The notes under the pieces are model-generated. The model was not told where the DNA came from, did not search any database, and saw nothing but the letters and a program-made list of their open reading frames with translations. Positions 1-64,000 of a stretch of 64,000 bases of DNA are shown here, piece by piece. The stretch covers positions 256,001 through 320,000 of the forward strand of contig CBDCLE010000026.1 of assembly GCA_965218585.1 (NCBI GenBank), in the 5' to 3' direction. Source of the DNA: Terriglobia bacterium (GTDB taxonomy: Bacteria; Acidobacteriota; Terriglobia; 20CM-2-55-15). Every line of letters starts with the position of its first letter. Position 1 is the stretch's first letter. The position numbers and the translations under genes were made by a program.

Positions 1-861
1 CGGGTCCCAACAGGATCTGGAACGGGTGGCGTCGGGCCTGATCGAAGAACTCGATCTTGGCAACAGCCGGCCACTGGACACGGATCTGCTGGCCCTATTC
101 GTGGATGGCAAGTACGTCGAACTCCGCGACGGCGACCGGCTGCGTCCGGCCTGTATCTACCTGGTGGTGGGTCTAGGCCGCGACGGCAAGAAGCGTGTCC
201 TGGCCTGCATTGCCAAACCCGGCCGCGAGAATCTCGAAGACTGGAAGGGGGTTCTCCGCTCTCTGATCGAGCGCGGTCTCCGACGCGTCATGATCTTCGT
301 CCAGGACGATTTCTCCGGCCTTCTCAAGGTCAGCGAAGGCTTCTTTCCCAATGCTGATATCCAGCTCTGTACCGTCCACATGCAGCGCAATGCTAAGAGC
401 CATCTCTCCAAATCCGACGCCGCCGAGTTTCAGCAACGCTTCCGTGCCATCAAGTCCTCCTGGTGTGAGGATGTCGGCAACCAAGGGTTCGAGGAACTCT
501 GTGACCGCTTCGCCCAGCACTATCCCTCCTGGATCGCGGGGCTCCGCAAGAAACGGACTCACTATCTCGCCTTCCTCAAGTATCCCGACCTCATGCGCAA
601 ATCGTTTTCCACCACCAACCTCGTCGAGGCCGTCAACGGACAACTGGAAATTATGCGCCGCAATTCGGGCGGCTACTTTCACTCCGAAGACACCCTCAAG
701 TTCAAACTCGGCTTGGCCGTCTCTCACCTCCACAACGGCCGTTGGAAATCTCCGGCCACTTCCATCCATTCCGCTCTTCATCAGCTCAACGCCATGTTCC
801 AATCCCGCTTTGAGGAGGACTTATGATCCCCTCCTCAAACACAACTTTCTTGACAAGAGCC
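1..861 (+). mobile_element. IS256-family element, right part (left end outside window)
   Basis: Transposase ORF followed by an IS256-type terminus ...AAACACAACTTTCTTGACAAGAGCC at 837-861, abutting IS1182 coding sequence. Confidence 0.85.
26..826 (+). CDS. IS256-family transposase (5'-partial)
   Basis: Mutator-type motifs LFVDG, QLCTVHMQRN, TTNLVEAVN. Confidence 0.85.
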   Translation: MASGLIEELDLGNSRPLDTDLLALFVDGKYVELRDGDRLRPACIYLVVGLGRDGKKRVLACIAKPGRENLEDWKGVLRSLIERGLRRVMIFVQDDFSGLLKVSEGFFPNADIQLCTVHMQRNAKSHLSKSDAAEFQQRFRAIKSSWCEDVGNQGFEELCDRFAQHYPSWIAGLRKKRTHYLAFLKYPDLMRKSFSTTNLVEAVNGQLEIMRRNSGGYFHSEDTLKFKLGLAVSHLHNGRWKSPATSIHSALHQLNAMFQSRFEEDL

Positions 862-2091
862 GAATCGGCGGAAGCCGAGCACCTCCTTGATCCACCCGTT
901 GGGCGCCTCCGACAGCCATTTGCGCTGGGCGTACTGCACCCGTCCCGCCTCCATCGACAGCTTCTCGGCCATGCGGGCCTTCGCCGGATGCCTGGCGGCG
1001 TCTACCGCGACCGCGCGCCGGCCCTCCCGGCCCAAGGCCACATAGCCGTCCACGCCGCGCGCCTCCAGCGCCTCCAGGTCGTCCTCGTTGCAGTAGCCCG
1101 CATCCGCCAGCACCGTCTCGGGCCGTTCCCCATGGGTGGCCTCCACCTCGTCCACCAACGGGACCAGCCGACCCTGGTCGCTGGCGTTCGACGACACCTC
1201 GGTGGCGACGATCAACTGCTTCTCTCCCTCCACCGCCACCTGCGCGTTGTAGCACTGCTGAAAACCCTCCGATGAGGTCTTCATGATCCGGCTTTCGGGA
1301 TCGGTGAAGTTGTCCTGCGCCTTCTCGTCCGGCTCGCCGTATTCCCGCTTGTAGGGCCGCCCGCTCTTCCGGTTGCGCTTCGAACCGGGCTCGCGTCCCC
1401 GCGCCTCGTCGGCCTCCCGTTGCCTGGCCTCCAATCGCGCCCTGGCCGCCCGGATCGCCGCCAGCCGATCCTCCCGGCGGCGCAACTCCTCGGGTAACTC
1501 ATCGCCGCGATGCGCCTCCCCGAAACGCGCGTCCTCCGCCGCATCGGTCTCCCGCGCGCGCGACAGCAACGCTTCGATCTCGCCCTCCAGGCGCCGCTCC
1601 TCCTCCTGCATCCGACCGTAACTCATCGCCTTGCGCTTGCTGGCATTGGCTCGAACCTTCGTCCCGTCGATCGACAACTTGCCGAAGTTCCCAACCCCGG
1701 TCTCGCGCGCCAGACCGACCACCTCCACAAACAGCGCCTTGAAATCCGACAAATGACGCCGGCGAAACTCGCAAATCGTCCGATGGCTCGGAAAATTCCC
1801 CGCCGCCAACACCCGAAATGCCACGTCCTCCTCCAGCTTCCGCGCCAGCCCTCGGGACGAAAACACCCCCGTCGCGTACCCGTAGATCAGCACCTTCGCC
1901 ATCATCCGCGGCTCATACGGCGACTTGCGACGACCGTCCCCCTCGTAAGGCGCGTAAAACGCCGTCAAGTCCAATCCGTCCACCAGATCGCTCACATGGT
2001 GTGCCAAGTGCCCCTCCGGCAACCAATCCCGTATATCCGGCGCCAGCAGCAACCCCTGCTCCGGCTGGTACGGGCGAAACGTCGTCGGCAT
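835..2091 (-). pseudogene. IS1182-family transposase, C-terminally interrupted
   Basis: DUF772-like N-terminus (DWLPEGHLAH, YEPRMM), IDGTKV, LADAGY; last 8 aa GSCQESCV are read from the IS256 end. Confidence 0.85.
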
Positions 2092-2149
2092 CGCATTCTC
2101 CTCCTAACTGCGACACTATTATCTCATTCACTTCCTACGGCGCAGGCTC
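862..2149 (-). mobile_element. IS1182-family element truncated by IS256
   Basis: Left end GAGCCTGCGCCGTAG next to CTAG at 2150-2153; transposase runs into the IS256 end at 861. Confidence 0.8.
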
Positions 2150-2268
2150 CTAGGCAGCGCACTGCGCGACATTGCCCATACCGATCAGATGTCCCCCTTT
2201 GCCTCCGCGGGCAGCGACTCGGTTGAAGGCCGCCTGAAGCGCAAGGGTGCGCGCGCGGTGATTCTGTT

Positions 2269-2868
2269 TCACGGGTCTGGCCTAGTCCAGATACATTTCA
2301 TGAAGTTGAACCGCTCTTTATCGGTTGGATCTCGGAACGCATACCTCGGATCTTCCTGTTCGTCTGGCGTCGTCCACGGCAAGTGATATCCGAGCCACAC
2401 CGTTTCGAACGGATCCATATCTAAGCTTGGGAAGCTCTCTAGTAGCTCTCGTATGCATCTTTCGGCTTCGACCCTCGTGCTACGAGTCGTCAACGGGCTG
2501 AGTAGCAAAACTAGCAGGTGCCCTGGCCCCCGTCGCTGTACTAGCTCCAGGTATTTTTTGCGCTTCCCTTGGACTCGCTTTCGGGCTTTGGTTGCCAAGA
2601 CAGCGTCGGGTTCCCAATATCCTCCTCCTTCTCTATTTCCAGGCCTGGCTCCCCACAACCACTTAGCTTCATTAGAGTTGTAGTAAGCGCCTGTCACTTC
2701 GCCCCAAACCGTCACTTCGGTTCCATCGCGTCCTCGGATGTGGAAGTTGACATCAGGTGGGTCTTCATCGGGCCGACTCCACTGGACCTGCGCGTTGATA
2801 TGCTGCCCCAAGGGAATAGCCCAGCACATTCCCCAGTAATCCTCATGTTGACGTTGCTGTTTGGACAT
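2269..2868 (-). CDS. hypothetical protein, possible PD-(D/E)XK-like fold
   Basis: 199-aa ATG ORF between mobile elements; PPD...GEVT motif. Confidence 0.55.
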   Translation of the reverse strand: MSKQQRQHEDYWGMCWAIPLGQHINAQVQWSRPDEDPPDVNFHIRGRDGTEVTVWGEVTGAYYNSNEAKWLWGARPGNREGGGYWEPDAVLATKARKRVQGKRKKYLELVQRRGPGHLLVLLLSPLTTRSTRVEAERCIRELLESFPSLDMDPFETVWLGYHLPWTTPDEQEDPRYAFRDPTDKERFNFMKCIWTRPDP

Positions 2869-3046
2869 TCGTAATGCTAGATCCCCTAGATCCCGACGAT
2901 GGACGGCGCCTCAGCAAGAAGTGAAGACATCGGGAAGACCGTCGAAATAGACCGAGAGACAGAACACTCGTGCCTGGGCGGCGTCGGTGGTGTGGAGGAC
3001 GAAGCTGGCATAGGCCTTGGCCCGAATGGACGCGGTGCAATAGTGC

Positions 3047-3164
3047 CTAGGAGCCTGTCGGGAATAAGAAGTCTGCGAGCAAGAATCAACAACTTGCGAG
3101 CTATCCTTGGTCTATAAGTTGTTGATTCTTGGTTCGAGGGAGCCAATTCCCGACAGGCTCCTAG
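3047..3164. mobile_element. MITE (110-bp core flanked by CTAG)
   Basis: Perfect 19-bp terminal IR CTAGGAGCCTGTCGGGAAT / ATTCCCGACAGGCTCCTAG; perfect 16-bp inner IR 3080-3095 / 3116-3131. Confidence 0.85.
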
Positions 3165-4097
3165 TACTACTATGTTACAAACGAAGCGGTCCACAGAACG
3201 GACAACGAGGAAGCTGCTGAATCAGGAAGCGGGCGATGCGAATGCGAAGCGTGGCAATCGAGCAGGGGTTATGTCGTTCGGGCCGGATCCGGGGTTCCGC
3301 GGGGTTTGAAGTGTTTGGGGAGTTTGGGGACGGATAGTCCAACATGCTCGACAAATGCAGAGGGGGAAAAACGGCTCCGCTCGGCGACCAGGAACCCATA
3401 AGAGGCTTGTAGTTGTTGCCGTAGGCCGTATCGCCCAGAACCGGTGCCGGAGCAATGCCGTCATCGACGGCCTGCCGGATTTGTTCCAAAGCAATTTGAG
3501 GTTTAGTTTGAAATCGAACGTCTTCGGGAATAGCGGCTTTGCTTCGACGTTCCGGATCCTTCGCCCAGGTCTCGGGGAGGTAGAGTCGCCATGCCACCGG
3601 CAAGCTGGATTTCGCTGTCGCCACCGACAGGCTCACCGCCACCCGGCAGTTCTCAGGTTTGCCGACCTGTCCACAGTATTGCCGGGCCACACCCACCGAG
3701 TGGGTCCCCTTTTTCACGAATCCGGTGTCGTCGACAATCCAGGCTTCAATCGGACCGTTGGCTTCCATCGCCCCCAGCGCGTACTGTCGAACTTCTGCCA
3801 ACAGAGCCGCATCGTCCCAGGGCGCATCCGCGACCAGATGATGTAGCGACTGGTGCATTCGGCGTACATTATCCGGAGCCAATCGTGCAGCCATCGGCTC
3901 CACACTCTTACGTTTGATCGGCAGCAACAACCCGGTGCAGTACGACTTCAACGGTTCATGACGATCGGCGTGTCCTGCGGCCGACGCCAGGCGTTCCAAA
4001 TAGGCCGCAAAACGTTTTTCCTGAGTGCCTGGCGCCTTCGATTTGGCGCTCATGACCGGATGCTAACATAAAATAGACCGTTTGTAACATAGTAGTA
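3165..4097 (-). mobile_element. IS701-family element, internally deleted copy
   Basis: Near-identical to 47324-48791 but lacks 535 bp; terminal IRs TACTACTATGTTACAAACG / CGTTTGTAACATAGTAGTA. Confidence 0.92.
3175..4053 (-). pseudogene. IS701-family transposase with internal deletion and frameshift
   Basis: N-terminus matches ORF 47428..48747 up to GNNYK (one substitution), then out of frame. Confidence 0.9.
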
Positions 4098-4337
4098 CTA
4101 CCCGCACGATGCGAAACAAAAGAACGGTCTCTGTCTACCATCTCTTCATTCACCACCTTTCCACTTCATAGGATAAGGCTAATGTTTCTCACCGCACCAG
4201 TGCTGAAAGTAATGCGTATACTCCCATTGTATTCCGCCCTCGCTGAATTGTGGTTTCCACCTGCACCTTTTTCCTATCTTGAAGACTTCGGTCCAATTAT
4301 CCCAATAGAGTCACGGCTTTACTCCCGCTACGAGCTG

Positions 4338-5456
4338 CTAAGCATCGTCCCAAACCTTACGCGCCGTCTCGACGACGAGTTCGAGCTTGGCCCATTGTTC
4401 ATCTTCGGTGAGCAGGTTCCCTTCTTTCATCGACGCAAAGCCGCATTGGGTACTGAGCGCAAGGTTATCGAGCGGCACATACCGGGACGCCTCTTTGATT
4501 CTGCCAACGATCTGATCCTGAGATTCGGGTTCGGCCAGCTTGCTGCTGATCAATCCCAGGACAACGATCTTGTCGTCGGGAACAAACCTCAGGGGTTCAA
4601 ACGTCCCTGAGCGTTCCGTTTCATACTCGAGCAGAAAGACATCGACGTTGAGTTCGTTGAAGAGCTTTTCGGCGATCGGGTCATATCCCCCTTCGGCATA
4701 CCATTCGCTGCGGTTGTTTCCCCGGCACAGGTGAATGGCAAGGGTCACCCCCTCCTGCTTCGCGCCTTCCAGACACGCGTTGTCGACCTTGATGGCTTCA
4801 TCGAGGGCTTTATCCGGATCGACACCCATCGTATCCCGAATGTATTGGCGCCACCTGGGATCGATGTAATAGCTGTAGCGCGGCGCGTCGATCTGGATAT
4901 ATCGGACACCTTCGTCAACCAGCGCCCGGATCTCGGACTTGAATATAGGAACGATGTCCCAAAGAAAGTCAGAATAGGTTGGATAGACCGCGTCGCTGAT
5001 TCCCTTCTTGTACATGATCGCTGGGAACTGATTGGCTGTGGGGAGCGTCATCTTGATATCGCCGGGACTATGTTCTTTCAGAAAATCCAATTCGTCCTTC
5101 GTCAGGCGTTTTGTCTGTTTGATTGGCTCGACAACAACTCCGAAGAGAGGGACGGCTGAAGAACTACTCTCTTTTTCACTGTCCTGTTCCCGCTCCCACT
5201 TCCGGTCGACATTGCCTTCCTTGTCCAGACCCTGGACTGAATCATAAAAATCACCCATGAACCCGCTACGGCGAAATTCACCATCGGTAAAGATCTTTAG
5301 ACCAAGATCCTTTTGGCGTTCAAGAACTCGAAGAATATGCCGGTCCTCCAGCTCCTTAACTTGTTCAGCGCTGGCACCGGAATCGTTCAACGCATTCAAG
5401 AGTTCCTGGGGACGTAGGAAGCTCCCCACCTGATCCGCACGATATTTGAAAGCCAT
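4338..5456 (-). CDS. cobalamin-independent methionine synthase catalytic-domain protein (YxjH/YxjG-like)
   Basis: DQVGSFLRP, TDGEFRR, Zn ligands HLCRGN, LEY, QCGFAS. Confidence 0.88.
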   Translation of the reverse strand: MAFKYRADQVGSFLRPQELLNALNDSGASAEQVKELEDRHILRVLERQKDLGLKIFTDGEFRRSGFMGDFYDSVQGLDKEGNVDRKWEREQDSEKESSSSAVPLFGVVVEPIKQTKRLTKDELDFLKEHSPGDIKMTLPTANQFPAIMYKKGISDAVYPTYSDFLWDIVPIFKSEIRALVDEGVRYIQIDAPRYSYYIDPRWRQYIRDTMGVDPDKALDEAIKVDNACLEGAKQEGVTLAIHLCRGNNRSEWYAEGGYDPIAEKLFNELNVDVFLLEYETERSGTFEPLRFVPDDKIVVLGLISSKLAEPESQDQIVGRIKEASRYVPLDNLALSTQCGFASMKEGNLLTEDEQWAKLELVVETARKVWDDA

Positions 5457-5486
5457 ATTCTTCCTTCCTTATCGCGAGACGAGATC

Positions 5487-5540
5487 TGTAGGTGCGCTCT
5501 GTGAGCGCACAATAACGGGCGGTCACAGACCGCCCCTACA
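5487..5540. repeat. REP doublet (GTAG family)
   Basis: TGTAGGTGCGCTCTGTGAGCGCAC...GGGCGGTCACAGACCGCCCCTACA. Confidence 0.8.
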
Positions 5541-5709
5541 GTTCGAACTTTTTCAAACTGACAGTTTCATCTGTGTCTTGGCGACAGATGGGAGGTTCCG
5601 ATGTTACTATTACTGCGGTCTGATTGGCAGCCTGGGTTGACCCCGGTCACTATCTGAACACGCTATCATCTAGAAAAGATTTTCTTCATCCAGTGAGCTA
5701 GGAAAACGA

Positions 5710-6546
5710 ATGCAAGACTCCGGGCAAGTTCGCCCACATCCGTGGACGCAACGATGGTACGAATCCAGGAACGGCGACGTTTCAGTTTTCGTCTACATTG
5801 TGATGATCCATTCGCTGGCAGCCCTGGGCCTGGTTTTGTTCCCGCTGCCCGGTTGGCCGATCTTTTTGACCGCACTGGCGATGACCGGTCTTGGAGGCTG
5901 GGGCACGACTGTCGCATATCACCGCGCCTTGTCTCATCGCGCCCTCAAGCTGAACCCCGTCGTCGAGCAATTGCTCATCTTCTTCGCCGTGTTCAACGGT
6001 TCCGGCGTACCCGCGACGTGGGTCGCCAACCACAGGAATCACCACGCGAACTCCGACACTCTGGATGACGTATCCAGCCCCCGCTACGGAGGTTTCTGGT
6101 GGGCCCACCTGAGGTGTCTTTACCAGCTGCCGCAATCCAGTCTGGATCGTTGGTGCCCGGACCTGTTGGGCAGGCGGTATAGCTTCTGGCAACGAATTCA
6201 GATTCCCATGGTGGCAATGTCGCTGGTGTGCGGTTGGTTCGTCTTCGGATGGGCCGGCCTGTTCTGGCTAGGTGCGATCCGACTTACTTACGCCTTACAT
6301 CTTCAGGCCGCGGTCAACAGCATCCTTCACATGAAGAAGGGCGTGCCGATTGGTGAAGAGTCGGCGAGGAACATCTGGTGGCTGGGTCCACTGCAGCTGA
6401 CCGCATGGGGTGAGAACTGGCACGAAAACCACCACGCTTCGCCCAGTTCAGCCTCGTTCAGCCGGCGCCTGTTGCAGGTCGATATCGGCTGGTACACGAT
6501 CCGTTTCCTGGAAAGTGTCGGGCTAGCGACAGACGTCAGGCGATAA
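5710..6546 (+). CDS. membrane fatty-acid (delta-9 type) desaturase
   Basis: His boxes HRALSH, HRNHH, HENHH; transmembrane segments. Confidence 0.88.
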   Translation: MQDSGQVRPHPWTQRWYESRNGDVSVFVYIVMIHSLAALGLVLFPLPGWPIFLTALAMTGLGGWGTTVAYHRALSHRALKLNPVVEQLLIFFAVFNGSGVPATWVANHRNHHANSDTLDDVSSPRYGGFWWAHLRCLYQLPQSSLDRWCPDLLGRRYSFWQRIQIPMVAMSLVCGWFVFGWAGLFWLGAIRLTYALHLQAAVNSILHMKKGVPIGEESARNIWWLGPLQLTAWGENWHENHHASPSSASFSRRLLQVDIGWYTIRFLESVGLATDVRR

Positions 6547-6590
6547 AAAGCCGCCCACCCCTCCGCTCTCTCCAGTTTTCCATGATCAGG

Positions 6591-6613
6591 AAGTGCGGTC
6601 ATAGACCGCACTT
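6591..6613. repeat. single REP palindrome between convergent genes
   Basis: AAGTGCGGTCATAGACCGCACTT. Confidence 0.65.
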
Positions 6614-6617
6614 GCAA

Positions 6618-7694
6618 TCACTCTGCCCCGTCCAGGAGGTCGTAAATTCGCTGAACAGCCAGGGCATCGGCACCTACGCCCTGTATCTGGGGATAGGCAT
6701 CGCTGTGGACAGTGAGGTCCACCATGGACGCTGCTTCGGTCGCTGACCTACCCTGGGCATGGAGTTGGTTGGTCTGGGTCCAGAGGTCTGCCAGATACGA
6801 CTTGAATGAGTCGATCGGTTCTTTCTCGGTAAAGGCCGCCCCATGTCCAGGCAGGACCGTGTCGAACTCCAGTCGAGACACGCCGTCCAGGGTTTCGACC
6901 CAATCGTTCACGTAAGCATCGCCCATGAACGCGAGTCCGTTGACCAACAGATCGCCCGTGCACAGAATGCCTTCTGCCGGAAGGTAGACCAGGACATCGC
7001 CGCCCGTGTGGCCCCGCCCGAGGAACAGCAACTGGATCTCCCGGTCTCCCGAAAAGATCGTCATTTTCTGGTCCAGCGTCAAGTTCGGCGGCGTGGGCGT
7101 CACCTCTGCCAACGCGTCGCGGTAATTTTCCAGAACAAACAATTGTTCTTCCAGGTCGGCACGGTCGGCTTCTGCAGCGGCGGCGACATCGGCTTGCAGC
7201 TGTTCGATCTGTCCCGGAATGCCTGAAGTGAAATTCTGGAAAGTGCGCGCCTCCAGGGGATTGCCTTCCAGGATTTCCCTTGTGTACCGGTGACCAATCA
7301 CCTCCACGTCTTCGCCAAATACCTGATTTCCGTCAGCGTGATCGAAGTGGTAATGGGTGTTCACGACATAGCGTATCGGTAGGTCGGTCACGGTGCGAAG
7401 TTCTTCCTGAAGCACGAATGCAGCAGCCGGAGTGATATGCGAATCGACCAGCATGACGTCCTCTTCATTAACAATGGCAACTGAATTGGAGCCAACGCTC
7501 AGCGACCCCGTGCCCACAATATGGTAGACACCATCGGTGATCTCGTTGAACTGAAATGCCGGCCCGTTGTGCAATGTCCCGGCAGGCATAGCACTCCCCG
7601 CCGCATCGGTCCCAGAAGTCACAGGTTCGCCGGGCGCACATGCGTACAACCCCATCAGGAGTAACGGGAGTAAGAAACGGAATCGATCGATCAC
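6618..7694 (-). CDS. MBL-fold metallo-hydrolase, probable lipoprotein
   Basis: THYHFDHADG, GHTGGD, GDL, PGHG; lipobox LYAC. Confidence 0.88.
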   Translation of the reverse strand: MIDRFRFLLPLLLMGLYACAPGEPVTSGTDAAGSAMPAGTLHNGPAFQFNEITDGVYHIVGTGSLSVGSNSVAIVNEEDVMLVDSHITPAAAFVLQEELRTVTDLPIRYVVNTHYHFDHADGNQVFGEDVEVIGHRYTREILEGNPLEARTFQNFTSGIPGQIEQLQADVAAAAEADRADLEEQLFVLENYRDALAEVTPTPPNLTLDQKMTIFSGDREIQLLFLGRGHTGGDVLVYLPAEGILCTGDLLVNGLAFMGDAYVNDWVETLDGVSRLEFDTVLPGHGAAFTEKEPIDSFKSYLADLWTQTNQLHAQGRSATEAASMVDLTVHSDAYPQIQGVGADALAVQRIYDLLDGAE

Positions 7695-7821
7695 GACAAC
7701 CTCCTCAGAATGGTCGACATTATATAGCGTCGTTTCCGCGCGGGCATCTTTTGTTGACGTGTCGGGTTTGGTGGGCTCGGATTCTCGGAAAGGCTCGCGA
7801 TTGAGGGAGGGGTGATGGTGG

Positions 7822-7925
7822 GAAAAGAGCCGGAAATTATGGAGGCCCGCCGCTTCTTAAGGGTGAACGCTCATGTCCGTTGCGACGGGCCACCTGGAGG
7901 AGGTACCTATCTACTCCTGTTACTG
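7822..7925 (-). ncRNA. candidate small RNA with CCUCCUCC anti-SD motif
   Basis: Downstream of ECF-type promoter; CCTCCTCC at 7903-7896, then 10-bp stem 7891-7882 / 7853-7844. Confidence 0.4.
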
Positions 7926-7931
7926 AATCAA

Positions 7932-7958
7932 TACGGAGGAAAGGCTGCAGAAGTTACA
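7932..7958 (-). promoter_or_regulatory. ECF-sigma-type promoter
   Basis: TGTAAC-N17-CGTA on the minus strand matches the AAC...CGT ECF pattern. Confidence 0.5.
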
Positions 7959-8275
7959 CAAAATTAACGAAAAAAGGCGCTTGCTTCACCTCAGCTGCCC
8001 GAAATCCCCGTTAATACCCTTGTTTCTTCAATTTACAGCTATTCTCAGATTTCCAGCTTCACCGTTCTGTCGCCAAATCTTTCCTGGTCGACTCCAACCT
8101 TGTCGGGTGTCGAGGAGAGACTATCAGATCAAAACCGCAACCGGTGGGTGATCACATTGGCGCTACGAAAGGAAATTCGAATCATCACGCAATTCACTGC
8201 GGTTCACTGGCAAAACAGATCTGGGGCCAATCTCTGGTCGCATGTTCTTTCTGCTAGACTGCCGCCGTGCGGAAG

Positions 8276-9904
8276 ATGTCGCTTAAGTGGAAAATCGTTC
8301 GGTCGGTCAGCCTTCTTCTTGTGGCCCTGATCGCGGCGACGCTCCTCTACGTGGGCTACCAGGCGGATGGTTTCGTTGACGAGCAATTGGCCTCTGAGTT
8401 GACCCGCACGGAACAGGGAATCATCCTTGCCCAGGAGCAGCGCCTGTCCGGCCTCGAACTCGTCGCAGGGCTGGTTGCAGATTTTTCCGATCTCAAGGCC
8501 CTGCTTGAAACCGACGCAGCTACGATCCGTGATTTTCTGGACTCGTATCTGTTGTCGAATCCGAATGCCGACCTGCTTGTTGTCCTCGACCCGGGGGGAA
8601 ACGTTCTTGCCCGGACCGACGCGTTGAACCTGACACCTCTTGAGGATGTGGAATCCAGGTGGATCACGCCGATTCTCTCAGGTTTGGACGCAACCGGAAC
8701 CCTGCCGACATCGGGCGGAACCTATCATGCGGCGGCACGTGCGGCTACAGCGGGTGGACTGATATTCTGCTTCGTCATTGCAGGCTCTCAGATCGATGAC
8801 GCCTTCGCAGCCAGTCTGCGGCAGAACGCCGAGGACGAGATCGTCATCCTCGGTGACGAAGTCATAGCGACAACCTTGCCCTCTGACTCGCTGCCATGGG
8901 CGAGTCGGCAGGACCTGGACGCTCCGATGGGCGTAGAACAGCCGATCGATATCGCGGGCGAACAGTACACCGCGCGGCCGGTCGCGACGGTGACCACCAA
9001 CGAAGTGGAACCGCTCGCGGTTATTCTCCGCTCCGTGGATCGCGCGATGGCGCCGTATCGCAACATTCAGGTCGGATTGCTGGTCTTGGGACTACTGACC
9101 GCCGGAGCGGGTGTGGCCGGCAGCGTCGTGTTGGCCCGCGGCATCACGGCTCCCATCGCCAAGCTCGTCGAAGGGACCCGTCAAGTCACCGACGGAAATT
9201 TTGACTACCACCTGGACATTAACAGCAAGGACGAGATCGGAGATCTTTCCGAATCGTTCAACGAGATGGTCCAGGGGCTCAGAGAGCGCAAGGACATGCA
9301 ACGGTTCGTTTCTGAATCCACCGTCGAAATGATTCAGACTCACACGGCGGGAACGAGCGAAGGCGAGCGCGTCCGGCGGACGGTCTTCTTCTCAGACATT
9401 CGCGGTTTCACGAAGATGTCGGAGGAACAACCACCCGAAGAAACGATCCGCATCCTCAACCGCTGCCTCAGCTTGCAGGCCGCACTGGTAAAGAAATACC
9501 AGGGGGACGTGGACAAATTTGTTGGTGACAGCGTTGTCGCTGTGTTCGCGGGCGAAGACATGGCCTTGAACGCGATCCGTTGTGCTGTGGAAATTCAGAA
9601 AGCTCTCGACGAGGACAACATCCGGCACCCCGATGCGCCTCCCCTGCAGGTTGGGATCGGCATCGTGACAGGCGAAATCATCATCGGAAGTATCGGGAGT
9701 TCAGACCGCCTGGACTTCACCGTTGTGGGTTCCAACGTAAACCTGTGTTCCCGCCTCTGCGGCGCTGCCGGGCCCCACGAGATTCTGCTTTCGGAAGAAA
9801 CCCACCAATTGGTCAAGGACCTGATAGCGGCCCAAAAGGAAGACCCTATCAACGTCAAGGGATTCAGCCATCCCGTACCGATATACCGGATGAGGGTCGG
9901 CTGA
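8276..9904 (+). CDS. membrane class III adenylate/guanylate cyclase (periplasmic Cache-like sensor + HAMP)
   Basis: Two TM helices, HAMP (DEIGDLSESFNEM), FSDIRGFT, DKFVGD, GSNVNLCSRL. Confidence 0.9.
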   Translation: MSLKWKIVRSVSLLLVALIAATLLYVGYQADGFVDEQLASELTRTEQGIILAQEQRLSGLELVAGLVADFSDLKALLETDAATIRDFLDSYLLSNPNADLLVVLDPGGNVLARTDALNLTPLEDVESRWITPILSGLDATGTLPTSGGTYHAAARAATAGGLIFCFVIAGSQIDDAFAASLRQNAEDEIVILGDEVIATTLPSDSLPWASRQDLDAPMGVEQPIDIAGEQYTARPVATVTTNEVEPLAVILRSVDRAMAPYRNIQVGLLVLGLLTAGAGVAGSVVLARGITAPIAKLVEGTRQVTDGNFDYHLDINSKDEIGDLSESFNEMVQGLRERKDMQRFVSESTVEMIQTHTAGTSEGERVRRTVFFSDIRGFTKMSEEQPPEETIRILNRCLSLQAALVKKYQGDVDKFVGDSVVAVFAGEDMALNAIRCAVEIQKALDEDNIRHPDAPPLQVGIGIVTGEIIIGSIGSSDRLDFTVVGSNVNLCSRLCGAAGPHEILLSEETHQLVKDLIAAQKEDPINVKGFSHPVPIYRMRVG

Positions 9905-9951
9905 GTGTCCGACAAACTGTGCCAGAAGTCCGAAAGTCGGTTGGCTGGCTG

Positions 9952-10819
9952 CTAGGGTCGACCACCGATGCCCAGAGGCGAATACGCCGTGCCGCGATAG
10001 GTCTGCCCGTTCTTATTCAAATGTGGCAAGTCGATGAAATCCGACTCGTCCAGGCGCAGCCCTCTCACCTCCTGGTCTTCAGAGCCCACCTCGACCTCAA
10101 CGCTGGATGGTGTGGACCTTTCTGACCACGCCGTCAATCGATAGCGTCCGGGCGTCGCTTCTATCCGGAAGCCACCCTCCCCATCCACTTCGGCGATCAG
10201 TGACGTCTGAAGGACCAGGATGACTGCGGTCATGTGCGGATGGATGTTGCAGAAAACCCGGTACGTACCCGGCTGAGGAAAAATCTGGCTCTTGGACGCC
10301 CCGGCCCGGTACAAACCCAGGTCAAACGGACCCAATGGCGAAAGCGAAAACACATTGTGGAAAATGAGGTCGTCGTTTGGAAAATCAACCCGGGAGCCTG
10401 CGGGTACGGCCAGTACTGCTGGAACGAACAGCTTGTCCCGCTGAATCAGTTCGAATGTCGATGGTTCGATCGGCGTGGGTCCGTCGAGGCGTTCGAGGTA
10501 CACAAAGCGTGGTCCCTGCCCGGAAGGGCCCTCGATCACAACGCGTCCAGTGACAGTCGTAGCGCCCACCCCGCACGGGACTATCATCAGGACGGCGGTG
10601 AGTCCGGCATGAAAGAGCCAACCTTTGGTATGTGTCGATACCAGTGGCCTGTACCAGCCATATTGGGACCATCGCCGCTGGGTTCGGGCGAAACGGCATC
10701 GTCTTCGTTGTCGAAGGCTCCTCCGAATGACGGAACATTTCCTCGTCGCCGACTCCTAGAATCCAATGCCGTTTGGCCGCAATGCTGGTCCCGATATGGA
10801 TGGTACAGGCCACTAGCAT
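9952..10819 (-). pseudogene. periplasmic cupredoxin-like protein; start codon separated from the body by a MITE
   Basis: HNVFS and FCNIHPHM copper-type ligands in ORF 9952..10587; ATG at 10819-10817 is in frame with the body only when the MITE is removed. Confidence 0.7.
10641..10816. mobile_element. MITE-like element (168-bp core)
   Basis: 29-bp terminal IR AGTGGCCTGTACCA-CCATAT-GGGACCA with 2 mismatches; inner IR AAACGGCAT / ATGCCGTTT; flanks CCAG / CTAG. Confidence 0.75.
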
Positions 10820-12261
10820 CAGAAGCTGTAGGCAAACGCCATGTTGAAATGGTTGTTGTGCGCCCGGGCCCGAGTGACCCTTCGCGTCAGGAGCCGGCGC
10901 CACTCAAACGAGGTCGCAAACTCCGGAGTAAACTGATAAATCGTATTGGCGAACACGCTCGAGTTTTCCCTCAAGTCTGTTGGAAACCGATCGCTGTCGA
11001 ACAGACTGTCGATGCCGAAACCGCCGTAAAATCCGAGCCTGGAGTTGGCGCTCCAGCCGACTTCGGCAAATCCGCCGCGTGACTTTGCCAGCTGGCCGAC
11101 CGATCCTCCGAAGGCGTCGATGTTCTGGCCGACCCAGGCTTCCCCCTGAAGGCTGAGGCTGCCGCGTCGGGCCATGAAATCGAAAGCCGTCGCCCAGCTC
11201 GACAGTAATCCGCTCGAACGACGTTCGGATCCATAGTGTCCCGACAGTCCAACCTCAGCGTACGGTTCGCCCGGCACGGGCCCGGTCCGCCTCCACGAGA
11301 GACGTCCCTGGAAGGCAGGCTGCCGGGAGCCTTCCCCAGGAAGCTTGGGCGGCGTGAACGTGAAAGACCCTGTTGGTAAATCTCCACTGATCGGAGCGAC
11401 GATTGCCAGGTCCATCCCGAGAACGTCTGAACTCCCTATGTCGAACCTGCGCTCGATCCGGACCTGAGGAACCCGGAGGTATAGATTGCCAGAGTAAAAA
11501 AGGTTCGGAAAAGAAAAAGATGCCAATGATTGAGGATTCCGGGGGGCCAGCAACATCAGATCCTGACCGATCTCGAAAGAGGTCTTTTCCCCATCCAACC
11601 GCATGAAGCCGTACAGAAGGCGCGGAACACCCATGGTCTGTCCGGTACGAAAGCCCGGAACGCCCCCGAAAAAATCCATCGCGAAGAAGCCACTCGTACG
11701 GAAAGAGCCGACATCCGGGCCATCGATGATGGCGCCGAGCCGGGTCTGCCGAAGCGTGGAGCTGAACGAGCCCGTACTCCCCTGCCCCGTCAGCGGGACC
11801 ACATTCGGAGCATCCAGCCAGTTTGCTTCGCCGGAGTTGTAGAAAGTGTTAGAGAGGATCGTACCGAAAAGGCGCACGGGCATTCTGGAGTTGGATTCTA
11901 CTTTCGTCTGTGCCAGTTCCTCCACCTGCGCCTGGATCAATGGGGGTAGGACACCCGGACCCGGTTGCCTATCGCCCTGCCCTGTGTCTCGATTTCCTGC
12001 GTCAAGGCCAGGCTCGTCATAGGCCGGTCCCGACCGATCCGCCCCCTCACCTGAAACAACCAGCTGACGCAGCATTTCCACCTCGGCGCGTAACTCGGCA
12101 ACTTCCTCGCGGAGGTTTTCGAATTCGTCACCAGCGGATTGGGCCCAGGCTGCGCCTGGAAGAAGAAGGAACAGGAAAGACAGCCGGGCAGCGAGATGTA
12201 CTCGCCACCCCAAACTGTTACAGCGTCCAGATCGAATGGGCCTCGAAGGTCCGAGTGACAT
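10819..12261 (-). CDS. outer-membrane porin-like protein (DcaP-like) with N-terminal coiled coil
   Basis: Signal peptide AWA-QS, heptad segment, amphipathic beta strands, C-terminal YSF. Confidence 0.7.
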   Translation of the reverse strand: MSLGPSRPIRSGRCNSLGWRVHLAARLSFLFLLLPGAAWAQSAGDEFENLREEVAELRAEVEMLRQLVVSGEGADRSGPAYDEPGLDAGNRDTGQGDRQPGPGVLPPLIQAQVEELAQTKVESNSRMPVRLFGTILSNTFYNSGEANWLDAPNVVPLTGQGSTGSFSSTLRQTRLGAIIDGPDVGSFRTSGFFAMDFFGGVPGFRTGQTMGVPRLLYGFMRLDGEKTSFEIGQDLMLLAPRNPQSLASFSFPNLFYSGNLYLRVPQVRIERRFDIGSSDVLGMDLAIVAPISGDLPTGSFTFTPPKLPGEGSRQPAFQGRLSWRRTGPVPGEPYAEVGLSGHYGSERRSSGLLSSWATAFDFMARRGSLSLQGEAWVGQNIDAFGGSVGQLAKSRGGFAEVGWSANSRLGFYGGFGIDSLFDSDRFPTDLRENSSVFANTIYQFTPEFATSFEWRRLLTRRVTRARAHNNHFNMAFAYSF

Positions 12262-12342
12262 GTCAATGCCTCCAGCTCAAGGGTTCCGTACCTACCAGCA
12301 GGATATTCCAGGGAGGCAGAAGATATGCTCAGACCGAATCTT

Positions 12343-13404
12343 CTATTGAACCTCCAGAATGATCTGCCCGTTAACGTCTGTGTTGTTGTCACCTAGCGTC
12401 CACGGATCTGCTGTGCGCAACAACTTCAGTTCAGTCCCGGATGCCTCGATCAAGACGATCGCGAACTCGGAAGCCGACCCGCCGGGAGCCGCTACGAAAT
12501 CCGCCACAGTTTCTTTATTGGCAGCAAACCCTCCCGGTATCTTGAGATTCAGGAACTGACCCGGACTGCTGCCCGACACTGTTGTACCGACGATCCGAAA
12601 ATTGATGATCATCAGTTTTCCACTGACTGCGTACTGGTAGTTGACAACGTCTCCCGATTCCACGATCCAGTCCATGGTCTCCATGGGCGGGTCATCTGCA
12701 GTGAAGTTGCCAGGATCAAATAGAACATTGGAAAACGTTATTTCCGGTCCCTGGGGTCCCGCAGGTCCGGTGGGTCCTTCGGGTCCCTGCAGACCCGGTG
12801 ATCCTGGTGCCCCATCGTTACCCGGTAGGCCTTGTAGACCCGGTGTTCCATCGTTGCCCGATGGGCCCGGAGGGCCAGCCACTCCCGGTGATCCCGGCGA
12901 CCCTGGAGGACCTGCAACTCCTGGAGAACCTGGGGGTCCCGGTGGACCGGCCACACCGTTTGAACCTGGAGAACCCGGCGGTCCCGGGGGGCCGGGCAAT
13001 CCGGTCAAACCCTGCAGACCCGTCGCGCCGATCGTGATGTTCATTGCCGCGACGTCTTTGGAACCTCGCCCCGTCGATACCACGACGAGGTACGTGCCGG
13101 GGTCGGTACGGTTCAGCAGGGCAAGAATCGAAGTCGGATCGGACTGCAGAACCAGCAACGCCTCCTGGGTCCCCCCAGGCGCACCGATAAACACTGCCGG
13201 ATGGATCTCGCGGCGCGACTTCGGATCGAGATTTTGACCTTCGATCAGAAGCGTCGGCGTCAGTGGGCTCAGGTCCACTGACGCGCTGGTGAGAACAATG
13301 TGTTTACTCGACCTCTTTGAAGAACGTTCATCATCGTCATCATCCCGCTCTTGCGAAAACGGGGTCAAACCGGTCATCAATAACAAGAAAACTAATGTCT
13401 TCAT
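12343..13404 (-). CDS. secreted collagen-like protein
   Basis: Signal peptide; 32 uninterrupted Gly-X-Y triplets; beta-rich N- and C-terminal domains. Confidence 0.88.
12742..13029 (-). repeat. collagen (Gly-X-Y)32 coding repeat
   Basis: GATGLQ...GPQGPE, 96 aa. Confidence 0.9.
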
Positions 13405-13492
13405 CGTCGTATCCCCTTAGAAAACGATCTCTCGGTTCCCCTGCCTGAGAAAGCGAACTTTTCCTCAACGTACGTTTCGGATAAATACTATA

Positions 13493-13546
13493 ATTACATT
13501 AATTATATTTAAAGGGCGACAACACAATACTTATAATTAATGTAAT
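13493..13546. promoter_or_regulatory. AT-rich 15-bp inverted repeat in divergent promoter region
   Basis: ATTACATTAATTATA-N24-TATAATTAATGTAAT. Confidence 0.5.
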
Positions 13547-13681
13547 ACACGTTTCCAGCCGATTAATACCAATGAGTGCCGAGAATCGATTTTATGATTC
13601 TAAGCGCTTTGTTTTAAATCATATAAATTGTGTGATGAGCAGGGTAAACCTGAACAGCACGAACGGGCGAGGAACATCAAC

Positions 13682-14827
13682 ATGCCTGTCGGGGTCAAAA
13701 TCAGCGGCGACAGCAGGGAGGCCACCGCCAAACTCGAACGGCGGGACTCCGAACTCACTATCGGCATGGTCAACGATGCGTTGGCAGCAGCCGGCGTCCG
13801 CTATGGCATCGACGAGCATGCATGCCTGGAGCTGATTGAGGCCATCAACCTGAAACGTCCCGGCAGTCACACAAGCGGCGTCGTAGCGCGAGGGATACCA
13901 TCGGTCGCCGGTGAGGATGGTACCGCTCGGATGATCGTCGAATACGAGCGCGACAGCGTCGGTCAAGAAGACGAATCGGGCAGCATCAACTTTCGTGACC
14001 GAGGCTCGTTTACGTCGATCGAGAAAGACCAGGTGATCGCAGAACTCGTCCCCCCGACTCCGGGCACTCCAGGAAGAAACGTGCAGGGCAACGAAGTTGC
14101 AGCAACCCCTGGCCGCCCGGCAAAGCTGACCCCAGGTCCGGGTACCGTTCTGGCCGCGAGCGGGACTGAGTTACGGGCGACCCGAGCCGGCGATCTCCAT
14201 GCTGCTGACGATCGCATTGAAGTAACCGAGACCATTCGCGTTACCGGCAACCTCGACTACGAAATGGGAAGCATCGAGTGCGCCGGCGCCGTCCGCGTTG
14301 AGGGCGACCTTCTCCCCGGTTTTCACATCCACGCGGGCGGTGACGTCACAATCGAGGGCGTTGTCGATTCCGCCGAGGTGAGAACGGAAGGCGCACTCGT
14401 TGTCCGCCAGGGAATCTTGCCGGGAAGCCGGGTCTATGCCAAGGGAGACATCAAGGTTAGCTACGTTTCAAACTCGTCTGTGGAAGGCGGCGCCGACATC
14501 ACGATCCTGCGGGAATCCGTTCACAGCCGCCTGATCGCAGGTGGAAGCATCACGATCCCGGGCGCCGGACGCGTGCTTGGCGGCAACCTCGAGGCTGCGA
14601 AGCAGATAGAGGTGGGAGTCGCTGGCCACATGAAAGGCCTGCCGACCACGCTTGCCGCAGGCGTCAAGGCCGCGAACGAAGAATCCCTGGTGAGGATAAA
14701 CAAGACTATCCATCCCGGCGTCCGGCTGCTGATCGGCCCGGGCGAACTGGATTTTAAGGAAGAACACCGCCGCTCAACTTTCCAATTCGATCTGGAAGTT
14801 GGTGAGATCGCCAAATGCGCCGCGTGA
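13682..14827 (+). CDS. FapA/DUF342 family protein
   Basis: GVRYGID, VVARG..GEDG, PTPGTPGRNVQG, beta-helix repeats, IHPGV; RBS GAGGAA before ATG 13682. Confidence 0.82.
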   Translation: MPVGVKISGDSREATAKLERRDSELTIGMVNDALAAAGVRYGIDEHACLELIEAINLKRPGSHTSGVVARGIPSVAGEDGTARMIVEYERDSVGQEDESGSINFRDRGSFTSIEKDQVIAELVPPTPGTPGRNVQGNEVAATPGRPAKLTPGPGTVLAASGTELRATRAGDLHAADDRIEVTETIRVTGNLDYEMGSIECAGAVRVEGDLLPGFHIHAGGDVTIEGVVDSAEVRTEGALVVRQGILPGSRVYAKGDIKVSYVSNSSVEGGADITILRESVHSRLIAGGSITIPGAGRVLGGNLEAAKQIEVGVAGHMKGLPTTLAAGVKAANEESLVRINKTIHPGVRLLIGPGELDFKEEHRRSTFQFDLEVGEIAKCAA

Positions 14828-14863
14828 GCATGAGTCAGCGATCAGCTAACAGCTGGGAGCTCC

Positions 14864-15478
14864 TTACCATTCGATCGGCGTTTCCTGGTGAGGCGTCACG
14901 ATGTCATCGATGCCGGGAAGACCAAAATCGCGATCCCACGTGAGTCCGTTACCGATAACGTCCAACTTCACGACGTCCGGATTTCTCAATCGATCCGCCT
15001 CTCGCCATCCATAGTCGGGCTCTACATGATTGAGCAAGAGCGCGATGACGTTTCCATGAGCGCTGATCCCTATCGTAGAACTAGTCTCCTGCCTCACGAT
15101 TCGATTGACGGCCTCGACGAAGCGGCGCTGGGCCTGGAGGGAGCTCTCGCATCCGGGCAACGCAAAGGAAAACTCTTCCCAGGACCGCCTCCAGACTTCG
15201 GGAAAGTCTTCCCGAATTCCCACGGCTACCTTTCGCTCCCTCAGTTCGGGGTCCACAACAAGATCCATCCCTGTTCTCTTTACGAACGGATCTATCGTGC
15301 TAAGAGTTCGAAGGTAGGGGCTGGAATACATCCGGCTGATGTTGAGAGACTCGAGCAGGGGGCCGAGCCGTTCAGCCTGTTGGCATCCCAATTTACTCAA
15401 TGGCCAGTCGGGCTCTGCGACTTTGGACGAGGGATGGCTTTGGGCGTGGCGGATGAGATAAGCGGTCTTTCTTGTCAT
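14864..15478 (-). CDS. histidine phosphatase family protein
   Basis: LIRHAQS, SSPYLR, LRE, SAHG. Confidence 0.88.
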   Translation of the reverse strand: MTRKTAYLIRHAQSHPSSKVAEPDWPLSKLGCQQAERLGPLLESLNISRMYSSPYLRTLSTIDPFVKRTGMDLVVDPELRERKVAVGIREDFPEVWRRSWEEFSFALPGCESSLQAQRRFVEAVNRIVRQETSSTIGISAHGNVIALLLNHVEPDYGWREADRLRNPDVVKLDVIGNGLTWDRDFGLPGIDDIVTPHQETPIEW

Positions 15479-15675
15479 GCTTTTCCGATCTGTCCGAACT
15501 GCTTGTCCAGGGTAAGACCATAACCCAGGATCACCCCCTCACGCACCCGGGGTTTAGCCCGAACATGGCAAAAAAACAGCAAGATAAAAGATTAATCTTG
15601 AATCCTGATTTTACAGTAGTAAAATTCCTTGGACACATATTATCGATAGAGAGGTTTTAGGAACTCTTAAACGAA

Positions 15676-18129
15676 ATGAATCAAAACGGTTTTGCCACGC
15701 CTATCGTGTGTGCGATTGCCATAGTGCTGGTCACCCTTGGTGCGCCCACGAGTTTTGCGCAGGGACCCGATGAGGCAACCCAGATCGAATTCATGAACCA
15801 GTACTGCGTGGGCTGCCACTCCGGTGGCACGGTGACCAGTCTGGTCCCAGTACCCCAGTGGGCGGATGAGATCGACCGGGACCTGTCCAACATCGCTGCT
15901 GAAGGTGAAATTTGGGAAGAGGTGATCCGTAAGGTGCGCGGACGGATGATGCCGCCGGCCGGCATCATCGCCCCTCGAGAGGAAGCCGACGCTTTTGTCG
16001 CCTTCATCGCGAACGCTCTGGATCAGGCAACAGCTAGCAATCCTGAGCCCGGAAGAAAGTCCCTGCACCGCCTTAACCGCACGGAATACGGAAACGCAGT
16101 CCGGGACCTGTTCAACCTCGAGATCGATGCAACTCAGATGTTGCCCCCAGACACCTCCGGGTCCAGTGGATTCGACAACGTTGCGGATGTGCTCGGAACC
16201 GAACCCGCACTGATGAACCGCTACCTGGCTGCCGCATGGGAAGTCACCCGCCGGGCCGTCGGCGACACGACGCTGGCACCTTCAGTTCAGACCTTCCTTG
16301 TCGCGAGAGATCTCGCGCAGACCGACTACGTCGAGGGACTGCCCCTGGGCACACGTGGAGGCCTGCTGGCGGAGTTTTTTGCCCCTGTCGATGGAGAGTA
16401 TGAGATCAATCCCTCTTTGATGCGCAGCACAACCGATGTCCCCAGAGGCATGGAGTTTGAGCATACTGCTGAGATCAGCGTGGACGGTGAGCGGATGAAT
16501 CTCGCAACGCTCGGTGGATTCGGCGATGCCGCTCTCGCTGTCAGCCGCCCGGCCCGTGCAGGAGCCGAGTTTGATGCGCGAATGAGTACCACGGTGACGC
16601 TTGAAGCGGGCCCGCACGAAATCGGCGTCGCCTTCCTCAAGCAGACGGCCGGAATGACGCCATTCATGATCCAGCCGTTTTTCAATGAGATCGATTCCAG
16701 CTGGCCATTCGGAATCCCCTATCTTAAGCATATCCGGGTCACAGGTCCGGTGAACACGACCGGCGCCGGTGATTCTCCGAGCCGGGGGACGATCTTCACG
16801 TGCCACCCGGATCGGGGTGACGAAGCCGCGGCCTGCGCCGAATCCATTCTCTCAAGGATTGCGCGCCGTGCCTATCGCCGTCCCGTCACCGATTCTGAGG
16901 TGGAACGTTTGGTGGGCTTTTACCGAGATGAACGGGACACGGGCGGCAATTTCGATCTCGGAATTCAGAAGGCGTTGACTTATATGCTGGTGACGCCGCA
17001 GTTCCTGTTCCGCTTCGAGACCGACCCGGAAGGCATTGAACCCGATACGACGTATCGTATCAGCGACCTGGAACTCGCCTCCCGGCTATCGTTCTTTCTC
17101 TGGTCGACCCTGCCCGATGAAGAATTACTGGACAGCGCGATCGCCGGAAGTCTCAGTCAGCCGGAGGTTCTGGAGCAACAGGTCGGGCGGATGCTCGCCG
17201 ATGGGCGTGCCAACGCGCTCATCAATAATTTTGCCGCACAATGGCTGACGTTCCGAAACCTGGAAGTGTTCCGTCCCGACAACCAGGCATTTCCCGATTT
17301 CGACGACAGTCTGCGGCAATCGTTCCTGCGGGAAACCGAGTTGCTTTTCCAGGACATCATGCGCAGGGACCGGCCGATCCAGGAACTGTTGACAGCCGAC
17401 TACACGTACCTCAACGAACGGCTCGCCATCAACTACGGCATTCCCGACATCTTCGGCGACCAGTTCCGGAGGGTGGATCTCAGTGACAACCCTAACCGTA
17501 AGGGCGGCATACTGGACCACGGCAGCATCCTGACGGTCAGTTCCTACCCGAACCGGACCTCTCCGGTGCTGCGCGGCAAATACATCCTGACCAACATTCT
17601 GGGTACCCCACCCCCGGCCCCGCCTGAGAACGTTCCCGCGCTGGAAGAAGAGTTGAGCGAACCGCAGAGCATGAAAGAACGGATGGAAGCGCACCGGGCA
17701 AATCCAGCTTGTGCGGGATGCCATCAGCTAATGGATCCCATCGGACTGGCCATGGAGAACTACGACGGAATCGGGCGGTGGCGGACCGATGACGGCGGTG
17801 CTGCTGTCGATCCGGATGCCGGGGTGATCCACCCCTTACAGGACTACGGCCCGATAAACGGTCCGACTGCTCTGGGCGAGGCTCTGGTCGAAAATCCGTA
17901 TCGCTTCGCGCAGACAGCGACGGAAAAGCTTTTGGCTTACGCGTTGGGGCGCGTATTGCAATACAACGACATGCCGGTTGTCCGGGAAATTACCGGGAAC
18001 GCTCGGGAGAATGACTATCGTTTCTCATCCTTCGTTATGGGCGTGGTTTCGAGCGTCCCCTTCCAGATGAGAGTCAGCACTGCAGCACTCCAGTCGGCGG
18101 CTGCCTCAGACGATACAAGGACTAATTAA
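15676..18129 (+). CDS. DUF1592/DUF1588/DUF1585-type multi-domain cytochrome c-like protein
   Basis: CVGCH and CAGCH, RLNRTEY, ELASRLSFFLW, RTSPVLRG. Confidence 0.88.
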   Translation: MNQNGFATPIVCAIAIVLVTLGAPTSFAQGPDEATQIEFMNQYCVGCHSGGTVTSLVPVPQWADEIDRDLSNIAAEGEIWEEVIRKVRGRMMPPAGIIAPREEADAFVAFIANALDQATASNPEPGRKSLHRLNRTEYGNAVRDLFNLEIDATQMLPPDTSGSSGFDNVADVLGTEPALMNRYLAAAWEVTRRAVGDTTLAPSVQTFLVARDLAQTDYVEGLPLGTRGGLLAEFFAPVDGEYEINPSLMRSTTDVPRGMEFEHTAEISVDGERMNLATLGGFGDAALAVSRPARAGAEFDARMSTTVTLEAGPHEIGVAFLKQTAGMTPFMIQPFFNEIDSSWPFGIPYLKHIRVTGPVNTTGAGDSPSRGTIFTCHPDRGDEAAACAESILSRIARRAYRRPVTDSEVERLVGFYRDERDTGGNFDLGIQKALTYMLVTPQFLFRFETDPEGIEPDTTYRISDLELASRLSFFLWSTLPDEELLDSAIAGSLSQPEVLEQQVGRMLADGRANALINNFAAQWLTFRNLEVFRPDNQAFPDFDDSLRQSFLRETELLFQDIMRRDRPIQELLTADYTYLNERLAINYGIPDIFGDQFRRVDLSDNPNRKGGILDHGSILTVSSYPNRTSPVLRGKYILTNILGTPPPAPPENVPALEEELSEPQSMKERMEAHRANPACAGCHQLMDPIGLAMENYDGIGRWRTDDGGAAVDPDAGVIHPLQDYGPINGPTALGEALVENPYRFAQTATEKLLAYALGRVLQYNDMPVVREITGNARENDYRFSSFVMGVVSSVPFQMRVSTAALQSAAASDDTRTN

Positions 18130-18146
18130 CAGAGGAGTAAATCCAC

Positions 18147-19532
18147 ATGTTCATTACCAGGCAACATCTGTCTCGAAGGACTTTCTTGAAGGGCACCGGA
18201 GCGACCCTCGCGCTCCCATTCCTCGATGCGATGATTCCGGCGGCTGCCGCCCAGTCGGTGCCTACACCGACTCAACGATTCACGTTCATCTACACGCCAA
18301 TGGGCGCACTGATGGAAAAGTGGATGCCGATGAAGAAGGATGGAGCCGGTATCGATTTCTCTCCAACGCTGTCGCCCCTGGAGCCGTTTCGAGAGTACGT
18401 CAACATCGTCAGTGGGCTTCACAACGTCGGGATACAAAACCACCCGCCCTCTCCGCCGATGTGGCTCAGCGGAAACGTGCCCGGGGCCGGAGGCAACCAG
18501 ATGGCCGCCGCACGGCGGCTGGCGACGACGGTGGACCAGCTCATCGCACAGAAGATCGGCCAGGACACGACTTTCGAATCACTGCCGGTCGCGGTCGAAG
18601 ACGCTTCGCAGTTGATTGGAGCATGCTCGATCGACGACAACTGTGATTACATCAATACCATATCCTGGCGCAGCCCGACCCAGCCCCTGACAATGGAGAT
18701 CCACCCGCGACTCGTCTTCGAACAACTGTTTGGCGGCGAGGGCAATCAGGAAGCCCGCGACCAGCGCTTGAGGGACAACACCAGCATTCTCGACACCCTG
18801 ACGTCCGATATCCGTGCTTTAAGCGGCGATCTGGGGACAGGAGACAGGGCCCGGGTCGACGAGTACCTGGACAGTGTCCGGACTGTCGAACTTCAGTTGG
18901 TCCGGGGAGAGCAACAGCGACAGGAAAAGGGATTGGAAGCGCCGGAAAACATTCCCGTGGGGATGCCGGACTCCTTCGAGGAACACGTGGGACTGATGTT
19001 CCAGCTGCAAGCACTCGCGTTCCAGGGCGACCTGACGCGCGTGACGTCTTTCATGATGGCTCGCGAACTGAGCGGACTCTCCTATCCTGAGCTTGGCGTC
19101 CAGGAAGCCCATCACCCGGTTTCGCACCACGCCTACGTTGCGGAAGTTATGGAACAGAAGGCCCGGATCGACGCCTTCCACATCTCCATGCTCGCAAAGT
19201 TTGTGGAACAGCTCCGGTCTACGCCTGAAGGTGACGGCAACCTGCTGGATACTGCAGTCGTCATGTACGGATCTGGAATGAGCAACTCGCAGATACACGA
19301 TCACAACAACCTGCCCACGCTGCTCATCGGTGGCGGCGCCGGAAAACTACGCGGAGACCGGCATATCCAGACCGGCGTTGTAGCCCAAGAGCGCGTGATC
19401 CCGGCCATTCCGCACTTCGACAAGATGACGCCGTTGACGAACCTGCACGTTTCTTTGCTCAACATGGCGGGCATCGAAACAGATTCCTTTGGTGCTGCGG
19501 AGAACGCGAGCACCAGTTCGGTTGACATCTAG
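18147..19532 (+). CDS. DUF1552 family Tat-exported protein
   Basis: SRRTFLKG...LPFLDAM, TVDQLIA, DLTRV, HDHNNLP. Confidence 0.88.
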   Translation: MFITRQHLSRRTFLKGTGATLALPFLDAMIPAAAAQSVPTPTQRFTFIYTPMGALMEKWMPMKKDGAGIDFSPTLSPLEPFREYVNIVSGLHNVGIQNHPPSPPMWLSGNVPGAGGNQMAAARRLATTVDQLIAQKIGQDTTFESLPVAVEDASQLIGACSIDDNCDYINTISWRSPTQPLTMEIHPRLVFEQLFGGEGNQEARDQRLRDNTSILDTLTSDIRALSGDLGTGDRARVDEYLDSVRTVELQLVRGEQQRQEKGLEAPENIPVGMPDSFEEHVGLMFQLQALAFQGDLTRVTSFMMARELSGLSYPELGVQEAHHPVSHHAYVAEVMEQKARIDAFHISMLAKFVEQLRSTPEGDGNLLDTAVVMYGSGMSNSQIHDHNNLPTLLIGGGAGKLRGDRHIQTGVVAQERVIPAIPHFDKMTPLTNLHVSLLNMAGIETDSFGAAENASTSSVDI

Positions 19533-19545
19533 GAGACCAAGAGAC

Positions 19546-20982
19546 ATGCGTATTAAGCTCATTGTCGCCGTCATGGCCATCTTGCTGATTGGATCGGTGA
19601 GCAGCGCTGCTATGGCCGGTCAGGCTCAGGCACGCACCTCCATCGGCGATACCGCTCTGGTGGCAGCCGTAAAGTCGGGAGATGTGGACAACGTCCGTCA
19701 ACTGCTGGAAAACGGCGCGGACGTGAACGCTGCGGCGGGCGACACCTCCACGGCCCTGATCTGGGCAGCCGTCCGCGACGACCTCGAGACTGCACAGCTG
19801 TTGCTGGATGCCGGTGCGGATCCCAACATTGCGACTCGCACAAACATAGTTCCGCTGTACGAAGCGATCACCCGAGGAAACACTGAAATGGTTGATGCGC
19901 TGCTCAAAGCGGGCGCCGACGTAAACGCGCGCGTTTATGAGGGCGGCGACACGCCGCTGATGAACGCAGCACGCGTGGGCGACCTCGAGATCGCCGAGAG
20001 ACTGATCGGTAGCGGGGCGGAAGTGCTGCCGACTGAAGACAACTGGGGACTCGATGCGATGATGTTCGCCGCGACGGGAAACCACGGTGATATCGTAAAA
20101 CTCCTCGCTCGGAACGGCGCGAATCCCAATACGGTCTCAACGTTCTTTGACCACACCGACGTTGAGTTCCAGTCCGGCATGCCGAGTTGGAACAGGACAA
20201 GTGGAGGCCTCACTGCACTTCACTTCGCTGCCCGAATGGGAAACGTCGATGCTGGAAGGGAGTTAGTGGCGGCCGGGTCCGAACTCGGAATCGAGGACGA
20301 GTTTTTCGGATATACACCGTTGCAGATGGCGGTTACAAACCAGCAAGCCGAGTTTGTTTCGCTATTGATCGAGGCGGGAGCGGATTTGAATGACGGTTCG
20401 TTGTACCTGGCCGTGGACGCCCTGTCCTATGCCGACAGGTTGGGTACGGTAACAAATCGACGCAACAGCTTCGCAACCCTTAGACGGCTTCTTGAGGCAG
20501 GTGCGGATCCCAACGCACCGTATACGAAGCAGGTTGCACGTCACCGCGGTTACCGGGCAGGTGCCGCACCGGGCGCGAGCCCACTCTACATCGCGACTAC
20601 GGGTACACGGCCCGATGCTGTGCAGTTACTTCTGGACTTTGGAGCCAATGCCTCGGCCGCAACCACGGCCGGCGCAACCTCGTTGCTGGCCATCGTCGGG
20701 TTCAGACCGGGACCGAGGGGGACGTTCGGTGGGCCCAGTTCTCTCGGCAATGAATCCGCCCGGGTCGAGATCGTGAAGTCACTGATCGCGGCGGGTGGCA
20801 ATATCCGTTCAGAGGACGGCAACACCGGAAACACGGTCCTTCATTTTGCGGCGGGGAACGGAATGAGAAAGGTCTATGATGTCCTCGTGGCATACGGTGC
20901 CTCTATGTCGGAGGAAAACGACGAAGGACAGACGCCGGCAGACTTGTTAGTCAGAATGGAATCTGCCAGCAGAGAGGAATAG
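19546..20982 (+). CDS. secreted ankyrin-repeat protein
   Basis: Signal peptide; repeated TPL/TAL...GADVN motifs. Confidence 0.9.
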   Translation: MRIKLIVAVMAILLIGSVSSAAMAGQAQARTSIGDTALVAAVKSGDVDNVRQLLENGADVNAAAGDTSTALIWAAVRDDLETAQLLLDAGADPNIATRTNIVPLYEAITRGNTEMVDALLKAGADVNARVYEGGDTPLMNAARVGDLEIAERLIGSGAEVLPTEDNWGLDAMMFAATGNHGDIVKLLARNGANPNTVSTFFDHTDVEFQSGMPSWNRTSGGLTALHFAARMGNVDAGRELVAAGSELGIEDEFFGYTPLQMAVTNQQAEFVSLLIEAGADLNDGSLYLAVDALSYADRLGTVTNRRNSFATLRRLLEAGADPNAPYTKQVARHRGYRAGAAPGASPLYIATTGTRPDAVQLLLDFGANASAATTAGATSLLAIVGFRPGPRGTFGGPSSLGNESARVEIVKSLIAAGGNIRSEDGNTGNTVLHFAAGNGMRKVYDVLVAYGASMSEENDEGQTPADLLVRMESASREE

Positions 20983-21012
20983 CACAGTTCCACTACGAAG
21001 GCGGCGGATCAC

Positions 21013-21043
21013 GAAAAGGCGGGCCTTTCGGGCCCGCCTTTTC
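21013..21043. terminator. intrinsic terminator (bidirectional type)
   Basis: GAAAAGGCGGGCC-TTTCG-GGCCCGCCTTTTC. Confidence 0.88.
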
Positions 21044-21137
21044 TTATTGAAGGTACGTTATACTTTTGTCCGACACGTCGTTAGACCGACCAACCGCAAC
21101 TGACATTTCTATTTTCAAAAGCTCGAAAGGAGATCGC

Positions 21138-21533
21138 ATGAGTAACGTTATCCCCGAAGGTATGCTGGATTTGCTGGAAGCACCCAATGTTGCAACGCTG
21201 TCAACGCTGATGCCTGACGGCAGCCCGCAGCTCACGCCCGTCTGGTTCGACTATGACGGTAGCCGAATCCGGGTCAACTCGGCGAGAGGTCGGGTCAAGG
21301 ACAAGAACATGCGCCGCGACCCAAGAGTGGCGATCGCTTTTGTAGATCCAAAGAACCCCTACCACTATCTTGAGATCCGCGGCCGCGTCGAAAAGATCGA
21401 CGAAGAGGGTGCAGACACACATATTGACTCACTGGCGAAGCGCTATCTGGACAAAGACACCTACCCTTACCGCAATTCTGAAGAAGTTCGGGTTATTTAC
21501 ACCATAGTCCCGGAACGGACCACGAGCAGGTAA
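21138..21533 (+). CDS. PPOX-class (F420-dependent family) oxidoreductase
   Basis: LSTLMPDGSPQLTPVW, KDKNMRRDPRVA; RBS AGGAG. Confidence 0.88.
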   Translation: MSNVIPEGMLDLLEAPNVATLSTLMPDGSPQLTPVWFDYDGSRIRVNSARGRVKDKNMRRDPRVAIAFVDPKNPYHYLEIRGRVEKIDEEGADTHIDSLAKRYLDKDTYPYRNSEEVRVIYTIVPERTTSR

Positions 21534-21545
21534 CGGCCAGTCCCG

Positions 21546-22376
21546 GTGGAACCGTCCCCTCCTACTCCCGCCCTCCTCTACGGAACAGCCTGGAAGGAAG
21601 AACGGACCGAAGCTCTCACCCAACTGGCGCTCCGGGCGGGCTTTCGCGGCATAGACACCGCCAACCAGCGGCGGCACTACGTCGAAGCTGCGGTGGGTAA
21701 CGGGCTGGCCGCAGCCTACACCGAAGGCCTGGTCCGGCGAGATGATCTCTTTCTACAAACAAAATTCACATTCCTCCCCGGTCAGGATCACCGCCTACCC
21801 TACGACCCTGCTGCCGAGCTTTCCGTTCAGGTCGCTCAATCCATGGCCAGTTCGCTCGAACACCTCGCTACAAACTATGTGGATTCCTATGTCCTGCACG
21901 GCCCATCGGCCCGCCATGGCTGGGGGGAAGCGGACAGAGAGGTCTGGACGGCAATGGCAGCCGAACGCGACGCTGGCCGCGCTCATGTGCTCGGCGTAAG
22001 CAACGTTTCCCTGAGACATCTGGAGCAAATGACTCACATCCACGGAGAGGCTCCTCGGTTTGTTCAAAACCGTTGCTATGCGAACCGTGGATGGGACCGG
22101 AAAGTTCGATCCTTCTGCAGAGACCACGACATCGTCTACCAGGGGTTCTCCCTCCTCACCGCCAACCCGGAAGTTCTCGATCATCCGTTCGTCGGAGAAA
22201 TTGCTGACAGGACTGGCTCCACCCCAGCACAAGTCGTGTTCCGGTTTGCCCGGGCCCTCGGCATGCTTCCACTGACCGGAACGTCCGATCCACGGCACAT
22301 GGAACAGGACCTGGCCAGTAGCGAGCTAATGCTCAGTTCCACGGAAGTCGAAACCATCGAATCCATTACAGGCTAA
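21546..22376 (+). CDS. aldo/keto reductase
   Basis: YGTAW, GIDTA, LQTK, YVLH, GVSN. Confidence 0.88.
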   Translation: MEPSPPTPALLYGTAWKEERTEALTQLALRAGFRGIDTANQRRHYVEAAVGNGLAAAYTEGLVRRDDLFLQTKFTFLPGQDHRLPYDPAAELSVQVAQSMASSLEHLATNYVDSYVLHGPSARHGWGEADREVWTAMAAERDAGRAHVLGVSNVSLRHLEQMTHIHGEAPRFVQNRCYANRGWDRKVRSFCRDHDIVYQGFSLLTANPEVLDHPFVGEIADRTGSTPAQVVFRFARALGMLPLTGTSDPRHMEQDLASSELMLSSTEVETIESITG

Positions 22377-22590
22377 AGTCCTCTGACTCCGAGGACCGGC
22401 CTGTCTTCACCCTCCACAAGCCAGGGCCCGTCATCCTAGAGTGCCCGGGCGCCTCATCGCAGCTGAACTGCCACTAAATCTATCCATCAGCGAAGCCGAT
22501 AAGAGTGTTGTAAGGCCCTTGAAACAGAAAGCGGGATCCAGGCGCGACCTGTTGTCCAAAGCTTTGAATTTCAAGGACATATGTGAGGAC

Positions 22591-24342
22591 ATGCAAGCAC
22601 TCAGACAAGACGAAATCGGGGTGGCTCTAGAGAGCATTACCGGAAACGCCGACATCGTGGGATTCACGCCGCGTCTGGCGGAATTGACCGATATCGCGCT
22701 CCCCCCCGACCCGGGCGATCTGGTCGAGCGCCTCAAGCAATTGAACGAGGTCGGCGTGGCGCTCTCCACCGAAACAGAAATCGACTCACTCCTGGAAACG
22801 ATACTGGTGGCGGCAAAGGCCACGACCAACGCAGACGCCGGAACGCTCTACCGGGTCACCGAAGAGCACACCCTCCAGTTTGAGATCATGCGTACCGACT
22901 CTCTTGGCATCGCGCTGGGCGGAGCCTCGGGAGCTCGAGTCGAGTTTGATCCGCTGCCGCTATACGATAAGAATGGCAATCCCATCTACTCGAATGTTGT
23001 GGCGTATGCCTATCATCACGACACATCGCTGAACATAGCGGATGCTTACACCGAACAAGGCTTCGACTTCTCAGGCACGCGGGAATTCGACAGAAAGACC
23101 GGTTACCGTTCGACGTCGTTCCTGACCGTACCGATGAAAAACCATGAGAACGAAATCATCGGTGTTCTTCAGTTGCTGAATGCTAAACACCCAGTAACGG
23201 ACGAAGTGGTTCCCTTTTCACACGAAGACCAAGACCTGGCAGAGTCGCTGGCATCACAGGCCGCAATCGCCCTTACCAATCGTCTGTTGATCCACCGGTT
23301 GGAGAATCTTTTCGAGTCCTTCATCGGCCTGGTGAACGGTGCTATCGACGAAAAATCTCCCTATACGGGCGGACACTGCGACCGCGTCCCTCTGCTGACG
23401 ATGATGCTTGCCGATGCCGTCAACAGTTGCGAGGTGGGTTCACTCGCCTACTTCACCATGACCGAGGAAGATCGTCATGAACTGAAGATCGCCGGCCTTC
23501 TGCACGACTGCGGCAAGGTCACCACACCGGTTCACGTCGTCGACAAGGCCACCAAGCTGGAAACAATCTACGATCGAATCAACACGATCGAAACACGCTT
23601 CGAAGTCGTCCGCCGGGACGCCGAGATCGCGATGCTCTGCGCCAAAATCGACGCCATGCAAAACGGACTGGACGATACAGCGAAAAGGATTGAGAGCGAC
23701 TTCGAACAACAGGTCGCCGAAATGGAATCCGATCGCAAGTTCCTGCGTGTCTCGAACGTCGGTGGTGAGTTCATGAAGCCCGAGGACATCGAACGCATCA
23801 TGGATATCTCCTCGAAATACCGATGGACAGACTCCGACGGACGCCACACCGACTTCCTGACAGAAAACGAAATCGAGAACCTCACAATCCGCGCAGGCAC
23901 GCTGACCGAAGAGGAACGCGGGATCATCAACGAACACATCGAGGCGACCAACCGGATGCTCGAGGCCCTGCCATGGCCCAAGCACCTCAAGAATGTTCCC
24001 GAGTATGCAGGTGGACATCACGAAAAAATGGATGGAACGGGCTATCCCAAGGGTCTCACTCGTGATGACATGTCCGTGCAGGCGCGTTGCATGGCGATCG
24101 CGGACGTGTTCGAAGCCCTTACGGCCAAGGATCGGCCCTACAAGAAAGGTAAAACGCTTTCCGAGTCACTGGAAATTCTCGGCAAGTTGAAGCTCAACGG
24201 CCACATCGATCCCGATCTGTTCGACGTGTTTATCTGGGAAAAGGTCTACCTGAGATACGCCGAACAGCATCTGGACCCTTACCAGATCGACAAAGTCGAC
24301 CTCTCGAAGATCCCCGGCTACGAACCGCCCCCTGCCAGCTAG
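22591..24342 (+). CDS. GAF + HD-GYP cyclic-nucleotide phosphodiesterase
   Basis: GAF (IIGVLQLLN), LLHDCGK, HHEKMDGTGYP; RBS GAGGAC. Confidence 0.9.
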   Translation: MQALRQDEIGVALESITGNADIVGFTPRLAELTDIALPPDPGDLVERLKQLNEVGVALSTETEIDSLLETILVAAKATTNADAGTLYRVTEEHTLQFEIMRTDSLGIALGGASGARVEFDPLPLYDKNGNPIYSNVVAYAYHHDTSLNIADAYTEQGFDFSGTREFDRKTGYRSTSFLTVPMKNHENEIIGVLQLLNAKHPVTDEVVPFSHEDQDLAESLASQAAIALTNRLLIHRLENLFESFIGLVNGAIDEKSPYTGGHCDRVPLLTMMLADAVNSCEVGSLAYFTMTEEDRHELKIAGLLHDCGKVTTPVHVVDKATKLETIYDRINTIETRFEVVRRDAEIAMLCAKIDAMQNGLDDTAKRIESDFEQQVAEMESDRKFLRVSNVGGEFMKPEDIERIMDISSKYRWTDSDGRHTDFLTENEIENLTIRAGTLTEEERGIINEHIEATNRMLEALPWPKHLKNVPEYAGGHHEKMDGTGYPKGLTRDDMSVQARCMAIADVFEALTAKDRPYKKGKTLSESLEILGKLKLNGHIDPDLFDVFIWEKVYLRYAEQHLDPYQIDKVDLSKIPGYEPPPAS

Positions 24343-24824
24343 TCGCCAAGATCCAACTTCATATAGACCACATCTTCGATAGGGTTTTCGTAATAGGGTG
24401 CGACTTCACCAAAGCCGAGCGACCGATACAGTTCCCTTGCCGGCAACATCGAAGCAAGTGTATCCAGCACCATCCGGTTGTAACCCATTTCCTTCGCTCG
24501 CCCGATGAGGGTTCGGACCAACTCCCGCGCGACGCCCTGCCCTCTGGCAGAAGGCCTTACATACATCCGTTTCAGCTCGCAGATCTGTTTTTCAAACGGG
24601 CGAAGGGCCACGCAACCGACGATCGCTCCATTCCGCCTAGCCAGCAACAAACAGCCCTTCGGTGGCCCATACACGTCCGGTAACGCTTCGAGTTCGGAGG
24701 CAAAATTCTGAAAACTCAGATCGAGACCTATCTCCTCCACGTATTCCTCAAACAACCTTCTCGCTTCGAGAAATTCAGCCGGTGTTTGGGCATTCGCAAT
24801 GACTATGTTTACTCGTCCATCCAT
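24339..24824 (-). CDS. GNAT acetyltransferase
   Basis: CELKRMYVRPSARGQG, LYRSLGF. Confidence 0.9.
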   Translation of the reverse strand: MDGRVNIVIANAQTPAEFLEARRLFEEYVEEIGLDLSFQNFASELEALPDVYGPPKGCLLLARRNGAIVGCVALRPFEKQICELKRMYVRPSARGQGVARELVRTLIGRAKEMGYNRMVLDTLASMLPARELYRSLGFGEVAPYYENPIEDVVYMKLDLGD

Positions 24825-24835
24825 CGCAAGTCCCC

Positions 24836-24897
24836 TGTAGGTGCGATCTATGACCGCACAGCTCTTATTCGTTGTGCGCTCATAGACCGCACCTACA
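24836..24897. repeat. REP doublet (GTAG family)
   Basis: TGTAGGTGCGATCTATGACCGCAC...GTGCGCTCATAGACCGCACCTACA. Confidence 0.8.
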
Positions 24898-24909
24898 GAA
24901 ACAAGAAAG

Positions 24910-26754
24910 CTAACTTTTCGCTGCGATCACTTCGAGAAAGGTTTGCCCGTACCGTTTCAGTTTCGACTCTCCGACACCGGATATCCCGGCGAACTCGGCT
25001 TTCGAGCTCGGCCGGTGCCGCACGAGCTCGACAAGTGTCGCGTCGTTGAACACGATATACGCGGGCACGTTCTGAGCCCTGGCAATCTGGAATCGCTTCG
25101 CGCGCAATCGATCGAAGAGCGCGAGGTCCTCCGCCGATGACATCACGAATGCGTCGGCAACCTTCCGCTTGGCCTTCAGTTTTCGTGCCGGCCGCCCAGC
25201 TTCCTTCCTGAGTGACACGGAAGCTTCGCCGCGTAAAACGGACACGACCCGCTCGCCCGGGCCCAGTCGCAATACGCTGTGGTTTTCCAGGTCGACGCGA
25301 ATCATTCCGAGAGCTACCAGCTGTCTCAGAACGCCCAACCACTGTCGATCGTTTAGATCGGTACCCATGCCAAATACTTTCAGGCGGTCATGGCCGAAAC
25401 GTCGAGCCTTCTCGGTGATCTTGCCAACCAGCACATCCACGATATGCCGGGTTCCGAAAGATTCACCGCATCGGTGGATCGCCGACAAGGCCAGACGCGT
25501 CTCCCGGGTCGCATCGATCACCTCGACCGGCTCAAGACACGTGTCGCAATTACCACATGGATCAATCTGTTCACCAAAGTATTCGAGCATGACCTGGCGG
25601 CGGCAGCGTGCTGTTTCGCAATAACCCAACAGGGCTTCGAGCTTCCTGTGTTCGATCCGCCGGACTTCGTCGGGTGCCGTCGATTCCTCCATCAGGCTCC
25701 TGAGCAAAGCCAGATCCTGGAGACCGTAAACCATGAACGCGTCGGCAGGCAGGCCGTCGCGTCCGGCCCGACCCGTCTCCTGGTAATAAGCCTCGAAGGA
25801 TTTCGGCATATCCATATGGGCCACAAAGCGAACGTCCGGCTTGTCGATGCCCATTCCAAAGGCAATCGTCGCTACGATCACGACGCCATCCTCCATGATG
25901 AAGCGTTCGTGATTGCGCGTTCGGGTTCGAGCGTCGAGCCCAGCGTGGTAGGACAACGCACGAACCCCTTCTTTTTCCAGATAAGCCGCCATACGGTCTA
26001 CGCTCTTGCGACTCATCGCATACACGATCCCCGCCTCGTCGCGGTGGCCGGTCTTGATGAAATCCAGCACCTGACGCTTCGGATTGTCCTTCACGCGCAC
26101 GCGGTAGTGTATGTTGGGCCGGTTAAAACTGGCGATGAACACGCGCGCCTGTTCGAGGCGGAGCTGGTGGATGATATCGCGGCGCGTAACGTCATCGGCC
26201 GTGGCAGTGAGCGCGATTCGGGGCACCGAAGCGAAACGATCGGTAAGCAGGGCGAGCTTTCGGTATTCCGTCCTGAAATCGTGTCCCCACTGGCTGACGC
26301 AATGTGCCTCGTCGATGGCAAACAACGCGATCTCCGATCGGTCGAGTTGTTCCAGAAGACTATCAGTCAGCAGACGTTCCGGCGACACATACAGGATGTC
26401 GAGTTCTCCGTGATCAATCGCTCTTCGTGCGGCCCAAGAATCATCGCGGCTCAGGTTGGAAGTCAACGCTACAGCACGGACGCCGGACTGGCGTAATTGT
26501 GAAACCTGATCCTCCATCAAAGCAATCAGTGGCGACACCACTACACCCATACCGGGCCGGCACAGTGCAGGCACCTGGTAACAGATGGACTTTCCACCCC
26601 CGGTCGGCATCAGGACCAGCGCATCGCCTGAATCGGCAACATGAGTGACAATTTCTTCCTGAAGACCGCGAAAACCAGAATGGCCGAACACACGAGCCAA
26701 GACCTCATGAGGGTCCTGTCCGGTCCCAAACATGTTGGAGGAGATTTCTGCCAT
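24910..26754 (-). CDS. recQ: ATP-dependent DNA helicase RecQ
   Basis: MPTGGGKS, DEAHCVSQWGHDFR, QETGRAGRDG, Zn-binding CRR..CGNCDTC, HRDC domain. Confidence 0.96.
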   Translation of the reverse strand: MAEISSNMFGTGQDPHEVLARVFGHSGFRGLQEEIVTHVADSGDALVLMPTGGGKSICYQVPALCRPGMGVVVSPLIALMEDQVSQLRQSGVRAVALTSNLSRDDSWAARRAIDHGELDILYVSPERLLTDSLLEQLDRSEIALFAIDEAHCVSQWGHDFRTEYRKLALLTDRFASVPRIALTATADDVTRRDIIHQLRLEQARVFIASFNRPNIHYRVRVKDNPKRQVLDFIKTGHRDEAGIVYAMSRKSVDRMAAYLEKEGVRALSYHAGLDARTRTRNHERFIMEDGVVIVATIAFGMGIDKPDVRFVAHMDMPKSFEAYYQETGRAGRDGLPADAFMVYGLQDLALLRSLMEESTAPDEVRRIEHRKLEALLGYCETARCRRQVMLEYFGEQIDPCGNCDTCLEPVEVIDATRETRLALSAIHRCGESFGTRHIVDVLVGKITEKARRFGHDRLKVFGMGTDLNDRQWLGVLRQLVALGMIRVDLENHSVLRLGPGERVVSVLRGEASVSLRKEAGRPARKLKAKRKVADAFVMSSAEDLALFDRLRAKRFQIARAQNVPAYIVFNDATLVELVRHRPSSKAEFAGISGVGESKLKRYGQTFLEVIAAKS

Positions 26755-26867
26755 CGTCAGTCATCTTACGGTCAACGGTGGACTCCACCGGGCCATGTGT
26801 TCTGTTGCTATGCAATTGTGAATCCAACGATAGACATATATCTTGTTATTTTCTGGAGGACCTGGAG

Positions 26868-27888
26868 TTGAGCGAAATCGATCCATTGAAAATCATGCAG
26901 TCCGGTCTCGGGTTCTGGCAGGCCAAATGTCTCCTGTCGGCCATCGAACTGAACGTCTTTACAGAACTCGGGAAGGGACCGAAGACACGAGAGGCGATCG
27001 GAGAGACCCTTGGGTTGCATCCCAAAGGAATTCCGGATTTTCTCGACGGTCTTGTGGCAATGAAGTTCATTGAACGCGATGGTGGTGGAGAAGAGGCGAT
27101 CTACAGAAATAGCGAAGGAGCCGGACGTTTTCTCGACCGTAACAGCAGCGAATATATGGCCGGTTATCTGGAAATGGCCAACAGCCGATTGTTCCCCTTC
27201 TGGGTGGGTCTGACCGACACCTTGCGAACCGGCAAACCCCAAAACGAGGTCAGGGGTTCGGGACCACAGATTTTCGACGAGCTATACCGCGATCCTGATC
27301 GCCTGGAACAGTACGTGAATGCGATGAGCGGCATCGGCATGTCGAACTTCAGAGCTTTCGCCCGAATTTGATTTCTCCAGCTTCCGCACTCTTTCCGACA
27401 TCGGCGGTTCCGGTGGCCGGTTTTCCATCGAAGTGGCACGTGCTCATCCTCACATAAAGTGCGTTACGTGCGATTTGCCAGCGGTGGAGTCCATTGCCCG
27501 GCGCACGATCGCTGAAGCCGGTTTGGGGGACAGGGTCAGCGCCGTCACATGCGACATGTTCGAAGACCCCTTTCCTGCCGCGGACATGATCACCATGGGG
27601 ATGGTTCTGCATAACTGGAGCCTGGAAAAACAAATGCTTCTCATCCGAAAGGCATTCGAAACTCTGCCATCGGATGGAGTCTTTGTGATCGTGGAAAACC
27701 TGATCGACGACGAGCGGCGGGAAAATCTGTTCGGCTTGATGATGTCTCTGAACATGCTCGTGAGCTGTGGAAATGCAGCCGATTTTACAGGACAGGATTT
27801 TGCCCGATGGTCCAAGGAGGTCGGGTTTCGGCGAACTGAAGTCCTGCATCTACTGGGGCCGTGCAGCGCGGCTATAGCATGGAAATGA
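26868..27888 (+). pseudogene. O-methyltransferase (dimerisation + Methyltransf_2), frameshifted
   Basis: Halves in different frames; shift near 27365 just before FDFSSFRTLSDIGGSG. Confidence 0.8.
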
Positions 27889-28021
27889 TTCTGAAGACAC
27901 GGATGTTGGGCAAGTGAAAGAGTAGAGAAGACTACGGTGCCCGGGATACACGCGAACTCCTGTTCAATTCTGCGGCACCGATTCCAGTGCGGTGTGCCTT
28001 CTAAATGCTCATAATGAAGTG

Positions 28022-28363
28022 ATGTCGTCCGAATCGATCGTTTCACAGATCCAACGTGAAGTAACTTCGTGGCCCGGAGTCAAGGCGGAGCGTGGGGGCG
28101 GCATTCTCTTCTTCCAGATCGGTGATCGCGAGGTCGGCCATCTGCACGGCAACCAGCTGGCGGACGTGCCCTTCCCTGTTCGAATTCGGGAGAAGGTAGT
28201 GGCGGAGGGCAAAGCGGACCTTCACTACCTGCATCCGGAATCCGGATGGATTACCTACTACATCCACGGAGAGGAGGATGTAGAGCCGATCATCGAGCTA
28301 TTTCGCTTGAACTACGACCGCCCCTGGCTGAACCGGGAATCTCTAACTGAAGGGCGTCGATGA
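28022..28363 (+). CDS. DUF5519/luciferase-like small protein
   Basis: WPGV, REVGHLHG, ADVPFP, HYLHPESGW. Confidence 0.75.
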   Translation: MSSESIVSQIQREVTSWPGVKAERGGGILFFQIGDREVGHLHGNQLADVPFPVRIREKVVAEGKADLHYLHPESGWITYYIHGEEDVEPIIELFRLNYDRPWLNRESLTEGRR

Positions 28364-28974
28364 TGCGAAGGCTGCTTCTTCTACCAATGCTCCTGATCCT
28401 TGGGTCGATTCCCGTGGAGTCCCAGACGCCAGCGTCCGAACCCGCTGCCGGTGTGTTCCTGGTTGCAAAACCCGAGATGCCCGACCCACGTTTTCAGGAA
28501 ACCGTAATCCTCCTGCTTGCACATGACGATGATGGTTCGATGGGATTGGTCATCAACCGTCCCACAGACATCACAGTTCCCGGCACCCCTGACACCCCAC
28601 ATTTGATTTATCGCGGCGGGCCGGTCGCCGCAAATCAGATCTTTGCCCTCGGGCGTGGCACACCGCCCGAAGGCCCGTCACAGCCGCTATGGGAAGACGT
28701 GTGGTGGAGCACACAGCGCGGAGTGATCGAAACGCTCCTGGCCGAGGAGGCCACACCCGATAGACTGCGTGTGTTCACGGGATACGCGGGCTGGGGTGCA
28801 GGTCAGTTGGATGCAGAACTCCGAGCGGTCAACTCGTGGGTACTACTGGAGGCCGATCCCGATGACGTTTTCAGCCAGGAGACTGAAAGCCTCTGGGACC
28901 GGCTCACCGGCCGCGACCGCCCCCTTCTAGCGTGGCATCGAGCCACTCTCGGTCGAAAGCCGCCGAACCCCTAA
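28360..28974 (+). CDS. YqgE/AlgH family protein with signal peptide
   Basis: DPRFQETVI, GLVINRP, GGPV, GYAGWGAGQL. Confidence 0.88.
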   Translation: MMRRLLLLPMLLILGSIPVESQTPASEPAAGVFLVAKPEMPDPRFQETVILLLAHDDDGSMGLVINRPTDITVPGTPDTPHLIYRGGPVAANQIFALGRGTPPEGPSQPLWEDVWWSTQRGVIETLLAEEATPDRLRVFTGYAGWGAGQLDAELRAVNSWVLLEADPDDVFSQETESLWDRLTGRDRPLLAWHRATLGRKPPNP

Positions 28975-29264
28975 GATGATCCGGTCTTGAAAAGCTTGTC
29001 TTCGAGATTCGCATCCTTGTCGGTCCGGGTGCCAATTTTGATGGCCGTGGACAGACGCGTTGTGCCTTCGGCGTGAAGCGTCTCGTGCACCCTTTTGATA
29101 GTTGAGAGAATCGTGTCGAGATCCCCTTCCACATTCGTCCCGTAGGAATGGAGCTGCACCTTGAGCCCCGAAGCCCGAATCACCTCATGAGCTCGTTGGA
29201 CTTCGGTTCGGACCGACACGCCGACACCGATCGGAACTACCTGAATTTCAGCAAGTGCTTTCAT
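28971..29264 (-). CDS. MTH1187/YkoF thiamine-binding family protein
   Basis: VVPIGVGVSV, YGTNVEG, IGTRTDK. Confidence 0.85.
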   Translation of the reverse strand: MKALAEIQVVPIGVGVSVRTEVQRAHEVIRASGLKVQLHSYGTNVEGDLDTILSTIKRVHETLHAEGTTRLSTAIKIGTRTDKDANLEDKLFKTGSS

Positions 29265-29423
29265 GTCCACTACTTTAGCTGCTTGGCCGGCCACCGAACA
29301 GGTCTCCTGCATCCATCGGGATAATCGCGACTTGACTTCTGCAGGGGGGCTGCGAAACAGAAACATCAATATCCCTGACGATTACTTTGCAGGACGATCC
29401 GTTTTGCGATAGAAATAGAGTGA

Positions 29424-29819
29424 ATGAGTAAGACCGACATCTACCCTGCCGCCCGCGTTCTGGACACCTGGGTGAACCACGCCTGGAAGGAAGGTCTCCA
29501 GCTGGAGTCGGTGGATGATTTCACCGAAATTCATGTTCAGACGCGCAACAGCACTTACGAAATCACGGTCATCGATGGGTTCTCAAGAGAAGTCGTCGTC
29601 CGGGGCGGCCGTTTCTTCCCTGAAAAGACACGCGTTCATCTGGCGGGAAGTTCGCTGGGTGGAGGTTTTCTCAAGGTCGGAGGCATCTACGTCGGCTTCA
29701 GCCTTGAACTCGTATCAAGCGAAGACACGATTATCACGACGCGAGTCCGGTCCATCGTAGTCTATTCGACACCTCAATCCGCAAAAAAACGACAGACCCA
29801 CCCCACGCGCGGAGATTGA
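29424..29819 (+). CDS. hypothetical protein
   Basis: 131-aa ATG ORF filling an intergenic gap, globular beta-rich composition. Confidence 0.65.
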   Translation: MSKTDIYPAARVLDTWVNHAWKEGLQLESVDDFTEIHVQTRNSTYEITVIDGFSREVVVRGGRFFPEKTRVHLAGSSLGGGFLKVGGIYVGFSLELVSSEDTIITTRVRSIVVYSTPQSAKKRQTHPTRGD

Positions 29820-29840
29820 CCGGATCTATCGTCCCTGTTT

Positions 29841-30854
29841 TCAGATTTCGGAATGTTTCGCAGTGACAGGCTTGAGGCGACTCCACCCCACTAATTCGTT
29901 CGTCTCTTCATCCCACAGACGCAGGGAAAACGCTCTGAGGCTGGTCCATAGGGTGACGGGATGGGCCTTCAGGAACAGTGGATTCTCGTCGTAACACTTT
30001 TCCAGGAAATAGTTTGGAATGCGGGGACCGAGGTGATGGATGTGGTGGAAGCCGATATTGCCGGTGAACCACTGCAACACCTTCGGCAATTTATAGTAGG
30101 AGCTGCCTTCCAGGGCCGACTGCAGGTAATCCCAATCCTTGTGCCTCTCCCAGTAGACACCTTCGAATTGATGCTGGATGTAGAACATCCAGACCCCCAC
30201 CGAAGCACTGATCATGATGACCGGCAACTGAATCAGGATATATGCCTTGAAACCGATGACGGCACTGACCAGAACGGCAGACACGAGAATGGCGAGGTTG
30301 GTTCGATACACACTTTGCCGTTCTCGTCTGGAAGGTCGGCGCAGTGGAACCCTGTACGCGATCAGAAAGAGAAGGGCTGGTCCCACAACGAACAGAAAAA
30401 AGGGATTGCGGTACAACCGGTAAAACATCTTCTCCCGGGTCGAGGCATTCTGATATTCATCCACTGTCCATGTCCAGACATCACCAATGATGCGCCGATC
30501 GAGATCACCCGATGTCGCGTGGTGGATCGCGTGATCGTATCTCCAGTAGTGATAGGGCGTGAATGCCAATGCGCCCATCACCTCACCAAGAAAATCGCTG
30601 GCCCTCTGAGATTTGAAAAACGCACCGTGCCCGCAGTCGTGAAGAATGATGAAACAGCGAACAAGAAATCCGGCTGCAAACACGGCCAGACCCAGCGTAA
30701 GCAGATAAGACACTTCCAGGCTCCGGTACATCAAATACCAGAGAACGGCATAGGGGACGAGCGTGTTGACGACCTGCCACAGGCTTCGCCACAAAACCGG
30801 CTTTTCATAAGGCCCGACCGCGTTCCGCCACGCCAACTTGTCACTTTCCCTCAT
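29841..30854 (-). CDS. fatty-acid desaturase (Bacillus Des-like)
   Basis: HDCGH, HAIHH, HHIHH; RIPNY. Confidence 0.9.
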   Translation of the reverse strand: MRESDKLAWRNAVGPYEKPVLWRSLWQVVNTLVPYAVLWYLMYRSLEVSYLLTLGLAVFAAGFLVRCFIILHDCGHGAFFKSQRASDFLGEVMGALAFTPYHYWRYDHAIHHATSGDLDRRIIGDVWTWTVDEYQNASTREKMFYRLYRNPFFLFVVGPALLFLIAYRVPLRRPSRRERQSVYRTNLAILVSAVLVSAVIGFKAYILIQLPVIMISASVGVWMFYIQHQFEGVYWERHKDWDYLQSALEGSSYYKLPKVLQWFTGNIGFHHIHHLGPRIPNYFLEKCYDENPLFLKAHPVTLWTSLRAFSLRLWDEETNELVGWSRLKPVTAKHSEI

Positions 30855-31019
30855 ATCAGCAGTGCGTAGCTTACCACCCTCCGGGCTTACGGCAGTCTAA
30901 GGAACCTGCAGGAGAGGATCGAAATTCTGATAAGTCCATTTATGGGAGTGGGTTACAGGCAAGAAAAGCCTCACCTTCCGGCCGCGATCGTTGCTGTCAC
31001 CCAACTCTGAGCGCGTTGC

Positions 31020-33884
31020 CTATTCTGCACCGGCCACTAGCGCTACGTCACGGTCAACGAGTGCAGGAATCCCCAGTCCAACTGCCGAAAGGTGGGATAG
31101 CTGTGACCGTGCGTCCCCGACAACAACAAAAACCATCCGCCCCGGATCGACGTAGCGGTCAGCCAGTTCCTTTATCCGCTCGAGAGTTATTTCGCGCACG
31201 ATCTGTTCCCGCTGTCTCACGTAGTCCAGAGGCAGTCCAAGCGTACTGATGTTCTCAAGCATCCCGATCTTGGCGCCCAGTGTTTCAAATCTGCGCGAAT
31301 TGCTCCGGATCAAAAAGTTACGTGTGGCTTCCAGGTCGTCCGGAGTAAATCCGTCAGAATAGTCTCTGAGGATGTCTCTGATGAGTCCGACCGACTCGGG
31401 CGTGACATTAGAACGAACACTGGTGCTGACACTGAACGGGCCGGGAATGTTGCTTCCCGAAAAACGCGACGAGATGCCGTAGGTGTATCCCTTCTGCTCC
31501 CGGAGAACCTGATTGAGCCTGGAGATGAATGCGCCCCCGAGACGCTGATTCATAACCGTCGCAGGATAGAAGTCCGCCTCAGTCTGTGCCAACCCGAGTG
31601 CCCCAACACGAATCACCGACTGGCTGGCCCCGGGAAGGTCCACGAAGAGGATCTGCGACGGCTCTGGTTCGGTGATCGGTAACTCATAGTCCGGAAAAGG
31701 GACGGCACGAGCTGCCCAACCCTCACCAAGGCCCACAAGCGAGGAGATCACCTCGCCCTTCGTGATGTCCCCCACTACGTGGATGTTGGCTACCTCGGGC
31801 GACACGTTGCGCTCGTAATATTCCCGAAGGTCTTCGATGCTGATTGACTCAACCGAACCGATCGTGCCCAGGACGTTTCGGGAGAGGATGTGTCCGGATC
31901 CGTAGATCACTCGGTTGAAGACGTTGTTGGCGATCGCGGTAGGGTTCGCCGCCTGTTGCCTGAGTCGATTGATTATCCTCTGTTTGGCGAGGACGAACTG
32001 ATCCTCGTCCCAGCGCGGCTCCAGGAGAATCTCTTCAACCAGGGCCACGGTCTCTTCGTAGTTCCGGCGAAGCCCGCTTGCCGAAATCGTCAGGTTCTCC
32101 CGTCCTGCTGAAACGTTGATTCGAGAACCCAACGCGTCAATCGCCTCTTCCAGTTCCGTCGGTGTCCGATCGGCCGTTCCTTCCGTCATCATTTCGGCCA
32201 TCAGATTTGCAACGCCAACCTTGGACGGCTCATCCAACAGGAGTCCCCCACGCAAACGAATCGTGAACCGAACCAGAGGCAGTTCGTTGTGTTCGATGCC
32301 GTACACATCGCTGCCGTTCGCGAGGCGGTCCGTCCAAATCAGAGGAACCGACAGTGAGGGCGCTACTCCAAGGGGCGGTTCCACGGATCGATCGAACGAT
32401 GAGGCCGTCTTCGGGATGTCGGGCGATTCAGAAATAACCAACTCGGCCTCCCGACCTGTGACGATCGGTTCAGTGACCACGTCCGCTCGAACTGAATTCG
32501 CCAGGGCCAGACCCGCTTCTCCCTTAGGTACGAAGCTGGCCGCGACAAAGTGTTTGTCCCGAATGTAGGCCCGGTAAACCCTCTGAACATCCTCCCCTGT
32601 TACGGCCAGAAGCCGCCGGATGTCTTCGGCGATATATCCAGGTGAGTCCGCAAAAATGTTGTACTCGGCCAGAGCAAAAGCCTTACCCAGAAGGCTCGAT
32701 ACACTGTTGTAGCCACTGTAGAACTCGGTCTCTCGCACAGCCTTCACCCGATCCAGGTCGGCCTCGCTGAACCCTTCGTCCTCAAATCGTTCGAATGCGG
32801 TTTCAATCGACTGACGGACGTCATCGAGATCGGTTCCTTCGAAGCTTCGAACCGAAACAACAAACTGCCCGGCCAGTTCCGACATGTAGGTATACGCATC
32901 AACGTCCGGTGCGAGAGCCTCTTCGTCCACCAGGATCGTATACAACGGTGAGTCCCGCGTTTCGGCCAGAAGTGCCGCGAGAACCTCCAGAGGGTAGGCG
33001 TCCTTGTGGTATTCCTCCACCGTGGGCCAGGAGAGCGTGAGGTTCGGGACGCGCGCAAAGTTGTCTTCGTGGACCAGTCTCTTGCTCCCGGCCAGTTCTA
33101 CCGCCGGAGGCCCCTCTCGAGGGGCGACATCCGCCGGTTGAATCTCTCCGAAGTACTTCTCGATCCACTCCCTGGCCTGGGCCGAATCGAAATCACCTGT
33201 GACGACCAACGTTGCGTTGTTGGGCCCGTACCACGTTCGGTAGAACTGGCCCACGTCTTCGAGCGTAGCGTTATCCAGATCCTCGAGTGACCCTATGACC
33301 TGCCAGTGATAGGGATGCGAAGGGGGATACATATTCTGGTCGATGACGGTGAACGTGTGGCCGTAGGGCCGATTATCGTAGCTCTGACGCTTCTCGTTCT
33401 TGACGACCTGCTTTTCCTTGGCAAGAACTTCCTCGGTCACAGTATTTATGAAAAAACCCATCTTGTCCGATTCGGCCCAAAGGACCTTTTCGAGGGCCGC
33501 GCTCGGCACGACCTGGTAATAATTGGTCCTGTCCCTGTTGGTCGAACCGTTCAGCGTCCCGCCGACTTCGTCGATCAGAACGTCGAGGCCTCCTGGGCCG
33601 AGATTTTCGGAGTCGAGGAAGAGCAGATGCTCGAACAGGTGGGCAAACCCCGTCTTTCCCGGTCGTTCACGTGCCGACCCGACGTGATACGTCATCGCAA
33701 CGGCCACTATCGGATCTGATCGATCGACATGTAAAACCACCTCGAGCCCGTTCTCGAGGATGTACTTCTCGTATTCGAGGGAAAAAGCGCCGTCGTTTTC
33801 AAGAGACGCCGGCTGACATCCGGTCACGAAGAAAGCAAGCAGGGGCAGGCAAAAGCACATCGGAGTATAGCGATTACATCCCAT
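31020..33884 (-). CDS. M16 family zinc peptidase (pitrilysin-like), probable lipoprotein
   Basis: GFAHLFEHL, NGST, LREQKGYTY; lipobox VTGC. Confidence 0.92.
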   Translation of the reverse strand: MGCNRYTPMCFCLPLLAFFVTGCQPASLENDGAFSLEYEKYILENGLEVVLHVDRSDPIVAVAMTYHVGSARERPGKTGFAHLFEHLLFLDSENLGPGGLDVLIDEVGGTLNGSTNRDRTNYYQVVPSAALEKVLWAESDKMGFFINTVTEEVLAKEKQVVKNEKRQSYDNRPYGHTFTVIDQNMYPPSHPYHWQVIGSLEDLDNATLEDVGQFYRTWYGPNNATLVVTGDFDSAQAREWIEKYFGEIQPADVAPREGPPAVELAGSKRLVHEDNFARVPNLTLSWPTVEEYHKDAYPLEVLAALLAETRDSPLYTILVDEEALAPDVDAYTYMSELAGQFVVSVRSFEGTDLDDVRQSIETAFERFEDEGFSEADLDRVKAVRETEFYSGYNSVSSLLGKAFALAEYNIFADSPGYIAEDIRRLLAVTGEDVQRVYRAYIRDKHFVAASFVPKGEAGLALANSVRADVVTEPIVTGREAELVISESPDIPKTASSFDRSVEPPLGVAPSLSVPLIWTDRLANGSDVYGIEHNELPLVRFTIRLRGGLLLDEPSKVGVANLMAEMMTEGTADRTPTELEEAIDALGSRINVSAGRENLTISASGLRRNYEETVALVEEILLEPRWDEDQFVLAKQRIINRLRQQAANPTAIANNVFNRVIYGSGHILSRNVLGTIGSVESISIEDLREYYERNVSPEVANIHVVGDITKGEVISSLVGLGEGWAARAVPFPDYELPITEPEPSQILFVDLPGASQSVIRVGALGLAQTEADFYPATVMNQRLGGAFISRLNQVLREQKGYTYGISSRFSGSNIPGPFSVSTSVRSNVTPESVGLIRDILRDYSDGFTPDDLEATRNFLIRSNSRRFETLGAKIGMLENISTLGLPLDYVRQREQIVREITLERIKELADRYVDPGRMVFVVVGDARSQLSHLSAVGLGIPALVDRDVALVAGAE

Positions 33885-33966
33885 TACAATGGTGTATCAC
33901 AAACGCTTGCAGAAGATAAGCTCTCCGACCTTATGATGGGGGCTCGATTCGGGAGGAGACCGGGAA

Positions 33967-34689
33967 ATGCCATCACTACTCGTCACGGGGGCAAGCCGCG
34001 GCCTGGGCTTGGAACTCTGCAGGCAGTACTCCGAAGCGGGATGGCGTGTGTTCGCGTGCTGCCGCAGCCCAGCGAGCGCCCGTGGCCTACAGCCCCTGAT
34101 CGATGCTGGGGGTGGAAGCGTAACGGTCCACAGGATGGATGTGAATGATCCTGACGAAATCCGTGCCGTGGCCGAGGCGTTGGGTGGCCATCCCATCGAT
34201 ATCCTGATCAATAATGCTGGTGTTGCGGACGCCTATGGAACAGGTGTGTTCGAAGGTAAGGACGATCCCGACCTTGGAAACTACGATATGGATGAATGGC
34301 TCGAAATATTCAGAACTAATGTCGTGGGTGCGGGACGTGTGACCGGAGCCTTCGCCGACAACGTGGCCAAAAGCGATCGCAGACTCATCGTCATGATGGC
34401 CTCGGGGCTTTCCTCTATAGCGAATACCTGGCAAGGAGGCCGCTACGCCTATCGAACCAGCAAAGCGGCGCTCAACATGTTGATGCGCGGCGTAGGTGCC
34501 TGGCTGGAGCCGCGCGGGATCACAGTCGTGTCCGTCGCTCCAGGCTGGACCCGGACCCAACTCGGTGGACCAAACGCACACAACAGTGTCGAGGAGGCCA
34601 TCGCAGGCATACGAACGGTACTGGACGGGCTGGGTATTGAAGATACCGGCTCCTACTGGAACTTCGACGGAGAGCGTCTTCCCTGGTAG
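33967..34689 (+). CDS. SDR oxidoreductase (CsgA-like)
   Basis: TGASRGLG, NNAG, YRTSK, PGWTRT. Confidence 0.9.
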   Translation: MPSLLVTGASRGLGLELCRQYSEAGWRVFACCRSPASARGLQPLIDAGGGSVTVHRMDVNDPDEIRAVAEALGGHPIDILINNAGVADAYGTGVFEGKDDPDLGNYDMDEWLEIFRTNVVGAGRVTGAFADNVAKSDRRLIVMMASGLSSIANTWQGGRYAYRTSKAALNMLMRGVGAWLEPRGITVVSVAPGWTRTQLGGPNAHNSVEEAIAGIRTVLDGLGIEDTGSYWNFDGERLPW

Positions 34690-34762
34690 TCTTCCCTGAT
34701 AAACGACAAACTTGTCCTGCGCTTCATTGGCCGGCGGGGATCCTTTCATCCGATACCTGAAG

Positions 34763-35143
34763 TTACGAGGGGGCATCGGTGTAGGTATGGGTAATGATTT
34801 CCCAGCTATGACCGTTTGCATCCTGGAAGTAGAAACCTCTCCCCTGATGTAGGTGGTTGATTTTTCCGTCCTGGGAGAACGGACTGCTTCCGTAGGCGAC
34901 ATCTTCCTCTTTCACCCGATTCAAAATCGCGTCAAACTCTTCATCGGCTGCCAGAAAAGCGTAGTGATGAGGTCCAACCTTAGCGCAGTTGTCGAAATCC
35001 AACGTTAATATGTCGTCGATCTTGACCGGAGCGAAGTGCCCCCACGGTCCGTCGTAATGAAGCCCGAAAATCCGCGCTATAAACCGCGCCGACTCCTCCT
35101 TGTCGTACGCAGGAACGATTGTGTGGTCGAGGTGGAGCGCCAT
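34763..35143 (-). CDS. VOC/glyoxalase family protein
   Basis: LDHTIV, HYAF, GFYFQDANGHSWE. Confidence 0.88.
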   Translation of the reverse strand: MALHLDHTIVPAYDKEESARFIARIFGLHYDGPWGHFAPVKIDDILTLDFDNCAKVGPHHYAFLAADEEFDAILNRVKEEDVAYGSSPFSQDGKINHLHQGRGFYFQDANGHSWEIITHTYTDAPS

Positions 35144-35194
35144 ACTTTCCTCCTTCGCTTTTCGGTTAACTCGAACATGATCGACGAACTACTC

Positions 35195-35557
35195 TTACAT
35201 GGCCGCCAGCATCCGCTTTAACGCGACGGTCCTATAGCTTGCTACGACCAGGTCCTCGACCTCGACCCAGTCGATCTGGCCCTCCTCAGCATCCAGGCAG
35301 ACCCATCCATACTTTGCCACATAGGGAGCAGCGAAGAATCCAGGCTTTCCCAGAATTTCGGTTTGCTGTTGAGGTTCGGTTCGAAAGGCGATGCACCAAC
35401 GGCCATGATAGCGGTCAAGAACTGCGAACAGCTTCTTGCCTGCCACGAAGGTCGGATTACCCCATTTTATTGTTTCTGTGGCCTCTGGAAGTCGAAGACA
35501 GATCTTACGCAAGCGTCGTAGCAGATGTTCCTTCCCGGCTGGACTGGTTCCCTTCAT
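35195..35557 (-). CDS. MmcQ/YjbR family protein
   Basis: CLRLPEA, WGNPTF..GKKLFA, APY...GW. Confidence 0.85.
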   Translation of the reverse strand: MKGTSPAGKEHLLRRLRKICLRLPEATETIKWGNPTFVAGKKLFAVLDRYHGRWCIAFRTEPQQQTEILGKPGFFAAPYVAKYGWVCLDAEEGQIDWVEVEDLVVASYRTVALKRMLAAM

Positions 35558-35559
35558 TC

Positions 35560-36177
35560 CTACCTCTCGGCTGCGGTACCAGTATTCCCATCCTCCTTCA
35601 CCGCAATCTTCTCGTCCTTGACGTAGCTGATGCGCGGAGCCGGGCCGACACCACCGGGCACTCGGTACGAAAGGGCCACGATGCCACTTGCAGGCAGCGC
35701 CCTCTGGTCTACAAGCGTCAACTTCGTCGCAGCGCCTGGCGGAAGGAGTGGGACGCCGGCTCCAAGCAGCACAGGAATGACGGCAAGCTCTACCGTGTCG
35801 ACGAGGCCCTCGTCGAGGAGCGAGCGAAAGAGGACTCCCCCACCGAAGAGCCAGATGTCGCGGCCCGGCTCCGCCTTGAGCGAGGCCACATGTCCACGTA
35901 GATCATCGCCAATGATTCTGACACCCGGGTGCTCGGCGGCAGGAAGGGTCCGCGAGAACACGACGACGTCAAGACCGGACAACGCACCTTGCCCCCCCTG
36001 TGAGGCGACTACTTCATATGTCTTGCGCCCGATGACGGCCGTGTCGAATTCCTTCAACAGTGCGGCGAAGTCGATGGCCGGGTCCATCACGATCCAATCG
36101 TATTCCCCGTTGGGTCCCGCGATGAAGCCATCCAGGCTCACCGCCACTTGGTAGCGTAATCGTCTCGTCATGACCAA
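35560..36177 (-). CDS. dihydrofolate reductase-like (RibD C-terminal) protein
   Basis: AVSLDGFIA, GRKTYE, DIWLFGGG, PVLLGAG. Confidence 0.88.
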   Translation of the reverse strand: MVMTRRLRYQVAVSLDGFIAGPNGEYDWIVMDPAIDFAALLKEFDTAVIGRKTYEVVASQGGQGALSGLDVVVFSRTLPAAEHPGVRIIGDDLRGHVASLKAEPGRDIWLFGGGVLFRSLLDEGLVDTVELAVIPVLLGAGVPLLPPGAATKLTLVDQRALPASGIVALSYRVPGGVGPAPRISYVKDEKIAVKEDGNTGTAAER

Positions 36178-36208
36178 GCTCCATTTCGGGGGTCGATAAC
36201 TATCGCAC

Positions 36209-36640
36209 CTACGGCTCCCGCTGCCAGCTTGCGCGAATTCCAGCCGACTCCCCGCCAGGCACCCAGATCACCAGAGTCTTGGCTGGCTGATCTTCCGGAA
36301 CCTTGTGAACGACCTGGTCGCCGGCATGGACGAAGCCTGCCATCCCCGGTGTCAGGATGTGACTGGTGCCGTTGACTATGTGTTCGAGAACACCCTCGAC
36401 GACATAGAAGATCTCCAATGAGCCGTGCGCATGGGAGACCGATTCGGTTCCCGCCTGAAAGACCATCTCGCCGACTTCGATATCACTCGTTTCAAGATTG
36501 CTCTCGTCAAGCAGGACGCGCAGAACCGTGCCACCGGGGGCAACATACGTGGCACCGGGTGACGCAGACTGGGACAGTGCAGAGGAAGCCCAGAAAATCA
36601 GGGCGAGTGAAGATAGGATAGCGGTTGTTCGCTTTAGCAC
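36209..36640 (-). CDS. secreted cupin-domain protein
   Basis: Signal peptide; HAH...EIFYVVEG, VVH. Confidence 0.8.
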   Translation of the reverse strand: MLKRTTAILSSLALIFWASSALSQSASPGATYVAPGGTVLRVLLDESNLETSDIEVGEMVFQAGTESVSHAHGSLEIFYVVEGVLEHIVNGTSHILTPGMAGFVHAGDQVVHKVPEDQPAKTLVIWVPGGESAGIRASWQREP

Positions 36641-36904
36641 AATTGACTCCTTTGAAAAGCCCCGTAAATCTAACTACAGGTTGGATTTATCTTAAAGAAA
36701 AGTCTTGAGTCCGGACAAACGACATCGTCGGTAGTCGAAAATCGGTAAAGCTCATCGTGCACTAGACAGGACGAGATATTCAGAAAGTTACTGCGGCACG
36801 GAACAATTACGCCACCCTCTCCGTTAACTACTAACGAGTCGCGAAAGCTGAATGCAGCAATCGCACGTAGAAATAGCCAGAATAAGCACTTGAAGGGGGT
36901 TGCC

Positions 36905-37153
36905 ATGACAGTGATGACCGAGGACTCGACCGAAAAATCAACTTCGACGAAATACGACCTGGTACCGTTGAATCCGGAGTTGGCCTCACACTTGCCCGGG
37001 CTGGGCGAGGCCCTCCTTTCGGGCAGCTTGCTGCCTGACAGCAAGCGCAAGGGCTTCTTCGAGCTTCTCTCCGGGGTCGACTGGTTCTACGTTCACATCA
37101 GCCAGGCCACCAGTACGGTCTACCTCGTCGCCCACCGGATTTCATCGTTCTAG
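36905..37153 (+). CDS. small hypothetical protein
   Basis: RBS AAGGGGG then ATG; 82-aa ORF in an intergenic gap. Confidence 0.5.
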   Translation: MTVMTEDSTEKSTSTKYDLVPLNPELASHLPGLGEALLSGSLLPDSKRKGFFELLSGVDWFYVHISQATSTVYLVAHRISSF

Positions 37154-37184
37154 TACTTCCCGCAACGAATCGCCTGCCGCCCTC

Positions 37185-38717
37185 CTAAGGTGCCTCACCC
37201 AAGGCGGCCAGTGCCTCAAATTCTCCGCTTCCGCCATGCCCCCCGACAATGGTTTCGACGTCCAGTCCAAGGTCCGTTATCGATTCGAGCAAAGCAATCG
37301 CATCCGGCGTCGCCGCTGGAACTCCTGGCGTGTAGAGGTCGCTTTCGAACAGAATCCTCTGCTGCGGAAGATAGGCAATCACCATCGGCATAACATGGGG
37401 TGATTCCAGGGCGTGCAACGTCAGACTCTGGGAACCGTCGCTCAATTCATACTCCCCATCATAGGCTTCAATGCCACCGATGTTGTCAGCACGTCCCATA
37501 GTATTCACGACGGTGTGCAGCTCATCGGGCGTGTACCCGTGCCGGGCGTCGATGAGGTTCTGGACCGTCTCCCGGTGGCGCTCTTCGACAAGGACCGTAC
37601 TTCCGCTCGCCACGAACCTTCGGAGACCGCCAACGTGGTCGGGATGGGGATGCGTCACCACCACATACTCGATGGGCTTGAGCCGACCCAACTCGTTACC
37701 GATTTCGTCGATCAGGATCCTTGCCTGGCTGTCACTCCAGGGTGCTTCAACAACTACGATGTAGTCTGGGAACTCGATAACCAGGCTGTGGTGCGAAAAA
37801 CCGACGGCATGGTAGACACCGGCACTCAGACGGTTCAGTTCCAACGGAACGAAGTCCTGCCCTGTCGCGATCTCTGCATCTTCGGCCATCTCCTCGGGCA
37901 CCATGAAGTCCGCCTCGGGAAGGCTCTGGTTGGTTTCGATCGAGTCGTAGCTCATGTGCGCCACTTCGAGGCCGTCCTTTTGGACCCACATTTCGTGTGG
38001 CAGGAGCAGTCCGTCCACGTCTCGGTAGTCGTCGAAAATGTATGCCGTTTCGACGTCGCCAAGGTACGGATCGGTTTCAAACACCAGGTAACCCACCATG
38101 AGGTTCGTTTCGGGATCGAAGAAGAGCTCGGCCGTGCGACCCATGAGATCGATCTGGAACCGCAGGCAATCGATGCCGTTGAATTCCCTCTCAAGCACGA
38201 CCTGCATGGAACTCTCGGTGTCAACCGACGCCCGGAAGAGTACGGTAATGGGATCCCTTTGCGCTGCAAGCTGCGGCGTATGGTAAGGAGTCGCAAAACT
38301 GAGCAGAGCGCCTGGCGACACCACCGCACCCTGGTCATTGGCCATCTGGTAGCCAACCGTCAGGGCATCGGCTCCAGTTCCGTAGTCGGTCAGAAGTTCG
38401 CGCCGGTGCTGTTGGAATGCGCCGAACACAAAGTCATATTCGACCAATGTGCGGCCGTTTACGAAATCGATCGTTTCAGTATAGCTAGTCAACTCTGCCG
38501 ACGGTGTATCGGCGTCCGGTGTCGGCACCTGCCCGACCATCAGGCCGGTCCCGCTGCCACGCCGAACTATGGAGTTGACCGCCTCCAACTGCGCCTGGCC
38601 TCCCTGGGCCGCGATCGCGCTAGCAACAATCTCTTCGGCAGTCCCTGGGCCCGAGCAACCCACCAGTAGACTGATTCCAACCAATAAGACAAATAAGACA
38701 AAAGATCGAGTGGACAT
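37185..38717 (-). CDS. MBL-fold metallo-hydrolase lipoprotein with N-terminal beta-rich domain
   Basis: Lipobox LVGC; THPHPDHVGG, ESDL, GGHG. Confidence 0.85.
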   Translation of the reverse strand: MSTRSFVLFVLLVGISLLVGCSGPGTAEEIVASAIAAQGGQAQLEAVNSIVRRGSGTGLMVGQVPTPDADTPSAELTSYTETIDFVNGRTLVEYDFVFGAFQQHRRELLTDYGTGADALTVGYQMANDQGAVVSPGALLSFATPYHTPQLAAQRDPITVLFRASVDTESSMQVVLEREFNGIDCLRFQIDLMGRTAELFFDPETNLMVGYLVFETDPYLGDVETAYIFDDYRDVDGLLLPHEMWVQKDGLEVAHMSYDSIETNQSLPEADFMVPEEMAEDAEIATGQDFVPLELNRLSAGVYHAVGFSHHSLVIEFPDYIVVVEAPWSDSQARILIDEIGNELGRLKPIEYVVVTHPHPDHVGGLRRFVASGSTVLVEERHRETVQNLIDARHGYTPDELHTVVNTMGRADNIGGIEAYDGEYELSDGSQSLTLHALESPHVMPMVIAYLPQQRILFESDLYTPGVPAATPDAIALLESITDLGLDVETIVGGHGGSGEFEALAALGEAP

Positions 38718-39002
38718 GTCCCCTCCCCTTGCTTTCGCAATCGATTGTTTCGTTGAAAATCCCTCTCATTCAACTACAGGTGGGCGTTTCAGGCAAGAAA
38801 ACTGTCAATTTCTGGGACGGGATTCTGCTGCTCTTCCGGCACTCTGTCTCTCATCAGGTGAGGAGAAGAGGACGGGAATCTCCGCGTATTACTCGGGGCC
38901 CTGAACTGGAAAACCATAGCGGCGGCAGCCAGAGTCATTTCCCGTCAGGCAGGGAGCGACTAACCTGCCATCGGCCTTTTCCTTTCTCTGGGCGGAAAAC
39001 CT

Positions 39003-40016
39003 CTACTTGGCGCGGCCTCCGAAGCCCTCGGCCAGCATGGGAATCTTGTAGATCGTCTTCGAATTGTTTCGGACGTCCTCAGGGGTTTCGAATTCGCCTG
39101 TCCTGAACACATCGACAGCCAGACTCCCCACAATATAGAGGGTCTTTTTCTCCGGACCCGCAAAAGCGACGGTTATGGCACGGCGGGGCGTCTCGATGAT
39201 CCCCAGATGGTCTCCGCCGGAACTGAAAACATGAATGCCGTCCCTGACTGTCACGTAGAGCCGGCCCGCCGCATCGATCGCCATCCCATCGCCACCACCG
39301 GCCTCACCGAGCGAAGCGAAGTCGCGGCGGTTGCTCGTCGATCCGTCGGCCTCGACATCGAACGCCACGACGACTGTGCGGTTCGTCACGTACAGCGTCG
39401 CCCCGTCCGGACTGAGCATGATCCCGTTCGATCCGATTTCATCCCGACTCGCCACGGTGCTGACCTCACCATCACTATTAACGTAGTAGGCACCGCCCGA
39501 AGTGAAGTACGCGCCTCCCTTGCTGTCGGCGACAAGATCGTTGACACGTCCCAGGGAGTCGCCGTTTGGAAAACCATCTGTCATGACCTTTCGCTCGGGA
39601 GTAAGGACGGTGACTTTCGTGGGTTCCCCGCACCGTTCGGTCAGCCTCAGTCCCGGATCCGTACACGTCCGTTCAACGGCCCAGAGCCGACCCTCGGAGT
39701 CCATCGACAGGGACCCGGCGCCGAGGGTCCCTTCCATGTAAACCGAGGTGCTGTCGTCAGGGGCCAGCCTGCGCACCCTCCGCGGCTGTTCCTGGGCAAA
39801 CAGGAGGCTTCCGTCGGGCGCTCCCATGATGCCGTCGGCGTTGTCATAACCGTCCCAGACAAGATTCCACCGGGCGCCGGACGCGATCACACCTGGAATG
39901 GCCTCGATCGCCCACTCCCTCTCGCCCGGCATCAGTTCCTGTCCAGCCACCTCGCCCTGAACAAGGATGGAAGCAACAACACACGATAGGACGGTAAGCA
40001 CTGTGCTCGAATTCAT
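39003..40016 (-). CDS. SMP-30/gluconolactonase family protein
   Basis: VNDLV, NGIMLSPDG, DGMAIDAAGRLYV. Confidence 0.88.
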   Translation of the reverse strand: MNSSTVLTVLSCVVASILVQGEVAGQELMPGEREWAIEAIPGVIASGARWNLVWDGYDNADGIMGAPDGSLLFAQEQPRRVRRLAPDDSTSVYMEGTLGAGSLSMDSEGRLWAVERTCTDPGLRLTERCGEPTKVTVLTPERKVMTDGFPNGDSLGRVNDLVADSKGGAYFTSGGAYYVNSDGEVSTVASRDEIGSNGIMLSPDGATLYVTNRTVVVAFDVEADGSTSNRRDFASLGEAGGGDGMAIDAAGRLYVTVRDGIHVFSSGGDHLGIIETPRRAITVAFAGPEKKTLYIVGSLAVDVFRTGEFETPEDVRNNSKTIYKIPMLAEGFGGRAK

Positions 40017-40235
40017 AAACCTCTCCAGGCTCGTGGACTCGGGAAACGCTCAAGACGCTGCCCCAAGACGCGCAATGGACGACTTCGGGAAGAAGCTGAG
40101 TGCTCATGATCATCTTCGGAACCTGCAGCGTCAAGAGGTATTGACGTAGCTCCTGTCGAGGAAGCCCAGTTGGCCTTAGACAAACCGACGGCATGCGGTT
40201 AAACTTACTGAAGTCTTTGAATCTGCATACCTTGA

Positions 40236-42749
40236 GTGGGAATGGTTTATTTACATCGACTGATTTTGATTGTTGTTTTGGCCTCGCTTCCTGCCTACGG
40301 ACAGTTGGTAACCCAGAACCCGCTCGACGAACTTCAGGAGCAACTCGCCGAAGTTCTAGCCGAAGCCGGGGTCCCTGTCACACCCGAACAGGAAGGCCAG
40401 GTGGCCCTGCTCATCGAAGAGCAGCGGAGGGCCTCCGAAGATCTGTTCGGGCAAATCATGGACTTCAGAAACGGGATCCCCGAAGGCGCGGATCGCGACC
40501 GCGCACTGGCGAGCATCCAGTGGATTCACGATGCATTCCGGGCCGCGCTGCCGGACTATCTGACGGCCGACCAAAGGGCAGCGATCGAAGAGTTCGAGTC
40601 TCAGGGGGGGACACTCGCGGCAACAATCGAGGGCACGGAGGAAGCCGGCACCGAGGTCACGCAGATCCAACAGATCCGACTCGTCAACAATCCGTTCAAC
40701 GTTCAAAACGGGCGAAGCGGAAGCACAGGACCTCGAGGGGGCCGGAGAACTGAGGTCATCGAGCGGGGCGGTTCGGGCGCCTTCCACGGGAATTTTCGCG
40801 CAGAGTTCGAGGACGATGCGCTGAACGCTCGCGATCCCACCGCGGACAACAAACCCCAGGCTCGGGAACGTACGATCAGTGGAAACATCAGCGGTCCAGT
40901 CCTTCGTGACCGCCTCACGGCCAGCTTCTCGTTCGATAACAACCGGTGGGAAAACGTCGGAAGTGTCAACGCGCTGCTTGCAACGAACGAGCTGTTCACG
41001 CTGGGCATCACACGGCCTCGCGTTACTAAAAGGTACGAGGGCCGCGGGATCCTGCAGTTGAACGAATCGAATTCACTCCATTTCGGAGTGGATTACGACT
41101 CCAACACGAGGGAAAACGACGGTATCGGCCGTGAGACTCTGCCCGAGCGGGCGACCAACTCTTTCGATCGCAGCTTCGAGCTCGACGTGCGTCAGATTAC
41201 CGTGTTCTCCGAAAGTACGGTCCACGAAACAAGCTTTTCCTGGCGGGACGACCGCGAAGAGACGATACCGATCACCAGCGGCCAGGCGATCAACGTTCTT
41301 GACGCATTCAACAGCGGCGGAGGACGGAATCGTAACGAGCTCGACGGTACGAGCATGCACTTCAGAAACCTGCTCTACTACGTTGGCGACCGCTTGACCC
41401 TGCGCGTGGGAAGCCACGTCGGCACGTGGGAAGAGACTTCGATACAACAGAACAATTTCAACGGCCAGTTCACGTTTTCAGACCTGGAAAGTTTCCAGAA
41501 AGGACAACCGCAACAGTACGACGTCAACGTGGGCGACCCGTTGGTCGAACAGACCCACATCGAAACCGAGCTTTTCGTTCAGAGCGATCTTCGACTCACC
41601 AACCGCTTCACGCTCAACCTTGGCTTGCTCTACTCGACGCAGAACAATCTCGAGGACAGGAACGATTTCGATCCCCGTCTGGGATTTGCCTACGCGGTTG
41701 GAAATTCCACAGTCATCCGTGGAGGCGTGGGCACGTTCCATCAAAGACTCAATTACTGGGAATTCCGGCGAATCCTGCAAGAGGACGGCACACGTCAGAG
41801 CCGCATCCGGATCTCGGATCCAGGGTGGCCGGATCCCTTCCAGGGAGGCAGCGTAGAAACGATTCCACCCAGGTCACGTCGCCTCCTCCAACCCGGTTTT
41901 CTCGCCAATTACTACGTGAGCACGCTGATATCGGTCGAACAGAGTCTGCCATCAAACTTGTTTCTGACGGTGAGCTTTGACTACAACCGGGGCCTGAAGA
42001 TGCGCCGGACGCGGAACATCAACGCACCGCTGCCCGGCACTATCAGCCCGGAAACCCCGGACGGTATCCGGCCCTTCCCCGATGAGGGAGACATTCTTCA
42101 ACTCGAATCCAGCGGCCTGTCGATTCACAAGAATTTGAAAGTCCGGATGCGGCAGCGTTTCAGCATCTTCAACGTCAACGCCGACTATACGTTCAACGTA
42201 GGCCATAGTGACGGTGACGGATTCCGACTGCCTGCCGACAGTTACAATCTGAGGGGCGAGTGGGGCCGGGCCGGTCTCGGCCAGACACACCGTTTCAACG
42301 CAAGCGTCAACTCCAGATTGCCGTGGGACGTTTATCTCACCACGGCTCTCAATTTCAGAAGCGGGAGCATGTTCACGATCACGACTGGAGAGGACACCAA
42401 CAGGGACGGGGAATTCAGGGAGCGGCCTGCGATTGCTACGGATCTGACCCGGCCCAGCGTCATCGTCACCGATTTTGGAACCTTCGATCTGAATCCGCTT
42501 CCGGGACAGGAAATCCTTTCCCGTAACAGCGCGACCGGCCCCCATTTCCTGTCGATAGGATTCAATATATCCAAGGCCTTTGAAGTAGCAAACGGTCAGC
42601 AGGTCAGCGTGTTCGTCAATTTAAACAACGCGTTCAACATGACCAACCTGAGCAACCCCAGCAGCGTTCTGACTTCCAGCAGATTTGGCACATCTACGAG
42701 TGCCAACGATCCCCGGCGAATCGAAGCGGGCATGCGGTATCAGTTCTAG
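40236..42749 (+). CDS. TonB-dependent receptor-like (Oar-type) outer-membrane protein
   Basis: Signal peptide; DALNARD, ISGP, DPRLGFAY, PRRIEAGMRYQF end. Confidence 0.8.
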   Translation: MGMVYLHRLILIVVLASLPAYGQLVTQNPLDELQEQLAEVLAEAGVPVTPEQEGQVALLIEEQRRASEDLFGQIMDFRNGIPEGADRDRALASIQWIHDAFRAALPDYLTADQRAAIEEFESQGGTLAATIEGTEEAGTEVTQIQQIRLVNNPFNVQNGRSGSTGPRGGRRTEVIERGGSGAFHGNFRAEFEDDALNARDPTADNKPQARERTISGNISGPVLRDRLTASFSFDNNRWENVGSVNALLATNELFTLGITRPRVTKRYEGRGILQLNESNSLHFGVDYDSNTRENDGIGRETLPERATNSFDRSFELDVRQITVFSESTVHETSFSWRDDREETIPITSGQAINVLDAFNSGGGRNRNELDGTSMHFRNLLYYVGDRLTLRVGSHVGTWEETSIQQNNFNGQFTFSDLESFQKGQPQQYDVNVGDPLVEQTHIETELFVQSDLRLTNRFTLNLGLLYSTQNNLEDRNDFDPRLGFAYAVGNSTVIRGGVGTFHQRLNYWEFRRILQEDGTRQSRIRISDPGWPDPFQGGSVETIPPRSRRLLQPGFLANYYVSTLISVEQSLPSNLFLTVSFDYNRGLKMRRTRNINAPLPGTISPETPDGIRPFPDEGDILQLESSGLSIHKNLKVRMRQRFSIFNVNADYTFNVGHSDGDGFRLPADSYNLRGEWGRAGLGQTHRFNASVNSRLPWDVYLTTALNFRSGSMFTITTGEDTNRDGEFRERPAIATDLTRPSVIVTDFGTFDLNPLPGQEILSRNSATGPHFLSIGFNISKAFEVANGQQVSVFVNLNNAFNMTNLSNPSSVLTSSRFGTSTSANDPRRIEAGMRYQF

Positions 42750-44486
42750 CCCGCATGTTTCACCAGTCCGGCGATCAGGGGGATTTGGGCAGTAAGAATC
42801 GGATTCGGGAGGATCTGGGTTCGAATTGGGCATGTGTGGCGTGACTCGCCGGTGTCGACAAGCGGGAGTTGCTGCGTTTTCGGGTTCAGAAGAGGGTGAC
42901 GAAACGCACTGAGACAAACCTCGGCGGAGCCGAAAAGAGCGAGTCGATTTTGGCGCAGGGGATCGGGTCGGTTCTCAGCAGCGCAGAGGAAGCGCCTGCA
43001 GGTTTCGATGGACGAGGGCAAAGACCTCGGCGTAGGGATAGGCTTCCGACATGGAGATCCAGATGTTGCGAACCGTCAGACGGACTTGAGCTCCGATCTT
43101 GAGGAGCTTCAAGCGGATCGTCTGGCACTGAGCGCGGGCCAGATCGGTATTCTTCAGTCCCAGACGGCGTAACGCGTGCAGGAGCATGTAGGCGGCCGAG
43201 GACAGATAGAGCCGGAGTTGATTGGCGCGCATGGTTGCCGCGCTGGTCCGGTCGGCGAATAGATCCAACTGCTGTTCCTTGATGCGATTTTCCATGTCGC
43301 CCCGCGCACAGTAAAAGTCTTCATAGAGGGCGCGGGCGTCCAGGCGTTCCGGCGACAGTGAGGTCACAACGAATCGAGGATTGGCGCCTTTCTCCAGGAA
43401 CTCGGCCTTGCCGATGACGCGTCGGGTGCAGGTCCAGCTCTTCCGAGTGCGATACCGGAAATCGTTAAACACCCGCGCCGGTTTCCCGGTGTCGTTAAAC
43501 TCGGCTTCGGCCTGACTCATCGATTCAGCGATCTCGCGCTTGAGCCGATCGTTCTTGGCCAGACCCACCACGTAATCGACCTGGTGGGCCTCGCACCAAC
43601 TCAGCAATTCATCCCGGCAAAAGCCCGAGTCGGCCCGGATGATAATCGACACCTCCGGCCAGCTCTGCCGGATCTGGCCGATGATGCGGTTCAATTCCTC
43701 GACGGCGCCGTCCGCACCGTCGACATTGGAGCACCGCAACCGGGCGCATAGCAGATGCTCTCCCGAAAAGATGTAGAGCGGCAGATAACAGTAGTTGCCG
43801 TAGTAGCCGTGAAAGAACCGTCCTTCCTGATGGCCATGGATCGGATCATCGGTCGCATCCAGGTCCAGAACAATCTCCTCGGGCGCCGATCCGTGAGCCG
43901 CCACAAATGCATCCACCATCCAGCGGTCGATCTTGTCCGGGTCCATGGCAATCTTCTTGTACCGCTCCTTCCCATCGACTTGCTCCCCGGTCAGTTCCAA
44001 CCGGTTCAGCGTACACTTGCCCGCCAACGCTTTTCCCCGGTCTCGGGCCTGCCGCCGCTTCTCCCCCAGTGGATCGGCCTTATCCACCGCCACGGCCAGC
44101 ATCGGATCGGTCCGCAGTTGGTCATGATCGTTCAGATCCTCGTAGCCCAGACAGAGTCCGTAGACGCGCTGCCCCAATAACTCGCTCACCGTGTGTTCGA
44201 TCAACCTCGCGTCCCGGTAATCCCTGAAACACTCGGCCAGTCCGGCGATCAGACCCGTTCGCTTTTCCACTTCCCTCAACAGCAGAACCCCAGCGTCGGA
44301 GGTGATCTTTCCGCCGTCAAAACGCGCCTTCACTTTTCGTTGAAGAAGTCCGTGAAATTCGAACGTCGTTTGGTTACACTCTGTTCTCATAAGGGCCGTC
44401 TCCGTTTGGCTTGTTAAACGTTTATTTCAAAACGCTTTATGCCAGACAGGGCGGCCTTTTCTGGTCCTATTGGTGAAATATGCGGG
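42750..44486 (-). mobile_element. IS1380-family element
   Basis: IR CCCGCATGTTTCACCA / TGGTGAAATATGCGGG (1 mismatch); CTAG on both flanks (42746-42749, 44487-44490). Confidence 0.92.
42975..44390 (-). CDS. IS1380-family transposase
   Basis: FDGGKITSDAG, LDLDATDD, RADSGF, RGDMENRIKE. Confidence 0.93.
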   Translation of the reverse strand: MRTECNQTTFEFHGLLQRKVKARFDGGKITSDAGVLLLREVEKRTGLIAGLAECFRDYRDARLIEHTVSELLGQRVYGLCLGYEDLNDHDQLRTDPMLAVAVDKADPLGEKRRQARDRGKALAGKCTLNRLELTGEQVDGKERYKKIAMDPDKIDRWMVDAFVAAHGSAPEEIVLDLDATDDPIHGHQEGRFFHGYYGNYCYLPLYIFSGEHLLCARLRCSNVDGADGAVEELNRIIGQIRQSWPEVSIIIRADSGFCRDELLSWCEAHQVDYVVGLAKNDRLKREIAESMSQAEAEFNDTGKPARVFNDFRYRTRKSWTCTRRVIGKAEFLEKGANPRFVVTSLSPERLDARALYEDFYCARGDMENRIKEQQLDLFADRTSAATMRANQLRLYLSSAAYMLLHALRRLGLKNTDLARAQCQTIRLKLLKIGAQVRLTVRNIWISMSEAYPYAEVFALVHRNLQALPLRC

Positions 44487-44573
44487 CTAGCAGCCTGTGT
44501 AAGACACACCACTGTCGGCCCGAGTCCCGATTGATAGATTGAGTCGTTCCCGGTTCTCCTTCGAGGGAGAGGT

Positions 44574-45881
44574 TTGCTGTACACTCTCGTGTCAGCGAAG
44601 ACAGCAACCACTTTAGACATCCTCTCGAATGACGTGAGAACAGACGCACTCCGAGCGGTCCGTCGACGCCTGCCCCTGGTACTGGCGGGAAATACCATCA
44701 TCAGGATTGCGGGCGGCGCAGGAGGCGTTCTGATCGGGCTCTATTTTTCCGATCTGGGAAACCGGGGCCAGGACGTGAACGCAATGGTCGTCGGCCTGCT
44801 TGGCGCGGTGACATACGGCACGGAACTCATCGGGGCAGTACCGATGGGCGTCCTGACCGACCGGTTATCCCCACGATTTCTGATGATTGCAGGAGGCCTG
44901 CTTGGCGCGACCGGAATGGGCCTGCTGGGATTTGTTCGACAGGTACCGGCGTTCTTCGTTTCACGAAGCCTCGAGGGAGGGGCGTGGGCAGCCAGCGCGA
45001 CATCGATCCTGGCCTACCTGACGGACCTGACCGAGGACGCAAAACATATTCGCGGCCGGGTTATGGCCATATTCGAAGTGACCCTCCTTACGGGGATCGC
45101 GCTCGGGGGGCCGGTCGGTGCAGGCCTCTGGCAGCGGCTGGGAACGACGGCGTTCGTCACCACAGCAGGTGTGTACCTGCTGAGTTCAGCCGTATTCTGG
45201 ATTGGAGCAAGGGGGAGTGAGAAACGGAGCACGGAAGAAGCCTTCGCCGGGCTCAGACACGCCTTCAACGAACCCTCGATACGAAGGCTTGCACCGGCCT
45301 GGCTAGCGATCAACGCCATTATCGGGATCTGGATGGGGCCCATGATCACCTTTCTGCTCACCTTCCGCCAGGAAGGTAGCCAGTACCTGAACGGGCTGTT
45401 CGCCGACAACCCCGAACAGGTGGGTTGGGTATTCCTGGCCTACACGCTGGTGTTTGGTCTTGGGGTGACAATCTGGAGCTTCTTTATCGACCGCCTCGAT
45501 AGAAAAACAGTCCTTTCAGCCTGCCTAACAGCCACCCTGGTCGTCTGCGGAGCACTATACCTGGTGAATCACACACCGGACCTGGGACCCGGACCTCGCG
45601 TGGGATTACTGGCTTTCCTGGCCCTGGCCCTTATGGTCGAAAGCGGATTCACACCTGCAGCACTGGCCTTGCTGGCCGACATCGTCGGTGGAGTCACCGG
45701 TCGTGGCGCAGCGATGGGCATCTACTCGGCGCTACTTGGAATCGGAGCCTTGATCGGCGCTCTGATTGCCAGTGTTCTGGGCGCCCAGTTTGGAATTGAC
45801 GGTCTGATCCACGGGACCGTCGCCCTCGTCGTTGTCGCGCTGATAACGATTCGCAATCTCTCTGTAAGAGGTTCGTCTTGA
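44574..45881 (+). CDS. MFS transporter (true start possibly GTG 44634)
   Basis: About 12 hydrophobic segments; GVLTDRLSPR motif A; stop overlaps next start. Confidence 0.85.
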   Translation: MLYTLVSAKTATTLDILSNDVRTDALRAVRRRLPLVLAGNTIIRIAGGAGGVLIGLYFSDLGNRGQDVNAMVVGLLGAVTYGTELIGAVPMGVLTDRLSPRFLMIAGGLLGATGMGLLGFVRQVPAFFVSRSLEGGAWAASATSILAYLTDLTEDAKHIRGRVMAIFEVTLLTGIALGGPVGAGLWQRLGTTAFVTTAGVYLLSSAVFWIGARGSEKRSTEEAFAGLRHAFNEPSIRRLAPAWLAINAIIGIWMGPMITFLLTFRQEGSQYLNGLFADNPEQVGWVFLAYTLVFGLGVTIWSFFIDRLDRKTVLSACLTATLVVCGALYLVNHTPDLGPGPRVGLLAFLALALMVESGFTPAALALLADIVGGVTGRGAAMGIYSALLGIGALIGALIASVLGAQFGIDGLIHGTVALVVVALITIRNLSVRGSS

Positions 45882-47287
45882 CAGAATCCGAGTTCGACCT
45901 GGCGATCATCGGCGCCGGATCGGGCGGAATAACCGCGGCGAACTTTGCCGCGAAACTGGGAGCACGCACCGTTCTGGTTGAAAAGGGCCGGATCGGAGGG
46001 GATTGCACTTGGACGGGTTGCGTCCCGAGCAAAGCGCTCCTCAAGGCAGCTAGGGTGGCACACGAAGCACGCATCGCCTCCCGCTATGGCATCACCGTTT
46101 CTGCACCCGCAGTCGATATGGCCAGGGTCCGTGATTATGTGACCTCAGCCATCGAAAACGTCTACCAGTACGAGACACCGGAAACATTTGAACAGTCGGG
46201 TATCGAAGTGGTCAATGCACCGGCCCGATTCGTCGACGCTCGAACGATACGTGCCGGTGACCGTATGTTGAAGGCAAAAGCTTTTCTGATCACGACCGGT
46301 GCACGGCCGATGGTACCCCCTGTCCTGGGTCTGGACGAAACTCCTTTCGTCACCTATGAACAGATATTCGACAACGCACAACTGCCTCGGACAATGACGA
46401 TCATAGGAGCGGGGCCGATCGGGGTAGAAATGGCACAGGCCTACCAGCGGTTCGGTACCCGGGTCACGCTCATCGACATTGCGCTACTGCCGAGAGAAGA
46501 GCCTGAAGCACGAAGGATCATTCTGGAAACACTCCAGGGGGAAGGCGTTCGATATCTGGAAGGGTTGGCGACGAAGGTGTACCCCGACGGCGATGAGGTT
46601 GTCATCGAGACGGCGTCTGGTCAAACTCGTTCCCAACTCCTGCTTGTGGCCACAGGGCGGGCACCCAACGTCGATGGACTCGGCCTGGAGGAAGCCGGCG
46701 TCCGTTATTCAGCCAAAGGGATTGAAGTCGATGATCGACTGCGTACCAATGTCGCTCACATATATGCCGCCGGTGACGTGACAGGAGGTTACCAGTTCAC
46801 ACATTTTGCCGCATGGCAGGCCTTCCAGGCTGTCCGCAATGCCCTGCTGCCGGGTCACAGTTCCGGCTTCACACATAACGTTCCCTGGGTGACGTATACG
46901 GATCCGGAAGTCGCGCACGTTGGGCTCGGGGAGGAGGAAGCTCGTGAAAAGTTTCCCGATGCTATCCACGTCCACCGCCATGAAATGGACCACGTTGATC
47001 GCGCCGTCTGCGAAAACGACACGCGGGGATTTCTCAAGGTCGTGACGAAACCGGACGACACGATTCTGGGGGCCACCATCGTTGCGTCCCGGGCCGGTGA
47101 AGTCATCACCGAGTTCGTCATAGCGATCGACAACAAGCTACGTCTCAGTGACCTGGCCGGCACGATCCACCCCTATCCGACCTATTCGACCCCAGTGCAA
47201 CAACTGGGGGCGGATGTTGCGGTGGAACGGGCCCTGGAGGGCGCGCGGGGAAAAGTGATCCGGGGAATCTCGAAGTTGATCCGGTAA
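45878..47287 (+). CDS. MerA-like pyridine nucleotide-disulfide oxidoreductase
   Basis: GAGSGG, GGDCTWTGCVPSK, GAGPIG, AAGD, HPYPT; no C-terminal CC. Confidence 0.9.
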   Translation: MTESEFDLAIIGAGSGGITAANFAAKLGARTVLVEKGRIGGDCTWTGCVPSKALLKAARVAHEARIASRYGITVSAPAVDMARVRDYVTSAIENVYQYETPETFEQSGIEVVNAPARFVDARTIRAGDRMLKAKAFLITTGARPMVPPVLGLDETPFVTYEQIFDNAQLPRTMTIIGAGPIGVEMAQAYQRFGTRVTLIDIALLPREEPEARRIILETLQGEGVRYLEGLATKVYPDGDEVVIETASGQTRSQLLLVATGRAPNVDGLGLEEAGVRYSAKGIEVDDRLRTNVAHIYAAGDVTGGYQFTHFAAWQAFQAVRNALLPGHSSGFTHNVPWVTYTDPEVAHVGLGEEEAREKFPDAIHVHRHEMDHVDRAVCENDTRGFLKVVTKPDDTILGATIVASRAGEVITEFVIAIDNKLRLSDLAGTIHPYPTYSTPVQQLGADVAVERALEGARGKVIRGISKLIR

Positions 47288-47323
47288 TACGTTCGAACGG
47301 GGGATTTATGACAAACCAACTAT

Positions 47324-48791
47324 TATTACTGTGTTACAAACGAAGCGGTCCACAGAACGGACAACGAGGAAGCTGCTGAATCAGGAAGCGGGCGATGCGA
47401 ATGCGAAGCGTGGCAATCGAGCAGGGGTTATGTCGTTCGGGCCGGATCCGGGGTTCCGCGGGGTTTGAAGTGTTTGGGGAGTTTGGGGACGGATAGTCCA
47501 ACATGCTCGACAAATGCAGAGGGGGAAAAACGGCTCCGCTCGGCGACCAGGAACCCATAAGAGGCAATACATAAGGTGCCATGATGGTGAAATCCACGCC
47601 AGCCGCGACCTTCGTAGTGTCCCAGACCGAGTTCCTGCTTGAGTTCCTGATAGTCGCGTTCGATGATCCAGCGCTGTTTGGCCTGACCGGCCAGATCGGA
47701 AAGCGAGGTATGGGCCCCAAGAGTGGAGAGCCAGTACCGGATCGGTTCGGATGCGGTCTTGGGCCACTCGACCAACAACCACTCTTTCGGATGCGGCGAG
47801 TGGCGCTCGTGATCCAGATGAGCGGGACGAATGCGAACTGCGGCGAAACGGGAACGCAGGGTCTCGGAGGTGCCTTCGCGCCAGGAGACGTTCTTCCAAC
47901 GCTGGGGAGACAACGAGAGGGCCAGTTGCTTGACCGAAACCGGTTGATGTTTCTTGTTGCGCTGCATGCGGGTCGGTGTCCGTCCGCGGCCGGTCAAGGA
48001 TTTCGGCGGCAAGGGACCCTGGCCCGGTTTCCACACGGTCGTGGTGCCTTGCACCCCTAGGACGTAGCTAAGTCCGAGTTCGGTGATGCCGTGCCGGAAC
48101 TTGTAGTTGTTGCCGTAGGCCGTATCGCCCAGAACCGGTGTCGGAGCAATGCCGTCATCGACGGCCTGCCGGATTTGTTCCAAAGCAATTTGAGGTTTAG
48201 TTTGAAATCGAACGTCTTCGGGAATAGCGGCTTTGCTTCGACGTTCCGGATCCTTCGCCCAGGTCTCGGGGAGGTAGAGTCGCCATGCCACCGGCAAGCT
48301 GGATTTCGCTGTCGCCACCGACAGGCTCACCGCCACCCGGCAGTTCTCAGGTTTGCCGACCTGTCCACAGTATTGCCGGGCCACACCCACCGAGTGGGTC
48401 CCCTTTTTCACGAATCCGGTGTCGTCGACAATCCAGGCTTCAATCGGACCGTTGGCTTCCATCGCCCCCAGCGCGTACTGTCGAACTTCTGCCAACAGAG
48501 CCGCATCGTCCCAGGGCGCATCCGCGACCAGATGATGTAGCGACTGGTGCATTCGGCGTACATTATCCGGAGCCAATCGTGCAGCCATCGGCTCCACACT
48601 CTTACGTTTGATCGGCAGCAACAACCCGGTGCAGTACGACTTCAACGGTTCATGACGATCGGCGTGTCCTGCGGCCGACGCCAGGCGTTCCAAATAGGCC
48701 GCAAAACGTTTTTCCTGAGTGCCTGGCGCCTTCGATTTGGCGCTCATGACCGGATGCTAACATAAAATAGACCGTTTGTAACATAGTAGTA
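47324..48791 (-). mobile_element. IS701-family element, full length (1468 bp)
   Basis: 19-bp IRs with 2 mismatches; 4-bp target duplication CTAT (47320-47323, 48792-48795). Confidence 0.93.
47428..48747 (-). CDS. IS701-family transposase
   Basis: RKSVEPMA, VDDTGFVKKG, GDTAYG, RWIIERDYQELKQELGL. Confidence 0.93.
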   Translation of the reverse strand: MSAKSKAPGTQEKRFAAYLERLASAAGHADRHEPLKSYCTGLLLPIKRKSVEPMAARLAPDNVRRMHQSLHHLVADAPWDDAALLAEVRQYALGAMEANGPIEAWIVDDTGFVKKGTHSVGVARQYCGQVGKPENCRVAVSLSVATAKSSLPVAWRLYLPETWAKDPERRSKAAIPEDVRFQTKPQIALEQIRQAVDDGIAPTPVLGDTAYGNNYKFRHGITELGLSYVLGVQGTTTVWKPGQGPLPPKSLTGRGRTPTRMQRNKKHQPVSVKQLALSLSPQRWKNVSWREGTSETLRSRFAAVRIRPAHLDHERHSPHPKEWLLVEWPKTASEPIRYWLSTLGAHTSLSDLAGQAKQRWIIERDYQELKQELGLGHYEGRGWRGFHHHGTLCIASYGFLVAERSRFSPSAFVEHVGLSVPKLPKHFKPRGTPDPARTT

Positions 48792-50284
48792 CTATCCGCG
48801 CCGCAGCCACTCGAGAAGAAGGACGCTGACTACATATTGTATGAATTCACACGCAGCATCTGCCCCGAATGCCGAAAGGTCATCGACGCCCAGGTTCTCT
48901 TGCGCGACAACAAGGTCTATATGCGCAAACGCTGCCCGGATTGCGGTCCGTTCGAGGGATTGGTTTATGGCGACGCCCAGATGTATGTCTCCCAGGCCAA
49001 ATACAACAGACCCGGCACTATTCCGTTGGAGTTTGGAACGGACGTCGAGGATGGGTGTCCACATGATTGCGGGCTGTGTCCCGATCATCAGCAACACGCC
49101 TGCCTTGGAATAATAGAAGTCAACAGCGCGTGCAACATGAACTGTCCGCTCTGCTTCTCTGAGGCGGGAGCAGGTTTCAGCCTCACGCTGGAAGAAGTGG
49201 AGAACATCCTGGACGACTTCGTCCGTACCGAAGGCGATCCTGAAGTCATACAGTTTTCCGGAGGAGAACCGACGATTCACCCCCAGATCATAGAGTTCAT
49301 CGCCGCGGCCAAGGCGCGAGGAATTTCCCTGGTTATGATCAACACGAACGGAAAACGAATCGCTGATGACGATGCGTTCCTGGAACAGCTCAAAGGGGCG
49401 CAGCCTTCCATTTATTTTCAGTTCGACGGGTTCGACAGCGAAACATACAGGATCATCTGGGGAGAACCCGACATTCTCGAACAGAAACTCCGGGCGCTGG
49501 ACAGGCTGGCGGAAATAGGACTCAGCGTAACGCTTGTCCCAGCAATTGAACGAGGCGTCAACGATCACGAGCTGGGAAGAATCATCGACCTGGCAATCAA
49601 ACATCCCGCGATCTGCGGCATAAACTTTCAGCCGGCGTTTCACGCAGGCCGCCACATGGCACACGACCCGATGGAACGCATGACCATCCCCGACGTCCTC
49701 AAACTGATCGAAGAGCAGACGAAGAAACAGTTCATGGTCAGCGATTTCGTACCGGTCCCCTGCTGTTTCCCCACGTGCAACTCGGTAACTTACGGATTCA
49801 TCGACGGGGACACGGTGACGCCGATACCCCGTGTCGTCAACGTGCACGACTATCTGGACTACATCACGAATCGCGCCCTGCCGGATTGGAATCAGGACGT
49901 GACCCGGGCACTGGAGGGCCTGTGGTCTTCCTCTTCGGTTCCCGGTTCAGACAAGTCGACCCAGCAGATTGCACTCTCTTGCGAGGCTTGTGGAATTCCC
50001 GAGTCGTTTGCCGTAGGTGACATCGCGGAACACGTCATCATGATCATGCTCCAGGACTTCATGGACCCATGGACATTCAATCAGAAGAACGTGATGAAGT
50101 GCTGCAAGGAATTCCTGCTGCCGGGCAGCAAGCAGATCCCGTTCTGCGCGTACAACACAATCGGCTATCGCGAACAGGCCCGAGAGCAGCTCGAAGCCAT
50201 GGAGCCCTTGCGCCTCGAAGCCCGCAGGGATGGCTCCCGCTACGAACCTCAACCGGTCAACTTCTCGTTCAGTAACGGTGACTC

Positions 50285-51094
50285 ATGAAGGAAACCATCG
50301 ATCTGGTAACGACAGCCGAAGAAATCAAGTCCTGCTGCGCACAGCTCTATGAACAGGATTTCGTTCGGATCCTCCTCGGTGACTCATTTCATCCCGGCGG
50401 TCTCGACCTGACGACGCAGTTGGGCCGTGCGATGGGTCTCAAACCGGAACTGAGAGTCCTGGACGTGGCTTCGGGCACGGGCACCAGCGCGCTACATATC
50501 ACGAAAACGTTCGGCTGTGAGGTGGTCGGTGTCGATTACGGGAAGGAGAACGTCCGCGTCGCGAACGAGGAAGCAGCCCGGCGTGGACTTAGCGATCGCG
50601 TCCGGTTCGAACACGGCGACTCAGAGCGTCTGCCTTTTGGAGACACCTCGTTCCACGCCATCGTGTGCGAATGTGCGTTCTGTACGTTTCCCGACAAAGC
50701 CGTGGCCGCCGGGGAGTTCTATCGCGTCCTCGGCCCGGGTGGTCGCGTAGGTCTCGGCGACATTACCCGAAGCGATACGCTTGCAGCCGAACTCCGTTCA
50801 TTGATGGCGTGGGTCGCCTGCATCGCTGACGCTCAACCGGTAGCTGGCTACCAGGAAAGACTTACGGCGGCCGGTTTCCGTATGGACTCGGTTACCCCTC
50901 ACGACGATGCGCTCACTGAAATGGTAAATCAGATTCGTGGGAAACTACTCGGACTGGAGATTGCGGTTGGCCTCAAGAAGATCGACCTGCCGGAAGTGGA
51001 CTTCACGAGCGCAAAAAACATGGCAAGGGCGGCTCTTGAAGCGATCAGTCGAGGTCAGTTGGGATACGCGCTCCTGACAGCGACCCGCCTGTAG
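50285..51094 (+). CDS. SAM-dependent methyltransferase, ArsM-like cysteine pattern
   Basis: SCCA, HPGG, LDVASGTG, VCECAFC, PDK...RVLGPGG, WVACIADA; ATGA overlap with radical SAM gene. Confidence 0.8.
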   Translation: MKETIDLVTTAEEIKSCCAQLYEQDFVRILLGDSFHPGGLDLTTQLGRAMGLKPELRVLDVASGTGTSALHITKTFGCEVVGVDYGKENVRVANEEAARRGLSDRVRFEHGDSERLPFGDTSFHAIVCECAFCTFPDKAVAAGEFYRVLGPGGRVGLGDITRSDTLAAELRSLMAWVACIADAQPVAGYQERLTAAGFRMDSVTPHDDALTEMVNQIRGKLLGLEIAVGLKKIDLPEVDFTSAKNMARAALEAISRGQLGYALLTATRL

Positions 51095-51146
51095 GTGCGG
51101 TCATGACCGCACGTTCCGCTCTGTGCGCTCATAGAGCGCACCTACA
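51090..51146. repeat. REP doublet (GTAG family)
   Basis: TGTAGGTGCGGTCATGACCGCAC...GTGCGCTCATAGAGCGCACCTACA; its TAG is the methyltransferase stop. Confidence 0.82.
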
Positions 51147-51154
51147 GTAAGAAT

Positions 51155-51859
51155 TCAGTCCTTCGGATTAGTCGCAAAGATCGTCAATTCTGTCGTGAAC
51201 CCGCGACCGTCCATTTCCAGGACGGCTTTTACCATGTGTGCGATGTCTTCGGCGTGAAGCTTCGTCGGGTTCTCTTTCTGATCACGGCCCGCCGTGGCCG
51301 CAAAGTTCGTAAGGACCTCGCTGGGGTTGATCAGGAACACGCGAACATTGTGAGGCCGCAATTCGGCACGCCAGCATTCAGTCATACCCCGAAGAGCAAA
51401 CTTACTCGCGTAGTAGACCGACCCGTTGGGACTGCCTTTCAACGCAGACGTCGATGCGATGTTGACGATGTTACCCTGCCCTCGCGATACGAAATGACGG
51501 GCCGCCTCGCGTCCCATCAACATTGCACCGGTTACGTTCGTCTGAAAGACGGAATCGAACTCCGCACGATCTGTATCCACCAGCGGCCTGAAGATCCCAT
51601 AGCCTGCATTGTTGACCAGTATGTCCAGGTGTCCGAAGGCCTCGAACACCTCCTGATACGTCCGCTCGACGTCTGCTTCGCTTGTGACGTCGGCCTGAAT
51701 CGGGACGGCGTTCAGAGCCTGGGCCGTCTCTTCGAGCCGCTCCGTGTTTCGCCCTGTAACGGCGACGCGTGCGCCGGCCCTTGTTAGAGATTCGGCGATG
51801 GCGCGGCCTATGCCGTTGGTTCCGCCCGTGATCAAAACACTAGCGTTCTCGAGGTTCAT
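51155..51859 (-). CDS. SDR oxidoreductase
   Basis: TGGTNGIG, NNAG, YYASK. Confidence 0.9.
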   Translation of the reverse strand: MNLENASVLITGGTNGIGRAIAESLTRAGARVAVTGRNTERLEETAQALNAVPIQADVTSEADVERTYQEVFEAFGHLDILVNNAGYGIFRPLVDTDRAEFDSVFQTNVTGAMLMGREAARHFVSRGQGNIVNIASTSALKGSPNGSVYYASKFALRGMTECWRAELRPHNVRVFLINPSEVLTNFAATAGRDQKENPTKLHAEDIAHMVKAVLEMDGRGFTTELTIFATNPKD

Positions 51860-51873
51860 CGGTAAGCCTCTTC

Positions 51874-51938
51874 TGTAGGTGCTCTCTATGAGCCATCCCT
51901 TTCGGAACGAATTTGTGCGCCGATAGAGCGCACCTACA
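51874..51938. repeat. REP doublet (GTAG family, left arm degenerate)
   Basis: TGTAGGTGCTCTCTATGAGC...GTGCGCCGATAGAGCGCACCTACA. Confidence 0.75.
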
Positions 51939-51965
51939 GGTTCGCAGCATTATTCGGGATGTGAC

Positions 51966-53333
51966 GAGGTCGTTCCAATCGGTGTGTAAAAAGAGAAGGC
52001 GGTGTACGCTTTCGGTGAATTCGAAACCGTAAGCAATCCCGGCAGCAATCGGGAGAAAGGTACACCACCCATGAAGAAGAAGAAGAACATACCGGCATCA
52101 GTGGCGTCAACGAACGCGTATGAAGGTTTGGAGGACTGGGCGCGATCCCGGGTCCAAGTCTGGCTACAGGAGCTGCTTGAGGACGAAGTCACTCAATTTC
52201 TGGGTCGGGAAAAGTCGGAGCGGAGTCCGAATCGACGAGGATACCGGAACGGTCACGGGAAGCCGCGACGCTTCGCAATGATGAACGGCACGATGGAGGT
52301 TCGACGACCTCGGGTTCGAAACACCGCCGAGCGGTTCGAGAGTCAGATCCTGCCGTATTTTCGACGGAAATCGAAACAGCTGGGCGAGCTACTTCCCGAT
52401 CTCTACCTCCACGGCCTGGCCACAGGGGACTTCGAGCAGGCCATGCGCGGACTGCTTGGCGCTGGCGCTCCGTTGTCGCGAGCATCGATCCAACGACTGA
52501 AATCGACCTGGCAGTTGGAGTATGACGAGTGGGTCCAGCAGGACCTGTCCGGCCTCGAGGTCGTGTACCAGTGGGCAGACGGCTTGTACGTGAAAGCGGG
52601 GATCGCGAAAGAGCGAGTGGCATTGCTGGTGATCATCGGAGCCTTGTCAGACGGGCGCAAAGTGCTGTTGGCCTGTGAGAGCGGGCAGCGGGAAAGCAAG
52701 GAGTCCTGGAGCCGCATTCTGCGCAATCTCCAGAGACGGGGCCTGAAGCTGGGACGGCTGACTGTCGCGGACGGTCACCTGGGCATCTGGTCCGCGCTGG
52801 CCGAGCAACAGCCCCAGGGCCAGGAACAACGCTGCTGGAACCACAAGTCGATCAACGTGGTCGATCATCTGCCGAAGACCGAGCAGCCCGCGGCCAGACA
52901 GCTGCTTCATGGGATGGCCTTCGCGAACTCCCGCGCGGCCTGCGAACGAAAGCGGGATCAGTTCGTCCGCCGATATGAGAAGAACTATCCCAAAGCGGGT
53001 GAGACGCTGTTGCGGGACTGGGACCGGATGATTACTTTCTATGAGTTCCCGAAACAACACTGGGTGCATCTGAGAACAACCAACATCGTCGAATCGCCCT
53101 TCGACATGGTTCGCCTCCGCACCAACGCCGCTCGCCGATTCAAGCGTGTCGAGAATGCAACGGCAATGATTTGGAAGCTACTACGTGTCGCTGAGAAGGC
53201 TTGGCGACACTTAAAAGGATCCGAACTCTTACAAGAGGTCTATGATGGTCAGCAATTCGCTGACGGCATCAGAGTCGTGATGAAATCGAAGGCCGCCGCC
53301 TGATGACTTTTACACACCTTTTGTAATGACCTC
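51966..53333 (+). mobile_element. IS256-family element, complete
   Basis: IRs GAGGTCGTTCCAATCGGTGTGTAAAA / TTTTACACACCTTTTGTAATGACCTC; 9-bp duplication GGATGTGAC (51957-51965, 53334-53342). Confidence 0.95.
52071..53303 (+). CDS. IS256-family transposase
   Basis: GYRNG, WADG, VADG, QRCWNHK, RTTNIVES. Confidence 0.93.
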   Translation: MKKKKNIPASVASTNAYEGLEDWARSRVQVWLQELLEDEVTQFLGREKSERSPNRRGYRNGHGKPRRFAMMNGTMEVRRPRVRNTAERFESQILPYFRRKSKQLGELLPDLYLHGLATGDFEQAMRGLLGAGAPLSRASIQRLKSTWQLEYDEWVQQDLSGLEVVYQWADGLYVKAGIAKERVALLVIIGALSDGRKVLLACESGQRESKESWSRILRNLQRRGLKLGRLTVADGHLGIWSALAEQQPQGQEQRCWNHKSINVVDHLPKTEQPAARQLLHGMAFANSRAACERKRDQFVRRYEKNYPKAGETLLRDWDRMITFYEFPKQHWVHLRTTNIVESPFDMVRLRTNAARRFKRVENATAMIWKLLRVAEKAWRHLKGSELLQEVYDGQQFADGIRVVMKSKAAA

Positions 53334-54031
53334 GGATGTGACAGTTCGATCCAGTCAAACAGTGTGTCGGTAGGATAAGGAAAAACGTGGCCCGCACCGG
53401 GGATGACGTCGACTCTTGGTTCGGCGCCAGCCAGCACTAACAGGTCGCGCGTACGCTGGGTCAAACTGACCCACTGCGTATCCCGTTCGCCGACAGCCAA
53501 CAAGACAGGTTTTCCGGCCAGCTGTGCCAGATCTCCAGAGGATCCGTATCCTCCCGGCATAACGACGACCGACCCGAAACGGTTGGGATCGACCCGTGCC
53601 ACATGGAAGGCTCCGAGTCCCCCGTTAGACTGCCCGGCCAGCGTCACACGCGCCGTATCGTAGCTGAGGTTCGCATCTACCCATTCGAAGACCGCGTCCA
53701 CAACCGAGCGGGCCGAAGTTTCAAGACCGGGACCGAACACAGCAGGTGAAACGAGAATATATCCCCGTCGGTCTGCTTCATCGAGCCAGTAGTTTCCAAG
53801 AAACGCATTTACCATGTCTACGTTTCCGGGTCCCGGGGGCAAGGCGAAGACGAGCGGATACTCTGTTGCTTCGGTATAGCCGAGGGGCAAGACGACCGTC
53901 AGGGACAGGCTCTGACCGGCCCCATAGTTCAGCGTTACGTTCCGGCGCTCTCCTGCTTCCATATTCAAACCCCAAAGGCCGAGCAGAACAGTCAAGACAA
54001 GGCCTGCGATCCACGGCAACGGTTTAGACAT
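53249..54031 (-). CDS. secreted alpha/beta hydrolase (esterase-like) with IS-derived C-terminal tail
   Basis: GQSNGG nucleophile elbow, GERD, GAGH; tail after SHP read from IS256. Confidence 0.8.
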   Translation of the reverse strand: MSKPLPWIAGLVLTVLLGLWGLNMEAGERRNVTLNYGAGQSLSLTVVLPLGYTEATEYPLVFALPPGPGNVDMVNAFLGNYWLDEADRRGYILVSPAVFGPGLETSARSVVDAVFEWVDANLSYDTARVTLAGQSNGGLGAFHVARVDPNRFGSVVVMPGGYGSSGDLAQLAGKPVLLAVGERDTQWVSLTQRTRDLLVLAGAEPRVDVIPGAGHVFPYPTDTLFDWIELSHPRSLQKVCKSHQAAAFDFITTLMPSANC

Positions 54032-54509
54032 TCGAATCACCTTCCACCAGTTCGTAGGACGACGTTATCGGTATAGCCGGGTTAATACTGCGGTATACGG
54101 GACACTTGTTGGCAAACATTCCGTGGACCCGTTCGACAACCTCACGCGCGTCTTCCGATGCATAGAGACGCATGTTCACATGAATACGTTTGATAACCAG
54201 CGTGCCGCCGTCGGTCTCCACCTCACCTGTGACGTCTGCCGTGAGCCGGCCGGCGGAAGCATCAATCTTGCGCGCCTCCAGCGCGCCCCCGAAGGTTCCC
54301 ACCATTCAACCACCGGCAGCGGCTACGACGTAATCGAGCGTTGTCGCGTGGACTTCGCCGAGTTTTTCCGGATCTACGCCGTAGTGTTCGGCAATAGCGC
54401 CATGAACGCCGAACCATACCGGTTCGCTTTCTGCGGGAATCGTCGCCAGACGCAACGGACCCTTTTTCCGTTCGAGCTTAACGCGCGAAACGTATTTCAC
54501 TTCACCCAT
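54024..54509 (-). CDS. OsmC-family selenoprotein (Sec at codon 68)
   Basis: Two same-frame ORFs joined by TGA at 54308-54306 in AAAGG-U-MVGT; second Cys in KCPVY; SECIS-like hairpin. Confidence 0.8.
54270..54286 (-). promoter_or_regulatory. candidate bacterial SECIS apical stem-loop
   Basis: GCGCGC-UGGAG-GCGCGC, loop 25 nt after UGA, G at loop position 2. Confidence 0.6.
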
Positions 54510-54558
54510 GGAATCCTCCCCCGCAATGGTAACCCTCGATCGGACATTTCAGGACTTA

Positions 54559-54582
54559 TGTGCGCTGATAGAGCGCACCTAG
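54559..54582. repeat. single REP
   Basis: TGTGCGCTGATAGAGCGCACCTAG; overlaps the stop of the M28 peptidase. Confidence 0.65.
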
Positions 54583-55568
54583 AGTTCAGACAGGTCAAAC
54601 TCCGTCAGCACCTCGAACAGAAGCGTCGCGAACAACTCCAGCCGCTCGTTGATCCTGCCGGGGAATGTCGACTCGATATAAGCCAATGTGTCGAATGGTG
54701 TGTGCCAGATGTAACCCGCTTCTCCGAACCGGGGATCAACCTGAACATAACCGTCCCGTTCCCCTAATGCCCAATTGGTCGATTCAAAATACGCGTACTG
54801 TATGCCGACGTCTTCAAACGGCGCATGGTCGGAGAAGTCACCGGTCGTCCCGGCGGGAAATCTCGGATTTTCGCCAGATTGTGTTCGGACGTCGAGATTC
54901 TGTTCTTGCGCTCTCGCCAGAATCCATTCGCGGACCACACCTTCATCTCCGGCGTCCCCATAGACATAGGCGATGTCCCCGGCGACCAGACTGTCCAGGT
55001 TGATCATCGCCACAACCTGTTCCCGCTCTTCGGTCGTCAGCTGGTCCACGTAGTGGCGCGACCCTGCAAGACCCGCTTCTTCAGCGCCGAAAGCGATGAA
55101 CCGTATCGTGTAGTCTGTCTCTACGTCCCAGACGGCAGCAGCAATCTCGAGCATCACGCCGACGCCGGACGCGTTGTCACCGGCGCCCCGGCCGCGAACC
55201 TCCGAGTCGTAATGGGCACCGACAACGATCTCCCGGGCAGAAACGCCTCCCTTCACTGCAACGACGTTCGCCGATTCCTCGATCGAGGGACGGCCCCGTG
55301 GCCCGACGTTAAAAGTGAAGGGTTGAATCAGGGTCGGATAGCCCGTTTCGCGGAAGACACCTTCAATGTAAGTCGCTGCCCGAGCCTCTTCGCGGCTGCC
55401 GGCCACACGCGCGCCGATACCTTCGGACAGCATGTCGATGTGTTGACGCGCCACAACCCCGAAACCGGTCTCGGTGACCTGGCCCGATCCGATCAATGGG
55501 CTGTTCAGGGAAAATGTGAGAGCCGCTACAAGAAAACAGGACAGCGCGGAAGCTTCAGGAGATCGCAT
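54579..55568 (-). CDS. M28 family aminopeptidase (Iap-like)
   Basis: GAHYDS, GAGDNASG, GAEEAGL, INLD, SDH, WHT. Confidence 0.9.
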   Translation of the reverse strand: MRSPEASALSCFLVAALTFSLNSPLIGSGQVTETGFGVVARQHIDMLSEGIGARVAGSREEARAATYIEGVFRETGYPTLIQPFTFNVGPRGRPSIEESANVVAVKGGVSAREIVVGAHYDSEVRGRGAGDNASGVGVMLEIAAAVWDVETDYTIRFIAFGAEEAGLAGSRHYVDQLTTEEREQVVAMINLDSLVAGDIAYVYGDAGDEGVVREWILARAQEQNLDVRTQSGENPRFPAGTTGDFSDHAPFEDVGIQYAYFESTNWALGERDGYVQVDPRFGEAGYIWHTPFDTLAYIESTFPGRINERLELFATLLFEVLTEFDLSEL

Positions 55569-56568
55569 GTTCGATCCGAGGATAAACCTTTCGCGCGTTC
55601 TCTTCGAAAATCTTCTGCTTCTCTTCATCGCTCAACCAGGAAGCCTGATCTATGTAACGCTTCGTATCGTCGTAGTAATGTCCCGTTTCCGGGTCGATCC
55701 CCCGGACGGCGCCCACCATTTCGGAACCGAAGATTATGTTGTCGACAGGTACGACCTTAGTCAGCAACTCGATGCCTGGCATGTGATAGACACAGGTGTC
55801 GAAGAAGATATTGTCGCGTATGAGATCAGTTAGCAACGGAAAGTTCTTGTCCTGAGCGATACCCCGATAGCGGCCCCAATGGTAGGGCACGGCACCCCCC
55901 CCGTGCGGGATCACAAACCTCAACGTCGGGAAATCCTTGAAGAGGTCTGACGTCAGGAACTGCATGAAGGCCGTCGTATCGGCGGCCAGATAATGCGCGC
56001 CGGTCGTATGGAAGGCCGGGTTGCATGAGGCGCTGACGTGGACCATCGCCGGCACATCCAGCTCGACCATCTTCTCGTAAAACGGATACCAGTACTTGTC
56101 ACCGAGCGGGGGTGCGGTCCAGCTTCCACCGGACGGGTCGGGGTTCAGGTTGCAACCAATCATGCCCAGCTGGTTGACACACCGTTCGAGCTCAGCAATG
56201 CAGTTATCCGGCGGCACTCCGGGAGACTGCGGCAACTGACAGACCCCAACGAAGTTTTTCGGGTACAACATGCAGAGCCGATAGATCAGATCATTACAGT
56301 GCTCACTCCAGTACCTGCTGACGTCGGCATCTCCCAGATGATGGGCCATCCAGGACGCGCGTGGCGAAAAGATCGTCATATCTGTTCCGCGCTCGCGCTG
56401 CAGCTTCAACTGCGCACCTTCGACGCTCTCACTGAGGCGGTCGTCGGTAATGTCTAGTGTGCCTTTTGAAGCAGGTTGGGCTGCTTCGAACGCCGCGATC
56501 TGCCCCTGGCGGTATTCTCCGAGTTCCTCGGGCGCCGTTGTGTAGTGTCCGTGGCAGTCGATGATCAT
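55555..56568 (-). CDS. ligJ: 4-oxalomesaconate hydratase-like amidohydrolase
   Basis: MIIDCHGHYTTAP, FSPRAS, QLPQSPG, PHGGGAVPYHWGR, FDTCVYH, SEMVGAV. Confidence 0.85.
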   Translation of the reverse strand: MIIDCHGHYTTAPEELGEYRQGQIAAFEAAQPASKGTLDITDDRLSESVEGAQLKLQRERGTDMTIFSPRASWMAHHLGDADVSRYWSEHCNDLIYRLCMLYPKNFVGVCQLPQSPGVPPDNCIAELERCVNQLGMIGCNLNPDPSGGSWTAPPLGDKYWYPFYEKMVELDVPAMVHVSASCNPAFHTTGAHYLAADTTAFMQFLTSDLFKDFPTLRFVIPHGGGAVPYHWGRYRGIAQDKNFPLLTDLIRDNIFFDTCVYHMPGIELLTKVVPVDNIIFGSEMVGAVRGIDPETGHYYDDTKRYIDQASWLSDEEKQKIFEENARKVYPRIEHAIS

Positions 56569-56576
56569 GGTTCCCT

Positions 56577-58871
56577 TCAAAACCGGTGCGTGTAGACCAA
56601 TTTTGTGGCCGCAGTCCGGTCGAGTGTAATCCGCCCGTCTCGGGCCGGGTCGTCGAGCCAATTCTGGGCGTAAACGAAATGGAGATCGTTGCCCGGACGC
56701 AAGATCCATCGAAATCGCATCTGCCAGCCCAGAACCCGACTGACCGAATCATACTGGATATTGTTGACGGCGAATATCCAGGGAGTGAATTGCGTGTTGA
56801 CGTTCAGACGGTGAACGCGTGTTGAAAAATCGCCTTCGGGAAGCTCGATACGGTTCCACTCGTTGTCTAGATTGATGAGGACGCCGGCTCGCGGACGAAT
56901 TCCTATATCCAGTGAAAAATCCCTACGGTCTCCGGTGAAGAAAGTCCCGTCTTCGTAGCGGGCCGACAGCGACAAGATACGCCGGCTCGCAGTACTGGCG
57001 TCTATCCGATACCGCGTGAAGTTGTACTCCACACCTCCTGGGAGAACCACACCATCAGAAATCTCAAAGTCCCGTAAGAGTCGCTCGTAACTCGGATTCA
57101 GAAGGAACAAGAGGCTGTCGCCGCTCTGAAAGACCACCTCGAAAGGGTAGATATTCATATTGCGGGTCAGTAGCTGGTTCGCCGTGTCGGTAATGATTTC
57201 GGGATCAAACCGGAAACCGAAGCGGCGTACTAGACGGGATTCACTCGGTCGTGGAAGCCAAACGATGTCGGGGTTGTAACGTCGGATACCCCTCCGGTTG
57301 ATGAATCCAACAGCCGGGTCGTAGTGTTCCTGGATCTCCCGCGCCGCCATGCGGATATCCCACACGTCGTTAGGATATTCAACCCGTAATCCCCACGCGG
57401 CACGGTCTTCCAACCCGGCGCCGGTGGTCCAGACATAGAAGCCGCTGAAGTTCAGGTTGTCGGAACCTCTAAATCGCGCAGTCCTCAACTGAAAATCGAC
57501 ACCAGCCGTGTGCTCTACTTGCCGACGCGTTCCACGGGGGGCACGCCGTGTGTAGATACCACCCACGTAGGACTGCAGCAGAAAACGCCTCTTTGTTCTC
57601 AGGACGGTGAAATCCTCTCCAACCTGCGCAGTGTTCGCCCCGGTTCGGACCTGGAGCACTCCCAGATCGAACGCCCCAGCCTGACCGGTCAACTTTGCTC
57701 CAAAATCTATCCGTTGCGGTCGTCCGTCCGTCAGGCCGATCCGGCGGCTGAAAAAGGGCCGGACGCCGCCGCCCTGCTCCCGGGAGAAATCGAAAAACGT
57801 CGAGCCATCCAGGAAGAAATCACGTCGTTCAGCGAAGAACAGTGGAAAACGCGTCAGGTTCACTCTGCGATTGTCGACTTCAGTCTCTGCGAAATCCGTG
57901 TTGACAGTGAAGTTGGCTTTGAGCTGCGGAGTCACGCTATAGATGAAATCAACTCCAACATCTCCCTGATACAGGGAATCGACGGCTCGAAGCGTCGAGT
58001 CCGTGTACGTACCTGTCGTGTACGGCTGCACGTCCAAACCCAAACCCTGACTGACATCTGAAATGCCGGTCAGCAATCCGGCATTCGACATCCGTTCAAG
58101 GCCCTGGTTCCTCGCAAAACCTGTCCACAAACTCTCTTCGTTCCGCCGCTGGAGCGTACGCTGAAAATTGATCCCCCATGCCGGCACATTGGGATCGAAG
58201 TTCACTGTCCGAAACGGAATTTCAATCTCGATCGTCCATCCGATGTCACTTTTTTGGACACTGCCGTACCAGATACCGTCCCAAGCAAGTTCGCCACCAC
58301 TCCCTTCCCTATTGAAGTCGGTCACGCCACCACTGTTCATCAGGGTGTCTCTCATGGCACCGCTGGGATTCATCTCGAAAAGGTATCCGGAACGCCCGTC
58401 GAGATACGTATCGATCGTCCACCGGAACCGGTCGTCGGCCGAAAGCGACGCGTCGCGTTGCATTGTGTTCGCTATGATCGCATCCGGTTCGGAGTCATAA
58501 CAGATCACTCCGATGTATAGAGCGTCTTCAGTGAAGAGGATTCGTACTTCCGTCGGTTGGGTCGCGGGTTCGCCGAGATCCGGATCCTGTTGGATGAAGT
58601 CGGAAGCTGGAACGGCACGTTCCCAGGCGGCTTCATTCAGAAGACCATCAACATTCACGTTTTCGCCCGGACTTAGCCGGACCGCTGCGACGCGAGGCTG
58701 TCCTTCATAAAGCGAGAGGTCGTACCCTTCCAAATCCGGACGGTCTTGCTGGGCTATACCGGGAATGACGGCAAAGATCCCCAAGACGCACGACAGAGGG
58801 AGGGTTCGAAAACCACGGGGCTTCAACGAGGCCCGGTGCCGTTTCGAGCCCATCCCATCAGAATCTGTCAT
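56577..58871 (-). CDS. CBM9-like/DUF5916 outer-membrane protein
   Basis: VDGLLNEAAW, EIEIPF, NTDFAETEVD, FAERRDFF, FFSRRIG, C-terminal RF. Confidence 0.82.
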   Translation of the reverse strand: MTDSDGMGSKRHRASLKPRGFRTLPLSCVLGIFAVIPGIAQQDRPDLEGYDLSLYEGQPRVAAVRLSPGENVNVDGLLNEAAWERAVPASDFIQQDPDLGEPATQPTEVRILFTEDALYIGVICYDSEPDAIIANTMQRDASLSADDRFRWTIDTYLDGRSGYLFEMNPSGAMRDTLMNSGGVTDFNREGSGGELAWDGIWYGSVQKSDIGWTIEIEIPFRTVNFDPNVPAWGINFQRTLQRRNEESLWTGFARNQGLERMSNAGLLTGISDVSQGLGLDVQPYTTGTYTDSTLRAVDSLYQGDVGVDFIYSVTPQLKANFTVNTDFAETEVDNRRVNLTRFPLFFAERRDFFLDGSTFFDFSREQGGGVRPFFSRRIGLTDGRPQRIDFGAKLTGQAGAFDLGVLQVRTGANTAQVGEDFTVLRTKRRFLLQSYVGGIYTRRAPRGTRRQVEHTAGVDFQLRTARFRGSDNLNFSGFYVWTTGAGLEDRAAWGLRVEYPNDVWDIRMAAREIQEHYDPAVGFINRRGIRRYNPDIVWLPRPSESRLVRRFGFRFDPEIITDTANQLLTRNMNIYPFEVVFQSGDSLLFLLNPSYERLLRDFEISDGVVLPGGVEYNFTRYRIDASTASRRILSLSARYEDGTFFTGDRRDFSLDIGIRPRAGVLINLDNEWNRIELPEGDFSTRVHRLNVNTQFTPWIFAVNNIQYDSVSRVLGWQMRFRWILRPGNDLHFVYAQNWLDDPARDGRITLDRTAATKLVYTHRF

Positions 58872-59032
58872 TTTGAAAACGTTCGCTTAATGCTTAATGA
58901 ATGTAGGTCAAGCCTGGAAAACCGATGCCACTGTGGCCGGCGCGGCATGTAGACTCAAACCTTAAAATCCTACCATGAGATCAATCCCGCTCATTCCAAA
59001 ACCAAGGCGAAGAGCTTGATGGCGCTGGTGCG

Positions 59033-60448
59033 CTAGAGTGTGGGGTGGCTCTGGCTCCACGGTGTCGCACGTTCGTAGACCGCCCCGATCTGCAGTATTC
59101 GGGCTTCTGTCCAGGCGCGGCCGGCAATCTGGAGACCAATGGGCAGTCCCTCCGAGCTAAATCCGCAGGGCACAGAAACTGCAGGCGAACCTGTGAGGGA
59201 AAAAGGGGCGGTCAAACCGGCCAACAGCTCGAACTCATTGATGGACTTGCCATCGACGGTCGCGAACGGCTCGCCGATCGGGAAGGCAACAGCGCGGTTG
59301 GTCGGGGTGACCAGCGCGTCTAGATCGCTCATGATCCCATCGAGCTCCTGCCGCATGGCTGTCCGCAGCCGCTGCGCCCGGATGTAGTCGGTCGCAAGCA
59401 TCATTTCTCCGGGTTCAACTTTCCCCCGGACGTCCCCGTAGTCGTCGGCCCGCTTGCGGAGAAAGTCTGATTGAAAAGAAGCCGCTTCTGGCCTGCTCAG
59501 AAACGGGAAAATAGTTGTGGCTTGCGAGGCGCTCGGGAATCGAACCTCTCGAACAGTGGCGCCAAGGTCTCGAAACACGTCGATGGCCGCTTCGACGGCG
59601 GCCCGCACTTCCGGATCCAGGGGCTCGAACAAATACCCACGAGGCAACCCTATCCGAACTCCCCTCAAGTCGGTCTTCAATTCACGAGTGAAGTCGGGGA
59701 CTTCGACGTTTGTCGAACCCGAGTCCTTCGGGTCGTAGCCTGAAATCGAATTCAGGACGAGAGCGGTATCTTCTACCTCGCGCGTGATGGGACCTGCATG
59801 GTCGAGGCTCCAGGACAAGGGAACGGTTCCATACACGCTGACCCGCCCGAAGGTTGGCTTCAGACCCACCAGGCCACACAGGGATGCCGGATAACGGATC
59901 GATGCGATGGTGTCTGTTCCCAACGCTGCGTAACAGAAACCCGCTGAGACGGCTGCGGCTGACCCACCGCTCGACCCGCCCGGAATGCGGTCCAGTTTCC
60001 ATGGATTGTGCGTCGCGCCGTAGTGAGGATTCGTCGTCGTCCCCCCGAGCGCGAGCTCATGCATGTTGAGCTTGCCTGTGATGACGGCACCGGCAGCGCG
60101 AAGCCGCGAGACTGCGGTGCCGTCTTCGGCCGGAACAAAATCGGCCAGAAGCCTGGACCCGGCTGTCGTTGGGATCCCCTCGGTCCAGTAATTGTCTTTG
60201 AGCCCGATCGGAACTCCGTGCAGGGGGCCGCGGTACTTACCGGCAGAGATCTCGCTCTCTGCGCGGCGGGCGTCGTCCATCGCCCTGTCGAAGGTGGTAG
60301 TGATGTAGGCGTTTACCCGCGGCTCAACGGCATTGGTCCGCTCGATCGCGGCATTCAACACTTCGACAGGAGATAGTTCCCGCCGTGCGATACGTTCGGA
60401 TACCTGCTTGAGAGAGAGGTAGAAGACGTTCCCACCGCCGGGACTCAT
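59033..60448 (-). CDS. amidase-signature enzyme (GatA/AtzE-like)
   Basis: GVPIGLKD, GGSSGGS, GTDTIASIR, GLKPTFG. Confidence 0.9.
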   Translation of the reverse strand: MSPGGGNVFYLSLKQVSERIARRELSPVEVLNAAIERTNAVEPRVNAYITTTFDRAMDDARRAESEISAGKYRGPLHGVPIGLKDNYWTEGIPTTAGSRLLADFVPAEDGTAVSRLRAAGAVITGKLNMHELALGGTTTNPHYGATHNPWKLDRIPGGSSGGSAAAVSAGFCYAALGTDTIASIRYPASLCGLVGLKPTFGRVSVYGTVPLSWSLDHAGPITREVEDTALVLNSISGYDPKDSGSTNVEVPDFTRELKTDLRGVRIGLPRGYLFEPLDPEVRAAVEAAIDVFRDLGATVREVRFPSASQATTIFPFLSRPEAASFQSDFLRKRADDYGDVRGKVEPGEMMLATDYIRAQRLRTAMRQELDGIMSDLDALVTPTNRAVAFPIGEPFATVDGKSINEFELLAGLTAPFSLTGSPAVSVPCGFSSEGLPIGLQIAGRAWTEARILQIGAVYERATPWSQSHPTL

Positions 60449-60666
60449 TCCTGTTCGTCGCCGGCCTGCGGCACCGGAACCCGGAAGTTCAGATCCGGAG
60501 CCAGGTTTTCGTACCCATCAGGGCGCATCCCTCTTAACTTGGTCAGCGCGGGATCCAGATACCTGGCCAGGTCCCCGGCCCTGTCCGATTCGAGCGGCAA
60601 GCCAGCATATCGGGCTAATTCGGCTATAAGTTCAGGCGTCACTTTTTCGGTCATTTTGCTTTCCAA
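60445..60666 (-). CDS. small GatC/AtzG-like partner protein
   Basis: LARYAGL helix and P..NF tail; ATGA overlap with the amidase. Confidence 0.6.
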   Translation of the reverse strand: MESKMTEKVTPELIAELARYAGLPLESDRAGDLARYLDPALTKLRGMRPDGYENLAPDLNFRVPVPQAGDEQE

Positions 60667-60787
60667 CCCCTCACATCCTACACTGGCTCCACATGAGCCG
60701 CCAGGCTGATGCTGGCCTCATGGCTAAGGGCTGCGACTACTGCCTACCGGATCAATCCGAAGTCAGAAGCCCGATTGGAACGATCGA

Positions 60788-61363
60788 ATGAAACTCATCG
60801 TCGGCATTACAGGCGCAACCGGAACAATCCTTGGAGTCCGCCTGTTGGAAACACTTCGGCAATCCAAAATCGAAAGCCACCTCGTCATGAGCAAGTGGGG
60901 CGCGCGCACGCTTGCCCACGAGACCTCACATACGATCGATGAAGTCAAAGCACTCGCCACCCATACCTATCCCGAGAACGCTCAGGGCGCGCCCATTTCG
61001 AGCGGTTCGTTCGTCACCGATGGAATGATCGTCGCACCGTGCAGCGTCCGGTCCCTGGCGGCCATCGCCCATGGCCACGGAGACAATCTCATTCATCGCG
61101 CAGCCGACGTTGTGCTCAAGGAAAAACGGAAACTCGTTCTGATGGTCCGGGAATCACCGCTCGGTGAAATCCATCTCGAAAACATGTTGAAGCTCTCGCG
61201 GATGGGGGTTGTCATAGTTCCCCCGGTGCCCTCCTTCTACAACCGTCCCGAAAACCTGGACTCTGTCGTCGACCATATCGTTATGCGCGCCCTGGACCAG
61301 TTCGGCATTCACACAGAACTGTCAAAGCGATGGGACGGTAAACTCGGCGGAACTCGGCGGTAG
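60788..61363 (+). CDS. ubiX: flavin prenyltransferase UbiX
   Basis: GITGATG, ISSGSF, APCS, RAADVVLKE, RESP. Confidence 0.93.
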   Translation: MKLIVGITGATGTILGVRLLETLRQSKIESHLVMSKWGARTLAHETSHTIDEVKALATHTYPENAQGAPISSGSFVTDGMIVAPCSVRSLAAIAHGHGDNLIHRAADVVLKEKRKLVLMVRESPLGEIHLENMLKLSRMGVVIVPPVPSFYNRPENLDSVVDHIVMRALDQFGIHTELSKRWDGKLGGTRR

Positions 61364-61393
61364 GAGCTTGAGGCTGAACCAGGCAGGGATACG

Positions 61394-62461
61394 CTATGAC
61401 TCTTTCCGGCGCGCCCTGACGGCACCGGCAAGCTCGTCCAATACCGGGACCGTGTCTTCCCAGCCGATGCAGGCATCGGTAATGCTCTGGCCGTAGACCA
61501 GATCCTGGCCCGGTTCCAGATCCTGGCGGCCGCCTTTCAGATGGCTTTCAACCATCACACCGAATATCCGGGCGTCTCCGCCGGCGATCTGGGAGGCGAC
61601 GTCGCTGCCGACCTCGATCTGACGCATGTGTTCTTTCCGACTGTTGGAATGGCTCAGATCGATCATCACGCGTTCCCCCAGCCCGGCTTCCGCTAGCTGT
61701 TTGGACGCCCCGGCCACACTCGCTCGATCGTAGTTCGGTTCCTTGCCACCGCGCAGGATGAGATGACAGTCTTCGTTACCACTCGTCGATACGATCGCCG
61801 AGTGGCCGGCCTTGGTCACAGACAGAAAATGGTGCGGATTCTGGGAAGTTCGGATCGCGTCCACTGCGATCTTCAGATTACCGTCGGTTCCGTTCTTGAA
61901 CCCGACCGGGCACGACAACCCGGACGCAAGTTCTCTATGAACCTGGCTTTCAGTAGTGCGCGCGCCGATCGCTCCCCAACTCACCAGGTCGGCAATGTAT
62001 TGGGGTGAAATCATATCCAGGTATTCGACGCCCGCCGGCATCCCCATTTCGTTGAGTTCCAGAAGCAGCTGCCGGCCAATCCGTATACCCTCGTTGATCT
62101 GAAAACTGCCATCGAGGTGCGGATCGTTGATCAGGCCCTTCCAGCCGACGGTCGTCCGCGGCTTCTCAAAGTACACCCGCATGACGAGGAGTACATCTCC
62201 GGCCAGTCGATCTTTTTCGGCTTTGAGCCGCCCGGCATACTCGAGTGCAGCCCTCGGATCATGGATCGAACAGGGGCCCACGATCGCGAGTATCCGGTCG
62301 TCATCTCCATGCAGTATCTGATGAATCGCCTCGCGGGTCTCGTATGTAAGCTTCGCTACAGCCTCGGTGATGGGGAATTCGCGCAGCACGTGACTTGGAG
62401 GCGACAGCTCTTTGATTTCGGCAACGCGAAGGTCGTCGGTCCTGTGGAGCATCTCGGTCAT
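61394..62461 (-). CDS. aroG: class I-alpha DAHP synthase
   Basis: GPCSIHD, RVYFEKPRTTVGWKGLIND, IGARTTESQ, SITDAC. Confidence 0.92.
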   Translation of the reverse strand: MTEMLHRTDDLRVAEIKELSPPSHVLREFPITEAVAKLTYETREAIHQILHGDDDRILAIVGPCSIHDPRAALEYAGRLKAEKDRLAGDVLLVMRVYFEKPRTTVGWKGLINDPHLDGSFQINEGIRIGRQLLLELNEMGMPAGVEYLDMISPQYIADLVSWGAIGARTTESQVHRELASGLSCPVGFKNGTDGNLKIAVDAIRTSQNPHHFLSVTKAGHSAIVSTSGNEDCHLILRGGKEPNYDRASVAGASKQLAEAGLGERVMIDLSHSNSRKEHMRQIEVGSDVASQIAGGDARIFGVMVESHLKGGRQDLEPGQDLVYGQSITDACIGWEDTVPVLDELAGAVRARRKES

Positions 62462-62474
62462 AGTTCAATCGACC

Positions 62475-62480
62475 ATTATA
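62475..62480 (-). promoter_or_regulatory. -10 box for DAHP synthase gene (very short leader)
   Basis: TATAAT 13 nt upstream of the ATG; no obvious SD in between. Confidence 0.45.
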
Positions 62481-62516
62481 GACAAAACGGGATTGAAGTT
62501 TGTAATGGGTGGAGTG

Positions 62517-62736
62517 AAGGGGGCGTCTGAATGCGACCAACCATGATTCGATCGCCCCTTTTCATCAGTCATTCGACTGACGCCTCGGCTTTGCCTCGTT
62601 GTCCCCCCGCACGGAGGAACCGTGCGGGGCCTCTTGTTCTCTAGCGCACCATTCCGCTTCTTCCCAAGAGGGCTCGCGATCACGATGATCGCGAGCGTCG
62701 CCGGTCGTTCGGACAGGATGTCCGAATGAACGACCG
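62517..62736. other. array of about six closely spaced hairpins (structured RNA or repeat)
   Basis: Stems at 62517-62560, 62565-62580, 62605-62629, 62630-62671, 62672-62696, 62702-62736. Confidence 0.45.
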
Positions 62737-62789
62737 AGCGAAATCTTCCACGACCGCACACCTTCGCACTGTTAGGCCCCCCCCGATTC

Positions 62790-63197
62790 TCAAGTCTCTA
62801 ATCCGCCAATCGCCGCGTTCGCCACTTGCTCGTCCTCGGCGGACTTTACACCGCTCACACCGACAGCTCCGAGGACCTTACCGTCGACCACTACCGGAAC
62901 ACCTCCCTGGATTGGAACGATGCCGTCCACAGCCATGAAACCGGGCCGGGGACCTGTGACCATCTCCTCCACTTCCTTTGAAGTTCGGCTGAAATTGGCA
63001 GCTGTCCGTGCCTTTCCGATGGCCACGGCGAGGCTTCCGGTCTGGACCCCGTCCATCCTCTGGAACATGATCAGGTTCGCCGCTCGATCGACAATGGCAA
63101 CGGCAACCGTCCAGTTGTTATCGCGGGCCTCGACTTCAGCCGCCGCCATCATGGCCTGTGCGCCTTCTAACGTGATGAATTGATTAGTTCCAAGCAT
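62790..63197 (-). CDS. GlcG/HbpS family heme-binding protein
   Basis: VAIVD, RMDG, KARTA, GGVP, GAVGVSG..SAEDEQVA. Confidence 0.88.
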   Translation of the reverse strand: MLGTNQFITLEGAQAMMAAAEVEARDNNWTVAVAIVDRAANLIMFQRMDGVQTGSLAVAIGKARTAANFSRTSKEVEEMVTGPRPGFMAVDGIVPIQGGVPVVVDGKVLGAVGVSGVKSAEDEQVANAAIGGLET

Positions 63198-63370
63198 GCT
63201 TTTCGACTCCTTAGACAGATGGTCATTCGTAAGACTCCGGATAGAGGTGTTCGTTGCTATTGTGACGACTGATTCTGCCCTGAAACACGTGACCATTTCC
63301 ATAAGACACTGATATTACTCGCATTCGATGTCTGGACAGACTGTTGCACATTACTCCCCTGGAGCGCGAT

Positions 63371-63785
63371 ATGAAAACGCAGATTTCAGCAAACGAGTTA
63401 CTCAAGCGCTACACACGGACACTCCTGCCTACAGTGAGGCCCTCGCCCGGGGACGGTTTCCTATCTTCAGAGGGTCTGTCAGCAGCGAAAAGGATCGAAT
63501 CAGGGGCACGGTTGTCGAAAACATCCTCTGCCACAACGTCGTCGTCAAGAGCGAGATCGAAGAGCTGTCCGCCTGAGTTTCGACGAGCATTTCGGCAACG
63601 AACTCGGGAACCTCAATGAATTCGAAAGAGACGTCCTTGTAGGGATGGAATCGGGAACGATCAAGGTGACTCCGACAGGCCGCCTGTTCATCCGGCGAAT
63701 AGCCCAGGTTTTCGATCAGTATCACGCCGCAGCAGTCGCGTCCCAAACCGTAAAAAAAGGGGTCTTCCGAAAACCCTGCCATAGT
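63371..63785 (+). pseudogene. hemN: hemN remnant lacking the radical SAM core
   Basis: N-terminal ELLKRY joined out of frame to C-terminal PIFRG...DRIR...ILCH and KVTPTGRLFIRRIAQVFDQY. Confidence 0.7.
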
Positions 63786-63888
63786 CGTCAGAGTCCCCCT
63801 AAAATCTGCCGTTTCCGAGATCGGCTGTTGTATAGTTTTCGAGTCGCGACGCGGAAATTTTTTGTCTTTGTTGTCAGAAGGAACAGGT

Positions 63889-64000
63889 ATGAGTTCGAAT
63901 CACAGAAGGGAGCCCACTGGGATGAACCGGCGGACGTTCCTTGGGACAGGAGCAATGGCCGCGGCGGGTCTGCTTGTGGGTGGCAAGCCGGCAAACTACG
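63889..64000 (+). CDS. Tat-exported protein, 3'-partial at window edge
   Basis: MSSNHRREPTGMNRRTFLGTGAMAAAGLL twin-arginine signal; RBS AAGGAA. Confidence 0.65.
   Translation, partial: MSSNHRREPTGMNRRTFLGTGAMAAAGLLVGGKPANY

Follow-up and report, generated by a model that had tools for sequence, protein, structure and literature searches.

A mobile module pairing a TrsS-clade radical SAM enzyme with a cysteine-rich methyltransferase, interrupted by IS701 in an acidobacterial genome

In the window, the 64,000-nt stretch of a Terriglobia bacterium contig that was analysed, a cluster at 44574-51094 encodes a transporter, a reductase, a radical SAM enzyme and a methyltransferase, all co-oriented. 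The radical SAM–methyltransferase pair is uncharacterised and tightly conserved, and falls under all curated equivalog cut-offs. Our preferred explanation, held tentatively and at somewhat less than an even chance, is that the cluster represents a mobile stress module that forms a carbon–element bond to a thiophilic element and methylates that element. Its invariant core would be a TrsS-clade radical SAM enzyme with a Tes fold, coupled translationally to a cysteine-rich methyltransferase, and an MFS permease and a flavoprotein of the glutathione-reductase/lipoamide-dehydrogenase type would form a frequent accessory pair.

Gene order and the IS701 insertion

The first-pass annotation had described four co-oriented genes with two stop/start overlaps and a 20-nt gap once IS701 is removed, and the coordinates (Table 1) and junctions agree with this description. 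The permease and reductase genes share a 4-nt TTG/TGA overlap at 45878-45881, and the radical SAM and methyltransferase genes share a 4-nt ATG/TGA overlap at 50285-50288. When IS701 and one ACTA are excised, the reductase TAA (47285-47287) is followed after 20 nt by an in-frame ATG at 47308, and the repaired radical SAM gene yields a 502-aa protein, which is the length of its closest homologue (locus L001). In a genome of the same genus (G001), the gene order is unbroken and the spacer is likewise 20 nt. The start codon of the permease is uncertain because its homologues align only from residue 56.

Table 1. Features of the module and its flanks, in positions of the window.
Feature	Coordinates	Strand	Listed open reading frame	Evidence
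IS1380-family transposase, flank directly upstream of the module	42975-44390	-		NF033539, 397.9 bits (cut-off 180); PF13701
MFS permease	44574-45881	+	435 aa	PF07690, 129.5 bits; orthologue in 45/80 loci; stop overlaps reductase start
Class I flavoprotein disulfide reductase	45878-47287	+	469 aa	Pyr_redox_2 and Pyr_redox_dim
Radical SAM gene, severed 5' end (ATG plus 4 codons)	47308-47322	+		N-terminus and spacer match same-genus L119
IS701 element	47320-48794		47428-48747 (-), 439 aa	Transposase, inverted repeats, ACTA at both ends
Radical SAM gene, remainder (TrsS-clade, Tes fold)	48795-50288	+	48837-50288 (+), 483 aa, from TTG 48837	PF23545 and PF04055
Class I SAM methyltransferase, rich in cysteine, with translational coupling to the radical SAM gene	50285-51094	+	269 aa	Family models, conserved cysteines
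IS256-family transposase, downstream flank	52002-53303	+		NF033543, 275.5 bits (cut-off 150)

Membership of the inserted element in IS701 is indicated by its transposase (NF033540, 433.9 bits against a cut-off of 150), by 22-nt terminal inverted repeats (47321-47342 and 48773-48794, 86% complementary) and by its multiple copies, with 22 other full-length ones in the genome (at least 1,468 nt, 99.46-99.86% identical). It is flanked by ACTA at 47319-47322 and 48791-48794, and the insertion point lies 12-15 nt into the radical SAM gene. The recent insertion leaves this gene without its start codon and ribosome site and detaches it from the operon upstream; the radical SAM–methyltransferase core is therefore probably silenced or uncoupled in this genome.

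Conservation and genomic context

Across 80 related loci, the radical SAM gene is directly followed by a co-oriented methyltransferase gene in 78, the other two being contig ends. The reductase accompanies them in 52 loci, the permease in 45 and both in 42. The co-conservation across neighbourhoods that the earlier annotation called for is clearly present and far exceeds chance. The module was found in 6 of 21 relatives and, in a phylum-wide sample of 401 genomes, in 4. The radical SAM clade is tight, with an SH-aLRT of 100, and its members share at least 70% identity across five phyla. The module is mobile among soil bacteria, moving horizontally across these five phyla.

The commonest neighbours are thiol-disulfide proteins (VKOR, DoxX, redoxins, DCC1 and DsbD/CcdA) and ECF sigma factors with zf-HC2 anti-sigma factors. 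ECF sigma factors occur in 16 of the 80 loci and a second type in 3, with zf-HC2 or NrsF anti-sigma factors alongside; VKOR occurs in 9, redoxin/AhpC-TSA in at least 8 and PiT in 10. Genes for mercury (mer) and copper also recur, including MerT in 3 loci, along with P-type ATPases in 6 and bufferin MNIO proteins in 7. The accessible portions of two reports assign bufferin operons to copper and heavy-metal defence under SigF (PMC11626156, PMC3511200). Lipid-gene neighbours comprise CDP-alcohol phosphatidyltransferase in 5 Chloroflexota loci, PAP2 in 2 and FA_hydroxylase in 2. No element-specific gene is consistently linked to the module in the 80 loci, and metal genes occur in a minority only. 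Most carriers are labelled as soil lineages, which are mostly aerobic. Radical SAM enzymes are oxygen-labile, and such an enzyme in mostly aerobic carriers counts against the stress-module explanation.

Radical SAM enzyme

The description of this enzyme as Tes-like holds for its fold, which matches the Tes structures 7TOL/7TOM at TM 0.77-0.79, and the Tes cluster motifs (zinc ribbon, auxiliary CX3CX2C..C and CxxxCxxC) are all found. It does not extend to Tes identity, as the Tes model (NF045702) gives 329.7 bits against a cut-off of 450 and its best stretch covers the N-terminal half only (5-316 onto 2-318 of 486), whereas true acidobacterial Tes orthologues score 512-619 bits at full length. 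In a tree of 40 sequences, obtained by a quick search with long branches flagged, Tes and a 700-aa paralogue separate from a group in which TrsS is sister to clade E plus the module clade (SH-aLRT 99 for the split). This puts the module enzyme on the TrsS side, and placement within the true Tes clade was rejected. The models for TrsS (NCBIfam NF045646) and the DVU_1556-family methyltransferase (NF045667) were reportedly named by Haft & Tolstoy in mSystems in 2025. The former scores 312 bits against a cut-off of 490, yet aligns at full length (5-441 onto 3-431 of 441). The enzyme thus has the Tes fold, is not a Tes orthologue and groups with TrsS.

Nineteen of its cysteines are invariant or near-invariant, with C9, C12, C33, C74, C78, C81, C89, C99, C103 and C106 among those that are invariant or nearly so. 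The selenocysteine U318 of a bona fide TrsS (L098) falls opposite C309, a residue conserved without exception in 78 sequences; the equivalent position is Ser in M. jannaschii Tes and variable among acidobacterial Tes. The invariant C310, C382, C385 and C423 are peculiar to the module clade.

Methyltransferase and reductase

The claim of an ArsM-like methyltransferase is borne out by three invariant cysteines at ArsM positions. Identity with ArsM (NF008823 / PRK11873) was rejected at 95.2 bits against a cut-off of 263, and the DVU_1556 family model gives 124 bits against 155. Each of its seven cysteines is conserved at 95% or more. The ArsM positions were taken from a model-validated ArsM in L098, and C17, C130 and C179 each align with one of its cysteines; these three are also common to a DVU_1556 methyltransferase. 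ArsM has four conserved cysteines; the segment with the remaining 'GCGNP' cysteine is missing from the module enzyme. Sequence matches to ArsM chains reach E values of 1.5e-8 and 1.7e-6. The best structural matches (Foldseek, VIA-align) are AtmM, MitM, SDMT, PEAMT and CMAS at Z 25-28.5, and ArsM is not among the best 50. Among the entries listed, the fold is closest to RebM/PEAMT/CMAS, with small-molecule, headgroup and lipid methyltransferases as nearest relatives.

The reductase had been called MerA-like, and identity with MerA is not supported. It scores 362.6 bits against the MerA cut-off of 454.45 (TIGR02053), has neither an NmerA domain nor the MerA Cys pair at its C-terminus, and retains the His-Pro found in disulfide reductases. 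Its only invariant cysteines are C43 and C48 of the redox-active CxxxxC. Full-length members end in a Cys-free basic tail (e.g. ...RGLSKLIR; conserved form ...SGxSGRIIRGLSKLIR), with the true MerA in L053 as the exception. The best PDB matches are split between MerA (about 240 bits) and lipoamide dehydrogenase (232 bits). Judged by its sequence, the protein is a glutathione-reductase/lipoamide-dehydrogenase-like class I flavoprotein and not MerA.

Proposed mechanism and alternatives

The mechanism that we propose builds on the observed gene order, conservation, clade placement, Cys/Sec alignments and genomic context. A soft element (a metalloid or chalcogen, for example As, Sb, Se, Te or S) would be bound by cysteine thiolates; the radical SAM enzyme, acting via a substrate carbon radical, would form a carbon–element bond at its extra cysteine site (C309/C310, C382/C385), and the methyltransferase would methylate the same element at its ArsM-like site (C17, C130, C179). 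The reductase would re-reduce enzyme dithiols or an oxidised product, and the permease would move substrate or product. Here we infer the element, its acceptor and every chemical step, and the extra cysteines could instead ligate another Fe-S cluster. Further points against this explanation are that no element-specific gene is consistently linked, that lipid genes occur among some neighbours, that the methyltransferase fold lies nearest to small-molecule, headgroup and lipid methyltransferases, and that TrsS has a different context (see below). A predicted complex, folded without alignments, counts weakly for this explanation: its score is 0.42 (best control, 0.00). Of 78 solved complexes, 51 attained the mark, as did 2 of 108 mismatched pairs. 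In the range up to 0.60, however, only 5 of the 78 did so, whereas all 4 mismatches that passed among 180 fell there. The runs share at least 62% of contacts, and partner pLDDT is at least 76. It is a long shot that the Tes-fold enzyme attaches Cys-bound As (or Sb, Se or Te) to an unactivated carbon of a lipid-like acceptor and that the ArsM-like partner methylates the metalloid. If true, the pair would be the first known enzymes for omega-dimethylarsinoyl-type arsenolipids or their counterparts with a chalcogen, and a mobile stress island would carry them.

The first-pass annotation had proposed an organoarsenical, possibly arsenolipid, pathway. In the version weighed here, As(III) would be methylated, an As–C bond would form at a lipid omega carbon, the reductase would maintain thiols in the reduced state and the permease would export the product; we consider it distinctly unlikely. 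The Tes fold, the three ArsM-position cysteines, the lipid methyltransferases within the fold group of the methyltransferase and the likeness of the gene set to arsQML (see below) are consistent with it, as are the lipid-headgroup genes adjoining the module in Chloroflexota and the PiT-family anion transporter in 10 loci, since PiT transporters take up arsenate. The linkage to ars genes that it predicted was not seen: canonical ArsM lies within none of the 80 loci, and ArsR, ArsC, Acr3 and ArsB families (Pfam) do not appear among their annotated neighbours. Genome-wide, canonical ArsM occurs in 13 of 24 carriers against 211 of 401 genomes of the phylum sample, a rate near background that therefore indicates neither displacement nor enrichment. 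The low ArsM score, the missing 'GCGNP' cysteine and the position of the radical SAM enzyme outside the true Tes clade, whose insert it lacks, also argue against it. Because the Tes, ArsM and MerA models failed and no ars linkage was seen among the annotated neighbours, arsenolipid chemistry is still hypothetical, and its synthesis by the module would be unsupported speculation. An organosulfur or thiol-redox metabolite, which we rate as unlikely, would be induced by thiol or oxidative stress and arise by sulfur insertion at an unactivated carbon and S-methylation, with the reductase cycling dithiol and disulfide. Its radical SAM step would halt at the C–S intermediate of the Tes mechanism, in the manner of LipA and MiaB, which insert sulfur at unactivated carbons. 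A carbon-cluster-sulfur bond does lie on the proposed Tes mechanism in the accessible part of one report (PMC13459092). The reductase, with its His-Pro, is as near to lipoamide dehydrogenase as to MerA, and thiol-disulfide proteins and ECF sigma/zf-HC2 pairs are the commonest neighbours. Nevertheless, an S-methyltransferase would have no obvious use for an ArsM-like cysteine triad, and our tests favour sulfur over no other soft element.

Membrane-spanning lipid synthesis, in which alkyl tails are joined (iso-diabolic acid or brGDGT) and chain methyls come from the methyltransferase, appears very unlikely, despite the Tes fold, the CMAS-type methyltransferases among the best fold matches, the lipid genes among some neighbours and the proposal, in the accessible parts of Zeng 2022 and Chen 2022, that bacterial Tes homologues act in brGDGT synthesis. 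Acidobacteriota possess separate true Tes orthologues, all above the cut-off, and another Tes-like paralogue (~700 aa) is present here and in about all 21 relatives, compared with the sparse distribution of the module. None of 15 Tes-type loci has the module's methyltransferase, reductase or MFS gene nearby, and the module is mobile over five phyla in stress and metal contexts. In addition, Tes homologues were found in only 3 of 14 iso-diabolic-acid producers, according to the accessible part of Sahonero-Canavesi 2022. Least probable of all is a role in cofactor or enzyme maturation or small-molecule catabolism, of the kind that the genes around TrsS suggest. In the tree the module enzyme is the sister of TrsS, and their methyltransferase partners are similar, but the TrsS neighbours are missing from the 80 loci, where the DVU_1553 CoA ligase, the DVU_1555 C-GCAxxG-C-C protein and the dicluster oxidoreductase were each sought and found in none; the single trace is one weak aldehyde oxidoreductase match.

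Searches for brGDGT producers are likely to count the module enzyme among the 'bacterial Tes homologues', yet it has a separate clade, partner and context, and setting this clade apart should sharpen such searches. If the two enzymes do form a carbon–element bond and methylate the element, the module would supply a third kind of radical SAM protein with an ArsM-like methyltransferase as partner, and the TrsS selenoprotein system, so far unstudied, would become accessible to experiment.

Comparison with known systems

The reductase shares the FAD/NAD(P)H fold and the CxxxxC with MerA, glutathione reductase and lipoamide dehydrogenase. It carries 'HPYPT' in place of the MerA 'YLTM', and QLSCCAG forms the C-terminus of the true MerA in L053. 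The methyltransferase shares with ArsM a class I Rossmann core and the three aligned cysteines, and its loop 'AWVACIADA' resembles the ArsM 'MWVGCIAGA', whereas its C-terminal half is a helical lid of the RebM/PEAMT/CMAS type. Arsenosugar synthesis uses a radical SAM–ArsM pair, and ArsL and ArsS represent another family than that of the module's radical SAM enzyme. The module gene set parallels that of arsQML for arsinothricin (permease, ArsM and the radical SAM enzyme ArsL), as far as the accessible parts of the sources describe it (PMC8552651, 10.1101/2024.02.01.577332).

With Tes / GDGT-MAS (7TOL, 7TOM), the radical SAM enzyme has in common the fold, the N-terminal zinc ribbon, the auxiliary-cluster motif and the CxxxCxxC. 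Unlike the acidobacterial Tes clade, it has no Tes insert of ~25 residues, and it always occurs with a methyltransferase, compared with 0/15 Tes-type loci. With TrsS, it shares the full-length model alignment, the sister placement in the tree and Cys309 at the Sec site; it differs in the four cysteines specific to its clade, in not using selenocysteine and in hosts that bear soil-lineage labels. A DVU_1556-family methyltransferase lies directly downstream of TrsS in L095, one of four true TrsS loci, and a pyridine-nucleotide-disulfide oxidoreductase is found in three or four of the four. The TrsS context of Mo aldehyde oxidoreductase and CoA ligase does not suggest metal detoxification. Together with the C-GCAxxG-C-C protein, these are the neighbours of TrsS, whereas the partners of the module are an MFS permease and a class I reductase.

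Gene organization and the IS701 insertion

The four plus-strand open reading frames lie where the first-pass annotation had placed them, and both of the stop/start overlaps that it claimed are genuine, at 4 nt each in the junction sequences. Its 20-nt gap without IS701 was likewise recovered: an ATG at 47308 sits 20 nt past the reductase stop, and the spacer in the same-genus genome G001 is also 20 nt.

Features of the gene cluster and the inserted element
Feature	Position	Strand or placement	Basis
MFS permease ORF	44574-45881	+	ORF list
Flavoprotein reductase ORF	45878-47287	+	ORF list
IS701 element	47320-48794	between reductase and radical SAM gene	transposase model, inverted repeats, ACTA ends
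Radical SAM enzyme, ORF remaining after IS	48837-50288	+	ORF list
Methyltransferase ORF	50285-51094	+	ORF list

The transposase scored 433.9 bits against the IS701 family cut-off of 150, and the element ends in 22-nt inverted repeats with ACTA on each side. When it was excised in silico, the ATG at 47308, preceded by GGGGGA, was in frame with the radical SAM ORF, and the rejoined ORF encoded 502 aa, the same length as the nearest homologue. Given this in-frame start, and since the same-genus genomes G001 and G003 have the MFS, reductase, radical SAM and methyltransferase genes in that order without interruption, IS701 severs the radical SAM gene after codon 5. The ORF beyond the element retains all conserved cysteines, but the start, ribosome site and operon promoter are gone. 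A further 22 full-length copies (99.46-99.86% identity), besides fragments, occur in the 4.55-Mb assembly; this near-identity indicates that IS701 is active in this genome and that its insertion into the radical SAM gene is recent. No IS-free allele was found among the contigs of X1, X2 and X3, none of which spans the IS (they stop at its ends), and an empty site may still exist. The module is flanked in the window by IS1380 and IS256 transposases.

A split IS701 copy lies near the window start (3161-4105), and the other transposases of the window, the flanking ones included, belong to IS1380, IS256 (two, one partial) and DUF772/DDE. Positions 15676-19529 hold a DUF1592/DUF1588/DUF1595-type (PSD/PSCyt) and DUF1552 gene pair, followed by an ankyrin-repeat protein.

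Distribution and genomic context

Relatives of the radical SAM enzyme were sought in one genome per species, and the best 80 of 401 loci were analysed. In 78 of these 80 the radical SAM gene is directly followed by the methyltransferase gene in the same orientation; in the other two, the contig ends 139 and 8 nt past the radical SAM match. The reductase was present in 52/80 loci, the MFS in 45/80 and both in 42/80; restricting the count to the 47 loci that extend 5 kb or more upstream and 4 kb or more downstream gave 36 for the reductase and 30 for the MFS. The reductase lies upstream on the same strand (30 loci), upstream and divergent (18), downstream on the same strand (3) or downstream on the opposite strand (1). 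An MFS-reductase fusion considered for locus L058 was ruled out, the MFS match being in a different reading frame from the 948-aa ORF.

By record title, carriers among the best 80 of 401 loci are mostly Acidobacteriota, the others being Ktedonobacteria/Chloroflexota, Pseudomonadota, Vulcanimicrobiota and one MAG labelled Clostridia, with all carriers at 70% identity or above. One carrier, Ktedonobacter racemifer DSM 44963 (L073), is a cultured organism. The module was found in 6 of 21 close relatives and, in a sample of 401 genomes from across the phylum, in 4; its distribution is rare and patchy.

Regulatory, redox and metal-related genes recur around the 80 loci. ECF sigma factors occur in 16, with a second type in 3, accompanied by zf-HC2 or NrsF anti-sigma factors. 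Other neighbours include PiT-family transporters (10 loci), VKOR (9), a small GrdB/PrdB-like protein (8) and redoxin/AhpC-TSA proteins (at least 8), as well as DCC1, DoxX and DsbD/CcdA, heavy-metal P-type ATPases (6), MerT (3) and RND/OEP efflux proteins (3). Bufferin genes are also among the neighbours, with an MNIO enzyme in 7 loci, and in L035, L053 and L071 the radical SAM-methyltransferase pair continues a bufferin operon. Caulobacter bufferin operons are described in PMC11626156 and PMC3511200 as a SigF/NrsF-controlled copper/heavy-metal defence. At one Acidobacteriaceae MAG locus (L035:634-3945, minus strand), MerT and a MerP-like HMA protein come after the MFS and module reductase in the same orientation; MerA was not found in the sequence covered there.

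The module enzymes

The methyltransferase had been called ArsM-like. Its highest model scores were 124 bits for the DVU_1556 family, below the cut-off of 155, and 95.2 bits for ArsM, below the cut-off of 263. All seven of its cysteines are at least 95% conserved across 74 sequences, and C17, C130 and C179 are invariant when module methyltransferases are aligned to an ArsM confirmed by its model (362.4 bits) and to a true DVU_1556 methyltransferase. In the same comparison the ArsM 'GCGNP' segment is missing. The predicted fold (pLDDT 89) is nearest to AtmM, MitM, SDMT, PEAMT, RebM and mycolic-acid cyclopropane synthases (Z 25-28.5), and ArsM was absent among the 50 best structural matches listed; a Protein Atlas search returned generic class I methyltransferase clusters only. 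The likeness to ArsM therefore stands for the three shared cysteines but, with a sub-cut-off score and the closest structural matches elsewhere, is confined to the cysteine site. Judged by alignment and predicted structure, the methyltransferase is outside the ArsM family and would at most work like ArsM at that site. Separately, ArsM-like genes at about 213 bits, just under the ArsM cut-off, occur at G002:C41:582375-583034 and G004:C21:936000-936674; each has one in-frame TGA, and they may encode selenoprotein methyltransferases in the window's genus.

The reductase is indeed close to MerA (~240 bits), as proposed, but about equally close to lipoamide dehydrogenase (232 bits). Its only invariant cysteines are C43 and C48; 'HPYPT' is kept, and the C-terminus is a conserved basic tail without cysteine, whereas the sole true MerA in the 80 loci ends in QLSCCAG.

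The radical SAM protein combines an HMPTM-type zinc ribbon with a radical SAM core. Its description as Tes-like holds for the fold: the sole good match of the AlphaFold model (pLDDT 82) was the tetraether lipid synthase GDGT-MAS (TM 0.77-0.79), followed by MoaA at 0.43. It fails on the Tes model (329.7 bits against 450, N-terminal half only) and on tree position; the TrsS model matched over the full length (312 bits, cut-off 490). In a 40-sequence tree, from a quick search with long branches flagged, Tes and a ~700-aa paralogue fall on one side and TrsS, clade E and the module clade on the other (SH-aLRT 99 for this split, 100 for the module clade). Clade E (L102, L115-L118) comprises TrsS-like radical SAM proteins that share 33-36% identity with the window protein and carry a vicinal CC close to the C382 position; none has a linked methyltransferase.

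Functional interpretation

These observations are consistent with a mobile stress module whose two cysteine-rich enzymes act on a thiophilic element. In this proposed scheme the radical SAM enzyme would join that element to carbon and the methyltransferase would methylate it; thiols would be recycled by the reductase, and the MFS would carry the substrate or the product. A complex predicted between the radical SAM enzyme and methyltransferase (0.42 against 0.00 for the best control) lends weak support to the pairing of these core enzymes. No description of such a module was found in the literature on TrsS, DVU_155x, COG1964, arsenolipid/radical SAM or tetraether/arsenite methyltransferase.

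Arsenic remains a rival as the element handled, with the cysteine site shared with ArsM on its side. The expected linkage of the radical SAM enzyme to the methyltransferase was observed, but that to ars genes was not: all 80 loci lack a canonical ArsM, and the annotated neighbours, for which a subset of ORFs was scanned, included no ars family. Searches of the host genome found neither Acr3 (at E 1e-10 or better) nor ArsM, and yielded just a weak ArsC-like match. Canonical ArsM is present in 13/24 carrier genomes versus 211/401 phylum-sample genomes, a tally that takes in one unpublished genome (G170), on which no conclusion rests; ArsM is neither displaced nor enriched in carriers. Its displacement, suggested by 0/6 carriers versus 13/15 non-carriers among the 21 relatives, failed in the wider carrier set, with ArsM in 12/15 further carrier genomes and in 1/3 carriers of another genus (G298 and G354 are not among the genomes with a match). 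The arsenolipid-type pathway of the first-pass annotation thus finds no specific support in these data.

A lipid role and an organosulfur product also remain rivals to the handling of a thiophilic element. Beside the GDGT-MAS-like fold, lipid genes lie near some loci (CDP-alcohol phosphatidyltransferase in 5 Chloroflexota loci, PAP2 in 2, FA_hydroxylase in 2). A candidate for acidobacterial lipid coupling better than the window gene is the ~700-aa Tes-like paralogue, a type found in about all of the 21 relatives searched; the copy in the window's own genome lies outside the window (contig C24:142134-144357, minus strand; Tes 321 bits, full length).

Comparison with Tes and TrsS

'Bacterial Tes homologues' have been proposed, in Zeng 2022 and Chen 2022, to make brGDGTs. 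Because clade placement and context differ from Tes, that proposal most likely concerns a clade other than the module's, as far as sequences indicate. Neither methyltransferase, reductase nor MFS was found near the radical SAM gene at any of the 20 Tes-type or clade-E loci. True Tes orthologues occur in Acidobacteriota (L099:5221-6843, L105:4820-6439 and L110:2332-3951; 512-619 bits, cut-off 450) and are probably the homologues meant in the brGDGT literature. The acidobacterial Tes clade carries a ~25-residue insert that the module clade lacks, and C310, C382, C385 and C423 are invariant in, and peculiar to, the module clade.

True TrsS loci (L095-L098) share a conserved neighbourhood in which a PaaK-like (DVU_1553) ligase accompanies a dicluster flavoprotein and a Mo aldehyde oxidoreductase, partners that are missing from the 80 module loci save for one weak aldehyde oxidoreductase match. 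The DVU_1556 methyltransferase occurs in one of these four TrsS loci (L095). At L098:709-2067 (plus strand) lies a bona fide TrsS gene with an in-frame TGA (U318), and a canonical ArsM is 1.5 kb from the TrsS gene at that locus. When the module enzyme is aligned to a bona fide TrsS (571.5 bits), its invariant Cys309 falls on the TGA-encoded selenocysteine, a position occupied by Ser in M. jannaschii Tes.
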